A stretch of DNA of 60,830 nucleotides, the filler included, from Sphacelaria rigidula (Eukaryota): NCBI GenBank assembly GCA_964200075.2. It is 10 parts of 10 records of this genome, joined end to end, with 100 filler letters (N's around TTAATTAATTAA, not from the genome) between each part and the next. Parts side by side here need not be neighbours in the genome. Positions count along the whole stretch, not along the records: positions 18,281 to 24,273 come from CAXNAA020022951.1; 9 more parts are not named here. One strand, 5' to 3'. The notes beneath the pieces are model-generated. The model did not search any database. It had not been told where the DNA came from and saw only the letters and a program-made list of their open reading frames with translations. Made by a program: the position numbers and the translations under genes. Shown here in pieces: positions 1-60,830 of the stretch; within the stretch, counting starts at the first letter, position 1; each line of letters begins with the position of its first letter.

Positions 1-51
1 TCGAGCAACAAATGGCCCAAAATACCCCCCCCCCCTATCGTAGGATGACTC
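1..51 (-). mobile_element. Terminal fragment of a GAGTCATCCTACGATAGGG-TIR MITE, truncated by the contig start
   Basis: Reverse complement matches 5946-5994 and the left end of the complete copy at 21814-22062. Confidence 0.75.
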
Positions 52-742
52 AGACAGCACTCGAAATCGGTGCCCCTTGCCTGTGCTCTACAAACGTTTC
101 GGCATCCGCTCCCAGCGTTGCCCCTGTTGTGCAGCACATCAGCATTGTTCCACATATATACGTTGTCTCAACTTCGTTGGATAACAAGCTTTCGCTCTGC
201 ACTACGCAGTCCGATTTCGCGGTCTACAACCCAAGCTTTGTAAAAGCGTTTGTGCTGCCTTACGCTGCACAGGTTTTGTGCGTATCTGAGAAAATATATA
301 TGTATGTATAATTCTTTTCGTTTTCACACAGCCAGTCGTCCCTCAACTTGTGCTGGGATCATACAGTTATAGCCTGCCCGTGACGCTACACCCGGAACAC
401 GTGTAAGTTGTTCTTCCACGTGCTAACGCTGCTACAGACAATCGGGTCTTCGCTTGTCTTCGACGACATACGTCTGTTCTGTGCACAACCCCGTGCTAGC
501 TATTACTGCCACAACTTGAATAAAGTTCTATTAATCAGACCCCGGACATAGTTGTTACAAACCGCAATTCGCTTGAATAAATTACTCAAGTAAATCAGGC
601 CCCACGGTCCCCTCAGGCGCTATTAGGCTTCCTTTTCCAGTATTTCCGGATACAAGCTTCGGCTTGTGCACTTAGCATCTCTTGGTGTCACGCTCCTTTG
701 ATTAGAACCCGCAGATCAGACATACTGCACCTTCCTTTTTAA

Positions 743-3700
743 GTGCAAAGGCTGCGTACGATCATCATGTCGCACAGAAATAACGCTGGCTCTTCGGGAT
801 CCGAAGACCAACTTTCGAGCAAAGCTCGTTCTTCAAGGCTTGAAGACAAGACATTGACGCCGAGACCTGTTCTCTCACGTTCCGACCCGAACTCAGAGAA
901 CATGGTAGTGCAACCGGCCGAATCATTGCTTCCTGACGAACATATCAGTGAGCCCATAACGATGGATTCCGTCCCACACCCCTCGCTGGCCCCTGCTCTC
1001 CCGAATCCCAATGTGGAACCCGGAGTTAGGATTGTGCCCTCAGTCGAGTCGTTGCCCCTGGACACACGTGTCCAGCTTGGCCCTGTACCGGTTGCTCCAA
1101 CCGTGGCACCCCGTCGCTTGACGGCTGCTAGCTCTCGAGACGACTCTGTCCCGACGAAGCGCATCGCTTCTGGAGCATGGGACTTTGTCTCACGGGCTGC
1201 TTCCGTCACGGACCCCCTTCGCACGACTCTCGATAGTCCCGTGCGCCCTACTGCGTAGTCCAATGTCGGACTGGCAGTTGCAGCCATGCATGCTGCCATG
1301 CAAACTCTGCATCGCACCTCCTCGGCGTCGTCGCCATCGCCAGCTCCAGCCCTCATCGAGGCATTTACGGCTTTTTGCCACGCAACGCTCCAAAATCAAC
1401 CGGCGTCTGCTCATGTGCAATTCGATTATGATTCTGCACCTGTCACGCCCAAACCCGTACGTTTGGCGTCCCGTTCGGCGGCATCGCATCCTCCGTTCGT
1501 CACTCATGATGAATTCAACGAACATGAGTCTAGCCCTTCCTCAACGTCGCAGCAGAGCCTTACTCGCGCTTCTGACCGGCGCCGCACACCAAGACTTGGC
1601 CACGACCACGTCTCCCGTTCGGGCAGTTCTAGGGGCAACTCCCAGCGAAGCTTGGCTTTACCGCGCGTTTCTACACGCCCGAAAAACGTCACTCATGGAT
1701 ACACTTACGACGGTAGTTCACGTCACAGCTCCAACTCACCACGCGCTCTGCAGCGCCAGGTGAATGCTAACAGTGAACATACTCACGAGGATGCCTTGCG
1801 GCAGAGATCACGGTCTCCGCGCGTTAACTCGCGCTCGAAAAACACCGATCATGCACCCTCGCGCATCTCTCCTGCTCAGCAATTGCCACACGGCTGTCAT
1901 GTACGCAACGACAACACTGTACATGCTGATGATATCCAAAAGATATTTTCGGACATGTCACCGACTCTGGAATTCTAAATTGAGGGATCTGGCCGCACCT
2001 CATCGCACAAGCGACGACCCCGCACTGTCCGCGAACCACCGTCCCGTTCCGACGCTGCGCTTATTCGTTCTCTACAACAACGTTTGATAGATCTTGAACG
2101 ACAACTCGCAACAGCAACCATGGACACCAAGTGCACTACCGCTGCTGCTAAGCCTACGAGGGAGACCACCAACGCCGCTCCAACTGCGGCCGCAGCCGCC
2201 ACTACTGAGGTCACTGCGCCTTCTGCCGCAGCCACTGCAGCCACGGTCCCAACTCCTGCTGCCGCCCAGCCTGTAGTCGACACAGATGCGGATAGTGGTC
2301 CCACCACTGGCCCTGTCGAGGACGTCTCCGTGCGCTCGCCTCCTTCGGTGGAGGATCTTCCTCCGCTCGGCGACGAGCACTGCCCCATCGGGCTTCTGTT
2401 GAGGTTATTCAAGGATCGGCCCCGCGCGGAACAAGAAAAGCTCATTCATGACTATGCGTACCAAACCCCGGCGCTAGCCCGCAACATACTAGACCAGCAA
2501 CGCAATGCTGACGAGGCTGCCACCCGCCTCCTTTTGGAGGAACATACTGCCAAGCTGAAGGGTTTTCAGCGACAGGCTTCAATCGCCCAAGCCACCAAGA
2601 CGGCGGCGCACAGGGCATTGCAGGAAGGGCAGACTGCAGCCTTGTCGGCACAAAGGAGGGTCCGCGAGCTACAAGATCATGTTCGGCGCACCACGCAAGA
2701 AGCAGATTTGTCAATGGCGCGGGTGACTCACCATCAAGCCACCCCGCCGCCTTCCGCCGACCACTTGCTTGACGCTCGACCTCCTCGACAGCCCATGCCC
2801 ACCAGGTCGGACTTCGTGATACTACGTAAGTCCGACAGGGCGTCATCTGTCGCGGCCGCCGCCGCCCCCACGCCGCCTCGTGAAAGTGGACCGGCGGTCA
2901 CTGCCAGCCCCACCACAGGCTTGCAACTTGCATCACACGAACGAGTGTGGCTTTCTCGGTCTGTTGCCGACTATACCGGCCCCTTCCACCGAAACAATCA
3001 CCTGCACTGTTCCCGCCACGCTTGGAACACCATATCCCAAGGCATGTTGGCCGTTATTGGTGGCTACGTGGAACAGGGCAGCTTCTTCCCAGACGACGGC
3101 GTGTCGGCGATCACCTCGGGCCAACTGGTCCTCCAGGCGACAATCGGCGATAGTCCGCATCTTCACCGGCACGTCGACACTGTCACCGACCTTTTTGCGG
3201 CGCTACGCGCCGCTTTTACCTCTGATCCTGCTGCGACTCTCCCCGACGATAACGAAGATGAGGATGAGTGGACCACCACGACCTCCAAGTACCGGGGCCA
3301 CAAAAAGAATCATCGTCGCGATGGCGATGACAACAATTGCGGGAATTCACGCCGCCGCCATGGCGGTGGAGGATCCTCTTCGGGCGGTTCCGGACCAGAC
3401 CGCCCGCCCCGCAAGCCGAAAGGCAAGCACACCGGAGGTAACTCGTCCGGATCATCCGCATCGGCCTGGAGCCGGTCCGGTGCTGATGTTTCGGTCCGCA
3501 TTTTAGCTTTGTCCGATACGGATACACCGACCGTCCTTTGTCTCCTACTGCCGCCCGCGCCTTAGCAACGGCTGCGGCTGACAAAAATCGTTCCGAAGCT
3601 GCAAACAAACAGCTTCCGATAGAGCTGAGTCTACCCGAGTAGCTGCAGTACAGAGACAGTATATTCATATGGATGTGAAAAAACTCTGGCACATCCAAAC

Positions 3701-5014
3701 CATCCCTGCCGCGGATATCGAAGATTCGGGCCAGTTTACTTCTGCCCTTATCACGTCCATCCGCCGTACTGTTGGTAACATCCTTCACTTGGCAGAGGTG
3801 ACTGGCACACAACGTTTTGAAGATTCCGACTGGGTAGAGGGCTGGCAGACTCCCTTGCACAAAGCAATGCATCGATCGATTAGCCGCTGCTCTCCCGACC
3901 TCGCTGCTTCTTTGACGCAGGTTCTCGACGGATTCCTCGCGAAGATGGATCCGGATCGTTCCCAAGGGGAGACAGGCCCGGAATTACTCTCTGATTTGGA
4001 AAAACGTCTCATAGGCTACTTTGACAAAAGCGATCAAGCCAGCGTCATCCAGAGGCTGAGTTCTTTTGTCATCGCATCTGATGTCCCCTTCGCGGATTAC
4101 CTCCGCGAATTTAAGCTTTTGGTTTCGGGTACGACGGGTGTCGGACGCCAGAATGGACCGAGCGATGTAATGTGTCAGACTTATGTCCGCAATAGCGTTG
4201 CTCAACAGTATCCGGCTCTGATGCCGTCGTTGTTCCCGGGTGTCTTGCCGCATCGAGACGTGCCTTACGCCTCCATCGATACTATGCGGTCTGCTTTTGT
4301 ACACCAAGAGGGTAATCTAACGCCTGCCAGACGTGGCAAACCTTCAATGTCTGTGCGTTCACAACCCACGGTTGTGTCCTTCGCTCATGCCCATGGGGCT
4401 CGTGGCAGGAATTCGAGCTCGTCTCGCGCTTCATGGACCCCCGACTCAGTCGCCGGTTCAGTAAGGCATGTTCAGAGTACCAGAGATGCAATTACCGCGA
4501 GTTTTGACGGTTGGCCGTTTTGCGAGGAAACTTGGGATTATTTTATTTGACTTCAACAACGGCATTGATAACCGATGACCCCCATTTGTGGAACCCACTT
4601 CTTTGGTCTTCTGCTAGACGCAATGCCTTCAGCAGTCATGCCAACATTTGCATAAACTGTAGTGTTCAAGGCCACAGCATGCGCGACTGTGAGAGTCCGT
4701 GCATCAATGCCTTCGATCTCATGAACCCTGAATTGCAGGACAATGAACCCGCGTGGCGCCGATGGCAAAAACGCATGCGCAACTATCGTCCACCAACTCG
4801 AAATTACCGCAACAGTTCGAACCAACGTAGCAACAAAAGCTCTAATCGCGGTCGCCGACACAACAACAATCACGGAAGCCCTTGCCAGAACGATCAAAAT
4901 CCTCGCGACAACAAACGTTCTGCTGATAGACACCAGCGGACGGGACCGACACAAAGTTCTAACCCCAACACCAGAAACTGTGGTACCTTCACTACGGATC
5001 GCTTAGATCCATGA
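743..5014 (+). pseudogene. Decayed retrotransposon gag-like ORF with a long low-complexity N-terminus and a CCHC zinc knuckle
   Basis: ORFs 743-1258, 1286-1978 and 2084-3565 share one frame, broken by single stops. Frameshifts lead into 3669-4550 (helical, gag-like FADYLREFKLL) and 4511-5014, which has CINCSVQGHSMRDC (CX2CX4HX4C, 4649-4690) and a basic N/R-rich tail. No introns. Confidence 0.65.
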
Positions 5015-5945
5015 CGTGCCGACGCCGGCGTTCTTCGGTCTTCCACGCCGTCGATAGCACGAGCGAAGAATTTTTCAACACAGCCCGCGGAGTCCGTGTC
5101 AAAAATTGCCCACTCGACTCTCCTGGCACTATCCAGGAGCGTAACTGACGGCCGTTCAAATCGACCCCGTCTTCATCCCTCCATACACCGCGTAACAGTT
5201 GTGTCACCCCGCGATTGAGATCTACACCCGGCACTGAACTTGGCCCTTCAGTACCGACTATAAGTCTGATGTGTGGGAAGACCAACCACCAGTCCCTGAG
5301 GCAACGGCTTCCCTCAGCGACCGCACGCTTAGGTAGCAGCAAGCCTTTTTCAGCTGACCCAAGTGTTGATGATTTGAACCTGACCACATCGGATCATGTA
5401 ATTCCCAATCAGTTCGATCGGGCTCCTTCCCCGCGGTTTTCAAGACGCACGGATCTACCTTCGGCTGTGTTTACTAACAACCGCCCCAACATATCTTCGG
5501 CTATGCCCCAACAGCCAAACTTGCCTACGAAAAGCAGCACACAAATTTCGCTCCGTCATGCCCCGATGCTGACCCCATCCACGCAACTGGACGCAGTTGT
5601 GGTTTCATCCTAAAATGTTTTGGAAGTTCCCCGACCTTTGTCACGGCGAAAGAGAAAGCCCCGTAAGCATGCCCCCAAGGACGCGCGCGCATCATCACGT
5701 ACACCTCTTTCGAGCGGAAATCCTCGACCTCAACCTCTCCAAAATGCGACGACTTTGAGCTCGACGGCTTTATCAAGTATCCCGGAAGAAACATAGTCAC
5801 ATGATTCTGACGGCACTACTTCTTCAATCGAGGGCTCCAGCTCCGCATATCTTGGATCCCCCTTTGACGGTGATCCCTGTCAACCAAAGACGATAATTTA
5901 CGAAATCGCCAATGACCGTGCCACACCTGGAAATAATATACCGTC

Positions 5946-5994
5946 GAGTCATCCTACGATAGGGGGGGGGTATTTTGGGCCATTTTTGCTCGAC
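5946..5994 (+). mobile_element. Terminal fragment of a GAGTCATCCTACGATAGGG-TIR MITE, truncated by the contig end
   Basis: GAGTCATCCTACGATAG(G)nTATTTTGGGCCA matches the start of the 21814-22062 element. Confidence 0.75.
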
Positions 5995-6094
5995 NNNNNN
6001 NNNNNNNNNNNNNNNNNNNNNNNNNNNNNNNNNNNNNNTTAATTAATTAANNNNNNNNNNNNNNNNNNNNNNNNNNNNNNNNNNNNNNNNNNNN
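5995..6094. other. Artificial contig-joining linker; the same linker occurs at 12088-12187, 18181-18280, 24274-24373, 30367-30466, 36460-36559, 42553-42652, 48646-48745 and 54739-54838
   Basis: Identical 100-nt N-run/TTAATTAATTAA/N-run (stops in all six frames) recurring every ~6093 nt; contig lengths are nearly identical, as expected for length-sorted contigs. Confidence 0.98.
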
Positions 6095-6159
6095 AGCAAC
6101 ACGCCACTGTTTCGTTTAGACGCCAGACACGTCATTCCTGACCAGCCCCATTGGTCCCA

Positions 6160-9100
6160 AGGGGTTAATGACAGCACGATAGCCCCTGTGCTGCCACTTG
6201 CAACGATTGAAGAACCCTTGGATGAATTAGGGTGTAGCCGAAAAACAAATCGTGTTTGAATGTCACATCCAGCTACTTCAATGTGGCTATGCACCAGGAC
6301 TCAATTCCGTTGACGGCGATTTGCACGCAGAGCGGTCTGTATGAACGGTTGGCCATGCGGATGGGATGTGGTCAAAGCCCAGGTTGGTACCAGTCCATCA
6401 TGGCATGAATATGTGATGATTTGGAACGATGCCGCCTCTATATTGATGATGTTCGTACTTTCAGCGGAACATGGAAGTAACATGTACTGTAGAGGACTTG
6501 GAAGGTATTTTTCAGGGACTGACCAAGTACAACCTCAAGTTGGCACAGAAAGAGGCACATGTGGGGGCAAAAGAAACTAAATTCTTAGGACATCACATCT
6601 CCGTCGATTGAATTTCCCGGGATCAGGAGAAGGTACAGGCTTTACACAGGATGTCAATGCCCTCTGATGTATCCCAGCCCAGATCGTTGTTGGAAAATTT
6701 GGGATACTGCCGTTAGTTCATTCCGCGGATGGCCGCGAGGATCAAACCTCTAACGCAATCGCTCAAGAAGGGGGTTCGCTCTGAGTTCACCCAAGAACAT
6801 GAATCTACAGTCAGGAAAATGCCATCACCCTCCACAAATACGAATATTTTAGCGTTTCCTGATTCCGATAGAGCAGCGTCGGAAAAGCGACAGTTTATGC
6901 TTACCACGGATGCATCACTGCATGGTCTGGGCGCGGTGGTTGAAGAACGCCAAGAAGATAATACGGTTCGACCTTTCGTTTTTCAAAGCAGAGGAACGCT
7001 TTCCAACGAAATAAATTGGAGTGTGTCCGAATTAGAAGCAGCGGTCATTGTGTGGGCCACCAAAAAGGACAGGTCAGTTTTCTACGGTGTGCCGTTTGAG
7101 GTTTATACTGATCACCAACCGTTGCGGAATATATTGAGCCTTGCAGAAAAGGTTCCGAAAGTTCAGCGCTGACACGACTTCCAAAGTGCGTACACTTACG
7201 AAATAATGTACAAGCCAGGGCGTGTAAACGTGAATGCCGATGTGTTGTCTCGTTTGCCACGGTCGCCGGATGATGATGTGTTTAGGGATGCCCAAATCAC
7301 GGACCCGGAGGACATGGATGTCTATTTCATTGGTGCTGGTGGAGTATGGCCGAGAATTTTTAAAAGCCCGACAAGGGACGGACACAAAGGATCCGCAGTG
7401 AGTACCCACGATTTAAACTTGAATGGGCTGGACCCTGGATCGGTTTTGATAATTGGGAAAAAAGAAGAAAGCGCAGTACCGCTCACGATCTCTGAAAGAG
7501 GTCACCAACAACGGATTGAGCTACAAAGAGCGAGGGGTAGTAGCAATGCAAGTAAAATAGGAAGGGAAAATACGGACAAGTCTTCGTACCTGGTATCGAA
7601 TGACTCCCCGTTCATTTTCTTTCAGATGAGTAACATGGTCAGGGGACAATGGAAACACGGTTAAACCTTGGATGAATCTCCTGTCACGGAACCAGGGAGA
7701 AGATTGATACAGCCTCAGGAACACAGAGCCGTGTCAGTAGTCAAACCCACACAACAGAAGTAAGAAGCAGTAGTGCGGGGCCTCTAATAGCGGTGACTCT
7801 GGAAACGGACGAAGCCAGTCATTTTGGAGAACAGTTATGCCAGAAACCGGCAACAGATTGGGCTCAAATACTGCAGAAAGATCTCACGTCCAAGATTGTC
7901 ATCGAATATTTGAAAAAACGAGTGACGGCGCTGACTAAAGATCAAGTAGGGCGTCCCTACACGAATTGGCTTATCCTAGTTCAAAAGGTTGTTGAAAAAA
8001 AAACACTTTGGGAACTCTCGGACGGAAGTTTTTTATTGGTAAAGAAGCAGGCGTCAATGCCCAGTCAAACGGACCGCAATCCGGGACAATGTGAGAGGTA
8101 CTTGGGAGAGGAGCCAACCAGAACGTATGCGCCACTGCTGTTGAGACCGTGGGTAACGGACCAAATTAAAAAGAAGCAACTTATTTGGGGGAAGGTATCA
8201 CGTTATCTTTGTTGAAATGGTATCACTGGTGCATTGGAACGAAGACAGTGTAAAATCCTGGATCAGGCGATGTTATACATGTCAAGCTCGGAAAAATCCG
8301 AGGCATACGGTGAATTGGCCACTTATTCCCTCACCACTACCGCGTCAACCAGGACAGATGGTTTCGTTTGGTATGATGGGTCCATTGCCGAAAGCAACGA
8401 GAAAAAACACCTGCATTCTTTTGATCGTGTATATACTTATTAGGCATGCAGAAGCTTATGCTCTTTACCAAAGAAGAAAAACTGCGGAAGATTGTGCGGG
8501 AATTTCAGCGCACGACTACATGTCAAGATGGGGATGTCCTCGCACGTTACTGTCGGGTCGAGGGACGGAATTTACGGGAAAAGTTTAAAGGGTTTGTCTA
8601 TGAGATGTCGGGAGCCGTGAAACGATACACAAGTGCGTACCATCCACAAACGAACGGAATGGTGGAGCCACTGAACCGCACGTTGTGTCAGATGTTGTCG
8701 TTTCTAATGGCAGATGACTCGAAAGACTGAGACAAGCTGCTGTCACAGGCAATTTCTGCACAAAACAATAACTCAAGTAGAGGAATAGGGTTAGCGCCGA
8801 ATGGGGTGCATGTTGGGAGGTATCCCCGGTTACCCGTGACCATCCTGGAAAAGAGGGGTGCGTTTGGACACCAAGGGTTGAAGGCGGACCAACTGGAATC
8901 TTCACAGCTGATGAGGGATCGTCAAACCAAAGCATACGATCTTGTGAGGGAGGAAGACCATCTGTTTATATCCAAACATAGGTCAAACAATAAGCAGGTG
9001 AAAAGAGCTCTGAATCGACGGCCAAAGTGGGAAGTAGGTGACTGAGTATTTGTTCATGATACCAAGGGTACTATCATGTCGGGTGGAAGTGCGGTACGCG

Positions 9101-9977
9101 AAGGGGGAAATAAATTTTTAGCGTCTAAACCGCCTCACTGGTGGAAGGGACCGTACAAAATCTTGGTGGTAGGACCACGTATTTCGGGAAAGGGAGAGCT
9201 AGTAGGAGAAAAACTACTGTTGAATGAAATCCGGAAAAATGAGCCTGGAGTAATTATGAGTCCCCGAGTTTCTGTCTCGAGATGTAAGCGGTGCTACAAT
9301 CCTGAAGATCATCGGGAGCCGCCGAAATCTTCACCCTGGGGCCTAAGTCAATATGCGTTCAATTAGTACTCTGAATTGTCACCTCCGTTACACCTAACAG
9401 AGGAGGATGTGTCGGTACGGTTGGACACGTACAGGCTGAAGCCCACACACACTGTGAGCCACCGCTTATCCCACGGTCTGGTTGGAAAACTCGCAGTACG
9501 ATATTTAATATATTGGGAAATTTTGGAAAGATCCAGGTGGGTTCGTGGGAAGGATGTAAAACAATATGGTCGATTGATTTCGACATACTGGATGGGGAAC
9601 CCGAAGCTAGAAAAGCCTGATAATGCCATACATCACAAGTATCGTGTTAATTTGGAAAGACGGGCGAAAGCTCGGGAACGAGGACGAATGTTTGTGGCCA
9701 AAGGATATGAACTCAGAAGTAATGCTTGTGCTGGCCCTCACGTCCATGACCCGCAACTTGTTGGCTGCTATATCTATTACCGAGTGCAAAAAGCAGGGTG
9801 ACAATTGTAACAGTACAGGTTATGGGCCTCCAGGAGAATGCGGCGCTACAGAGTCGCCCGCATACTCTGAGAATGTTGGACCTCGGAAAGAGGTACAATG
9901 TTCGTCTTTTGATGGAAAAATTGAACACCTCCCGGAGCCAAGTAGGGGACTGGTGCTTGCATTACCATGCACAATAG
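6160..9977 (+). mobile_element. Degenerate Ty3/Gypsy (chromovirus-type) LTR retrotransposon pol: RT, RNase H, integrase, chromodomain
   Basis: RT: LPLATIEEPLDEL, TAICTQSGLYE, YIDD (6439-6450), KFLGHHIS. RNase H: LTTDASLHGLGAV, SVSELEAAVIVWA, FEVYTDHQPL, YKPGRVNVNADVLSR. Integrase: CYTCQ, MMGPLP, TSAYHPQTNGMVEPLNRTL, WKGPYKIL. Chromodomain-like: SHRL...RYLIYWE...RW...LISTYW. RT-RH-IN order is the Gypsy order. Many stops and frameshifts. Confidence 0.93.
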
Positions 9978-11653
9978 GGGACTTCAAAATTCTGTGCACA
10001 CACGCTGTAGCTTGGAGGGCTCTAGGAGGTCATTGAACATCATCGGATCTAAAAACGGATATCAGAGGATTGTAGATGATTTGGGTGGTTTGGCATCGGT
10101 ATACAACAACGAGAAGGAGATGAAGCTGCGCCAGGAGAACGATAAAATGGCGTGTATGATTCTCTTTTCTTAGTTCGAATATTTTTCTCCGTGTTACTCT
10201 GAAGTTGGCTGTTGAAATCATTGTGTGGGTTGAACACAGGCAACGATTACAATGAAGATAACCAATTTGTGAAGTATCGTGTGCGGAAGGTATGGTGAAA
10301 AAAAGGATCTCACGTTTTTTTTTAGTTTCTCTTTTCTAACTTGAACGTTTCGGGGCCGACCCCCCACTAACACGGGGTTGATCATGTGTTCGTGGAATAT
10401 TAAAAAATAAGTCAGGGAGCGACCTGCCCAATCACGGCGAGGCGAAATTCATCGACCAGACCCGAATGACCAGCTCGGGGACTGTTACCGAGAGTGATGC
10501 CACTGCAACGATCGTGTGGGGGGGGGGGGCTGTTTCTGGCCCAGAGAAGCCTTCCCACGTATAAAAATCCCGGATGCTCGGGAAATGGTTTCTCGTGGTA
10601 CTTGCAGTCAGCATACCGTTCCCGGGATTTCCGGGGAGCTTTTTTGAGTCACCAGCCGACACTAGAACGTAGTAATTGCACACAGGGTGAAGGGGGGGGG
10701 ACGGGAAATAGTGTACATGCCGCAACGTGGTCACTTTCACGAGGCACTAGAACCAGGTGGGCCGTGGAAAGACAAAAGAGCTATCGTCATGAATTCTGCC
10801 TTTCCCTCTGCCGACGCCTTGCAGAACACTGTAAACATGTATGTAGTGGGCGGGGATGAAGAAGCGGTAAATAGGCAGTTGCTCTCGGTACCTGAGAACT
10901 CCCCAGAACGTGCAAGGGAGTATGCAGAGGCACCTACTGCTGCAGTCGGAGAGGCGTACTGCACTGTACTGTCCTGCCTGTATGCACGTGTACCGCAACG
11001 CCCATAAGCTTCGAAGATAATTTGCCGCATGCGACAAACAGGGGAATGGCGGCCCATCGCGACCGCAAAGGGCTTTGTGGCAAGGTGAGGGGGACAACAA
11101 TATCATCCAAAGCCACAAGTGGCGGACGGCCCGCCGGTCGTCGCATACTGTCGAGAGCTCTCTCCGGCGACTCATACTGCTTGCTACGAGCTGGGGCAGC
11201 CTAGAAGCGAGTTTACAGTTCGCAGGCCCCTTCGTCGGCCAATATTCGAAGTTGGATCCTCAAATTTGGAATGGACAACACATAGGGCATGATGACGAGA
11301 ATTACCTCTACACAAAAAGTTATTCTCAATGAGTTAAGGGTGTTTTACTGAAACTGGTTATTGCCCTCAACTCATGAAAAACAAAAAACAAATTGTGCAA
11401 AAATGGGGGGTTTTATTATGCCCTATTCACTGTCCATACCAAATTTTAGGGTCTAACTCCAAACACTGGCCGACTGATGGGCCGTTTAGTATTATAACCG
11501 TGTCAGTAGAAAAAAATCGGAACAGTACTTTACAGGCCACTTACCGGCCCACGCGTGGTGTTCGTGTATTAAAATCTTCACACGTCGGACGAGCACGAGT
11601 GTGACTCGTGGCACTCGCACTGGTGGGGCTGCTCGTTGGCCGTAAAAGTAAGT

Positions 11654-11940
11654 AGGGCGAGGTCTCGAGTCATTGCTCGTTGTGGAAAAAAAATATATGG
11701 CGAGCACTCGAGTTATTGCTCGTTGTGAAGAAAACTAATAAGGCGAGCACTCGATTCATTGCTCATTGTGGAGAAAATTAATAGGGCGCGCACTCGAGTA
11801 ATTGCTCGTTGTGGAGAAAATTAGTAGGGCGCGCACTTGAGTCATCGCTCGTTGTGAAGAGAATGAGTAGGGCGAGCTCTCGAGTCATTGCTCGTTGTGG
11901 AAAAATTATTAGGGCGAGCACTCGAGTCATTGCTCGTGAT
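11654..11940. repeat. Minisatellite, about 7 copies of a ~43-bp unit (GGGCGAGCACTCGAGTCATTGCTCGTTGTGGARAAAATTARTA)
   Basis: Units start at about 11654, 11698, 11741, 11784, 11827, 11870 and 11912. Confidence 0.9.
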
Positions 11941-12187
11941 GAACGACTTGAGTGGAGGAGTCATCGATCCGAAGAGCAAACAGTTATAATGAGCTCTTCG
12001 ACGATCTTAAACCTAAAAGCTTCAAGTTAATATGCATATCTGCACATGTACAAGCGTCAAGCTCCAAAGCTCGTTTTCATTTTATCCNNNNNNNNNNNNN
12101 NNNNNNNNNNNNNNNNNNNNNNNNNNNNNNNTTAATTAATTAANNNNNNNNNNNNNNNNNNNNNNNNNNNNNNNNNNNNNNNNNNNN

Positions 12188-12229
<42 letters not shown>
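12188..12229. repeat. (AC)n microsatellite at contig start
   Basis: Read directly from the sequence. Confidence 0.95.
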
Positions 12230-12230
<1 letters not shown>

Positions 12231-13015
12231 AGCGGCGACGAGCTAGTTCACCCGGCATTATTTATTTTTCTTTTTTCTCCTTTTTATTTCGTTTTTCCTT
12301 GAATGTACCGTACGTGTGTGGTCTTTTGCCGAACCACGGGTAAGTTGACCAAGAGATGTACTCGGTGCGTGGATCTTGACGCAGAAATCATTCGATTATT
12401 TTGTTTTTTTATCAAGAGAGTGAGTGTGGGGTCCTCTACAAACTCTTGAGGAAATTAACTCAACCACCCCCACTTTTTTTTTTTTTTATTATTTTTTTAT
12501 ATAAANNNNNNNNNNTGAGGAAATTGCCCCCCCCCCCCCCTTTTTTTCTTTCGTAGATATTGTCTGCACCATGTCTTTTAAAATTGAGGCATGTCATTTT
12601 TTTCGTCTCATCGGTTGCGTCGTCATTGGAAAAATGAAATTCCGAGGAAAGAAAGACATTTCCGGTATGCGATGACCGCGGGTCTGACGATTTTGAACTG
12701 GGCCCAAGCATGTATTGATTTGATTGAACGATTGATTGATATATTGTCGTGCATTACCTGACCCGTGGTCACATGATATGAGCAGATATACCCGAGATTA
12801 AATAAAGCGGAAACGCCTGATGAAATAAAATAAAGTGGATGAAAAAGGAAGCGGAAACAAACAGAGTAGATTGAGAAAAACAAACAACAAAACAACAAAC
12901 ATACTCGTGCAGACAAAAGTGAATACTCCTATTAATATGAAGATATAATATGCTTACAGTATACATGCCATGAAAAAAAAAAAAAACGAGGAACAAATAT
13001 CCTTATACGTTGAAA

Positions 13016-13076
13016 TCCTTCAGCGTTCCATTCCTTCAGCGTTCCATTCCTTCAGCGTTCCATTCCTCCAGCGTTC
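13016..13076. repeat. 16-bp tandem repeat (TCCTTCAGCGTTCCAT), about 4 copies
   Basis: Read directly from the sequence. Confidence 0.9.
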
Positions 13077-14575
13077 AGGCGGTGTCTATATGGTGAAACC
13101 GACATTGCACTCTCACTTGAATGAATAGTGATTCCCATCAGACATGGTCGTCCGCGTCTGTCTGTTCGCGTTCAAAGTGGAGGGTTACAGTTGAAAAATT
13201 GAAAGTAGTCGGTCTTCGTTCTCAAAATCGTATGCATGTCCGTCGTTTTTTTCCGTCTCCCGTTCTTGCCCTCCCTTTTTTTTCGGAAATGATGAATCTT
13301 GGAACAAAAGGTGCCTATCTTCATTTCAGGTGAATCCCTGGGTGGAGCGCTGAGCATCTTGCTGGGCCTACACCTACAAGAGACAAATGTGAGTGTCTGA
13401 TATACATCAGGGCTTGCCATGCGACGGGAATATTACGGGATATATGTCGAGACGGGACGGAACGGGACGGGACGTGTCGCGTCCCGACACATAATCGAAT
13501 TTCGCGGGGTGACTGTACGATAGGGAGGGGGAGAAGGCAGCAGCAGGAAGCAGCGGCATGAGATGCAGCCTATCGGTCGCAGGTCCACAGTAAGGGTTTA
13601 GGTAGTAAGAAGCTTAGGGAGCGAATTAGGAGGGGAGGACCCTCCATGGCAGCAAAGTAAGCTTCCACCACACTAGATCAACACATGTACGGATCTGTTT
13701 CGGACCTCCCCTCCTCCCGTTTTTATCTCTTCATTTTATGTGAAGTGTTTGTTGCCGCACCCAGGGTAAGGGTGGGCATTCCGAACATGTCTCACAGAAC
13801 TGTCGGGTACCCGGTATGAGAGACTGGCATAACTCTCAGCGCTATGGGGTACGGGTAATAGCCCGGTAAATACCCCAGGTATCACCGAAAATAGTACTCT
13901 ACAGAACACAATATTTGAAGTTGTTTTGTTCTCGAGACTTGCCCTGTTGTCCGAAGCCACGGAGAATCTAAAGATCGCCTCTTTTGGCCCTGTCTTGTCG
14001 AGACCCCCAAAGTAACAAGCGTAGAACGAAACAAGCCTCTAGAAGCAGCGTGCTGATTGGTAGCCGCAACCATAGACCCGCCCGGCGACCAATCAACACG
14101 CTGCTTTTGGACGCTCGTTTCGTTCTACGCTTTTTTTTTTGGGGGGGGGGGGTCTCGATAAGGACACGACCTGAGCATGCGTACCCTCCTGTCCACTTGA
14201 TTCATGAAACGTCTTCGGAGATTTCATGATATGTGTTTCGCACCGATGACTGACCCCGGTGTACTTACCCCTAAACCGGACTGCTGATAACTTTCTTGTC
14301 ATTTCACACAGCACCCACTGCTGCCTCGATTCAAGGGGCAAGTGTTACTAGCCCCTGCGATTAAGGGCAACCCGCCGCCGGCGGTACTGGTCAATGTGCT
14401 GCGCTACCTCGTGGCTCCGCTTATTCCCAAGTGGCAGATCCCTTCCTGCCTCGAGTCAGGTGCGGTGCGGTGCGGTGCGGTGTGGACCGGTGGGAGATAT
14501 GTCTGATCCGTTTTATTTGTTTGATTCATGGAGTGATTGATTGAGTATTAATAGTTGATTTTTGCAAGGTCACGC

Positions 14576-14577
<2 letters not shown>

Positions 14578-14657
<80 letters not shown>
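14578..14657. repeat. Compound (GT)n(GA)n microsatellite
   Basis: Read directly from the sequence. Confidence 0.95.
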
Positions 14658-14662
<5 letters not shown>

Positions 14663-15922
14663 TACCCCGGAAAAAGCGGGGCATTGTTGGTTGAAATATA
14701 CTGAACCATACGAAATGTGTATCAGAACATTCCAGTATGGCTCGGCAGGGTATCGAACTCTGTTCCGAAAACTGTCGGCGGCATGCTTCTGAAGGGCCGT
14801 TGCCGATAAGATGCGTCTTTCATACTTGTTGTGCAAGTACCCGAATATCAGCCGGTGTACCTGCCCTACAGAACACAACCTTTCACACGTTGGACAGATC
14901 ATGATCTGTCTGAAATAGCTCATCGAAGAAGACTTCCGGATTTGTTGGTCCAATAGCACGAAATACCAAGGCGGAGCTAGAAAAAGCCCAATGCTCAACC
15001 TTTGCGCTACTCGGCGTTCGGTGCTGTAGGGAGCAGACATGGAAAAGAGGGGGGGTGGGGGGAGAGGGTAAATGATCCGGAGCATGATCCTCATCAGTAT
15101 ACTGAGAAGGAGAAATGTTCAGATAGATCCATGATCTGTTCGACGTGTGCAACCTCCATATATCTGTTTTATTTGATTGGTTGGGTGATGAAGTGATTTG
15201 ATTGGTTGATCGACGGATTGATTTTTGCAAGGTTGTGTTGTGTGGAGTATCCCCGGAAAGTGGAGGATTCTTGGTTGGTTTACCAAACCGTACCGGAATG
15301 TGTATCGAGCCCTGTTCCGAACGCTCTATCGATGGGGATGATTCGGAAGGACCTTTACCGATGAAATGCGTCTTTTATGCCTCTGTAAATACGTAAATAC
15401 CCTACTAGTATTTTCACGCGGTATGCACTACAGAACTCAACCTTGGTAATTCGATGATGATCAGTTTGGTGTTTTGAAGAAATTTCGAGGTCAGTTCGTT
15501 TCCATGTAGGAAAATCTCGGTACCATTTTTCAGTACCTCCTTCTTGATTTACCCTTTTACACCAAGGGTAGGTAATCTGGCCATGCTCTCATTTTTCAAG
15601 TAAAAATCGGGGCCGATTCAACAGATGTGACCAATGCTCGCAGTCAAAGGGTTTGCGGCAAGTTGTGGGCAATCGGTGGTGGTATCACGAACTACACCCT
15701 TTCCTTGACACTATTCAATACCGTCAGGTACCTTGTGCTGCGTTTGCTTTTCCATCTCGTTGACTCGGAATGTTGTTGACTCAGAAATTAAAAAGTCGTT
15801 TTTTTTTTTTTTTTAAGATGTTTTCTGGGCACGTGGTGATCAAAATTACGTTCGTGTGTGTGTATCTGTGTGTGTTTCCTCTCTTGGTTTGCGGACTTGT
15901 GTCTTTTCCGTTGAAATTGCAG

Positions 15923-15997
15923 TGAACCGATCAGACATGTGCGTGCTGGAGTTGGACGAGCGCAGGCATGCCGAGCACGATGTCCTGGGATACCCAG
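15923..15997 (+). CDS. Internal exon of an alpha/beta hydrolase (acylglycerol lipase/lysophospholipase-like)
   Basis: ttgcag acceptor (a second cag at 15934 is possible) and gtgaat donor. Encodes NRSDMCVLELDERRHAEHDVLGYP; its phase-1 end joins 17326 in frame. Confidence 0.55.
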
Positions 15998-16164
15998 GTG
16001 AATGTCGGTGACGGTTGGACCACGGTGCCTTCGCGTATGTATGTACGTATGTATGTACGTATGTCGCAGGGGTGAAGCTCATGAGAATGGGGTGGCGCGT
16101 GCACTGCGCCAATTCTGACAGGAGGTTTTTTGGGTCGGACCCCCTGCTTGCCTTGAGGAAAGAT

Positions 16165-16425
16165 TACACGGTTAGGGCGAATCATCACGATCACGAATCA
16201 CCGAATCCACTATTTCTTCGGCCTGATTGCCCCAAAAGGGAGAAAAATGTTGACCGCTGGTCCAAGGGGGTATCCACGCAACTTTTGCGCCATTCCACGT
16301 GTCTGGGCTGCGTGTATCTGGGTTGCAACGCTGAAAAGAAAGCCTAGGGATTGATTCGTACGAGTCGAATCAATTGTACTAAAACCAAGTAATATCCAGA
16401 CGAATCAGTATTTGCCCGACCCCTG
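16165..16425 (+). mobile_element. Right-end fragment of the CANGGGTCGG-TIR non-autonomous DNA transposon family
   Basis: Aligns by eye with 32985-33243, 32640-32853 and (reverse) 24374-24480; ends ...TTTGCCCGACCCCTG. Confidence 0.75.
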
Positions 16426-16744
16426 AAAGCTTGGGGACGCTGAAGGCGCCTATCCTACACGACTGCCGTGAAGCAGTCCAGCCGAGCCTCTGGGTAATCA
16501 CGAACCCGCTTGCGGGGTCAAAGACCGGTAATTCGACTTTTCCTTGAAGGAAAGAAGGAGGAACCTGACCCAACACTTACCCCGCAAGCGGGCTCGTGTG
16601 CCGATTACCCCGATACTCGGCTAGACTGCCTCGCGGCAGTCATGTGGGGTAGGCGCCTCGAGCGCCCGGAAGATTTTTGCTCAAGGCAGTGGTTTCATCC
16701 ATCCACGCACACACACACAAACACACACACACATATTTGCTGTC

Positions 16745-16833
16745 GCACCCCGGTGGCGTAATGGTCTGACGATCACCAATAGGGTGTGGAGAGAACGTGA
16801 GTTTGATTCCCGATGCGTTTTTTTTTTTTTTTT
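16745..16833 (+). other. Degenerate tRNA-like Pol III head (possible SINE remnant)
   Basis: A-box-like TGGCGTAATGG, B-box-like GAGTTTGATTCC, then a T-run; no clean cloverleaf. Confidence 0.3.
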
Positions 16834-17325
16834 GGAAGTATCTGGTTTTGTTTGCCGTTAAATGCGTGACTGAGTGCGTGAGTAAACAAAACAAAATATT
16901 TGTCGACTAAATTTGTTTGACGAGAGTCGATGCGGTTCGGGAGTATTGCTGGCCCGATCCGCGAGACCAAAATGCAAGGCGTGTAAATACCTGGGAGGCA
17001 TGTGTCGATCCCTTGAAACCACGGGCTCGGCCCCGAGGAAGGAGAGGGGTTCAAAGTTTGACAAAAACAGAACAAAACGTATCTATCTATACACCACTCT
17101 GGACTGAAATAAGTGACCGATACCGACCTCATGATGTTGTCCGCACCTGCCACGTATTTCGGTCCAGAGTGATACACTGTATAGGTGTGCGTTCAGTAGT
17201 AGTAGCCTTGAAAAAATACCCACTACAAAGCGTGGTCATACTCTACATTATAACCATCCGAAGTCCCCCTCATCAACCGACCTGCTGGTTTATCTTACGA
17301 TGTCTATATCTTCTTTTTTTTTCAG

Positions 17326-17454
17326 GTGGGCTTGGGTGGGGTGGTAACATGCGATTTAGGACAGGGCTGCAGATGATCGACCTCACAGCCGAGGTATCGA
17401 GGAGGTTGGGGCACGTGGAGTTCCCGTTTCTCGTCATGCACGACCCAGGAGACA
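17326..17454 (+). CDS. Internal exon of an alpha/beta hydrolase (acylglycerol lipase/lysophospholipase-like)
   Basis: Poly-T/cag acceptor and gtgagt donor. GGLGWGGNMRFRTGLQMIDLTAEVSRRLGHVEFPFLVMHDPGD resembles the family's R.RTG.E/QL...PFL..HG..D segment containing the catalytic Asp. Confidence 0.75.
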
Positions 17455-17790
17455 GTGAGTTTTTTTTTTTTTTTTTCTTGTCTTGTGACCATGCTTACAG
17501 TGTTTTTTCCCTTGTGTTGTTTTGTGCATATTTCATTTTTCATCGGACCGTTATTCGTTCCGTAATGATGTTTAAATTACGTGTAGTAGCAGCGGCCTGG
17601 TAATCGGGAATTGAAAATCAGGCGCAGCCTGAGTTTGCTCATCTGATTGATGCAAAGGCCTCTACTGTATTCGACGTAGAGTAGCGTTCATTGGCGACTT
17701 CGTCACATGAGCGGTGTTGAGGAGGTCAAGCGGGCAGCGAATATAGCGCTGCTCGGTGGGCGGGAGAAGGGGGAGGGGGGGGGGGAGGGA

Positions 17791-17860
17791 GGGGGGGGCG
17801 TACTCATTTGTTGCTTGCCTTAGTCATTTGACCATTGACCACGCATCCCTTTCGAGACGG
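17791..17860 (+). repeat. High-copy interspersed repeat end GGGGGGCGTACTCATTTGTTGCTTGCCTTAGTC...CCCTTTCGAGACGG
   Basis: Near-identical copies at 30486-30547 (-), 33414-33484 (-), 45245-45323 (+) and 60439-60508 (+), on different contigs. Confidence 0.85.
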
Positions 17861-18280
17861 AGGAGGGAGGGGAGGATGTCTATCGATGATATGATTTGTG
17901 AGAAGGCTGGATGAGGCCGAGCTCGTTACCCTGTCGGAGGATCAGAAAACGGCTGGTCACTGCGGGCAGTCACGATTTGATGCACGGTTGACGGGTATGC
18001 GTTCTTTTGGTCGAGCTTGCATCTTGCCGTGACTCGCCTGATCGGTCCGTTGACCCACAGTGGTATGAAACAAGGGAGAGATTCATGCTACGATGGGAGG
18101 GAGAAAGGGGGGTGTACTCATGATCATGCATGCCATAGTCATCAGACCATTGACCTCGCATCCCTACAAAGCCGGGACGGNNNNNNNNNNNNNNNNNNNN
18201 NNNNNNNNNNNNNNNNNNNNNNNNTTAATTAATTAANNNNNNNNNNNNNNNNNNNNNNNNNNNNNNNNNNNNNNNNNNNN

Positions 18281-18407
18281 CTCATCCCGGAGTTAAACCT
18301 CAATTTGCACAATTTGTTGTTAAAGGTTATCTGATTGTATGCGGTGGAATTCGAACCCCCTACTCCGAGTTAACCGTTTCTGCGATGCACCAGTCACACC
18401 ACCGCGT
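18281..18407 (-). mobile_element. tRNA-derived SINE-like head
   Basis: Minus strand has A-box-like TGGTGTGACTGG and B box GGTTCGAATTCC at tRNA spacing; anticodon and acceptor stems are degenerate. Confidence 0.5.
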
Positions 18408-18789
18408 CGAGGCATCACGCCGACAATAAATCGCATCACGAGCAACATCTTGCGCACGGCAGCGCCCGTGAGGTCACGGGATTGAGTCTATTCCAGGTGC
18501 CCCCTTGGTACAGAATCAGACGACGTAGGTTTTGACCAGGTGTCACCACGTCCAAATCCCCGTCATAAGATAGAGAGAAAGTGCGGAGATGACAGCACCG
18601 TGATATCATGCCGAGATTTTTTTTCCACATGAAATCCGTGCTGCTGGACAACGCTCGGACAATCCCGCGTACCCCACCATGACCAGGATTGCGGAGTCCT
18701 TGCCAAGCGGGGGAAACGAGCTTTTAGTAGGGTTGTGGATGATGCCACTGTCTTCGTTTCGAGCCCACGTGCAACCCGCAATACTGCAG

Positions 18790-18888
18790 GAGAAACTCTA
18801 TGTTGAGCTGAAGAACATCCTGGGACGACAGCCTGGACCCGAGGTAGCCGAGCAGCTCGAGGTGTACCACGAAAACCTCAAGCATAAG
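18790..18888 (+). CDS. CFAP58: Cilia/flagella-associated protein 58 (CCDC147), penultimate exon
   Basis: ctgcag acceptor and gtatga donor, 99 nt. EKLYVELKNILGRQPGPEVAEQLEVYHENLKHK matches the conserved CFAP58 C-terminal EKLY.ELK.ILARQPGPE.AEQL motif as I recall it. Confidence 0.85.
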
Positions 18889-19636
18889 GTATGATGTACT
18901 GCAAGCCAAAAAAAAAAGGTAGCTTAACTGACGAGCCAAGATAGCCAGCAGCGAGTGGGCCTCGGTTACCGCACCAGCCTTGTCTTGACTCGAATTTCGA
19001 GAATTCAGGTGGTGCAAGCTCAGTGGTTGCTACCGATCGCACGACCTCGTCCCCCCCCCCCAACACACGCACTTTGTTTGCGATATGTGAGTGTTCTGTT
19101 GTGGTATCAAAACCTTGTCTCAGTTGATTTTAACGTCGAGCAAAACGAAACCTGCAACAGGACTACACAACGAGGTTAAAATAAACAGGGTGGGATAACC
19201 CGTCACACGGGCATGCATGGATACATGATCGCGTAGATGTATCGAGAAACCTGCTTCTTCCTCATTTTCTTTATCAGAATATGGACATGATATCATCTCG
19301 CAATACTGCAGCTGCTCTATGTGGTTCTACTGTACTGGTGCACACACACCCGCTCTCTACGCATGCGAACTGCGGGATGACCTACGACTTCCACCTTAGA
19401 TCCATGCCCACGAGGTACACATCTATTCCCATGGCAATCTTGACTGCATCTGAACCGACACATTATAGACAGATGAGGACAGCTATTTCTTGCCACAGTC
19501 CGTGTGAGCGATCAGACGACAAATGGCTTGCGGCGATGATGTGCAAACAAGCCAACCGATGCAAGTTTCGCGAGCGTTGCTCGATCCTTGCCCTTTTGTG
19601 CACTAACCACATGACAACGCGATACATCGGGCACAG

Positions 19637-19897
19637 GTAAAACAAATGAAGGCGATGGAAACGGAGTTGGGCATGTACAAGCAACAAGTAGATCTGTTCA
19701 AGTGCGAGATAGAGAGGTCTGCGGAGACCATGAGAGCGCTGCATCAAAAATGGATAGCCGACCAAAGGCGTGCAGACAGGCAGACGGGCAAGCAATCCGC
19801 TAGTGCTTGGGACTCCTCCGGAGCGGGGACGATCACTGTGATGCAGCCAGACGAAAGCTCGGCCACGAACAACAGTAACAATCTCGAAGGAGGTTGA
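19637..19897 (+). CDS. CFAP58: CFAP58 terminal exon
   Basis: cacag acceptor, phase 0. VKQMKAMETELGMYKQQVDLFKCEIER... continues the CFAP58 coiled coil to a TGA stop. Confidence 0.8.
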   Translation, partial: VKQMKAMETELGMYKQQVDLFKCEIERSAETMRALHQKWIADQRRADRQTGKQSASAWDSSGAGTITVMQPDESSATNNSNNLEGG

Positions 19898-21199
19898 CGA
19901 GGGGGGGAGAGCTCCAGGCGATGTTGGAATTAGTTCGTTGAGGATCCTCGTTCGTTGCACAGTTTGTGGCATTTTGTCCAAAGACAAGTGATAGAGAGAG
20001 AGAGGTATACCTACGAAACGTGACCAAAAGGGGTACTACTGTAGAGTAGATTTGGGGAGATTTGGACTATGCCGGTCGGTATGGGTTGAGAGAAAGCCCG
20101 GTTCTGTGTCAGGTAGCCGTTGTGGATTTTCGGGTGTCATTTTTCAGCGCAGAAAACATGCGGGGCTCAGTCAACGTCCAGCGCAGTTGCAGCAGGACGG
20201 GTGGTTCACCATCACAACTGTACCGAATTGTGCTCTGCCAACACACGCTATGGTCCACGAGTTGGTAGGATGAAGCTGCTTCAACAGCGATCAACGCTTG
20301 CTATTCGGATAGTTCTCGTCGATTGAAATTTGAATACAGTACTCTTGTGCAGCTGTTGCACTCGCGTGTCGACGTTCAGCATGCTTCCCGAGCATTATGT
20401 GTCGCGCGAAAACAAAGGTGTGTGCGACAATCCATGAAGGCGAGTTTTCGTCAACGCCCGGGATGCCGAGTATCATCATAATACTCCAAGCATTACCACA
20501 GGCTACGTAGCTTCCAGTTCCCTTGGTGTTGATGGGAAATAACAAACCCTCTTTTGTTCCAACAGTTTTGGTCCTCTCTTCTAGAGCGCATCATTGTCGC
20601 GTGTCCTGAGCGTACGTGCATATTATACGTTAGCAAACATACCACATTGTCGACGTGCTGCTACTTATCGAGCAAGCCGCAAGGGCGACTCAATTCACCT
20701 CTATTTCTTCCGCCGCGCCCGTTGCACAGTCCGGGTTGGAAGTAGTTACAGAAAACGTTGACGCCTTACGTGGAAATCCCGAGCTGCATGAACGCTCTCG
20801 TTCACTCCCGGTACTTGTCTCTCGTGCCGGTTCCTTGCTTGCTGTAGATTAACACCCGCGATCCTCGACAGCACACCGGTTGCCCTGGTGGTCAAGTTGT
20901 TCATGTACCGTCGAAGTCCGGAGCAGCGGGTAGGATCGCCTGTGCTACTGGTAAGGTTGGCTCCAGTTGTCAGCCACACGTGAAAGGCGCCACTGACGAT
21001 CAACTTGAGCAATATCGTTCTGATCCCGTGCCAGCCTCGTCGTTGTCGTTCAAGAACTGTGTGATGGTACGGTAGGGGTGCACGAATATTTTCTAAGGTT
21101 AGAATTGTCAGGGGTCCTTCATCTCATCCAAAACACAGCATATGAAATATGAAAAAGCACGCCAAGAGATTACTGTTCCAATGTGCTAGAAATATTCAA

Positions 21200-24100
21200 C
21201 AATATACAACAATATACAACAATATACAACAATGGAGCGAGACCACGCCGGACAATGGAGCAACCTGCGACAGTAAACATACCAGGCCCGCCAGAACCTC
21301 GATGTCACACGAGCGAAGACCATACAGCTCCAACTTTGGAGCGTTCGAGCTTCGTGGTCTTCGCTCGTGTGGCATCGAGGTCCTGCCGGACCTGGTATGT
21401 TTGCCGCCGCAGGTTGCTCAAATGTCCGGCGTGCTCTCGCTCCATGGTTGCCACCCGATCGTCCACCCTTCCCACCACCTCCCCACAGAACAGTGGGGCG
21501 GAGATGGGAAAGGTCGACGACCGGGTAACAACAATGGAGCGAGAGCACACCGGACAACTGAGCAACCTGCCACGGCAAATATACCAGGTCCGGCAGAACC
21601 TCCATGTCACACGAGCGAAGACCACGGAGCTCCAACTTTGCAGCGTTGGAGCTCCATGGTCTTCGCCAGTGTGGCATCGAGGTCCGGCCGGACCTGGTAT
21701 GTTTGCCGTCGCAGGTTAGTCCATTGTCCGGCGTGCTTTTGCTCCATGGTTACCACCCGATCGTCCACCCTTCCAACCTCCTCTCCACAGACCGGTGGTG
21801 CGGAGGTGGGAAAGAGTCCCCCTACGAGAGGGGGGGGGGGTATTTTGGGCCACTTTTTGCACGAAATTCCAAGGCAAATCGCCGATGAAATCAGCAACGG
21901 TTGCTCCAACGAGCTTGTTATAGATACATAACACTCATTCATACCGATTGACACCGTTTTGAACCACATACAAGCGAATCGCGAGTGTTGCAGGTCATCT
22001 GACACATTTTTCAGCATTTTTTTTCATGCAATCAAATACCCCTCCCTATCGTAGGATGACTCATAAGGTGACCAACCACGTAACCTCAATGGAGCGAGAG
22101 CACGACGAACAATTGGCCAACCTGCCACGGCAAACATACCAGGTCCAGCAGGACCTCGATGTCACACGAGCGAAGACGACGGAGCTCCGATACTGGAGCG
22201 TTCGAGCTCCGTGGTCTTCGCTCGTGTGGCATCGAGGTCCTGCCGGACCTGGTATGATCGTCGTGGCAGGTTGATCAATTGTCCGGCGTGCTCTCGCTGC
22301 ATGGTCGTCACCCAATCGTCCACCCTTCCCACCTCCTCCCCACCGGTCTGTGGGGTGGAGGCGGGAAGGATGGACAACCGGGTGACAACCATGGGGCAAG
22401 AGCACGCCGGACAATCAACCAACCTACCACGGCAAACATACCAGACCCGCCGGAACCTCCATGTTACACGAGCGGAGACCACGGAGCTCCACCTTTGGAG
22501 CATTGGAGCTCCGTGGTCTTCGCTCGTGTGACATCGAGGTTCTGCCGGACCTGGTATGTTTGCCGTCGCTGGTTGCTCAAATGTCGGGCGTGCTCTCGCT
22601 CCATAGTTGCCACCCGGTCGTCGATCCTTCCCACCTCCTCTTCACAGACGGATGAGGCGGAGATGGGAAAGGTCGACAAAAGATAAAAGTTGGAGCTCTG
22701 TCATCTCCCCTCGTGTGACAACGAGGTCCTACCGGACGTGGTATGTTTACCGTCGCAGGTTGGTCAATTGTCCGGCGTACTCTCGCTCCATGGTCGCCAC
22801 CCGGTCGTCGACGCTTCCCACCTCCGCCTCACAGACCCGTTGGTCGGAGGTGGGGGGACTGGACGACGGGGTAACAACAATGGAGCGAGAGCACGCCGGA
22901 CAACCAATCAACATACCAGCTGCGGCAGGACCTCGATGTCATACGAGCGGAGACCACGGAGCTCCACGTTTGGAGCGTTGGAGCTCCGTGGTCTTCGCCC
23001 GTGTGGCATCGAGGTTCTACTGGACCTGGTATGTTCGCCTTCGGATGTTGCTTGGTTGTCCGGCGTGCTCTCGCTGCATGGTCGCCAACCCGATCGTCGA
23101 CCCTTACGACTACCTTCCCACAGACCGGTGGGGCGGAGGCGGGAAGGATGGACAACCGGGTGACAACCATGGGGCAAGAGCACACCGGACAATCAACCAA
23201 CCTACCACGGCAAACATACCAGGCCCGCCAGGACCTCGATGCCACACGAGCGGAGACCACGGAGCTCCAATACTGGAGCATTGGAGCTCCGTGGTCCCCG
23301 CTCGTGTGACATCGAGGTCCTGCCGGACCTGGCATGTTTGCCGTCGCAGGTCGCTCGATTGTCCGGCGATCTCTTGTCATATTAGTGTTATCCGGTCGCC
23401 GACCCTCCCCACCACCTCCCAGCAGACCGGTGCGACGGAGGTGGGGAGGTTGAACGATCGGGTAGCAACAATGGAGCGAGAGCACGCCGGACAGTTGAGC
23501 AACCTGCCATGGCAAACATACCAGCTCCGGCAGGACCTTCATGTCACACGGGCGAAGACCACGGAGCTCCAGTACTGGAGCGTTGGAGCTCCATGGTCTC
23601 CGCCCGTAGGGCATCGCGATCTTGTCGGACCTGGTATGTTTGCCGTGGGAGGTTGCTTGGTTGTTCGGCGTGCTCTCGCTGCATGGTCGCCAACCCGATC
23701 GTCGACCCTTCCCGTCACCTCGCCACAGACCGGTGGGGCGGAGGCGGGAAGGATGGACAACCGGGTAGCAACCATGGGGCAAGAGCACGCCGGACAATCA
23801 ACCAACCTACCACGGCAAACATATCAGGCCCGCCGGAACCTTCATGTTACACGAGCGGAGACCACGGAGCTCCACCTTTGGAGCATTGGAGCTCCGTGGT
23901 CTTCGCTCGTGTGACATCGAGGTTCTGCCGGACCTGGTATGTCTGCCGTCGCTGGTTGCTCAAATGTCGGGCGTGCTCTCGCTCCATAGTTGCCACCCGG
24001 TCGTCGATCCTTCCCACCTCCTCTTCACAGACGGATGAGGCGGAGATGGGAAAGGTCGACAAAAGATAAAAGTTGGAGCTCCGTCAGCTTCCCTCGTGTG

Positions 24101-24273
24101 ACAACGAGGTCCTGCCGGACCTGGTATGTTTGCCGTCGCAGGTTGGTCAATTGTCCGGCGTACTCTCTCTCCATGGTCGCCACCCGGTCGTCGACGCTTC
24201 CCACCTCCGCCTCACAGACCCGTTGGTCGGAGGTGGGGGGACTGGACGACGGGGTAACAACAATGGAGCGAGA
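21200..24273. repeat. Fold-back satellite-like array of alternately inverted ~150-bp monomers (~300-bp period), running off the contig end
   Basis: The forward arm CAATGGAGCGAGAGCACGCCGGACAA...GAAGACCACGGAGCTCCAA is followed by its reverse complement, repeatedly. Forward arms occur near 21230, 21532, 22088, 22389, 22879, 23167, 23470, 23772 and 24261. Confidence 0.92.
21814..22062. mobile_element. Complete 249-bp MITE with ~30-bp TIRs (GAGTC...GACTC) inserted in the fold-back array
   Basis: GAGTCCCCCTACGAGAG(G)nTATTT ... AAATACCCCTCCCTATCGTAGGATGACTC; the host monomer resumes on both sides. Confidence 0.8.
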
Positions 24274-24373
24274 NNNNNNNNNNNNNNNNNNNNNNNNNNN
24301 NNNNNNNNNNNNNNNNNTTAATTAATTAANNNNNNNNNNNNNNNNNNNNNNNNNNNNNNNNNNNNNNNNNNNN

Positions 24374-24480
24374 GGAATGGCGCGAAAGTTGCGTGGATAC
24401 CCCTTGGACCAGCGGTCAACTTTTTTCTCCCTATCGGGCAATCAGGCCGAAGAAATCGTGGATTTGGTGATTCGTAGTCG
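24374..24480 (-). mobile_element. Fragment of the CANGGGTCGG-TIR transposon family
   Basis: Reverse complement of about 16190-16295. Confidence 0.7.
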
Positions 24481-25577
24481 TGTCGACTCGTCCTGACTGT
24501 GGATGGTTTGGATCCTCCGGCGTGGTGTTTACTTCAACAGCAACATGTTCCACTTGCGTGCAACTTGTGCATTATCATGTGTGTACACAAATGAGTAGAG
24601 TCTGCGCTGACACGATCTGCGGATGGCTGATGAGCCCCAAGAACAGGTGTCAGTATCCAAAGAGGTGACTCACATCGCCAACTCCGCACATCCCACCAAA
24701 CGTGGCATAAGATACATGATGATCGCCGCGGTGACGGATTTACGAGGATCTACAGCAGGGTCTGGGTGCGTTCACGCCATGGTCTCTTTTTGCCGGCGGA
24801 AATTGCGGCACGGACGCACTGCCAGCAGTCTCGTGCTATCCTCACGCGTGTCTCTCTACAGCAGCTTTCACTTATGTCTGCCAGCAGCATCAAACTGTCT
24901 GTACTGTCCGTAACCGCCACAGCTGGCGACGGTGAAATCCCGGAGGCTGGGTGCGATCATGTGCAGCTGCTGTACAGCGACTGATCAGACCCAGGCAAGG
25001 AACATCTGTGTATTACAGAACGCAAAGCACACGGCGTGGCCTCCACGGCTTCACTGGCCGATCCACGCGGCGTCCTTTCCAGTGCAGTAGAGGATTCCAG
25101 CGCATCTGTTACCATGGTGTAGTTCACGGCAGCGTCTAATATTGCATGCAACTGTTGCCCCTAGTTCGTCCTCTTTGCCCTCCTCTCACGCATCAGTTCA
25201 GTACCAGGGTACAGCAGTATGGTCAGCAGTGGTGTGGTTGAGTAAATCCATATCTCTTGACAAAAACCAGAAACCGGGAGTCCGAAAAATACGAGATGAC
25301 CACAATGTGCCACACAGCCAACGATACTCTACAGAGTAAGCCTAGAGAAGAAGCATACCCAGTACCTCTGGCCCACCCTATTTTGTGATTTAGTCACCGA
25401 ACCTTCAACTAGGCAGGACCGGACAACGTTTGCTCACCAATTCCTTTGCACGCCCCCTCCCATTTCTAAATCTGAGATATTTTCTGCCGGAAGAAAATTT
25501 CATCTGGGGCGTCCAATGCGCCGGGTACTTTCTCAAGACAGCTAGTCGATCGTGTCCTGCTGGTGCTCTTCCGGCAG

Positions 25578-25626
25578 GAAAAGGTGCTGCTGCCTCAATT
25601 GGAGGTGCTGCACTCTCTCTATAAAG
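25578..25626 (+). CDS. Possible short upstream exon of the kinase gene
   Basis: cag acceptor, EKVLLPQLEVLHSLYK, phase-1 end compatible with 26317; the donor (gttacc) is weak. Confidence 0.3.
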
Positions 25627-26316
25627 GTTACCAAACAGAGAAGCACGTGGTGTAACCACGACAGACGCAAGTTGAACCTGGCTGTTTCTTGCTAAAATTT
25701 GCAATCAGTACAGTACGGGGAACAGTGCGGTACAAACAGTAGACACAACGGTGGCGGTGTGAGTGAGGTATGCACGTGGACGCCCTTTCTTCTTGAATGC
25801 CGTAAGACTGCGGATAGTACTGTGCGTGCCTGGTTGGCAACACCGATACACTGTAACCGAAATGAGATGTCGAGATGGGTTACTAATTGACTCACTTGTG
25901 GTTCAACCCTGGAGTGTCTTGATTAGTAATTGTCGGGGGGGGGGTTGGCCGGCCACGTTACTGCTGTTTTTCGTTATGAACGTTTTGTATTGTCCTGTGT
26001 GTCGTTGATCTATTTACATAGTGATTAATTGGCCTGTTTGCTCAGACCCGTCATCATATAAAAATATTTCCGCCAAAGTGACAATAATTTGTGACAAATA
26101 CGTGTGTTAAATGATATCATGGCCATATATCGCTTTTTGAGAAGGAAAAATAAAAAGTTATTATAAAGTATTGAAGATAATGACTTCCTACATAGCTCTG
26201 ATACTGCACAAAACGACGCATTAAAATAAGTGCGGGACAATTTCCGAGGATTGAAGTATGACAATAGGTGTAGCATACCACCAGTGATGGAAGCAGCTTT
26301 GTTTCCTTGGATTCAG

Positions 26317-26507
26317 GTGACACCGAAGAAATGAGCACTGCTGTGGGCCAAGTAGGTGATCCCCATCAGGGTGACGATGACGATGATGATCTTGGACCTC
26401 CACCATCGCCTCCTCGCGGAGGTATTGCCTTGAGAGGCGTAGTACCTACGGTACCCTACACCGTATCACCTGGTACTGCTGCTTCAGTCGGCGGAGAGAT
26501 TCAAGAG
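26317..26507 (+). CDS. Probable low-complexity exon upstream of the kinase domain
   Basis: ttcag acceptor and gtacac donor; DTEEMST...DDDDDDLGPPPSPPRGG...EIQE; phase-0 end joins 27490. Confidence 0.5.
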
Positions 26508-27489
26508 GTACACACAACAGTACATATACAGATTGCTCTGGGAGTAACGAAAACATGGCGTGAAACAGGTTGCTGTGGGAGTAACGACTCAGGCTGGTGA
26601 CGCAGGGCTAGAATACGAGTTCGCGCTGCTGTGGGACATTCAATGTTTCCCAGATGATGTGCAGAAAACATGCTCGCTGTCGCGGTGTAGTCGCAGTACC
26701 GTTACATGTACCCGCCGTTCCCTACGGTATTCCACTCGTCCGTTACAAGTTGCATATGTCGCGAGGGGATGCACGCCCCAAATCGCGGCGGAACTGTCTG
26801 CGCTGAACTCTGCAGCCTGCTGAACGCTGTAGCCTGCTGAACTGTGTAGTCTCCTCCACGAAGACTGTGGGCAACCAATCATAAGCCCCTTACATCTATA
26901 AGTATGATATCTGTACAATTGTCTCCGTCCGAAACGGGTGCCAAATGGTGTGCCGTTTGTTGGGCGCTTGATAATCAACTCAACCGCGCTTGCTCAGTTG
27001 GCCCGCAGACCCCCCCCCCCCCCTATTATTTGCGATCTGCTCTTGATAGAGGAATTGGTTTGTGTTGACAGCTCACTACATGCGGCACACCTTGGTGCTG
27101 TATCATGGAGCCCTTGTGAGATTCGAAACAACAGAAGTCCTGTAGGTCGTCACTTGTGGCGATTCGGCTGCGGTCGTCCTACGTATTGCCCCTTCTCGTT
27201 GGAAGGCCAGTAAACGCGTGTGGGTACCAGGGCGTAACACCTACAAAAAACACACACAATATCCCGATGTTTACCATGAAGGGTATCCACAGGCCGCACT
27301 TGAGCGTGTAGCACTAAAGACAGAGCACATAATTTCAACATTCACCGTTCTTCCCTTCTCCCATGCGCCCCCCTCTCCTATCGCGCTTGCTCCGTACAAA
27401 GCTGCACCACGGTCCCGCCCACTCCCGCCTCCGCTTCCGCCCGCCTCTCCGCTTGCCCGCGTGCCTGCTGAAACCAACAAATCAACCAG

Positions 27490-27759
27490 CCTCCTGATCG
27501 GCAATGGGATTGCAAGTTCACAACCGATGTCCGGTGGGGCAAGAATGCGCAGGGCCAACAGACCGTGAACGAGTATGTGCTGCTGGGAGAGCTCGGTCGC
27601 GGCTCCTTCGGCCGCGTCCAGCTGTGCGAGCGGCGGGTCGGCAAACCCCCGTGGCGACGCTTTGCGATGAAAATTATGAGTAAACCTCGCCTGCGGAGGT
27701 TGAGCGAGTACGTCAACACTCCGTCCGGAGGTATGCAGAAGATTACGGCGGAAGACAAG
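27490..27759 (+). CDS. Ser/Thr protein kinase exon (subdomains I-II), CAMKK/GRIK-like
   Basis: ccag acceptor and gtactg donor, 270 nt. VNEYVLLGELGRGSFGRVQLC...FAMKIMSKPRLRR contains the GxGxxG loop and the catalytic Lys. Confidence 0.88.
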
Positions 27760-27945
27760 GTACTGTTGAGCAACCGTCGTGTGTACGGTTGAACTTCCCG
27801 CGTTTTTGGGATACGGGAAATCTGGAAGGAACATTCATGTGGAAGGTTGAACGATCCACCTGATTGAGTAGTAAATTTGTACACGCCTGCAGCATTACGG
27901 TGTTTGCGCAGACTAATTTCGGATCAGGACTTGGACTTTATTATT

Positions 27946-29638
27946 CCCCCGAAGTCCAAAGGCAGTCCAAAGTTCGATGGTTGCATTTCGCTCGGTTTGG
28001 TATTTTAATAGTAGATGCTATTGGCCAACAGGCGTGACGTGTAACGTGTAACCGTCCTCCCGACAACACACACCACACCACCCACCTCGCTGCTCGCGCA
28101 AACACCAGAGCACAAACCCAGAACATGGCGAATCAACGGGTGATGGTGTGGCAGTGGTGTTCTTTTGAAGTCAGCACAGCAACATATGCTCAAAGAAATA
28201 GTATGTTGAGCGCAACTTGACACTGACAGCGATGGACGTGATGTGTCTCCGGTTTGCACAGAACTTGTTGCAGACCAGGAGAATTATTTTGATCACAAGT
28301 CATAAATCACATGGGCGCAAACAACATACTTTTTACTCGTGGCCTGTCTTTGCCACCTGCCCGACCCCTCTTGTGTTGCCAACATAGCTTTACACTGTAG
28401 TGTTGTTGTGGAACACAAAGACACCAGTAGCGTGCAGTAGACTGAGTTCAGTGTAGAACGATGCACGCTCACTGTTTCTTGCCGCTGAGTCCAGCGAAAG
28501 TATACAACATTCAAGAATCTGATACATTCTAACTTGGTCGGCACTTGAGTACACGGGGGTGTAAACTCGTGAGGGATTCTTCTGCAGTATTTTCTCTATA
28601 TTCGCGGAGCATCCAGGTAAACTCTAGGTAGCAGGCAGTAGGTCGTAGTGTAGCGTGTGTACTATCCGTGTCCAGTCCCAATCACGTATGATTCCTCCAA
28701 AGGGCGATAAATACTTTGACCCCACCCCAATTCTGTGTAGATCGAAACACGGCATGCAGCACTAAAATTGTTCAGGCACTCTCCAGCGCACATCGCACCG
28801 TGATCGTCGTCGAGTGTTTAGATGCACAACAGCACAGCGACAACCACAGCATATAAGTGATGGGTCTGGGAAGCGCCTTGTTTGTTCTACTCGAAACGAA
28901 ATAGCTAACACACCATGAACGTTTCAACAGCGTGTAAAGAGCACTCGTGCCGAAAAAGCTATTTTTCGAAGAGACGAACGCCATGGCAGTAATAAAGAAA
29001 CTCAGGTAGTCAGTCCCAGCGGAGACCCAACCGTCTTTAAAAAGGCATGGAGACACCACAGCGCAGCGACAGAGACAGCACAAGAGACAGCGCATGAGTG
29101 TGTTTGTGCTGCAGCACAGTGAAACAGTACATGTCTCATGTGATGGTTCTTCCCCTCATTTCAGACGGGTCCTCAATTTTTGCCGAGTGCCGTCTTGAAA
29201 ACGCTCGGCCATGATCGAGCTTCGCGCGAAAATCTTCCAAATCACCTTGAGTTACCCTTTTCTGTGGGAGGTGAGCCGAAAACACGTCTCCTGCTGTATC
29301 GCATGCTTGCTCCCTTCTCCTGCTCGGAACTTCCATGCAAGCCGGATACACGTCACGTTTGTTTTATATTGATCGTACTACTCGCTGTCTGTGCCAAGTT
29401 GTGCTCAAGGCTCGTTCTTTTTGCATATGCTGCTGTGCTGACTTCATGAGAACACCACTGTCACATCAACCGTTCTCGGCGTGTGGTCTCGTGTGCGCCC
29501 TACGCGCGATGATGGAGCTGGTGTGGTATGTGCCGGGGGGAAGGAAAACCCTTCGGGCCTGTCGGCCAATAGCATGTACATCTAAAAGACCAAACCGAGG
29601 GAAGATCACAACGTTGTTTATGCTGCGGACTTCGGGGG
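27946..29638. mobile_element. Old foldback/long-TIR non-autonomous element (~330-bp diverged arms)
   Basis: 27946-28285 is a diverged reverse complement of 29315-29638 (CCCCCGAAGTCC / GGACTTCGGGGG; CAGTGGTGTTCT...GAAGTCAGCACAGCA / TGCTGTGCTGACTTC...AGAACACCACTG). Confidence 0.75.
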
Positions 29639-30532
29639 CAAATCTGCTTCCCAGACCACCGTAATCCTAACCCTAATGCGGACTTGGGATTGTTGACCAA
29701 TAGAAAAGACCGAGCCCAATACCCGAATTTGGTCTTCACATTACCGTCGTCGGTTGGGTCTTGAAAAACTACTTGTTAAGCCGAAATCGGGTGACATTAG
29801 GGTCTTGCTCTGGACTTCAACACCAAATCCGAGTTTCATCTCCGCAAACACCCTATTACCCTGTCAGGAAAAGTGTAGGAAAAGTGTGTCGTTGAAAGGC
29901 CCGTGTTATCGAGTCCAAAATGTGGGAACGCGACTTGATAGTGACAGTGATTGTGGCGATTGGGGATTTTCGTTTTGTTTTAACGATTCCGAGTGGTTGT
30001 GAGTTGATGTCACATTCTCACCTCCCCCAAAATCACTTTCCCGACGTACACGGCTCGCGCAGAGGGATGCGCAACGCTATATCTCCCAGCACTTAGCCGA
30101 GTGAGGAAGCATAGGCTCATCGGTGGGTAGTACGGACCAGCGCTTTCCAGCGCGGTGGCCATCACGCGCAAGGAGAGTGGGCGTTGTAGCGCGATCGAAA
30201 CCCGGATAGTCTCTCCCACGAGGAAGAACAGCAGCAGCAGTAGCAGCAGTATCGACACCGGCTGATTCAGACCCACCCCAGCCGTACACTTCCCCCCTCA
30301 CCTCTAGACTATTGGGTTGGCGTCGAGTGGCAACGGCACTGTAAAACAAGCCACCAAAACCTAGACNNNNNNNNNNNNNNNNNNNNNNNNNNNNNNNNNN
30401 NNNNNNNNNNTTAATTAATTAANNNNNNNNNNNNNNNNNNNNNNNNNNNNNNNNNNNNNNNNNNNNAGAAAAAAATGGAAAACCCAGGAATGCGTGGTCA
30501 ATGGTCAAACGACTAAGGCAAGCAACAAATGA

Positions 30533-30850
<318 letters not shown>

Positions 30851-31588
30851 TAGTTATATATATATTTCCCCCGTTTTTCAGATCGAGAAGCATTCATTAG
30901 ACTGACGTCAATAAGGATCAGTTTTGACTGCAGCGAAATAGTTGATTTCCGGCGCCGAAAAATACCCGCGAACCACTCCCCCAGGGCTTTGAAGTCCATC
31001 CAGGAAACACTCCAATACATTACGCGCACGGCTTTTCATTTTTGACGGTTCGGTTGGGTATGGAAGTGGCTCCTGCGCAAGACCTCTCCCACCGAAGAAG
31101 CCATATGGCAGCGGTACTATTTCTCGTGTTTTTTCTTTTTCACCTTTCCTGTCTTTGCTTCGTGTTTTTCTTCTTTTCTTTTTTTTCCTCCTGTCTTTTT
31201 TTTTCTTTAGTCTGCTCTGTCTGTTCCACCTTTCCGTGTTCCTTCGCTTTTCTTCAGCGAGCGTTTCCATTTGGTTTTACCTCGGGCACGTCTATCATCT
31301 ACCATGCGATTACGACTGAATCTCTGGATGATCAGTGGAAGTACGACAACCAATCAATCAACCAAATTCATGGCGCTGGAACCTACCTGTTCGCGCAGTG
31401 TTACTGGGATAACCTCGAGACAGCCCCCCCCCCCCCCTCCCCACCTCCCCAGTTTAATTTGGACCGATGGAGCAGAGAAGGTATACCTTGAGATACTTAG
31501 CTTACATTAGGCTTATATTTTATGCAGTACACTTCTTGTCTAGTGAATGCAACTATTGACCATATATTGTCGAAAATGTAAAATATTT

Positions 31589-33243
31589 CAAGGGTCGGAC
31601 AAATAATGCCAAACTAGTTGCGAGCTAACACAACTCACTTGCCGTCTGACATCACATCAGAATTCACAGGTAAATCCCTGGTCACAATACAGGTGTCGTC
31701 TATATCCCGTATTATACGGAGGAGACGAGGCTCATATGTGGTATCACATGTAATGTGTCGAATAAGTAGAGTGTATCCGGGCAATAATATTTGAAAAAAT
31801 ATACTCGATTTCGTGAGTCTGTTTGGTCATGGGTATCCGGATCTTTTGCGTACAGGCTGGTTCACGCTTTATGTGCCTACATTTAGTCAGCCGCAAATGC
31901 TCACGCCGATAATTGGACTCTGACTCTGAAAAGTACATATATGCGCTACGGGGCATTGCGAACATTTCGGAGAACGGTGTTCTTGTTTTTCCCGCCAGTT
32001 ATCAGGGGTCACCAGATTTTTTAGGGCATTTTGGGACCTGACTCTGTTTGTTCTGTTTCTGTTTTATTCGCGGTTCTTCAGGGAGTTTTTCGATTTTGTT
32101 TGTATCTTGGGTATGTCCATAATGTGACCCAAGGCTGGATCCCTGGGCAATCAGCCAAGGTGCGACAATCAACATGCTCATCTAGGACCCCCGAAAACCG
32201 GCGAAAAATGTCGAAATGCCTCATGGTGCATGTGTGGAAGTTTTCAGAATCTAACTCCAAGAATAGACGTGAAATTTTGTGATTTTGTGCGAGGAAGTGA
32301 GCTTGAAAGGTACAAACTCCAAATTCCTTCGTTTTAAATATTGAAACGAGTTTTTCCAGAAGCCAGTAAAGAGCGGAGGCACTTTGAAATAGTTATAATG
32401 GTCTTCAACAATACGTTCATTTTCATTTGAAGCATCAATGCCCTCCGAACTACCAAGTTTGAGGACGACGTGGGCTTTGGTACGACAGATAAAAGGGAAA
32501 CTGGCAGGAGTGCTACCGGATCGTTGGTGAATGTCACCCGTGGAAATCCGACACGTATATAATAGGCCTAAACCTTACATAATCAAAATACCATGGTTCG
32601 GACGAATTATCGCCGGCCCGAATCAACATATCCATGATTCTGCAGGCCTGATTGCTCGAAAGAGGGAAGGAAGTCGACCGATGGTCTAAAAGGTTCCCAC
32701 GCAACTTTTGCGCCATCCCGCGTGCCTGGGCTGCGTGTACTTGGGTTGCAACGCTGAAAACAAAGCCCAAGGATGTATCGATTCGTACCGTACGAATCAA
32801 TCACACTAGAATCAAGTGATTTCCAGACGAATCATTTATTCGTCCGACCCGTGCAAAATACCACAGTTTGCCTTATAATTCGATCCCCGTTGTGGCCGTT
32901 TTTTAAGTCTGTTTCTCCTCCCATTAGATTCCCGAGCTCGTGGTGATAACTCCGATTTTGAAGCATGCAGAGATTGGGGAAGAAGTGCACGGTTAGGACA
33001 AAACACCACGACTACGAACACCAAACTCACGATTTCTTCGGCCTGATTGCTCGAAAGAGAGAAGGAAGTCGACCGATGGTCTAAAAGGTTCCCACGCAAC
33101 TTTTGCGTCATTCCACGTGTCTGGGCTGCGTGTACTTGGGTTGCAACGCTGAAAACAAAGCCTAGAGAATGATTCGTACGATTCGAATCAGTCGTACTGA
33201 AACCAAGTAATTTCCAGACAACTCATTATTCGTCCGACCCTTG
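31589..33243. mobile_element. Non-autonomous TIR DNA transposon (CAAGGGTCGGACRAATAATG ends; P- or hAT-like) in the KRR1 intron
   Basis: Left end CAAGGGTCGGACAAATAATG, right end CATTATTCGTCCGACCCTTG; the right ~210 bp is duplicated internally (32640-32853); TSD not clear. Confidence 0.75.
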
Positions 33244-35044
33244 AGATAATGGGTTAGAAGTTCGCACACTCATTTTCAGATTAACTGAAAGGCCATCGAT
33301 AGGTTGAGGTACCTTTTCGCCTAGGGCTCGGAAATGACTTGTCTAACCATTAATCAGTCAATTTGTAAGTGATGGTTCGGTCATCGAGCGGGGGAGCCGC
33401 GAGCCATGAAGCTCCGTCTCGAAAGGGATGCGTGGTCAATGGTCAAACGACTAAGGCAAGCAACAGATAAGAATGCCCCCCCCCCTCCCGGCAGAGGGTG
33501 CTCCGCCAGAGGCGTCCCCCGAGGACCCCGATGGAGGCGCCGTGCCGTAGGCGCGTTCTGACGCGATTTTGCTTCACTACAGCTAAAACAAATACGCTAA
33601 AATAAGCCGCTAACTGTAAGTAATGGTTTGAAACCATTATCCACAATTTTCATATAACCATCACCATTATTGCCATTATAATGATATTTGCCGGGTATAA
33701 CCGGCACCATTTCCGAGCTCTATTTTCGCCCTTAGCATGACCGCTGACCTTGAGCAAAAATCCGACTATTTATCCCTCTTCAGTTGTCCATGGCAGTCAG
33801 CATGATACCATGTCTGCGACTTTTGGAAAGGGATGGCGGAAGACATTCCGCTGGTTGATGAATTTTGGGCAATGTCACGGTTTCAGTGACGGCGCCACAG
33901 TCGGTTTTATTGTAAAGATACAGCAGAACCGACGCTAGTGTTGTGTTCAGAAGCGAAACAAAATATATTTCTTTTCAAAACATGAGTCAAGATATGTCAA
34001 ACTGTGACCTCTTTTTTTCTGCGATTTTTCTTTCGACTTTTTGGCATCGAGTTACAGTGACGGCGAGGACCGTTTTTTTTTTTCTATAGCGTGTTTTCGC
34101 CCGTAGAAGAGGGGCAAAATATGGCCATTTTTGACCGACTATTTTTTGTGCGGCCGTTCAAACTGTATGGGGGAAACCGTCAAGTTAATGTTGAATGTTG
34201 AAAAAAAAAAAGTTTTGACTTATGAAAACGTCAAGGAATGCAATAAGGGAAGCAAGGATATAATTGGACACCGAGAAAGGGACTGTGCAAACATCACACA
34301 CCCTGGACATCATTTGGTCAATAAATTCAAAAGACCGAAAATGTACCAGATTAAAAATAGATCCACTGCACCTGTTCACCATATTTTGTCCACAGTGTGA
34401 CATATTAAGCAAACTTCTTGGACAAGAAGTATGTGTGTATCTTGGACAGGAAGTATGTGTACATACACAAACAATACACACATAATTTTGTATACTTGCT
34501 TTCGCACGGACATCATGTACGCACCTCCTCATCAACCGAGCGGACGATGGAGAGGGTAGGATATAGGATGTACCCTGCTCTCTGTGCTGATTGGTACGGT
34601 AAAAGTGCGCCTGAGGCGAGCCTTGAACAACCGGGTGCGGGCGATGCTTCCCTCGGTCTCGATTGACATGAACGATGTTTTCGTGAGATGGACAGCCTGT
34701 GCGTGATTGAGGAGGAGTTTTACTGTTCGCTCTTACTTCACCAATATTTCTGTTTGTGTGTGCTCTTCGTTGCCAGTAACACTGGCGTGTGCTTACAGCT
34801 ACATGTCGATATCTTACTCGAGGGATATCAAAGGCTTCAGTGGCAAGCTACTACAGAAAGCGTGTCGGGCCTCGTGGAGGGGCATTTCGGAACTAAGACT
34901 GTTTCATTGGTTGATTGAACGGCTCTCACTTTCAATCGTATCCTACTCTCTCAGTTTCACGAAATCATTGTCCACCGTGGAAAACGACACTTCGCATCAG
35001 TCATGAATGCGGAGTGCAAGATCATGAACATCGCCCCCCCCTCC

Positions 35045-35758
35045 TGGCGAACCCCCGATGGGGTTGGCCTCGGTTGGCGATGACGCTATAGAACACGCCA
35101 CTCACTGCCTAAGCGAGGCAACCAGGCTACCGATTTTGTTTTGCGCGCTTGCGTTTTTTTTGCGGTAACTATAATGGTTGTCGAGGTAGATCATGTTGTG
35201 CGGCGTGGGGGAACCTCAACTCCGCACGATAGGAATGATCGTACTACGTGGTGTTTGAATAGTGAGACAACCATGCGGCAGCATATGAGCCGTGGCTGTC
35301 TCTGGAAGTGGCGATACCAGAAAATGAAGCAATTAGTTGTTGGCTGTCATTCAAATGCAAGATAATCAGTAGTGTTCGGGTCGAACACTCTTGGCAGGAT
35401 GCAGCTCACCCTTTATGCGACTCGCCGGACACACCACGGCGTTTCGTGCCGTGGCGATTGAGTGCGAGCCTGGTCCGGCGAAAACCCGGCGTGCCCCGTG
35501 CCGGCTTTGTAGGGATGCGAGGTGAATGGTGTGATGACTATGGCATGCATGATCATGGGTACACCCCCTCCTGGCGGAAGAATCTTGTGTAGGATGCAGC
35601 TCACTCTCCACGAGACTCGCCGAGCACATAACGGTGCTTCGGGCTTGGTGATTGCAAGCCTGGTCCTGCGACGACCCGGTGTACTCCGTCCCGGCTTTGT
35701 AGGGGTGCGAGGTCAGTTGTCTAGTGTCTACGGCATGCAGAGAGTCATGAGTACCCCC
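35045..35758 (+). repeat. Interspersed repeat ending GCATGATCATGRGTACACCCCC, with its 3' ~180 bp tandemly duplicated
   Basis: Homologous segments at 48100-48645 (+), 43015-43170 (+) and 18106-18180 (-). Confidence 0.8.
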
Positions 35759-35813
35759 GGTCCTTTCCTCCCCATTTCCAATCTGTTTCTTTTGCCCAAC
35801 GACCAACCAACAG

Positions 35814-35954
35814 CCGGCCAAGATCCGAGAAAAAAAGGAGTACACCCCGTTCCCCCCAGCGCAAACGCCTCGCAAGGTGGACGAGCAACTGGAAACGGGA
35901 GAATTCTTCCTCAACGAGCGGCAGAGAAAAGCCAAGAAGAAAGCGGAGAAGAAG
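35814..35954 (+). CDS. KRR1: KRR1 next exon
   Basis: aacag acceptor and gtgcgg donor, 141 nt; [47 protein letters not shown] contains the conserved KKEYTPFPP...GEYFL motif; phase matches 30838. Confidence 0.93.
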
Positions 35955-36125
35955 GTGCGGAAATGGGTGCAAGAAGGTTTTTCGTTTCCTTGCGGCGCAA
36001 CCAGCTCCACTCCCCCCCGTTCCAAGGATATAGGTGTAGGTGCGGGTTAGGGTCCAGCCGCCGATGAGGTCCCTCGGGCACGGGTTGTTGTTGAAGTAAC
36101 GTTTGAGTTTTCTTCGTAATTTTTG

Positions 36126-36331
36126 CAAGGGCAGGTTGAGTAGAGTATACTCAATTGCGAGGTGATTTAAAAGTCGTACTTGAAGTACACAGATTGGGGG
36201 TAGGGGACTGGGGGATCGCTTTCCAGTTATTCTCTGAGTACGACTTTTAACACTCTACCCTAGTTTGAGTACCTCAAGTTCATATTTCACAATGCCCCGC
36301 AATTGAGTATACTCTGCTCGACCTGCTCTTG
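36126..36331. mobile_element. 206-bp MITE with ~34-bp TIRs and an 8-bp TSD (P- or hAT-like)
   Basis: CAAGGGCAGGTTGAGTAGAGTATACTCAATTGCG ... CGCAATTGAGTATACTCTGCTCGACCTGCTCTTG; flanks AATTTTTG / AAATTTTG (7 of 8 match). Confidence 0.85.
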
Positions 36332-39300
36332 AAATTTTGCCCTGGTCATGTCTAGTCCTGCTATTGTTTTTCATTTTGTGTCGTACTGTGTTATTTTGAC
36401 CGCCCCCCTCCCCCCCCCCCCCCCCTCCCCCCCCCCCCCCCCCCCTTCCACCCTCTGTCNNNNNNNNNNNNNNNNNNNNNNNNNNNNNNNNNNNNNNNNN
36501 NNNTTAATTAATTAANNNNNNNNNNNNNNNNNNNNNNNNNNNNNNNNNNNNNNNNNNNNCGGATATCTGCCCCGTACAAACGCCACGGGGCTGTGCGGAT
36601 TGACAAACCGCACCGTGATAATCCGAACCGCGGTTCGGGTTGTCCTCCGTACACATCCCTGGAAATAACGTCCTCTTCTCCGGCCTTCTTGTTCGACATG
36701 GAAAAGAGTAAGCCCGTACAAGATCGCGGCGTTCTAAAGTGTGATTTCAGCGCCTTCTGGTGCCTGTTCGAAAGCCCGGATGGTTCTCTCGTCTACCTTG
36801 ACGATCGGTCTACATGATGGTGCCTCTGTTTCCGATCTCTGAGAGGCCAAGTTCTCTTTTTAGAATGTTCTGAGCATGTTCGTGTGAACCCCACCCCAAC
36901 GTTTTTTCAAATTCTGGAATATACATCCTGGTTTCCTACAGGCTTGGCCTGAACAATGAACGGTTAAGCCAACGCACCCTGAACAATGGTTTTATTCCCT
37001 GTCTCGCTGAAACGATCGGCCGTATTTACGTTTTCAATGCCATTACATCTTGCAGAGCTACAGGGTGTCATCAGGTGTCCACGGTGGGCCACGTAAAAGG
37101 AGGCACCGATTTCATCAATTGGCTGGCTCTCAAAAAATTGCTTTATTTTTCTCGGATGCCGTTGGATCGACGAAATGGACAAAGTACATTATTTCCACGG
37201 GTAAGGGGTTCAACCTACATTACGGTAGCATGAGCTATACAGTCCGTCGTCCACGCCAACTATAGGAACTAGAGAATCACCCAGGATCTGAGAAAAAGCT
37301 AACGATCTGGTGCTACAGAGCAATGGTACGGTAGAGGTGCACTTTTTTCGCGATTTTTTGTCTGGTTCAGGGGCTCCTAACGATTCTCGACGCACAATAA
37401 TATGGGTCAGGGCATCCCCGTTTGCAAATTCATTCGGGATATCCCCAGCACATTGGAATAGTAATCCTGTCGTACTCTCGCATATTTTCATTGGTCGTGT
37501 TTTGGATTAGATAAAGGGCTCCTAACAGTTCTAACCTCAGAAAATATGTGTGTACCCCTACCATAGCATCACTCCACACGGACGTGTTATCTAGTGCAGC
37601 CGGAGCATGAAATCACTGACTGATAGTGTATCTACGGAAGGACTGGATAGACTCTCCCGACCGCGCGTCTGAGCATACATGTTGTACATTTATTGTCAAA
37701 TTTTGCTACAGTGGTGTTTCACTGTTGAAGGCGAAAAGAGTGAAGAAACAAAGAATATACGGGGGACATTCCCAACCCAGTCCGAAACAGCGTAAGGACG
37801 CCATGCGTATCTCTGAGCCGCACTCCACGACACGTGCGGGGGTCCATGCGGGAGTCCATGCGGGGTTCATATTTGGAGTACGGCATTCGCAGTTCACGGC
37901 ACGTACGGCACGGTACGGGTGATGTACGGTACGCACGGCACGGTATCAGGGAATCGCCGTACAGCAGTTCACGGTATTTGATTGATAACTTTTCGATACC
38001 TTAGTACGGTGCGGTGCTGGATTTCGCATATTTGTGTCGAGTCGCGGTTCCGTCCCATATACCGTGATACACAGCGGCAACATGAAGGCGAAAAACGCTC
38101 CGAGGGGGGGGGGGCTGCACTTTCCCGTGGACGGCATTTGAAGGTGTCCAAAACTATTGCTGATTCCTTTGCGCTCGTTTGAGATGTGGTCGTCGATATT
38201 AGAGCACAGACGTGTTCAAAATGCAACAAACAACAAAAATTGGCGCTTGGTTATTTACAAACATTGGCTGCGGGCCCACGATGTAGCCTCTGCGCTGAGA
38301 TGAGTTCGTCGCTTTGAACTGGGTTGTGTATACCGTCAGATATTCCCTGCATCACGAAGGTCAACAAATCTGAAAATTCCCCACGAGGAGCTGTGATCTG
38401 GCGCAGATCATATAGGGACATGTCCCTCGGCATACGAAACCTCAGCAACGATCGGAAGCCCCAATATGGAAACCAATTTGGAGTGGGTTCACCGCTGCAC
38501 GTTGTGATTAAGTCGGTGTGAAAAGTTTCTCCAAAGATGGGGCAAGGGTTGTGCGATCAGCATTATCAGGTCCTACTTTTTCGGGTCGTTTGTCTATGCG
38601 AGTGCTGATGGGACACGTCGTGTTTTAGCATTGAAGTAGCTATCGTTGCACAAGTTACGCCTCGCTGTAGACTTCGCGTTGTTCAAAGTCTAGAGCTAGC
38701 TGTATCAGCATGTATTGCAGGCGATGCGGCAAAAATGGATCACAACGTCGCCGCGTGATCATTTATGGGAGTTTCATCAATCAGGGGCGGAATGGGGGAA
38801 ATATCTACCAAGCGGTCCCTGTTTTGTGGTTGAGCGCCGATTTTCGTCGAGATGAAGCACTTGCTTAGCATGTGAAATCTCCTCGGGAAACCTTGTTGTA
38901 CGTGTCTTGCGTGTAAACTCGGTGTGAAACGGACGAGCAGTCGGCCACGTAAGGGCGTGATCGACCGGGAACTACACTACTGTGGATCTCTGTAATCAAC
39001 GATCACCATACAACAGCAGCGATTGCTCGAGGTAACCTGACTGCCTGAGACACCCTCTATTCTCGTGAAATGCAGCAGTGGCATACATACGCTCACGGAT
39101 AAACACCGATCATTTATTGTTGAAGGCCCGATAACTGCGTAGATGAAGCACCTGTTTGGCGGGTAGCTTGAACACCATTCGCGTTCTTGCTCACGACCAT
39201 ACGGTCTGTTACCACGAGCAACCACCTGCGGCATTATATTTTCCTCTTATGTATCAACGCGGATAGCTTTGTTGTTGTCTTTTATCTTCCCAGGAAGGAT

Positions 39301-42300
39301 CCTTGTCAGTTTCCGGAAGCGAATTGGGTCATTGGCGGCAATACATCGCTGCCAAACAAAGCGAGAGACACCGGAAAGCTCATTTTGCAGCTTGCTTGCT
39401 GTCTGCAGTCGGGAGATGTAGTGGTATGATGGTGTCCAGATACGCCCACAACTACGACATGTAGACCCAGCACGCTTCACGACCCCGTACGGTGCAGACT
39501 GTCTAGACGGTTTCGTTCTTCACTTCAAAAGCCACTCATATTCTGCTGCTGCAACCTACCCGCATGTCTGCGAACGGTGATCGCACTCAACCTTTCTCTT
39601 CGGGATAGCCGCCACCACCGACACACACCGCTTGAGAGACCGCGATACGTGCTCGATGGCTCTGCATGTAATAGCTGTTTACTCTGTCGTTCGGTGTGGT
39701 GCCGATATGTCGCCTGCAGTAGATGCTCTAACGATGTATCTCCTGAACGGATAACAAGGCCGCTAACCAACCACCCTACGGCTCACACAGCTGCGCCGTC
39801 AACTCTACCGCGTCGCGGCACAGTCGTGCCATACTTCCCTCCTCCACGCGATTTCATGGGTTGTGCACATTAACGTATTCCAAAACTAATCGTATCGTGA
39901 GGTATCAACCAAGCCATGGCACTACGAATGACAGGGTCCCGTACTTTAATCAAGGCGTGCGTTCCCATGCGCAGGTCACACAACTATTCTGGAGTTAAAT
40001 ATCGTTAGGCGTGCGTTCAGTTGTCGCCACTTGGTTCTGTATACATATTGGGCCTTCACATATGTCGAAAGTTATTTCAAAATTCGACCCAGTTCATTTT
40101 CCGATGAAGCTCTGGACTCTGTTCCAAAATATCTGTACTTTACACATTTCGAAACATCCAACATCGAAGCGCGGGGCTCGCGGTGAGAACTCTGGGTGTT
40201 ATCCGGCACCAACGATGATCACATGTACGGGCATCTAGTGGAAAAGCAGGAAATGTGCCCATTGTTTACGAACACCCTGTTTCTCATGGCTACTCCGGTA
40301 AGGGCTCTTGTGTCACAAGGAAGTGGGGGATCAACAAGCGGCAAATGAGGTACTCCACCATGCGCGGGGCCACGGTGAGTCACAACGTGAGATGATGAAA
40401 CACACCGAAAAACTGTTCATGAAGTAAATAGTTCCAAAACCCGGCGAGCGCTCACTGGTTTTCCACAGATTCAGAGGTCAAAATGTTCACTTCATGAGGA
40501 GGGACCAGTTCCTACACAAGTCCAAGTGTGCAGATGCACCGCGTGGTCTGGACCGTCACAACTCGTTGTTTTACGTACAGGCCTAATCTTCACCCCAACC
40601 ACATGATACCACAAAGTAAAGGCAGAGATCATGGCATCGAATGGCATCATCGTGTCTGTCTCGCATCTTTATCCACACCTCCGTCCTGTATGTCCATAGC
40701 ACACTTCGCTTGCCAGTACGAACAAGCATCTGGACAACCCATAGTGTGGAACATACGGCAGAACGGATTACTGTAGTACTGCACTCTGTTCGGCACAGTG
40801 TCCCATCGCCATCGTACTGCGTACAGTACCGAAATGAAAAGGCACGATGGACCTGAGTCGAGCGATATGCGGCCAGTAATTGAGCTCTGCAGCTTACAGT
40901 TGTGAGCAAGTCACCTTTTAAACAGTGCGAGCACAGATGGTGATCCACCTTGTCTCGTCCAGTTGTGAGGATGAATGGAGCGCTGTCACGATACACCCTG
41001 CTCCACTTGTGGTTACACTTGATGTTGATCGGCGTCCAAATGACTCTCTCCTCAGCACATCTGAATGTTGCTGGTACCAACTCGGTGGGGGGTTGCTCAC
41101 AGTGTGAAAAGAATGGATGACGCGTGCGTGTGTGTGAGTATGGCGAAGGGAAAACTCTTCAAACCAAGTTATACCGCACGTTCACCGTGGCAGGCGTTCC
41201 TGTGAGAACGATGACACACTTCTAACATCCTGTGTATTTTTGTTGTTCGAGAATCGTCATTCCGATCCGTCAAGTCTCGGTACTGATGCGTGAATTTTGC
41301 AGGTGTACTGATATGGTCATCCTTGCTCCTGTCGCGAGGTGTTTTGTACTTTGGTATTGATCTTGCCTCACTGATTCTGTGTTGAGCAAACCCAACCAAC
41401 GCTCTCAACACAACGGTGTTGCTTCCGCTCTACTCTCGGTGTCACCCATTTCGTCGGCCAAGTCCGTACAGGAAACAGCAGGAAACAACGTTGTGCTCGT
41501 CCAGCGCGATATACAGTAGGTCAGCTGCAGCCCGGGGATGTTCAGTGCACAAATGCCCATAAATAGATATGAAGTCATGAACGCGTAAAAACAAAAGACG
41601 CGCTGGATAGCTATTATCTATGCATTGTTTACTCAGAAATGCCACGGCGGCAAGAACGAGCGCGGTGGGAATATTTCCTTGGCGAGGATGCGCCGTTTTT
41701 CGGGATCAGTTTTGAAGAAGCTTCTGGAGACAAAGACACAATGCGAAACAGCTGTTGCTGCTTTGAGATATAGTCGATCTCCTCCTACGTTCCCCTCATT
41801 GTCCTTTACTGCGATCAATATTGTTTAGCGCGTGTGTGGATAGACTAATGTGATCTTGACGACCAAAAAGCGGCGCAACCAATCTCGGTTCGTGGTGACC
41901 GGTATGCGGGCTGTCATGTTCCAGTTTACAGCATGTCACGTTGGAATCCTGGAATCTGCAATACAGGAAACAGTGCGCTGGCAGAGACGTGTCTTAGCTA
42001 TTTCCATGCTAAGTGTGCGAACGCAGGCGCTTTGCTGAGAAAGATATCGCAGATTCTGCGCAAGATGTTCGGATACAGAAGATGCGGTCGAAATGCTGAC
42101 AGAAAGCAACATGACACGCCAGCAGCTCAGGGCACATGACTCTGCGGGCGGATCGAAGTTAATCTGGACCTTTTACTACACCTATCCCGTGTACAGCACG
42201 TGCTTCTCTGTTACAGGCATTGGCATGGCATTCGCGTGCTCGGGTCAAATATCACCTGTTGATCAAACTCCATCTCTTGGTCAAAAGTTAGCACAATTAC

Positions 42301-44140
42301 GGTCAGTTGTGTAGGATATGGGTGGCGTATATATATAGTATAATCCCAAGTCAGGTACGCGTTGACGTCCCGGTGTCTTGTGTGAGGGTTCTCTATTGTA
42401 ACCCCTGCCGTGTTTCTTTGTTCGCGGTGTGTGTTGTTTGTTGACGTCCCATTTATTCTGAGCGTCAGTCTACCCCTTTCGGGATATGTGGGCGCATCAG
42501 CCGGGGTCACACAGGAGGAACAACACAGGAGTTTTTTCTTTTTCATTTGTTTNNNNNNNNNNNNNNNNNNNNNNNNNNNNNNNNNNNNNNNNNNNNTTAA
42601 TTAATTAANNNNNNNNNNNNNNNNNNNNNNNNNNNNNNNNNNNNNNNNNNNNAAAGCTCCCAACGAACGAACCAACTAGCTACACTATAATCTCACACCT
42701 CTACCTGATGCACTAAAAAAAAAAAAAACAGAGAACGAAAAACGCGGATTTCAACCACACATTCTGACTCCACGAATAAATAAAGTAAACAGTACAGCGT
42801 CCATTATGCAGCATAGCAATGACACGAGATGACAAACCCAGCTGCACTTTTCCATCCATAGTATGACGACCGTAGCACTAATCCACCCCCCCCCTGCACG
42901 CTTGGACTGGAAACGGAGATCCCAAACTTCAGACATGATGACAACCCATCCCAACTGCGTCGCAATCCTGGTCAAAACGCAGCCATTCAACCATGAGGTA
43001 TACTGCCTTGCGCAACAAGCGCGCGGTGACAGCCCACCACCCCCACCCCTGCGAGCCTAGTCCAGCGAAAAACTGGCGTGCTCCGTTCCGGCTTCGGAGG
43101 GATGCGAGGCGAATGACCTGATGCTTGCGGCATGCAAGATCATGAAAGCCCCCTCCCTCGCCCCCCCCCCAAACACCCGCGACGTGTTCCATGGGAGCCC
43201 GTATGGACTCGTAGCCGCACTAGACCTAAACTACAAGGACATGTCCCGCTCCGAAGGAACAAGGGCTCAATTATGTGTAAAACCTGCCACATGACACTCG
43301 TGGAAAATGTTGAACTCATGTTACATCGGCTTCCATGTCTCGCGTGTGAGACGTATAGACTGCGTGTCCCCTTCAACGCCTCTCTCGCTATTTCCCAAGA
43401 CTACCCCACCCTTCCTGACTGAATTATATGCCGTGCACGTGGTTCATGCATACCCCCCCCCTCACCTACCTCCAAAATATAAATACTGGTGCCACATATT
43501 GTTTCACAGCCGAAGCACTAATCTTGCGTTAAAATGTCCCTGCTTATTTTGTTCTTTCAAAATACCCTTTTTTTTCACGTCGAAATCTGTGCTCCGTCGT
43601 TTTCCTGAGAGAGAAATACGGGTCTAAAATTAAACTACACATCGTTCCTAGAGATAAGAAAGAACCCTCTGACACGACCAACAGAAGGAAAAAAAAAAAA
43701 ACTCACACACACGTCCCGAGTCACTCCAAAAAAGAAGGCGATAGGCGCACATTGTTTCCTGGAGTTCGGGCGATCCATCCACCACACTCGACAACAGAAG
43801 AACCAACACAAGTGGATGATGATATGTGGATATACTGCGTGTACGACAGACCAATGAGGGGGGAGGGCGAGGGCAGTTTTCGGGCCAAAACGATGCGACG
43901 GCGAAAACACCGACTTCACAGTAGGGATACGATGACCCACGGCGAGAACAATACCCGTGACTTGACCCATCTTTCCATAACGCCTCTTCACCTCTCCTCC
44001 CCGCAGAACACAAAAAAAAAAAAAAAATGACGTACCAAAAAACTCCAAAACACACACACACACACAAAAAAACACAAACAAGAGCGTTTCCGCGCTTTCT
44101 AGTTGATACTAAGGTAGCAGCACTTCAGCAGCCTTTCTAC

Positions 44141-45163
44141 TCACTCGGTCGTCTCTACAAATTTCAAGAGACCGTCCAGAGTACAGCGGTCGCTGCCGGT
44201 ATACTTGCTGCTGTTCTTCAAGTGCGCTAACGCCGACGACGCCTTGCCTTTCCAGAGCTCCAGCAGCTCCCGCCGAGGAGTGCCACCTAGCCCTCCCTCA
44301 CCACCGCACAAGCGATTCCCCTCATCCCCCTTGTCTCCACCCCGGATACCCTTGCCACTAAGCGATTTAACATCTCGCGGCGGGCGGGGCACGCGAGTTA
44401 CGACGCAAGCCTCGGAAGGGCCCGACGGATGTAACGGCCGCTGCTTCACGCGCTCCCCCGTCCAAACGTTTTCGTACCGAATTGGAGGGGTGGGTCTCGA
44501 CACTGAATGGTGCACTGGATCCAAGGATCGGAAAGACGGAACCTTAACCGGATCCGGCCTCATCAGGCTAACCTGTGCCGTCGGATCCGGAGGCGGGTTG
44601 TTTCGGATTGGGTTCGGGTTCGGGTTCGGGTTCGGGTTCGAGTTCAGTGGCGGATCAGGGGCGGCGTCGACGGATTGGGATGGTGCGATGGATTCGGCAG
44701 AAACGACCCGCGGGCTTCGAGATTGTTCATGACATTCCGCGTCTGAGGCGACCGCGGCGGCATCAATTTTGGTGCTCATGTTGCTGCTTCCAGTGCTCCC
44801 TCTGTCAGTGTTGACCATGTTGCTGTGACTGTTGACATCGCAGTGACCATGGTTGTTGTTGTAGCTGCTTGCGTCGTTGCAGCTGTCTTCGCTGGGGTGT
44901 CGCTGGGAGTGGCTTGTGTAGCTGCTGCTTCTCGTCATGCTGACCGTATCGAATGACGGGTTAGTAGCTTGTTCCGTCGTCACCGACCCGTCCATATCGT
45001 CAGTCTCGTGCCCATTGTCACCCTGGACGGTTTTTCGTGCGTCCCTGCCAGCAATGACGTCATCGTGACGATCGTCCATGACGTCGTCATCATCATCCTC
45101 TTCGTCGCTGCTATCGTCGTAGTCCACAACGCGGATCCACCCCTCGGGTAGGAGAATGGACGG
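44141..45163 (-). CDS. Rab-like GTPase gene, long terminal exon (low-complexity tail with split WW-like motif)
   Basis: Pyrimidine tract plus ctccag acceptor; 1023 nt open to TGA; in frame with 46711-46818. Confidence 0.75.
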   Translation of the reverse strand, partial: PSILLPEGWIRVVDYDDSSDEEDDDDDVMDDRHDDVIAGRDARKTVQGDNGHETDDMDGSVTTEQATNPSFDTVSMTRSSSYTSHSQRHPSEDSCNDASSYNNNHGHCDVNSHSNMVNTDRGSTGSSNMSTKIDAAAVASDAECHEQSRSPRVVSAESIAPSQSVDAAPDPPLNSNPNPNPNPNPIRNNPPPDPTAQVSLMRPDPVKVPSFRSLDPVHHSVSRPTPPIRYENVWTGERVKQRPLHPSGPSEACVVTRVPRPPRDVKSLSGKGIRGGDKGDEGNRLCGGEGGLGGTPRRELLELWKGKASSALAHLKNSSKYTGSDRCTLDGLLKFVETTE

Positions 45164-46710
45164 CTGGAGATCCACAAAAAAAAATGAAGAAAAATCGGCG
45201 GGAAGAATGTAGGGATTTAACCCAGACGAGGAGAACGGAGGGAGGGGGGGGGGGGAGGGCGTACTTATTTGTTGCTTGCCCTAGTCGTTTGACAATTGTT
45301 AACCACGCACCCCTTTCGAGACGGAGAAAAGCGGGAGGGGGGCATAGACTGCGATTGATCGAGCAGCATGAGACAACACACAGCGACGACGATGGAACAA
45401 TCTTACATCATGCCCCGTATCCAAGCCCGTGAGGGATGTAGCAGCAAGCTGAGCGCAAACGGAGACCACAACGTCAAATTCGGCCACCGCAACCAAACCG
45501 CGTTCTCGGCGACACCCAAAGCAAACGTTGGATACACCACACCGTATACCAACAGACAGAGCACCGCTTATGAGGCCGCCGTTGTTTTGGATATCATCCT
45601 GCCTCCGCACGGTACTGTACTGCGGCTGCGGGCACCAGAACACCGGCAAATCCACGTGTGACGCGGTTGCATACTAAACTCAAGATTATACAATGAAATG
45701 TACCGTGACACGAGTTGGGACTGGTCGAAACTTCCATCCAAATTACTTGAAAATCGATATACTACAAAAATAAACCCGTGCTTACGAATCCACCGACTCA
45801 AAAGTCTTCAGGGAGTGTTTATATTCGTCATCTCGGGTACGCCCTCATGTCACCATGGTTGGATCTCTGAGAGATCAGATCAGTCGAAGCGCAACAATAG
45901 ATCAATCGATCAATCAACATGACACAAGTCGCCCTCTTACGAGCTCAAGCTTTGGAGCAATTTGGAAACAGAAAACGTTGACAAAAAAAAAAAACGCGAT
46001 ATTATAAATTTCACGACCGACAGCTCCTTTGCATGTCTCAAACTTTAATACCACACCCCCGGCACCATCAGACAAACTAGCTAGTAGCAACTACGACCTC
46101 TCACACGGAGTAGCGGACGCCTTCACGACGTAGGCAAGACCCATAGCCCGCATATCTACGGCTGAAATAAGCTAACAAATGCACCCATTGGGGATATATA
46201 GCACCAAGACATGAGACATGGGCAAATCCGCCTCTGCGGATTTTCTCAGGGTACCCTAAACTGGCGCGCGGTACTCCACCCCACCCCCCACCCCAACCCA
46301 CCCATCTCTGAGAGCTTGCCTTGCTAGGCACGGCACAAAACACTAGTGTAGTTAACCGGCGTTGGGGTACAAATGTCCATGGTTGGCATTAATTAATTCG
46401 AGTGTGTACAACGAGTGGATATTTAGCTGAGCTGGCTAGTCCCGTGTGCTCCTCGTGTGCGCAGAGCGCGTTCTCGTTGAAAACGGCGCCACAGGCGCCG
46501 ATGTGGAGTCTATCAATATCAAGGCCACCGTTTTCCTACAGAGTGCTATGCACCGTACCTGCCTGAGGGTTCTAGGTATGCGTTGGGTTGAAGTTGGGGT
46601 TTTTAGAGGTGGCGATACTTGTAAAATGTGTCAACCATGAACATTTGTAGCCCAACGCAGGTTAACTAGTGTACAACACACACACGCCGGAGCACGTTTA
46701 CCACGCTCAC

Positions 46711-46818
46711 CTTCACATTCGAAGCCAAGGGAGATGCGTCTCGCGGGAGATACTCGGCCGCGGACATGACCATGTGGCGGCATGCCTCCTCGACGTGGAT
46801 GTCATCCAGAACCGATGT
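46711..46818 (-). CDS. Rab-like GTPase exon (G5 and last helix)
   Basis: ctgcag acceptor and gtgagc donor, 108 nt; TSVLDDIHVEEACRHMVMSAAEYLPRDASPLASNVK. Confidence 0.8.
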
Positions 46819-47737
46819 CTGCAGCGAAAAAAACATTGTTAGAGTGTGTTGTTGTTGTTGTTGTTGTAGTTGTCTTCACATTAAAAACCGTTCCGATATC
46901 TGCGCGTTGAATTCGTACTGGGCATCTAAAGCGGACGCCTTCCGTGGTTTCAGGCTAGCTAGCTATAATAGGGTATGAGGGAATAAAAAAAGGTCTAGAT
47001 TAAAACTCACAAAACGCGATACAAGCAAAACCGGGATAAATAATGAAGAGAGAGAACACATATTTGACGTTTGGATATCTTGAAAAATCGCACTTTTAGG
47101 GACCAAAAATTGAGTGCAGTAGGGTGATGAAACCGTACTCGACCATACTCGTTGCGTGGAGTATTGCAATCGCACCTAACTCTACGCAAGTCTTGCAGAG
47201 TTGAGTTCGGAGATCGGACCATCGCAACACAAAATCCGGCATAGTGAATACCTGGGTATTTACTCTACGGACGCACCCTCGTAACATCCCCCCCCCCTCA
47301 GCCGAAGCGATCCATTTCCAAAGGGAAGCCGGCAAACACGACGTGGGAGACCGAAACATAAAAGGATCACACAGCAAATACGTCCATGTTAAGGCTCTTC
47401 AGCAGTCGCCCGTCAAAACGGCACCTATAATAGCACTAGGGGGCAGTATGACGGCATTTTACAAAATTGATCGACCTCTGCAGCGCCCCGGCCGCCTCTT
47501 CCCCGTTTGGAATCGGCATCGCAACCCATCGCAGCCCGAATGTTGCAAGGGATTTCGTCACCTCAGCATCAGTGTTTCCTTCGGTGGGTGTCCTCACAGA
47601 TACAATTCTTCAACTCCCGACACGTCGAAAATAAAAACCACAATCAAAGAGGTCAAGGGCCTATAGGCCAGTCAACAAGGAAGAATAGTACCGTACTACA
47701 CAACACACAGCTCAGCACAGGCCAGACAGATGTTCAC

Positions 47738-47844
47738 CTCCAGGAACTCGAGCCCATGTTTCCGCGCGAACCGCATGCCCTCCACCATGGAAACCTCCCT
47801 TTGCTTGCAAGACATGTCGCACTTGTTGCCAACCATAACAATCA
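47738..47844 (-). CDS. Rab-like small GTPase exon (G4 NKxD)
   Basis: ttccag acceptor and gtgaac donor; IVMVGNKCDMSCKQREVSMVEGMRFARKHGLEFLE. Confidence 0.88.
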
Positions 47845-48099
47845 CTGGAAGAATCCCGGAAAAAACAGTGCAACCGGAGATGAGGGGCGACGATCGGCCA
47901 TTTTAGGGGAGGTGGAGGGGGGGGTCACCTCTTGGGTGCGGGATACCACAAACGCACCTATTCATCCACAACCACAACTATGTGGAAAATCGTTATTCTG
48001 CTCCACTCTCCTCCCGTCGAACTTCCAACTATTTTCCCTGCTCGGGACAAATCTGTACGCTCAAGGAATCACCTTAACCCTCCCCCGGTGCCCCAGTTT

Positions 48100-48645
48100 C
48101 CCCCCGGCTAGAACCCAGCGTGTTCTGTCCCGGCTTTGTAGGGACGGACTCCCGATGGGGTTGGCGTCGGTTGGCGATCACGCTACGAAACATGTCACTC
48201 ACTGCGAAGCTGGGCAACCACGTTACCGATTTTTTTGCGCGCTTGATTTTTAGTTTTGCGGCTTCCATGACGGTAGTCGAGCTACATCATGTTGAGAGGC
48301 GTGGGAAAACCTCAACTCCGCACAATGGGGATAATCGTACTACGTAGCGTTTTTGCGGTAACCATGATGGTGGTCGAGCTTGATCATGCTGTGCGGCGTG
48401 GGAGAACCTCAACTCCGCACAACAGGGATGATCATACCACGTAGTGTTCAATAGTGTGCAAATGGTGGGGCACCCATAAGGCAGTGTACAAGCCGTGGCT
48501 GTCTTTGCAAGTGGCGATACCAAAAAATAAAGCAACGCATTGTAGGCTGTCATGCAAATGCAAGATAATCAGTTGGCGTCGGGCCGAACAATCTTAGCAG
48601 GATGCAGCTCACCCGTCATGCGACTCGCCGAACACACCACGGCGC
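48100..48645 (+). repeat. Copy of the interspersed repeat seen at 35045-35758, with an internal short duplication
   Basis: Shared blocks GATGGGGTTGGC..., ACCTCAACTCCGCAC (twice) and CAGGATGCAGCTCACCC...GCGACTCGCCG. Confidence 0.8.
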
Positions 48646-51600
48646 NNNNNNNNNNNNNNNNNNNNNNNNNNNNNNNNNNNNNNNNNNNNTTAATTAATTA
48701 ANNNNNNNNNNNNNNNNNNNNNNNNNNNNNNNNNNNNNNNNNNNNCTAGCCGAAAAACATTGCCCAACGGACTAGGGTCCGAAAAATCAATCCACGGGAG
48801 AAAATCGCCTGTAGATGGGCTGAAATCCTCATATTTGAAAAAATCGGGACTCATTTCCATCAAATTGGCTCTAAATGGGGCTCGGCAAATTGTGCCGCCG
48901 CGGCAACAGTCGCTGTTATCTTCCGAGAGGATTCCAGCGCACTCTGCCGATCTTTCATACGCCCAGTTCGACTATTGGTCGAAATAGCTTGAACAAGCTC
49001 AATCCCAAAAACATCAAGTATATTTTCTTTTGGTACACGTGCTTTGATCGTATTCCATGAGAAGATGGTGATCCGGCCAGAATTCGGCTTGGGCTTCGGA
49101 AAAATCGGCAGAGTGCGCTAAAAGAGGACAGTAAATCTTTCCGACGCCAAGGCCCTCTTGAGCGCCAAGCTCGGCGCCCAATCGCTAAGCAACATGTGCC
49201 ATGTTTTCGAAACGACTCAACAGATTTTGTTCTCACAACGACACAACCATGAACACAGAGAGCACACATGCGAGATCGTGGGAAAATCAACCCGAGTAGA
49301 ATCTCGTACACGATGGAAGCATGTACAAAAAATTCAAGGAAGTTAACTTGGAAGTTGTACAGCTGACAGGCGTACACCGTTTCGTATGTTGCTGTCTGCC
49401 CACTGCCCACCCTTGCAGAGGCCTCTGCAGGGCGCCCCAAGAAGTGCACACCACGGTCTGCCGGCTGTAGGGGTACAGGGGTACCATGACACACGCTCGG
49501 CGCACAGCCACCTGCAGAACATGAACATTACCATCCACAGGCTGGACAACATACTGATGTCTGTACTTGGTGATACTTCTCGGCGAAGTTCATCCGAGGG
49601 CAGCGAAAGGGACCATCCGGAGCCATGGAACATCATCGGGGGGGTTATTTTTCAACACACTGGGGGATTCTCCACACGCATGCGGTCCAGTTGTATCTCT
49701 ACGAACATGTAAATCTGTTCACGACACCCAAACAGCCAAGAAGAGCAGTACGATGGTACCGGTATCACCAACCCTTAGGCGGCGAGAGGTGGGTCATCTC
49801 TTGAATCGGCATCGATCCCACTTGGAAAAAAGTGGAGATGATTCAGATGGACTACCCTTGCGGTCTAAAGCTCATCATAGTCACACCGTCCCATCGGTTG
49901 TGTTGTCATCGCGCGCGTGTGTGGGGATGCGTACTAAACCGCCGTGATTCCGAAAAGCATGGCGACTTCTGACTGTGGAATCTCAGGTGCCTCGCGCGCG
50001 TTACCATCTTTGAAATAAAGGCCGAGCGTAGTAATTACGGGTACATGATGCCTACAACAACAACAACAACACACTGCATCATAGCGCCCTGTGTCTATGG
50101 GTTGTGCTGTATAAGTACTATTCTACAGACATTCGTCTTGGATCAAGGGGTGCCTATTAGTCGTGAAAGAGAGTTGGTGAGATGCCACGCACTCGTCGTT
50201 TCCTGTCATGCTGGACTACGGTAGAAGAAGCACTTCACACGCTCACATAGCGGACCAACCCAAGTTCTACATTGTTAGGTTTACAGTGAAAATGGTGATG
50301 GTGAGATGGAAACATTACTGTTTCCGTTTTCAAATTGCCAACATGTACGTACACGATCCAGTCCCAAATGCCGGCTTTCACGGCATGAAAGTAAACGGTA
50401 CATTTATCTTGAAAATAGTCCGTGGAGCGTTTGTCTTGCAAATAATGAAGCACCGCCAGGGTGACGCTGAAATTTAAAAAGGTGAGAACCACTTGTTGCT
50501 CGTAGATGTCGCCCGCAGCATACAGGGTACCAATTCTGCCTTCTAACGAACACGCGTGTAACTCACATGGCGCTAACGTTCATGTACATCCACATCAAAC
50601 TACGGGTGACGGTGAAAATCGGCATAGTACGGTACGGTACATGATGGTCGATGAGCAAACACTCGTCACTCGTCTCCATGTGCGAGTTTTTCCTGGAACG
50701 AGATGCGACGCTGGCGTCCGTCCAGCGTGTAGCAGGGAGGATGTTTGAGACGTTCAAGCCTTCATCAAACCAGCGCAGGTCAAGGCAACCACTCCAGCCC
50801 TGCTTCCACACGATGAAACTCAACATCCTGATCTAGATCACCGACTTTCGAAGGACTCCGAGTTACTGTACCGAAGATGAGTCGGGTAATCAGGATCACC
50901 CTCTACAGCTAAGGCCTGGCGACTTCTGCCCACAAAATCGGCCCTTGTATTTTGAAACATGGCCACAAAAGAGGCTGGTGAAGCTTCCCCGCTTTCCACG
51001 ACCAGTGTGGTGCATTTGAACTCCGTACTTCACTACTACAGCACTGTTGTGTTGGGTTCATCCGAACCCCCACCTGTGCTCTCGCTACTAGCGGGAAGCT
51101 GTGTAAGGCATAACAGCCTGCAGACCAGACAGGCAGCCTTCGATTACCTGAGTTTGTGGAGCATTCCATATTGCCAACTGGTTCACCCCTAGCCATGTCT
51201 GTACCGTCTCTGTACGGTGGTGTACTTCACAAGAAAACGATTTTACCGTGCCGTTGTACAGTCACGTTTGATGCTCCCTCCCTTATTTCAAACCTGGGGA
51301 AGATACAAGCTACGACTAACCTAGGCAAGCCTGGGCGATGACTTACGAGCGGGGCGGTGTTGATGAGCTGAGATGGGCAAGGGACGAGTATGCGTAACAC
51401 ACAGGCCGTGTAGTCATGTCCATGAGGATGAAAGACAGACTTGCAGCAACAGTTTACACACAACAACACAATCCACAGAACTGTCCGAAAATGGCAAAGG
51501 AAACACTCGGTGACTTGGGGACAGCAATTCGACGACAGGAGACGGCGTTTGGGAGTCAAACGCCCGGCACAGTCATTCTTACAAAGGTGAAGCACAGTGA

Positions 51601-52802
51601 ACCCACGCTCTATACGGCTCGATCGGTATAGTCCCCACCGATGCAGAGTGACAGCAGTCCTTGGTGTTGGTCTCATGTCGGCGTGCGACGGTTCACAACG
51701 ACAGCAGCTTTCCCCTCAAGAACGCAACAGCCCGCCCCAACAGCAGCTCAACTTGATTCCTGTACGTAGCTAGAAAGCTAGCCCTCACCTCTAGGCGTTT
51801 GAAGTTAACACACAGCGTCCTCGGGTATGTCTCGTCACGATGGAAGGGGAAATATGGGCCCTGAGGGGTCGAGTCGCGCTTCGGCGGCGCCACACCGTTC
51901 ATGGTATTCCGGTCTCACCGAAGACACAGCGTTTTCACCTCGATCGTTTACTTAGCTGAAGTTGTACACACCGTCGATTGCTTGATTTCAACTGACGAAA
52001 TAGGCAGAACCCTCTAGTTTCTTCTCCGTCGGTCACAAGAGCAGCACTCCGCCGAGATAATACTACACCCTCGCGTGACAGTCTTACTGAAAAAACAGTT
52101 GTTCTTGAAGGTCGGACATCCACCGCAGTTCAAACTGAAAAGAACAGGGCTTTGCAACTATGCTCGTGATCTGCAGGCTATACCATGACACGGTCTACAC
52201 ATATTAGGGATGTAGCAGTAGAAATAGCATGACGGGGTATAACACCCTTGTGGGTAAGGTTTGCAACCTCACTTTCCTGAGGTATGCCTGAAGAGGAATA
52301 CTATTGACCAGGATTGATGCTAGAAAATAGCTTTCATCGGCACTGAAATCTAGTTTAAGAGATTTTTAATGCCTATATTTCTTCTGAATGCTTGAGAAAC
52401 CCGAATTGCAAGTTGCATTGATTTCCTGAGGGTGTTATACATGGTGACCGGCAGAATCGAAGCATTACTTGTAAAATGTATCCATCACTTATTCACAGTA
52501 CCAACCAGTCCTCTACCAATCGCAACTGAACGTGCTGCCACCGCGTCTGAATTGACTGTACTGGAAAACAGCACACAACGTTATGGTAAATTGACACTGG
52601 ATGGCACTGGCTACCGTAGTAAACTTGGTCTACCTCTTCTCTCCAACACAAATCAACGCAGGTCGATTATAGAAGACCGAGTAACGCGAGTAGGATCCAA
52701 GGGTAGCAGGGGTATTGAGAGGTACTATCTGCGGCTATTCTTCTTCCCGGTGAGTGAGTTTGTGGTTGTTCGAAACTGACGACATACGACCCATCCAAGC
52801 CC

Positions 52803-52999
52803 ATGGAATCCACTGCAAATGGGAGCGGCGCTGCAAATGGGAGCGGCGGGCCGCCCTCGGCGTGCGGTGTGATGTGCACCAACGGCGAGGTGGTTGAAGA
52901 GGAGCTACCTTGGATAGTGAACAAGTTCGGAGGCACGAGCGTGGCGAGCGCGGAAGCTATGTGTCAAGTGAAAGACATCGTGATGGGGCAGGTTCACAG
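52803..52999 (+). CDS. Aspartate kinase (possibly bifunctional), probable first exon
   Basis: WIVNKFGGTSVASAEAM is the aspartokinase N-terminal KFGGTSV signature; donor cag/gtacgt. Confidence 0.85.
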
Positions 53000-55900
53000 G
53001 TACGTGAGCAGTAAGGAGCAGACACGTGCTTTCGGCTTCAGTCAGATCCACGATCCACATGCGAAACGGTTGCGTTCAAAGTGCGCACTGTGGATGCCGG
53101 TAGATATGCTGTATCTCTTCGCATCAAAACATGGTGATATGCGGGGACTTGATTCTTAGCTGTGCAGCTTGGTATGCGAGCGGTGGCGAGTGGATTGGTC
53201 ATTGATATGTACCAACAAGTGCCCGCGGCGCTGAGCCACTGGATTGTTGTACATGGTGTGCCTCAGCAGCGCTTGTCGTACAAGTTCTTCAACCTCAACT
53301 CAACTACTTCACTCTACTGGACCGTAATTATGATTTGTAGCATTTATATGAGCACGGCCTCGTTGCCTCATACATTTCATGTGATCGCTCATGTGAGACA
53401 TGATAGAAGATGAGATCATGATGGATAGCAGATTGGGAATCAATGTACTGCTGTGCATCGGGGACAAGCATCACACGTAGTACGGAAGGTGACTTATGAT
53501 GGTTTTGGCGATGCCGGGGCATTGAATTTTTGCCTCGAGGTGACTCACGCGGAATTAGGGGAAGGGGGAAGGGAATTTCGGTGCCCAATATCAAGCACTG
53601 CATCCGATTCCTATACAGATCGATTGGGTCAGGCCATAATGTATATCGCTCTTCTGTGAAGCTCATTCTGGAAAAGTTGTTTTCGCTACTGTTGTACAAC
53701 AACCGTACACGCGGTACACGAGGGTGGCCCCAGATCCATTTGGACCCCCTGTTTTGATGACGTTGTGTCCAGAGCGCTGCGTGCAACAGTAAAGGGAGAG
53801 TCGCCGTGAAGTGAGTACAACAGACAGCGAGCATACTGTCCTCATGTCCGACGAGCCACGAGTGCAAATTCAAAATCCTGATTCTCTACTGCTTCTACCG
53901 TAGGCCGTGCCAGCCTTTCGAACCGCCGAAAGTTCTTGGAGTTCTTTGTGGCGGGGATGGCCAATGCCATTGATGTCGTTGATGGTTTTTCATAGGTGGC
54001 AGGTATAGTACTGGGCGCCTGAACTATTTTTTCTTCAGCAGAGTTTTTTCTGGCGATTATTCTTCGATAGAAATCAAAAGTGCTAGCGTTGGTAAATTTT
54101 GGTGATATAAACAGATCGTATTTCCCTCCAGTGACCAAGTTAGTGGTGGTTGATTTTATCGTGCGATACGAGTGGATACCCTGATCAGGAGGCTGTTTTT
54201 GACCGTGAAAAACAGTTGTTTGGCTCTATTATAGTGCAATAGGAAGGTGTAATTTAAAAATAAAAATAAAAAATAAAACTGTACATTATTTCACAAATAC
54301 GATCGGGACAGGCTCGATCGACCGAAAATACCAAAATTTCAGAATCTGGGCTGAAACGTATCAGGATCCCCGATGACCGGTCAGTCCGTAAGTCACTTCG
54401 ATATTGAGTACAGATGATTTTTTTTCTTGGAATCTAGAGCGGGTACAAGTATCTTCAGATTCCCAATGTGATAAGCGGTGGCAAGTAAAAGAGCCCAAGG
54501 AGATCCCCTGCAGACTGGGCCAGCTGACAGTGATTTTTGAATGTATCCTGGCGGTGCTGTCGGTGATTCGAAGAGTTAGGCGCTGGAATTTTGACCCAAT
54601 ATTATTATCATCAGCACGCACAAAATTTCTGGGAATACCAAGAAAAAAGGGGGGGGGGGGGGGGGGGTTAGCGCGAAATGAAGTTTTGGCATAAACTAGA
54701 AGAAGGCTGTAACTCCGGGGAGAAAAAAAAAGGGGGAGNNNNNNNNNNNNNNNNNNNNNNNNNNNNNNNNNNNNNNNNNNNNTTAATTAATTAANNNNNN
54801 NNNNNNNNNNNNNNNNNNNNNNNNNNNNNNNNNNNNNNGATCTGCGCACAGGTAAAAAATGCGGCGGTTCTGGAAGGGGCCGTTAGTCCAAAATGTCTGT
54901 ACTGCTGCGGACAAGACGCAAAGAGGTGACACAGCGCCGACACGCCTAGCCACGAATACAGACGGATAGATATTCACCACTCACGCGCATTAGCTCAAGC
55001 GCTAGCTCTTGATCATCTACACACGACAGCGTTTGTTTGACGAAAACCCGTCCAGTATTAGATGAAAGGCGGCAGCGTGCGCGTCAACTAGCAACCCAAA
55101 ACGTGCTGTTGCTGACTGTTTTTGAGCGTGTGCTGTGCGCGCGTCTCACGCAAATCATTTCTCACTGGCTTCTGAACCGATTTGAACAAGGTCACGCACA
55201 GCGTGCTCAGCTGATGAGCAGCAATGAATGGAGCGGTGTGTTTTGATTTGAGAGGGTAATGCAATCCTCAGGTTTTCGTTTGATTGTGTTGACTCGTCTG
55301 TCAAGACTTCGGTTATGCCGCTGTCCACGGGATGTTGTATGTTCCCGTTCGAGGTGTCACAAAATCACTTTTACAAAAGTGATTTTTTGGCACTTTTTGG
55401 AGGGGGTGGTATCGCAGCAACCAATCATCGGTCGTGTTTCACAAAAGTAATTTCTTGAAAAGTGATAATCACTTGTGATAAGACCCCGCCTAACCCTAGC
55501 CCTGACTTCAACCCTAACCTCAATCCAAGGAATACCGAGTACCCTCGGGCGAGGGGGGGCAAAGTGTTTCCCTAGGCAAAGTGAAGCGTTGGCAGACCTC
55601 AAATCGGCGCCGCAGGCGCCGATTTCAACGAAAACGCATTGTGCACACGCTAGGAGCACTCGGGGTTGTCAGCCCCATTCAAGATCCGAATATCGATGTC
55701 CACACTCAAATCACGTTCATAAAATTGCGGGAAAGTTCTAGTCGACCATGTTGTAAACAATACTGATATTGCCATATAACCCAAATAGTATGCCCACGTT
55801 TCCCGCGGTCGGTCTTTCGTAGATTGGCTTCAAACTCCCAAAAAGGGTCAACAGCCATGTGGAGGAAAAACAACGACGGGGGGGGGACATCGCCTACTCT

Positions 55901-57911
55901 CATTGCTTGGGATTCTCCGCTGGATTGACGACTACGAACATACGGATTGAACGGTCGTGTGTATATGTGTAGTCGTTGGGCATCTATCATAATTATTGCA
56001 GCAGCATAAGTGCTGACCGGCACTATATATAGTATTTCTAGCCCAGTGTCTACGTCAGATTACTCTTGTCTCTTCTCTCCTTCTCTCCCTCTTTATTTTC
56101 TCCTCATCTCTCGACCTTCTCTTAGCGAGTTATTCAGTTCAGGTTGTGACCACGGCTTAGTTCGTAGCGGCCCAGTTGATGTGCGAAAATCAAATAAGCA
56201 AGCAACCAAGCAACGCGTTCTCACCTCCCTGTCCGAAATATACGCTATGTCTCCCTGGGAGTGGTCCACCGCTTCGTAGTCGAGATTGGATAAGTGCAGT
56301 ACCGACGCCAAAATTCGCCAAACCTAAATTGAATATGCGTGAGGAGACGACAGCAAATGCAGCGGGACAGATGGACATGAAAATAAGAGCTTTCATGTGT
56401 GTGTGTGTCAAGGTTTGTGTGTATTCAATTTCATCACCTGACGTTGAGAGTGTTTTTACACGAGCAGATTAACCCTTTGACTGCGAGCAGTTGATCTGTT
56501 GAATCGGCATCAATTTCACTTGAAGAAGGACTGCATGGCCAGATGACCTACCCCTGTTGTCAGATGGTTAAGCTGCGCATCCCGGACAATATATATTGGC
56601 TTATACTTTACGTAGTACAATGTTCTTCAATGGCAACTATTGACCATATTGGTCCAGTTGCGAACATATGCTGACTGTTGGGGAGGAAAAAGAAGAAACA
56701 AAAAAAAATGTGGCGCTACGCGGTACTCTGACATGGGTGGGAGCGTCAATCTGCCACATTCCGTCACTACATTAAAAGATATTCTTACTATCGCCCGCAG
56801 CCAGAGAAGAGGGAGGGGGGGACAGGAGGGAGGCGTGAATAACTTGCACAGCACGCAAAACACTCGCCCCTTCAATCGCAAGGCTTTGACATCTGGAAAA
56901 CATGAGCAGGTGCTCAGGGTAGGGCAGGATATGAGTCCGTGTACAGTTCAGCTTCTCGGGTACTCTGAGCTTCTCGACATTGCTGTTCGATCGGCGGTAC
57001 AGGTACCCCCAAGAATACTTGGAATTTTGGGCATTCGATGCTCTTTTTCTTTTCTGTTTTTTTCTTCTTTTGAAGTGCGACAGTTCATCAATCAAAGTGA
57101 AACCCTTTGGGTTTCCTCGATACTTGACCGGTCTCCGAGAAATATGAGCTATCTTCCAAGAAAAACGCAAGTTCGGCCAAGGAAAAAAATGGTGGCCACC
57201 GGAAAAAATGCACAGGTGTGCTGGAACCGTCTCAATGATTACGGCACGAAATTCCAAGGTGTCAAACATCCGCCTAGCTCTCTTTTAGGGCGTATAACAA
57301 CGCAGAAGCTACAAGATAATTTTCCAGATTTGAATTCTTTGTTTGCCATGAGAAGCGGCCCAAGACGGCAACACAACACCCCCACAGGGTTTCAGTGCAG
57401 TACACGATATTTCAGGCAGCTATGGAGGTTGACAGATTGAGATGGCTGGCGAACACATACATGATATTCCATGATACCCGGAGAGCTACCGTGCGGTGCT
57501 GCAAGAGGTCAGGACGCAGTGATGGCCACACCAGCGGAATGCAAGATTCCCTGCACATGTGCTGTGTCTTGTTCTGCTCTTTGAATGCGGTAGCATGTCT
57601 TTATGCCCCAACATTGTCACGACCCGATCAATATTGTGCGCTTTCGTAACGAACGTTTTAGCCTTGGACAAATACGGTAGACTTGAGCAATGTATTTGAA
57701 AAAATGATCCTGAAAGACTATCATGAAGCAGTATTCTTTCCTAGGATAGTTGTAGATAACCATGTCTTGATTATATTCGCCAATTTATGGAGTCTCAATT
57801 TCGCGAAATACACCCAAAAAAAGCGAAATAAAATACAGTACGTTAACGCGATGAACCAACCAGAGCAACCATCCGAAAGGGCAATAGCATCCAAGCAAAC
57901 AACAAACGATT

Positions 57912-58089
57912 AATCAGTAGTGGTAGTGGCAGTGGTGGTAGTATTATCATCATTATTACCATGATATTATTACTATCACTATCATCATCATCACCACCCT
58001 TATTGCTATCATTACTTATGTCATAATTATCAAAATTTGTTATTAAAAGCATCATGATCATTGTCATCATTGATCCTTATCATCATCAC

Positions 58090-58125
<36 letters not shown>

Positions 58126-58370
58126 TGTCATCATCATCGTCATTGTTATATTTTTTTTAATATTACCATTATATTTTTATAATCAATATCATCATCATCA
58201 CCACCCTTATTGTTATCATTTGTCATTATCATCAAGATTTGTTATTAACAGCATCATGATCATTGTCATTATTTATTATCATTGTTATTATCATCATCGT
58301 CATCATCATCATTGTAATATTTGAATATTATTACTATCATCGTCTTCGTTATTATCATCACTATTACTAT
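57912..58370. repeat. Degenerate (ATC/ATT)n low-complexity tract with an internal duplication
   Basis: Read directly; ATTTGTTATTAA.AGCATCATGATCATTGTCAT occurs twice. Confidence 0.9.
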
Positions 58371-58494
58371 CAAATAGCAAATCTAGATTAAACTATGTGA
58401 AATGTATCATTGAACTAATGAAGTCATGAATTAAACTATCTTACAGGGCCACTACCAGCTACCAACTACCTTTCATACGTGATACAGTACTCGC

Positions 58495-58632
58495 CTGCAT
58501 CTGCGTCTCTGCGGGTACGCCGAGGTTTCTCAAGACCTTTTGGATCGACTTGAAATGCGCCGCGTCGTCAACGCCCTTCACGACACAGCAGCCGCTTCGC
58601 GAAAGGATCCGATACGTCTCGACCTCCTTCAG
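58495..58632 (-). CDS. Myosin motor domain internal exon
   Basis: cttcag acceptor and CAG/gcgagt donor, 138 nt. LKEVETYRILSRSGCCVVKGVDDAAHFKSIQKVLRNLGVPAETQMQ resembles the myosin Y.YL..SGC..V.GVDD...F motif. Confidence 0.75.
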
Positions 58633-60830
58633 CTGAAGCACATCGTACGGAGCGTTCCACAGAACAGTCGGGCATCGCGTTTGGCCAAAAAACACGCGCA
58701 CAACGCTTTCATACGTAAGCGGGGTTTTTCAGCCAAGGTGCAACTCAGAAAAAGAGTCAGACAAAACTCCGCACGAAGCAGCACGCACGATGGCATGTTC
58801 TCGGATGCATGTACACAATAACGGGTACTTCGAGTTTCTGTACCCCTATCTGTGTGTGGGAGGTCTGGCTTGTGTTGCGGGCTTCGGCCACTAATTCAAC
58901 TAAGTAAATACTGTCCCGGTACCCTTCAATTTGACTAACATCGCACACCGTGGACAAAATATAATCCATAGTTGCAACAACAGTAGGCGCAATAGGCCGT
59001 TACTTCACGCGAAGACACTTTTTTTTTTCTGTTGCAGCTAGTGATCACATTTTGTCCAGCGTATGTAAATAATTACAACTCCTCATCATCATGGTGACCG
59101 TTAGCTGAGGTAGAACGTACGCGAGTTTTTCAAAACCACTTTTTTTTCTTTACTATTGAAAATACTTGAATTTAGGGTAGGATCTGTGAGATTCAGATCT
59201 TCATAGGCTGACAGTCCCTTATAATCAGTCTTCGCATCGTGCATAGCAAGCGTTTTTCCTTAAATCGTCACCGATCAGAGCTCTGCCAGCACACACTTTA
59301 CTTAAGACGCCACAAAACATCTTTCTCGCCCGAGGGTTCTCGGGTTGCCCTGGATCGGACGTGGGGTCAGGGTCGGGAATGTATACAGGAGTGCGTCAAC
59401 CATGGTGTTCTGACGACGAACTGACCTAAATCCGCCTCGTTCGCTGGATCCACATATTCATTTACCTACTTCTTTTTTTCTTCCAGTGAAAAAGCATACA
59501 AACTCCTGTGCGACCACGACTGATGACGTACCCGATTTATTTCGCGAGGTTTCACACGCGGCACAATGGACATGACCGTGGGGAAGAGCGGACGAGAAGG
59601 TCGGAGGGCGATACGGTATGTGCTCATAATGTATACCTGACTAAATTTGGGCTCCATCTTAGAAAGAGCAGTGGATGAGATCCATGACTTCTGAAGGAGC
59701 ATGGTACGAGGTGTGACGTGGATTGTAATTAACTTAATATAAAATATAAATGAATTTGTTTGTTGGGGTTGGAATTTTCGGAACAGTTGTAGTGCGAGAG
59801 CAAAGCGTGCCGCTTAAGCGTGCACTTGGATCACGTAGTATATCACCCGGGTGCAATTTGGAAAAAGCTTGGTTTTCTCCACAAATAATGTCCCGCACTG
59901 CGACAATAAATCGAATTCAACCGAAGGATAGTGAGGAGATCACTTCGACGATAAGATTCTCAGCAGCGTTGCCGCCCCAGTTGAATGATTGATTGATTAG
60001 TCGTATATTAGCCGATACCCGAGAAAGGAATTCAGTCGCAGTCATCATCCACATGGACGTACCCAAGGTTCGCAAACAAAACAGAAACACTCGCAAACGG
60101 GACTTCGAGGGAGGTAAAAGGCGAAAAAGAAAGATACGATGAATCGGGTGAATGGGGGTGAAAAAAAAACGAGACATAAGAGAAAAGGAAAGGAACGGAA
60201 CGGAACGGAACGAAGGATAAGGGCACGATTAACCGGTGCTGGCGACAAAAACAAAACGAACGTAGAGACAAACAAGGACAAATACCAACGTTACAAGAAA
60301 TTAAGGCTGAGTTTTCTTCTTGCCCAGGGTGTGATGTATCCCGTCACGTAGTGGTACCCCGTCGCCAGCTACCCGTAGCAAAAATATAAAGGGCGATCGT
60401 AACTGAAACACGTGAGAATGGTGGTGGTGGTTGTGGCGGGGGGGGGCGTACTCGTATGTTGCTTGCCTTAGTCGTTTGACCATTGACCACGCATCCCTTT
60501 CGAGACGGAGCACCGTTCCTTCTCCTAGTAGAGACACCTTCAACATTCCGGCGCTCATTACGTTTCTTCCATACATTACACACAACCTTTTACATATCTT
60601 ACCCCCGTCCTGGTTCGCCGTCTGTGGTCACCATCAATCTCCTAGTAATCCACCAGTGTTCCCTATTGTCTACTGCGTCAAACGATTTCATGCCATCTTC
60701 GTTCACGTCCCGCATTTCCCCCTCTAGTTCACATTCTGCCACTATATGACTTCTGCTCTCTGTTGCTTTGCCACAGGGGCAATTCTGTCCATCTACTTCC
60801 CCGTCCTTTCGACGACTGGTATATCTCTTT

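Follow-up and report, generated by a model that had tools for sequence, protein, structure and literature searches.

A probable satellite-like tandem repeat with a decayed-palindrome unit in Sphacelaria rigidula

Overview

The array of alternately inverted repeats found in the Sphacelaria rigidula assembly GCA_964200075.2 is probably a genuine non-coding tandem repeat of the nuclear genome, satellite-like and of low to moderate copy number, with a decayed palindrome of 302 bp as its unit. Each unit consists of two 151-nt subunits (arms) that face opposite ways, with a short non-palindromic spacer between them. Such an array probably formed in four steps. One inverted duplication, made by a fold-back, a template-switch event, or a foldback element, would have given the dimer; the dimer would then have multiplied head-to-tail, 302 bp or a multiple of it at a time, through ordinary unequal exchange or slippage during replication; the copies would have drifted to about 80% identity; and the array then acquired a MITE, two deletions within it, a tiny inversion of one loop, and, recently, a direct duplication of 1383 bp.

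Organization of the array

The window (the whole stretch of DNA analysed, 60,830 nt) consists of ten equal 5993-bp pieces, which are linked by joiners of N44-TTAATTAATTAA-N44. The array lies on the piece from record CAXNAA020022951.1 (positions 18,281 to 24,273), runs up to the end of this piece, and is at least 3.05 kb long. What the preliminary description took as the contig end is this end of the piece. The array's right end lies outside the piece, and the array might be part of something larger, for instance a foldback transposon or macro-palindrome. In the left flank is the 3' end of a CFAP58-like gene, which is closest to Ectocarpus: two exons, at 18787-18891 and 19613-19837, align to residues 767-871 of Ectocarpus proteins of 924 aa (86% and 52% identity, respectively), and these proteins carry PF21771 (CFAP58_CC). 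A distance of at least 1.1 kb separates the array from the last exon of this gene, and the array lies downstream, past the stop codon.

Searching with an arm profile identified 21 arms in strictly alternating +,-,+,- order, with a length of about 151 nt (Table 1). The matches (18 full or nearly full, 3 truncated) all fall within 21226-24274; the same search of the other nine pieces (about 54 kb) gave none, and no comparable layout was seen in the other 57 kb of the window. The arms can be aligned over 151 columns. Tandem Repeats Finder (TRF) reported a period of 302 at 21226-21814 (2.0 copies, 87% matches) and of 303 at 22910-24052 (3.8 copies, 78% matches); the 300-nt unit is present in 8 copies, spaced by 302 or 303 wherever the array is uninterrupted. 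The preliminary description had given alternately inverted monomers of about 146 bp with a period of about 300 bp, from 21200 to 24273. The alternation, the period, and the right extent agree with the present analysis, whereas the arm measures 151 nt and the array begins at 21226, next to a microsatellite. This left edge lies 38 nt into an arm rather than at a centre.

Table 1. Positions of the arms and associated features, counted along the window.
Feature	Position	Strand	Basis or remark
(AATATACAAC)4.3 microsatellite	21191..21233	.	TRF and sequence; left array edge, overlapping first bases of arm F1
Arm F1	21226..21338	+	First ~38 nt missing; profile positions 39-151
Arm R1	21339..21489	-	Type-1 centre 21338.5, type-2 centre 21489.5
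Arm F2	21490..21640	+	Arm alignment, profile
Arm R2	21641..21791	-	Arm alignment, profile
Arm F3, first 22 nt	21792..21813	+	Split by MITE from remainder; arm resumes at profile position 22 at 22066
MITE-like insertion, 249 bp	21814..22062	.	Sequence; terminal inverted repeats GAGTC...GACTC; outside repeat unit
Arm F3, remainder	22066..22195	+	Profile
Arm R3	22196..22346	-	Arm alignment, profile
Recent direct duplication, 1383-bp offset	22330..22890, partner 23713-24273	+	557/581 identical (95.9%), 22310-22890 vs 23693-24273
Flipped type-2 loop CACCGG/TCTGTG	22339..22354, centre 22346.5	.	Remaining 9/10 read CACAGA/CCGGTG
Arm F4	22347..22497	+	Arm alignment, profile
Arm R4	22498..22648	-	Arm alignment, profile
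Arm F5, 31 nt left (22649-22679) and 12-nt filler AAAAGATAAAAG	22649..22691	+	Sequence, alignment, profile
Arm R5	22692..22835	-	Arm alignment, profile
Arm F6	22836..22972	+	14-nt internal deletion; arm alignment
Arm R6	22973..23123	-	Arm alignment, profile
Arm F7	23124..23275	+	Arm alignment, profile
Arm R7	23276..23426	-	Arm alignment, profile
Arm F8	23427..23577	+	Arm alignment, profile
Arm R8	23578..23728	-	Arm alignment, profile
Arm F9	23729..23880	+	Arm alignment, profile
Arm R9	23881..24031	-	Arm alignment, profile
Arm F10, 31 nt left (24032-24062) and 12-nt filler	24032..24074	+	Copy of 22649-22691
Arm R10	24075..24218	-	Arm alignment, profile
Arm F11, stopped by piece end	24219..24273	+	Sequence, profile

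An ungapped scan detected 12 palindromic centres at intervals of 151 nt, complementary at 67-85% across 140 nt. Elsewhere in the window the same scan gave a mean complementarity of 24% and a maximum of 57%, with no centre at or above 60%. As first described, the arms turn at two fixed centres. The type-1 centre, GGAGCTCC...GGAGCTCC, occurs at 8 sites and contains the non-palindromic spacer (GGAGCTCC AAC-TTTGGAGC-GTT GGAGCTCC), where the perfect halves GGAGCTCCAA and TTGGAGCTCC flank 10 nt. The type-2 centre, CACAGA/CCGGTG, occurs at 10 sites; it is a mere junction, which results from head-to-tail repetition of the palindromic unit. Loop polarity is uniform at all 8 type-1 centres and at 9 of the 10 type-2 centres. 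In arm F5, about 115 nt have been deleted, including half a type-1 centre.

The MITE that splits arm F3 is flanked by AAA and ATAA, and its termini recur at window positions 1-51 and 5946-5993. It belongs to a very high-copy family, with a summed depth of about 52,000-102,000 against about 24 for single-copy sequence (run X1). The left edge of the array adjoins a truncated high-copy element at 21057-21197. Solitary inverted-repeat elements were also observed at 14004-14145, 11225-11483, and 36123-36334.

Possible origin from a mobile element

The array might instead descend from a mobile element, either as a tandemised foldback-type MITE of about 300 bp or as a repeat block, internal or terminal, from a larger foldback transposon. 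This proposal concerns the founding event only and is compatible with later direct growth. The genome is full of hairpin and terminal-inverted-repeat elements: one MITE sits within the array, a truncated high-copy element adjoins it, and solitary inverted-repeat elements occur elsewhere in the window. The 10 nt that part the perfect halves might be the relic of a junction, and arrays derived from MITE or foldback elements are on record in two reports (Xstir and miDNA4, PMC12628747; Tetris TIR-220, PMC4079207). We nevertheless regard such an origin as rather unlikely. The other nine pieces contain no copy of the arm, and the repeat unit resembles neither the neighbouring MITE nor element B nor anything else in the window. 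The summed contig depth of the array is about 2-40 times that of single-copy sequence (a rough measure, not a copy number), whereas the depth of the MITEs at this locus is thousands of times the single-copy value. At its left end the array begins inside an arm, beside a microsatellite and without a recognisable terminus, and neither a target-site duplication nor a transposase was seen.

Coding potential and predicted structure

The array contains open reading frames of 435 aa (+ strand), 322 aa (- strand), and 260 aa, none of which matched a Pfam family. The 435-aa frame is longer than those in 99.8% of first-order random sequences. It had no homologue at E <= 0.001 among 7356 candidates (proteins of 239-762 aa), and codon-phase periodicity of variability is absent (p = 0.64). 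Stop triplets are scarce in the consensus arm, with a single one on each strand, and the length of the frame can probably be attributed to repetition of a stop-poor, GC-rich unit. A coding reading was therefore rejected, given the lack of a Pfam family, of a homologue of the 435-aa frame, and of third-position periodicity. Neither Rfam families nor tRNAs were detected in the whole window. An exact-pattern scan of metagenome and viral contigs, on 23-28 specified bases, returned no loci; diverged relatives would escape such a scan.

For single strands, the prediction is a fold into long, imperfectly paired hairpins (-106 and -112 kcal/mol, with z-scores of -13.2 and -14.6), and a 1196-nt stretch folded as RNA is predicted to form stacked long hairpins at -860 kcal/mol. 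Single arms are without self-structure of their own (z from -1.15 to +2.31); the hairpin structure derives from the DNA layout. Neighbouring inverted arms are 74-83% identical, which is no higher than the value over all forward-reverse pairs (mean 78.7%). Since adjacent arms are paired no better than non-adjacent ones, pairing is not being preserved. This decay suggests that the array evolves neutrally and has no function.

Three functional or structural readings had been proposed at the outset. A cruciform-forming structural satellite is the one that fits best, insofar as the array is tandem, its unit is dyad-symmetric, and its predicted hairpins are long and imperfect; the fit concerns layout and predicted folding. 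It is improbable that the array is an active structure-forming locus, which would extrude hairpins or cruciforms in vivo, with the loop flip at 22346.5 as a footprint, and would yield hairpin-derived small RNAs if transcribed. If this were true, it would be the first dyad-symmetric satellite or hpRNA-type locus described in brown algae.

The proposal of a hairpin-RNA or siRNA locus, in which a transcript of the array folds back and is diced into small RNAs, is in our view decidedly improbable and found no support. The predicted RNA fold is compatible with it, and small-RNA pathways exist in brown algae according to one report (PMC4513859). However, the stems are merely 74-83% complementary and are no better matched between adjacent arms than between distant ones; the folding comes from the layout, with neither excess structure in single arms nor an Rfam match; and the array is positioned downstream of the stop codon of the neighbouring gene. 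Contigs of run X6, which was only guessed to be RNA, lie on the MITE, element B, and the last exon of the gene and downstream (19635-20077). On the array they reach just the 21-letter side of one joint, a lack of cover that weighs neither way.

Divergence of the arms and mode of growth

The arms are old: apart from recent duplicates, they differ by 10-27%. The mean identity is 82.1% between forward arms (28 pairs), 82.6% between reverse arms (45 pairs), and 78.7% between forward and reverse arms (80 pairs), and six alignment columns tell forward from reverse arms. Conservation along the arm is fairly even (73-94% per 10-nt block), and no conserved motif stands out among these blocks. In a tree built without the loop-proximal bases, the forward/reverse label requires 2 changes, compared with a mean of 6.1-6.2 after shuffling, and none of 500 shuffles was as low; near-copies inflate this clustering signal, and 10 of the 15 inner branches are open, which leaves the deep branching unsettled. 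The five well-supported clades (R4+R9, R6+R8, R5+R10, F4+F9, and F7+(F4,F9)) each contain a single orientation.

The recent duplications are all direct, with offsets of 605 or 1383 bp. Taken together, the direct duplications, the fixed forward/reverse differences, and the one loop polarity suggest that a single ancient inversion followed by tandem amplification is sufficient. The preliminary remark that most satellites are head-to-tail thus applies here too, at the level of the 302-bp unit.

Iterative template switching had also been suggested as the way in which the array grew. Ongoing growth of this kind, or by fold-back priming, would add one new inverted copy per round. One observation might point in this direction: arm F4, beside the flipped type-2 loop, is 95% identical to F9, whose loop has the usual polarity. 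The inverted 8-nt loop, compared with this paralogue, indicates that some hairpin- or arm-mediated exchange has occurred. As a growth mechanism, template switching is very unlikely indeed. No well-supported clade mixes forward and reverse arms, the well-supported recent duplications are all direct, and the loops keep their sequence and polarity rather than arising anew at each turn.

Authenticity of the array

The array is genuine rather than an artefact of assembly or amplification. Contigs that join the flank, which is unique sequence, to the first arm were found in three runs: X1 (20890-21321, no differences), X3 (20997-21321, no differences), and X4 (20890-21382, 2 differences). Run X4 comes from a different study from X1 and X3. 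Its 20890-21382 contig also spans the centre at 21338.5, another of its contigs (21688-21848) spans the centre at 21791.5 and the array/MITE junction, and the centre at 22835.5 is spanned in both X1 (22786-22898) and X4 (22733-22898). These are short-read contigs, most of them short on the array; together with the assembly, they are the basis for how many units there are over 3 kb and in which order. Amplification chimeras are known to produce palindromes, but it is hardly conceivable that the inversions are chimeric fold-back molecules, even with mostly short contigs, since such artefacts give identical arms, whereas the arms here show 10-27% differences and fixed forward/reverse differences, contigs from a second study span three centres and the MITE junction, and the array itself contains a MITE insertion, deletions, and a duplication that has diverged.

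Comparison with known repeats

Tandem repeats with a wholly palindromic unit are uncommon, and the layout itself has already been described. A narrow literature search found no brown-algal repeat with a whole-unit palindrome, and brown-algal centromeres are reported to be without satellite DNA in a preprint (bioRxiv 10.64898/2025.12.07.692804). The array has no evident consequence for the organism; hairpin-rich arrays can stem from DNA layout alone. It is a natural record of how a palindrome ages: pairing has decayed, one loop has flipped, stretches near the centres have been deleted, and a transposable element has inserted.

Several element-derived arrays share some of these features. Like Xstir and miDNA4 of Xenopus (PMC12628747) and Tetris TIR-220 of Drosophila virilis (PMC4079207), the present array has hairpin-forming units, a kilobase size, and a setting among transposable elements. 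In contrast to these, the search of the window turned up neither solo mobile copies nor element termini nor target-site duplications. Within each terminal inverted repeat of Tetris, the tandem repeats all run in the same direction (PMC4079207), whereas the arms here alternate in orientation. The macro-dyad arrays of Tribolium (PMC13081366, PMC12581902) likewise allow long hairpins or cruciforms and have conserved inversion points; there the inversion lies between direct sub-arrays of kilobases to tens of kilobases, and here it recurs every 151 nt within the unit. Unlike a major (peri)centromeric satellite, the array looks low-copy, by the rough depth measure of about 2-40 times single copy.

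The closest known kind, taken from the same two reports (PMC13081366, PMC12581902), is the satellites with inversely oriented subunits. They include the Tribolium brevicornis satellite (1061 bp, with inverted segments of about 470 bp), TmSat2 of Tribolium madens (704 bp, about 300 bp), and the Trichogramma brassicae satellite (385 bp, with 80-bp inverted repeats). Both they and the present array consist of head-to-tail units with long imperfect inverted segments and a predicted hairpin or cruciform that spans the monomer; higher-order duplications occur in both, and both are non-coding. Long dyad symmetries within a monomer are termed 'not so common' in the Tribolium work (PMC13081366). The present array differs in its brown-alga-like stramenopile host and has no sequence similarity to these satellites. 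Moreover, it is dyad-symmetric over practically its entire unit (2 x 151 of 302 bp), which makes every junction a symmetry centre as well. The array illustrates how a seemingly exotic alternate inversion may arise from one old inversion and ordinary tandem amplification.

Organization of the inverted array

The fourth piece of the window (18281-24273) carries a tandem inverted repeat of forward arms (F1-F11) and reverse arms (R1-R10). The preliminary description had proposed an array of alternately inverted monomers here, and this layout was confirmed with an arm HMM. The HMM gave 21 matches, all inside 21226-24274 and in strict strand alternation (10 reverse, 8 forward, and 3 forward truncated to 27-55 nt), and 0 matches in the other nine pieces of the window. 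The arm measures 151 nt instead of ~146 bp, and the array starts at 21226, not 21200. The proposed ~300-bp period was recovered by TRF as 302 (21226-21814; 2.0 copies, 87% matches) and 303 (22910-24052; 3.8 copies, 78% matches). A repeat search found a 300-nt unit in 8 copies, spaced by 302-303 wherever the series is unbroken, along with 58 inverted pairs, such as the arms 21228-21486 / 21493-21751 (complementarity 84%, gap 6 nt).

An ungapped scan showed 12 symmetry centres at an exact 151-nt spacing, with 67-85% complementarity over 140 nt; the same scan of the other ~57 kb of the window gave a mean of 24.3%, a maximum of 57%, and 0 centres of at least 60%. The arms turn at two fixed centres, as described before: the type-1 centre, GGAGCTCC-(about 14 nt)-GGAGCTCC, at 8 sites, and the type-2 centre, CACAGA|CCGGTG, at 10 sites counting one flipped loop. 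The array was also said to continue past the contig end. It does reach the very last base of its piece, which means only that the right end is out of view. The ten 5993-bp pieces of the 60,830-base window are joined by N44-TTAATTAATTAA-N44 spacers (5995-6094, 12088-12187, 18181-18280, 24274-24373 etc.); an apparent run-off at a "contig end" in the window may merely be a feature cut at a piece boundary.

Features in and around the array and elsewhere in the window
Feature	Position	Description
Minisatellite	11644-11937	43 bp, 6.7 copies, 81% matches; readable as 86- and 129-bp periods too (TRF)
Simple repeat	12188-12229	(AC)21 (TRF)
Simple repeat	14578-14658	(GT)20 then (GA)20 (TRF)
CFAP58-like gene, one of the last exons (+)	18787-18891	residues 767-801 of 924-931-aa Ectocarpus proteins, 86% identity
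CFAP58-like gene, one of the last exons (+)	19613-19837	residues 795-871 of the same proteins, 52% identity; frame closing at 19897
Truncated high-copy element	21057-21197	between CFAP58-like gene and array
Microsatellite	before 21226	(AATATACAAC)4.3
MITE inside array	21814-22062	249 bp
Truncated forward arm	22649-22691	cut to 31 nt, then filler AAAAGATAAAAG
Truncated forward arm	24032-24074	cut to 31 nt, then filler AAAAGATAAAAG
Arm F6		internal 14-nt deletion
Simple repeat	36403-36453	C run, 43 nt (TRF)
Simple repeat	58050-58143	(CAT)31 (TRF)

Support from public sequencing runs

The inverted array is real DNA and no artefact. Most arm pairs are 72-90% identical, and 91-99% is reached only in recent direct copies. 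Fold-backs made during amplification or assembly would have identical arms; the diverged arms argue against such an origin. Four public runs, one labelled "algae metagenome", were compared with the piece. Single-copy flank depth was ~24 in run X1, 11-14 in X3, and 29-33 in X4. In all three, the passage from unique flank into the first arm is covered by short-read contigs with 0-2 differences (X1 20890-21321, X3 20997-21321, X4 20890-21382), and the X4 contig extends 44 letters beyond the 21338.5 centre. Another X4 contig (21688-21848) covers both the 21791.5 centre and the junction of array and MITE, and the centre at 22835.5 is covered by X1 22786-22898 and X4 22733-22898. The assembly may itself derive from X1 to X3, in which case these runs would not be independent; X4 comes from a study other than that of X1 and X3. 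The long-range order and unit number rest on the assembly, since only short-read contigs were compared and none of them spans the array.

Growth of the array

The arms were aligned all in one orientation for identity and tree comparisons. Mean identity was 82.1% for forward-forward, 82.6% for reverse-reverse, and 78.7% for opposite orientations, and forward and reverse arms are told apart by six alignment columns. On the arm tree, for which the loop-proximal 8-10 nt were left out, the orientation label changes 2 times (shuffled mean 6.1-6.2; 0/500 shuffles as low); near-copies inflate this clustering, and deep branches lack resolution. All five starred clades hold a single orientation (R4+R9, R6+R8, R5+R10, F4+F9, F7+(F4,F9)), which speaks against template switching. 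The polarity of the non-palindromic loop is constant at 8/8 type-1 and 9/10 type-2 centres. The most recent event in the array is a direct duplication at an offset of 1383 bp (about 22330-22890 / 23713-24273), with 94-100% identity in most 50-nt bins; 557 of 581 positions are identical between 22310-22890 and 23693-24273.

Adjacent inverted arms are 74-83% identical, not above forward-reverse pairs overall, and this comparison gave no sign that hairpin pairing is kept by gene conversion or selection. Single-arm folding z-scores range from -1.15 to +2.31; single arms are without structure of their own. Taken together, the identity, tree, loop polarity, duplication, pairing, and single-arm results indicate that the inverted dimer is old and was amplified head-to-tail, as ordinary tandem repeats are. 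Iterative template switching, proposed in the preliminary description, is not supported as the growth mode: it is contradicted by the grouping of arms by orientation, the fixed loop polarity, and the direct latest duplication, and it is unneeded since two alternating kinds of symmetry centre arise by themselves wherever a palindromic unit is repeated in tandem.

At the centre 22346.5 (22339-22354), the 8-nt loop is inverted (CACCGG|TCTGTG) relative to the other nine type-2 centres. Arm F4 beside it is 95% identical to F9, whose loop is standard. The change is a minute hairpin-loop inversion, and points to an interaction between arms.

Predicted folding and coding potential

One unit as single-stranded DNA, centred on either centre, is predicted to form a long imperfect hairpin (-106.4 / -112.1 kcal/mol; z = -13.2 / -14.6; 0/100 shuffles fold as well). 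A 1196-nt stretch as RNA has a predicted fold of -859.8 kcal/mol. These folds restate the inverted layout, and hairpins in the cell are a prediction. The siRNA-locus reading, proposed before, is mildly disfavoured. Searches gave no Rfam family or tRNA.

The array contains open frames of 435 aa (+) and 322 aa (-), in which no Pfam family was detected; no homologue of the 435-aa ORF was found at E <= 0.001 among 7356 candidate proteins of 239-762 aa. Arm-column variability has no codon phase (p = 0.64). The consensus arm has few stop triplets, one per strand, and the longest frame of the repeated consensus is reached by only 0.2% of first-order random sequences. We attribute the long frame to the repetition of a unit rich in GC (64%). 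CpG is as frequent as expected (15 vs 15.0).

Surroundings and copy level

The CFAP58-like frame closes before the array, which thus lies downstream of the gene's 3' end. The CFAP58 central coiled-coil domain is present in the best-matching Ectocarpus proteins, and the gene is of a cilia/flagella-associated, coiled-coil type. These matches place the host among brown algae or their near relatives. The truncated high-copy element has a summed depth of ~22,000-25,000 in X1, about 1000x single copy, and a relative at 37447-37572 (-) with 81% identity. Some X3/X4 contigs jump from 21197 to 21063 with 29 letters between, suggesting tandem copies of ~164 bp elsewhere. The MITE is bounded by GAGTC...GACTC, and its inverted repeats contain a G-run; its summed depth is ~52,000-102,000 in X1, and thousands x single copy in three runs. 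Its termini recur at 1-51 and 5946-5993, both ends of piece 1. The highest summed depth (~263,000 in X1, 200-nt bin mean) marks the opening ~42 nt of the fourth piece (18281-18322). This stretch is continued in many different ways and therefore represents the end of a highly abundant repeat. Solitary foldback/MITE-like inverted-repeat elements occur at 14004-14145, 11225-11483, and 36123-36334 (arms 63-77 nt, 75-86% complementary), unrelated in sequence to the array by the arm HMM.

Summed depth over the array is 88-513 in X1, 50-519 in X3, and 65-481 in X4, ~2-40x single copy, these being sums and not copy numbers. Taken with the divergence of most arms in the window (mutual identity <90%), these values suggest additional near-copies beyond the piece, from a handful to a few dozen, in the rest of the array or at a few other loci. 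They do not point to a major satellite.

Relationship to known repeats

Among the readings offered before, a structural satellite comes nearest, with structure formation in the cell as its predicted part. A MITE- or foldback-derived origin, as in Xstir, miDNA4 (PMC12628747), and Tetris TIR-220 (PMC4079207), is a plausible candidate. None of the terms foldback, palindrom-, hairpin, and MITE occurs in PMC12477816, the curated paper on Ectocarpus TEs. Brown-algal centromeres are reported (bioRxiv 10.64898/2025.12.07.692804) to be without satellite DNA, and a centromeric role is therefore unlikely. There is no evidence of any function of the array.

The closest kind is satellite DNA with inversely oriented subunits, which the array fits on every testable feature. 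The array belongs to a known but uncommon kind of repeat, and is aged and decaying. According to PMC13081366, which terms such long dyad symmetries within a monomer "not so common", TmSat2 of Tribolium madens has a monomer of 704 bp in which imperfect inverted repeats of ~300 bp make up a palindrome-like sequence of ~600 bp, the Tribolium brevicornis satellite (1061 bp) has inverted segments of ~470 bp, and the Trichogramma brassicae satellite (385 bp) has 80-bp inverted repeats. The array differs from these satellites in its host and its seemingly low abundance, and has no sequence similarity to them; unlike theirs, its symmetry spans the whole unit.
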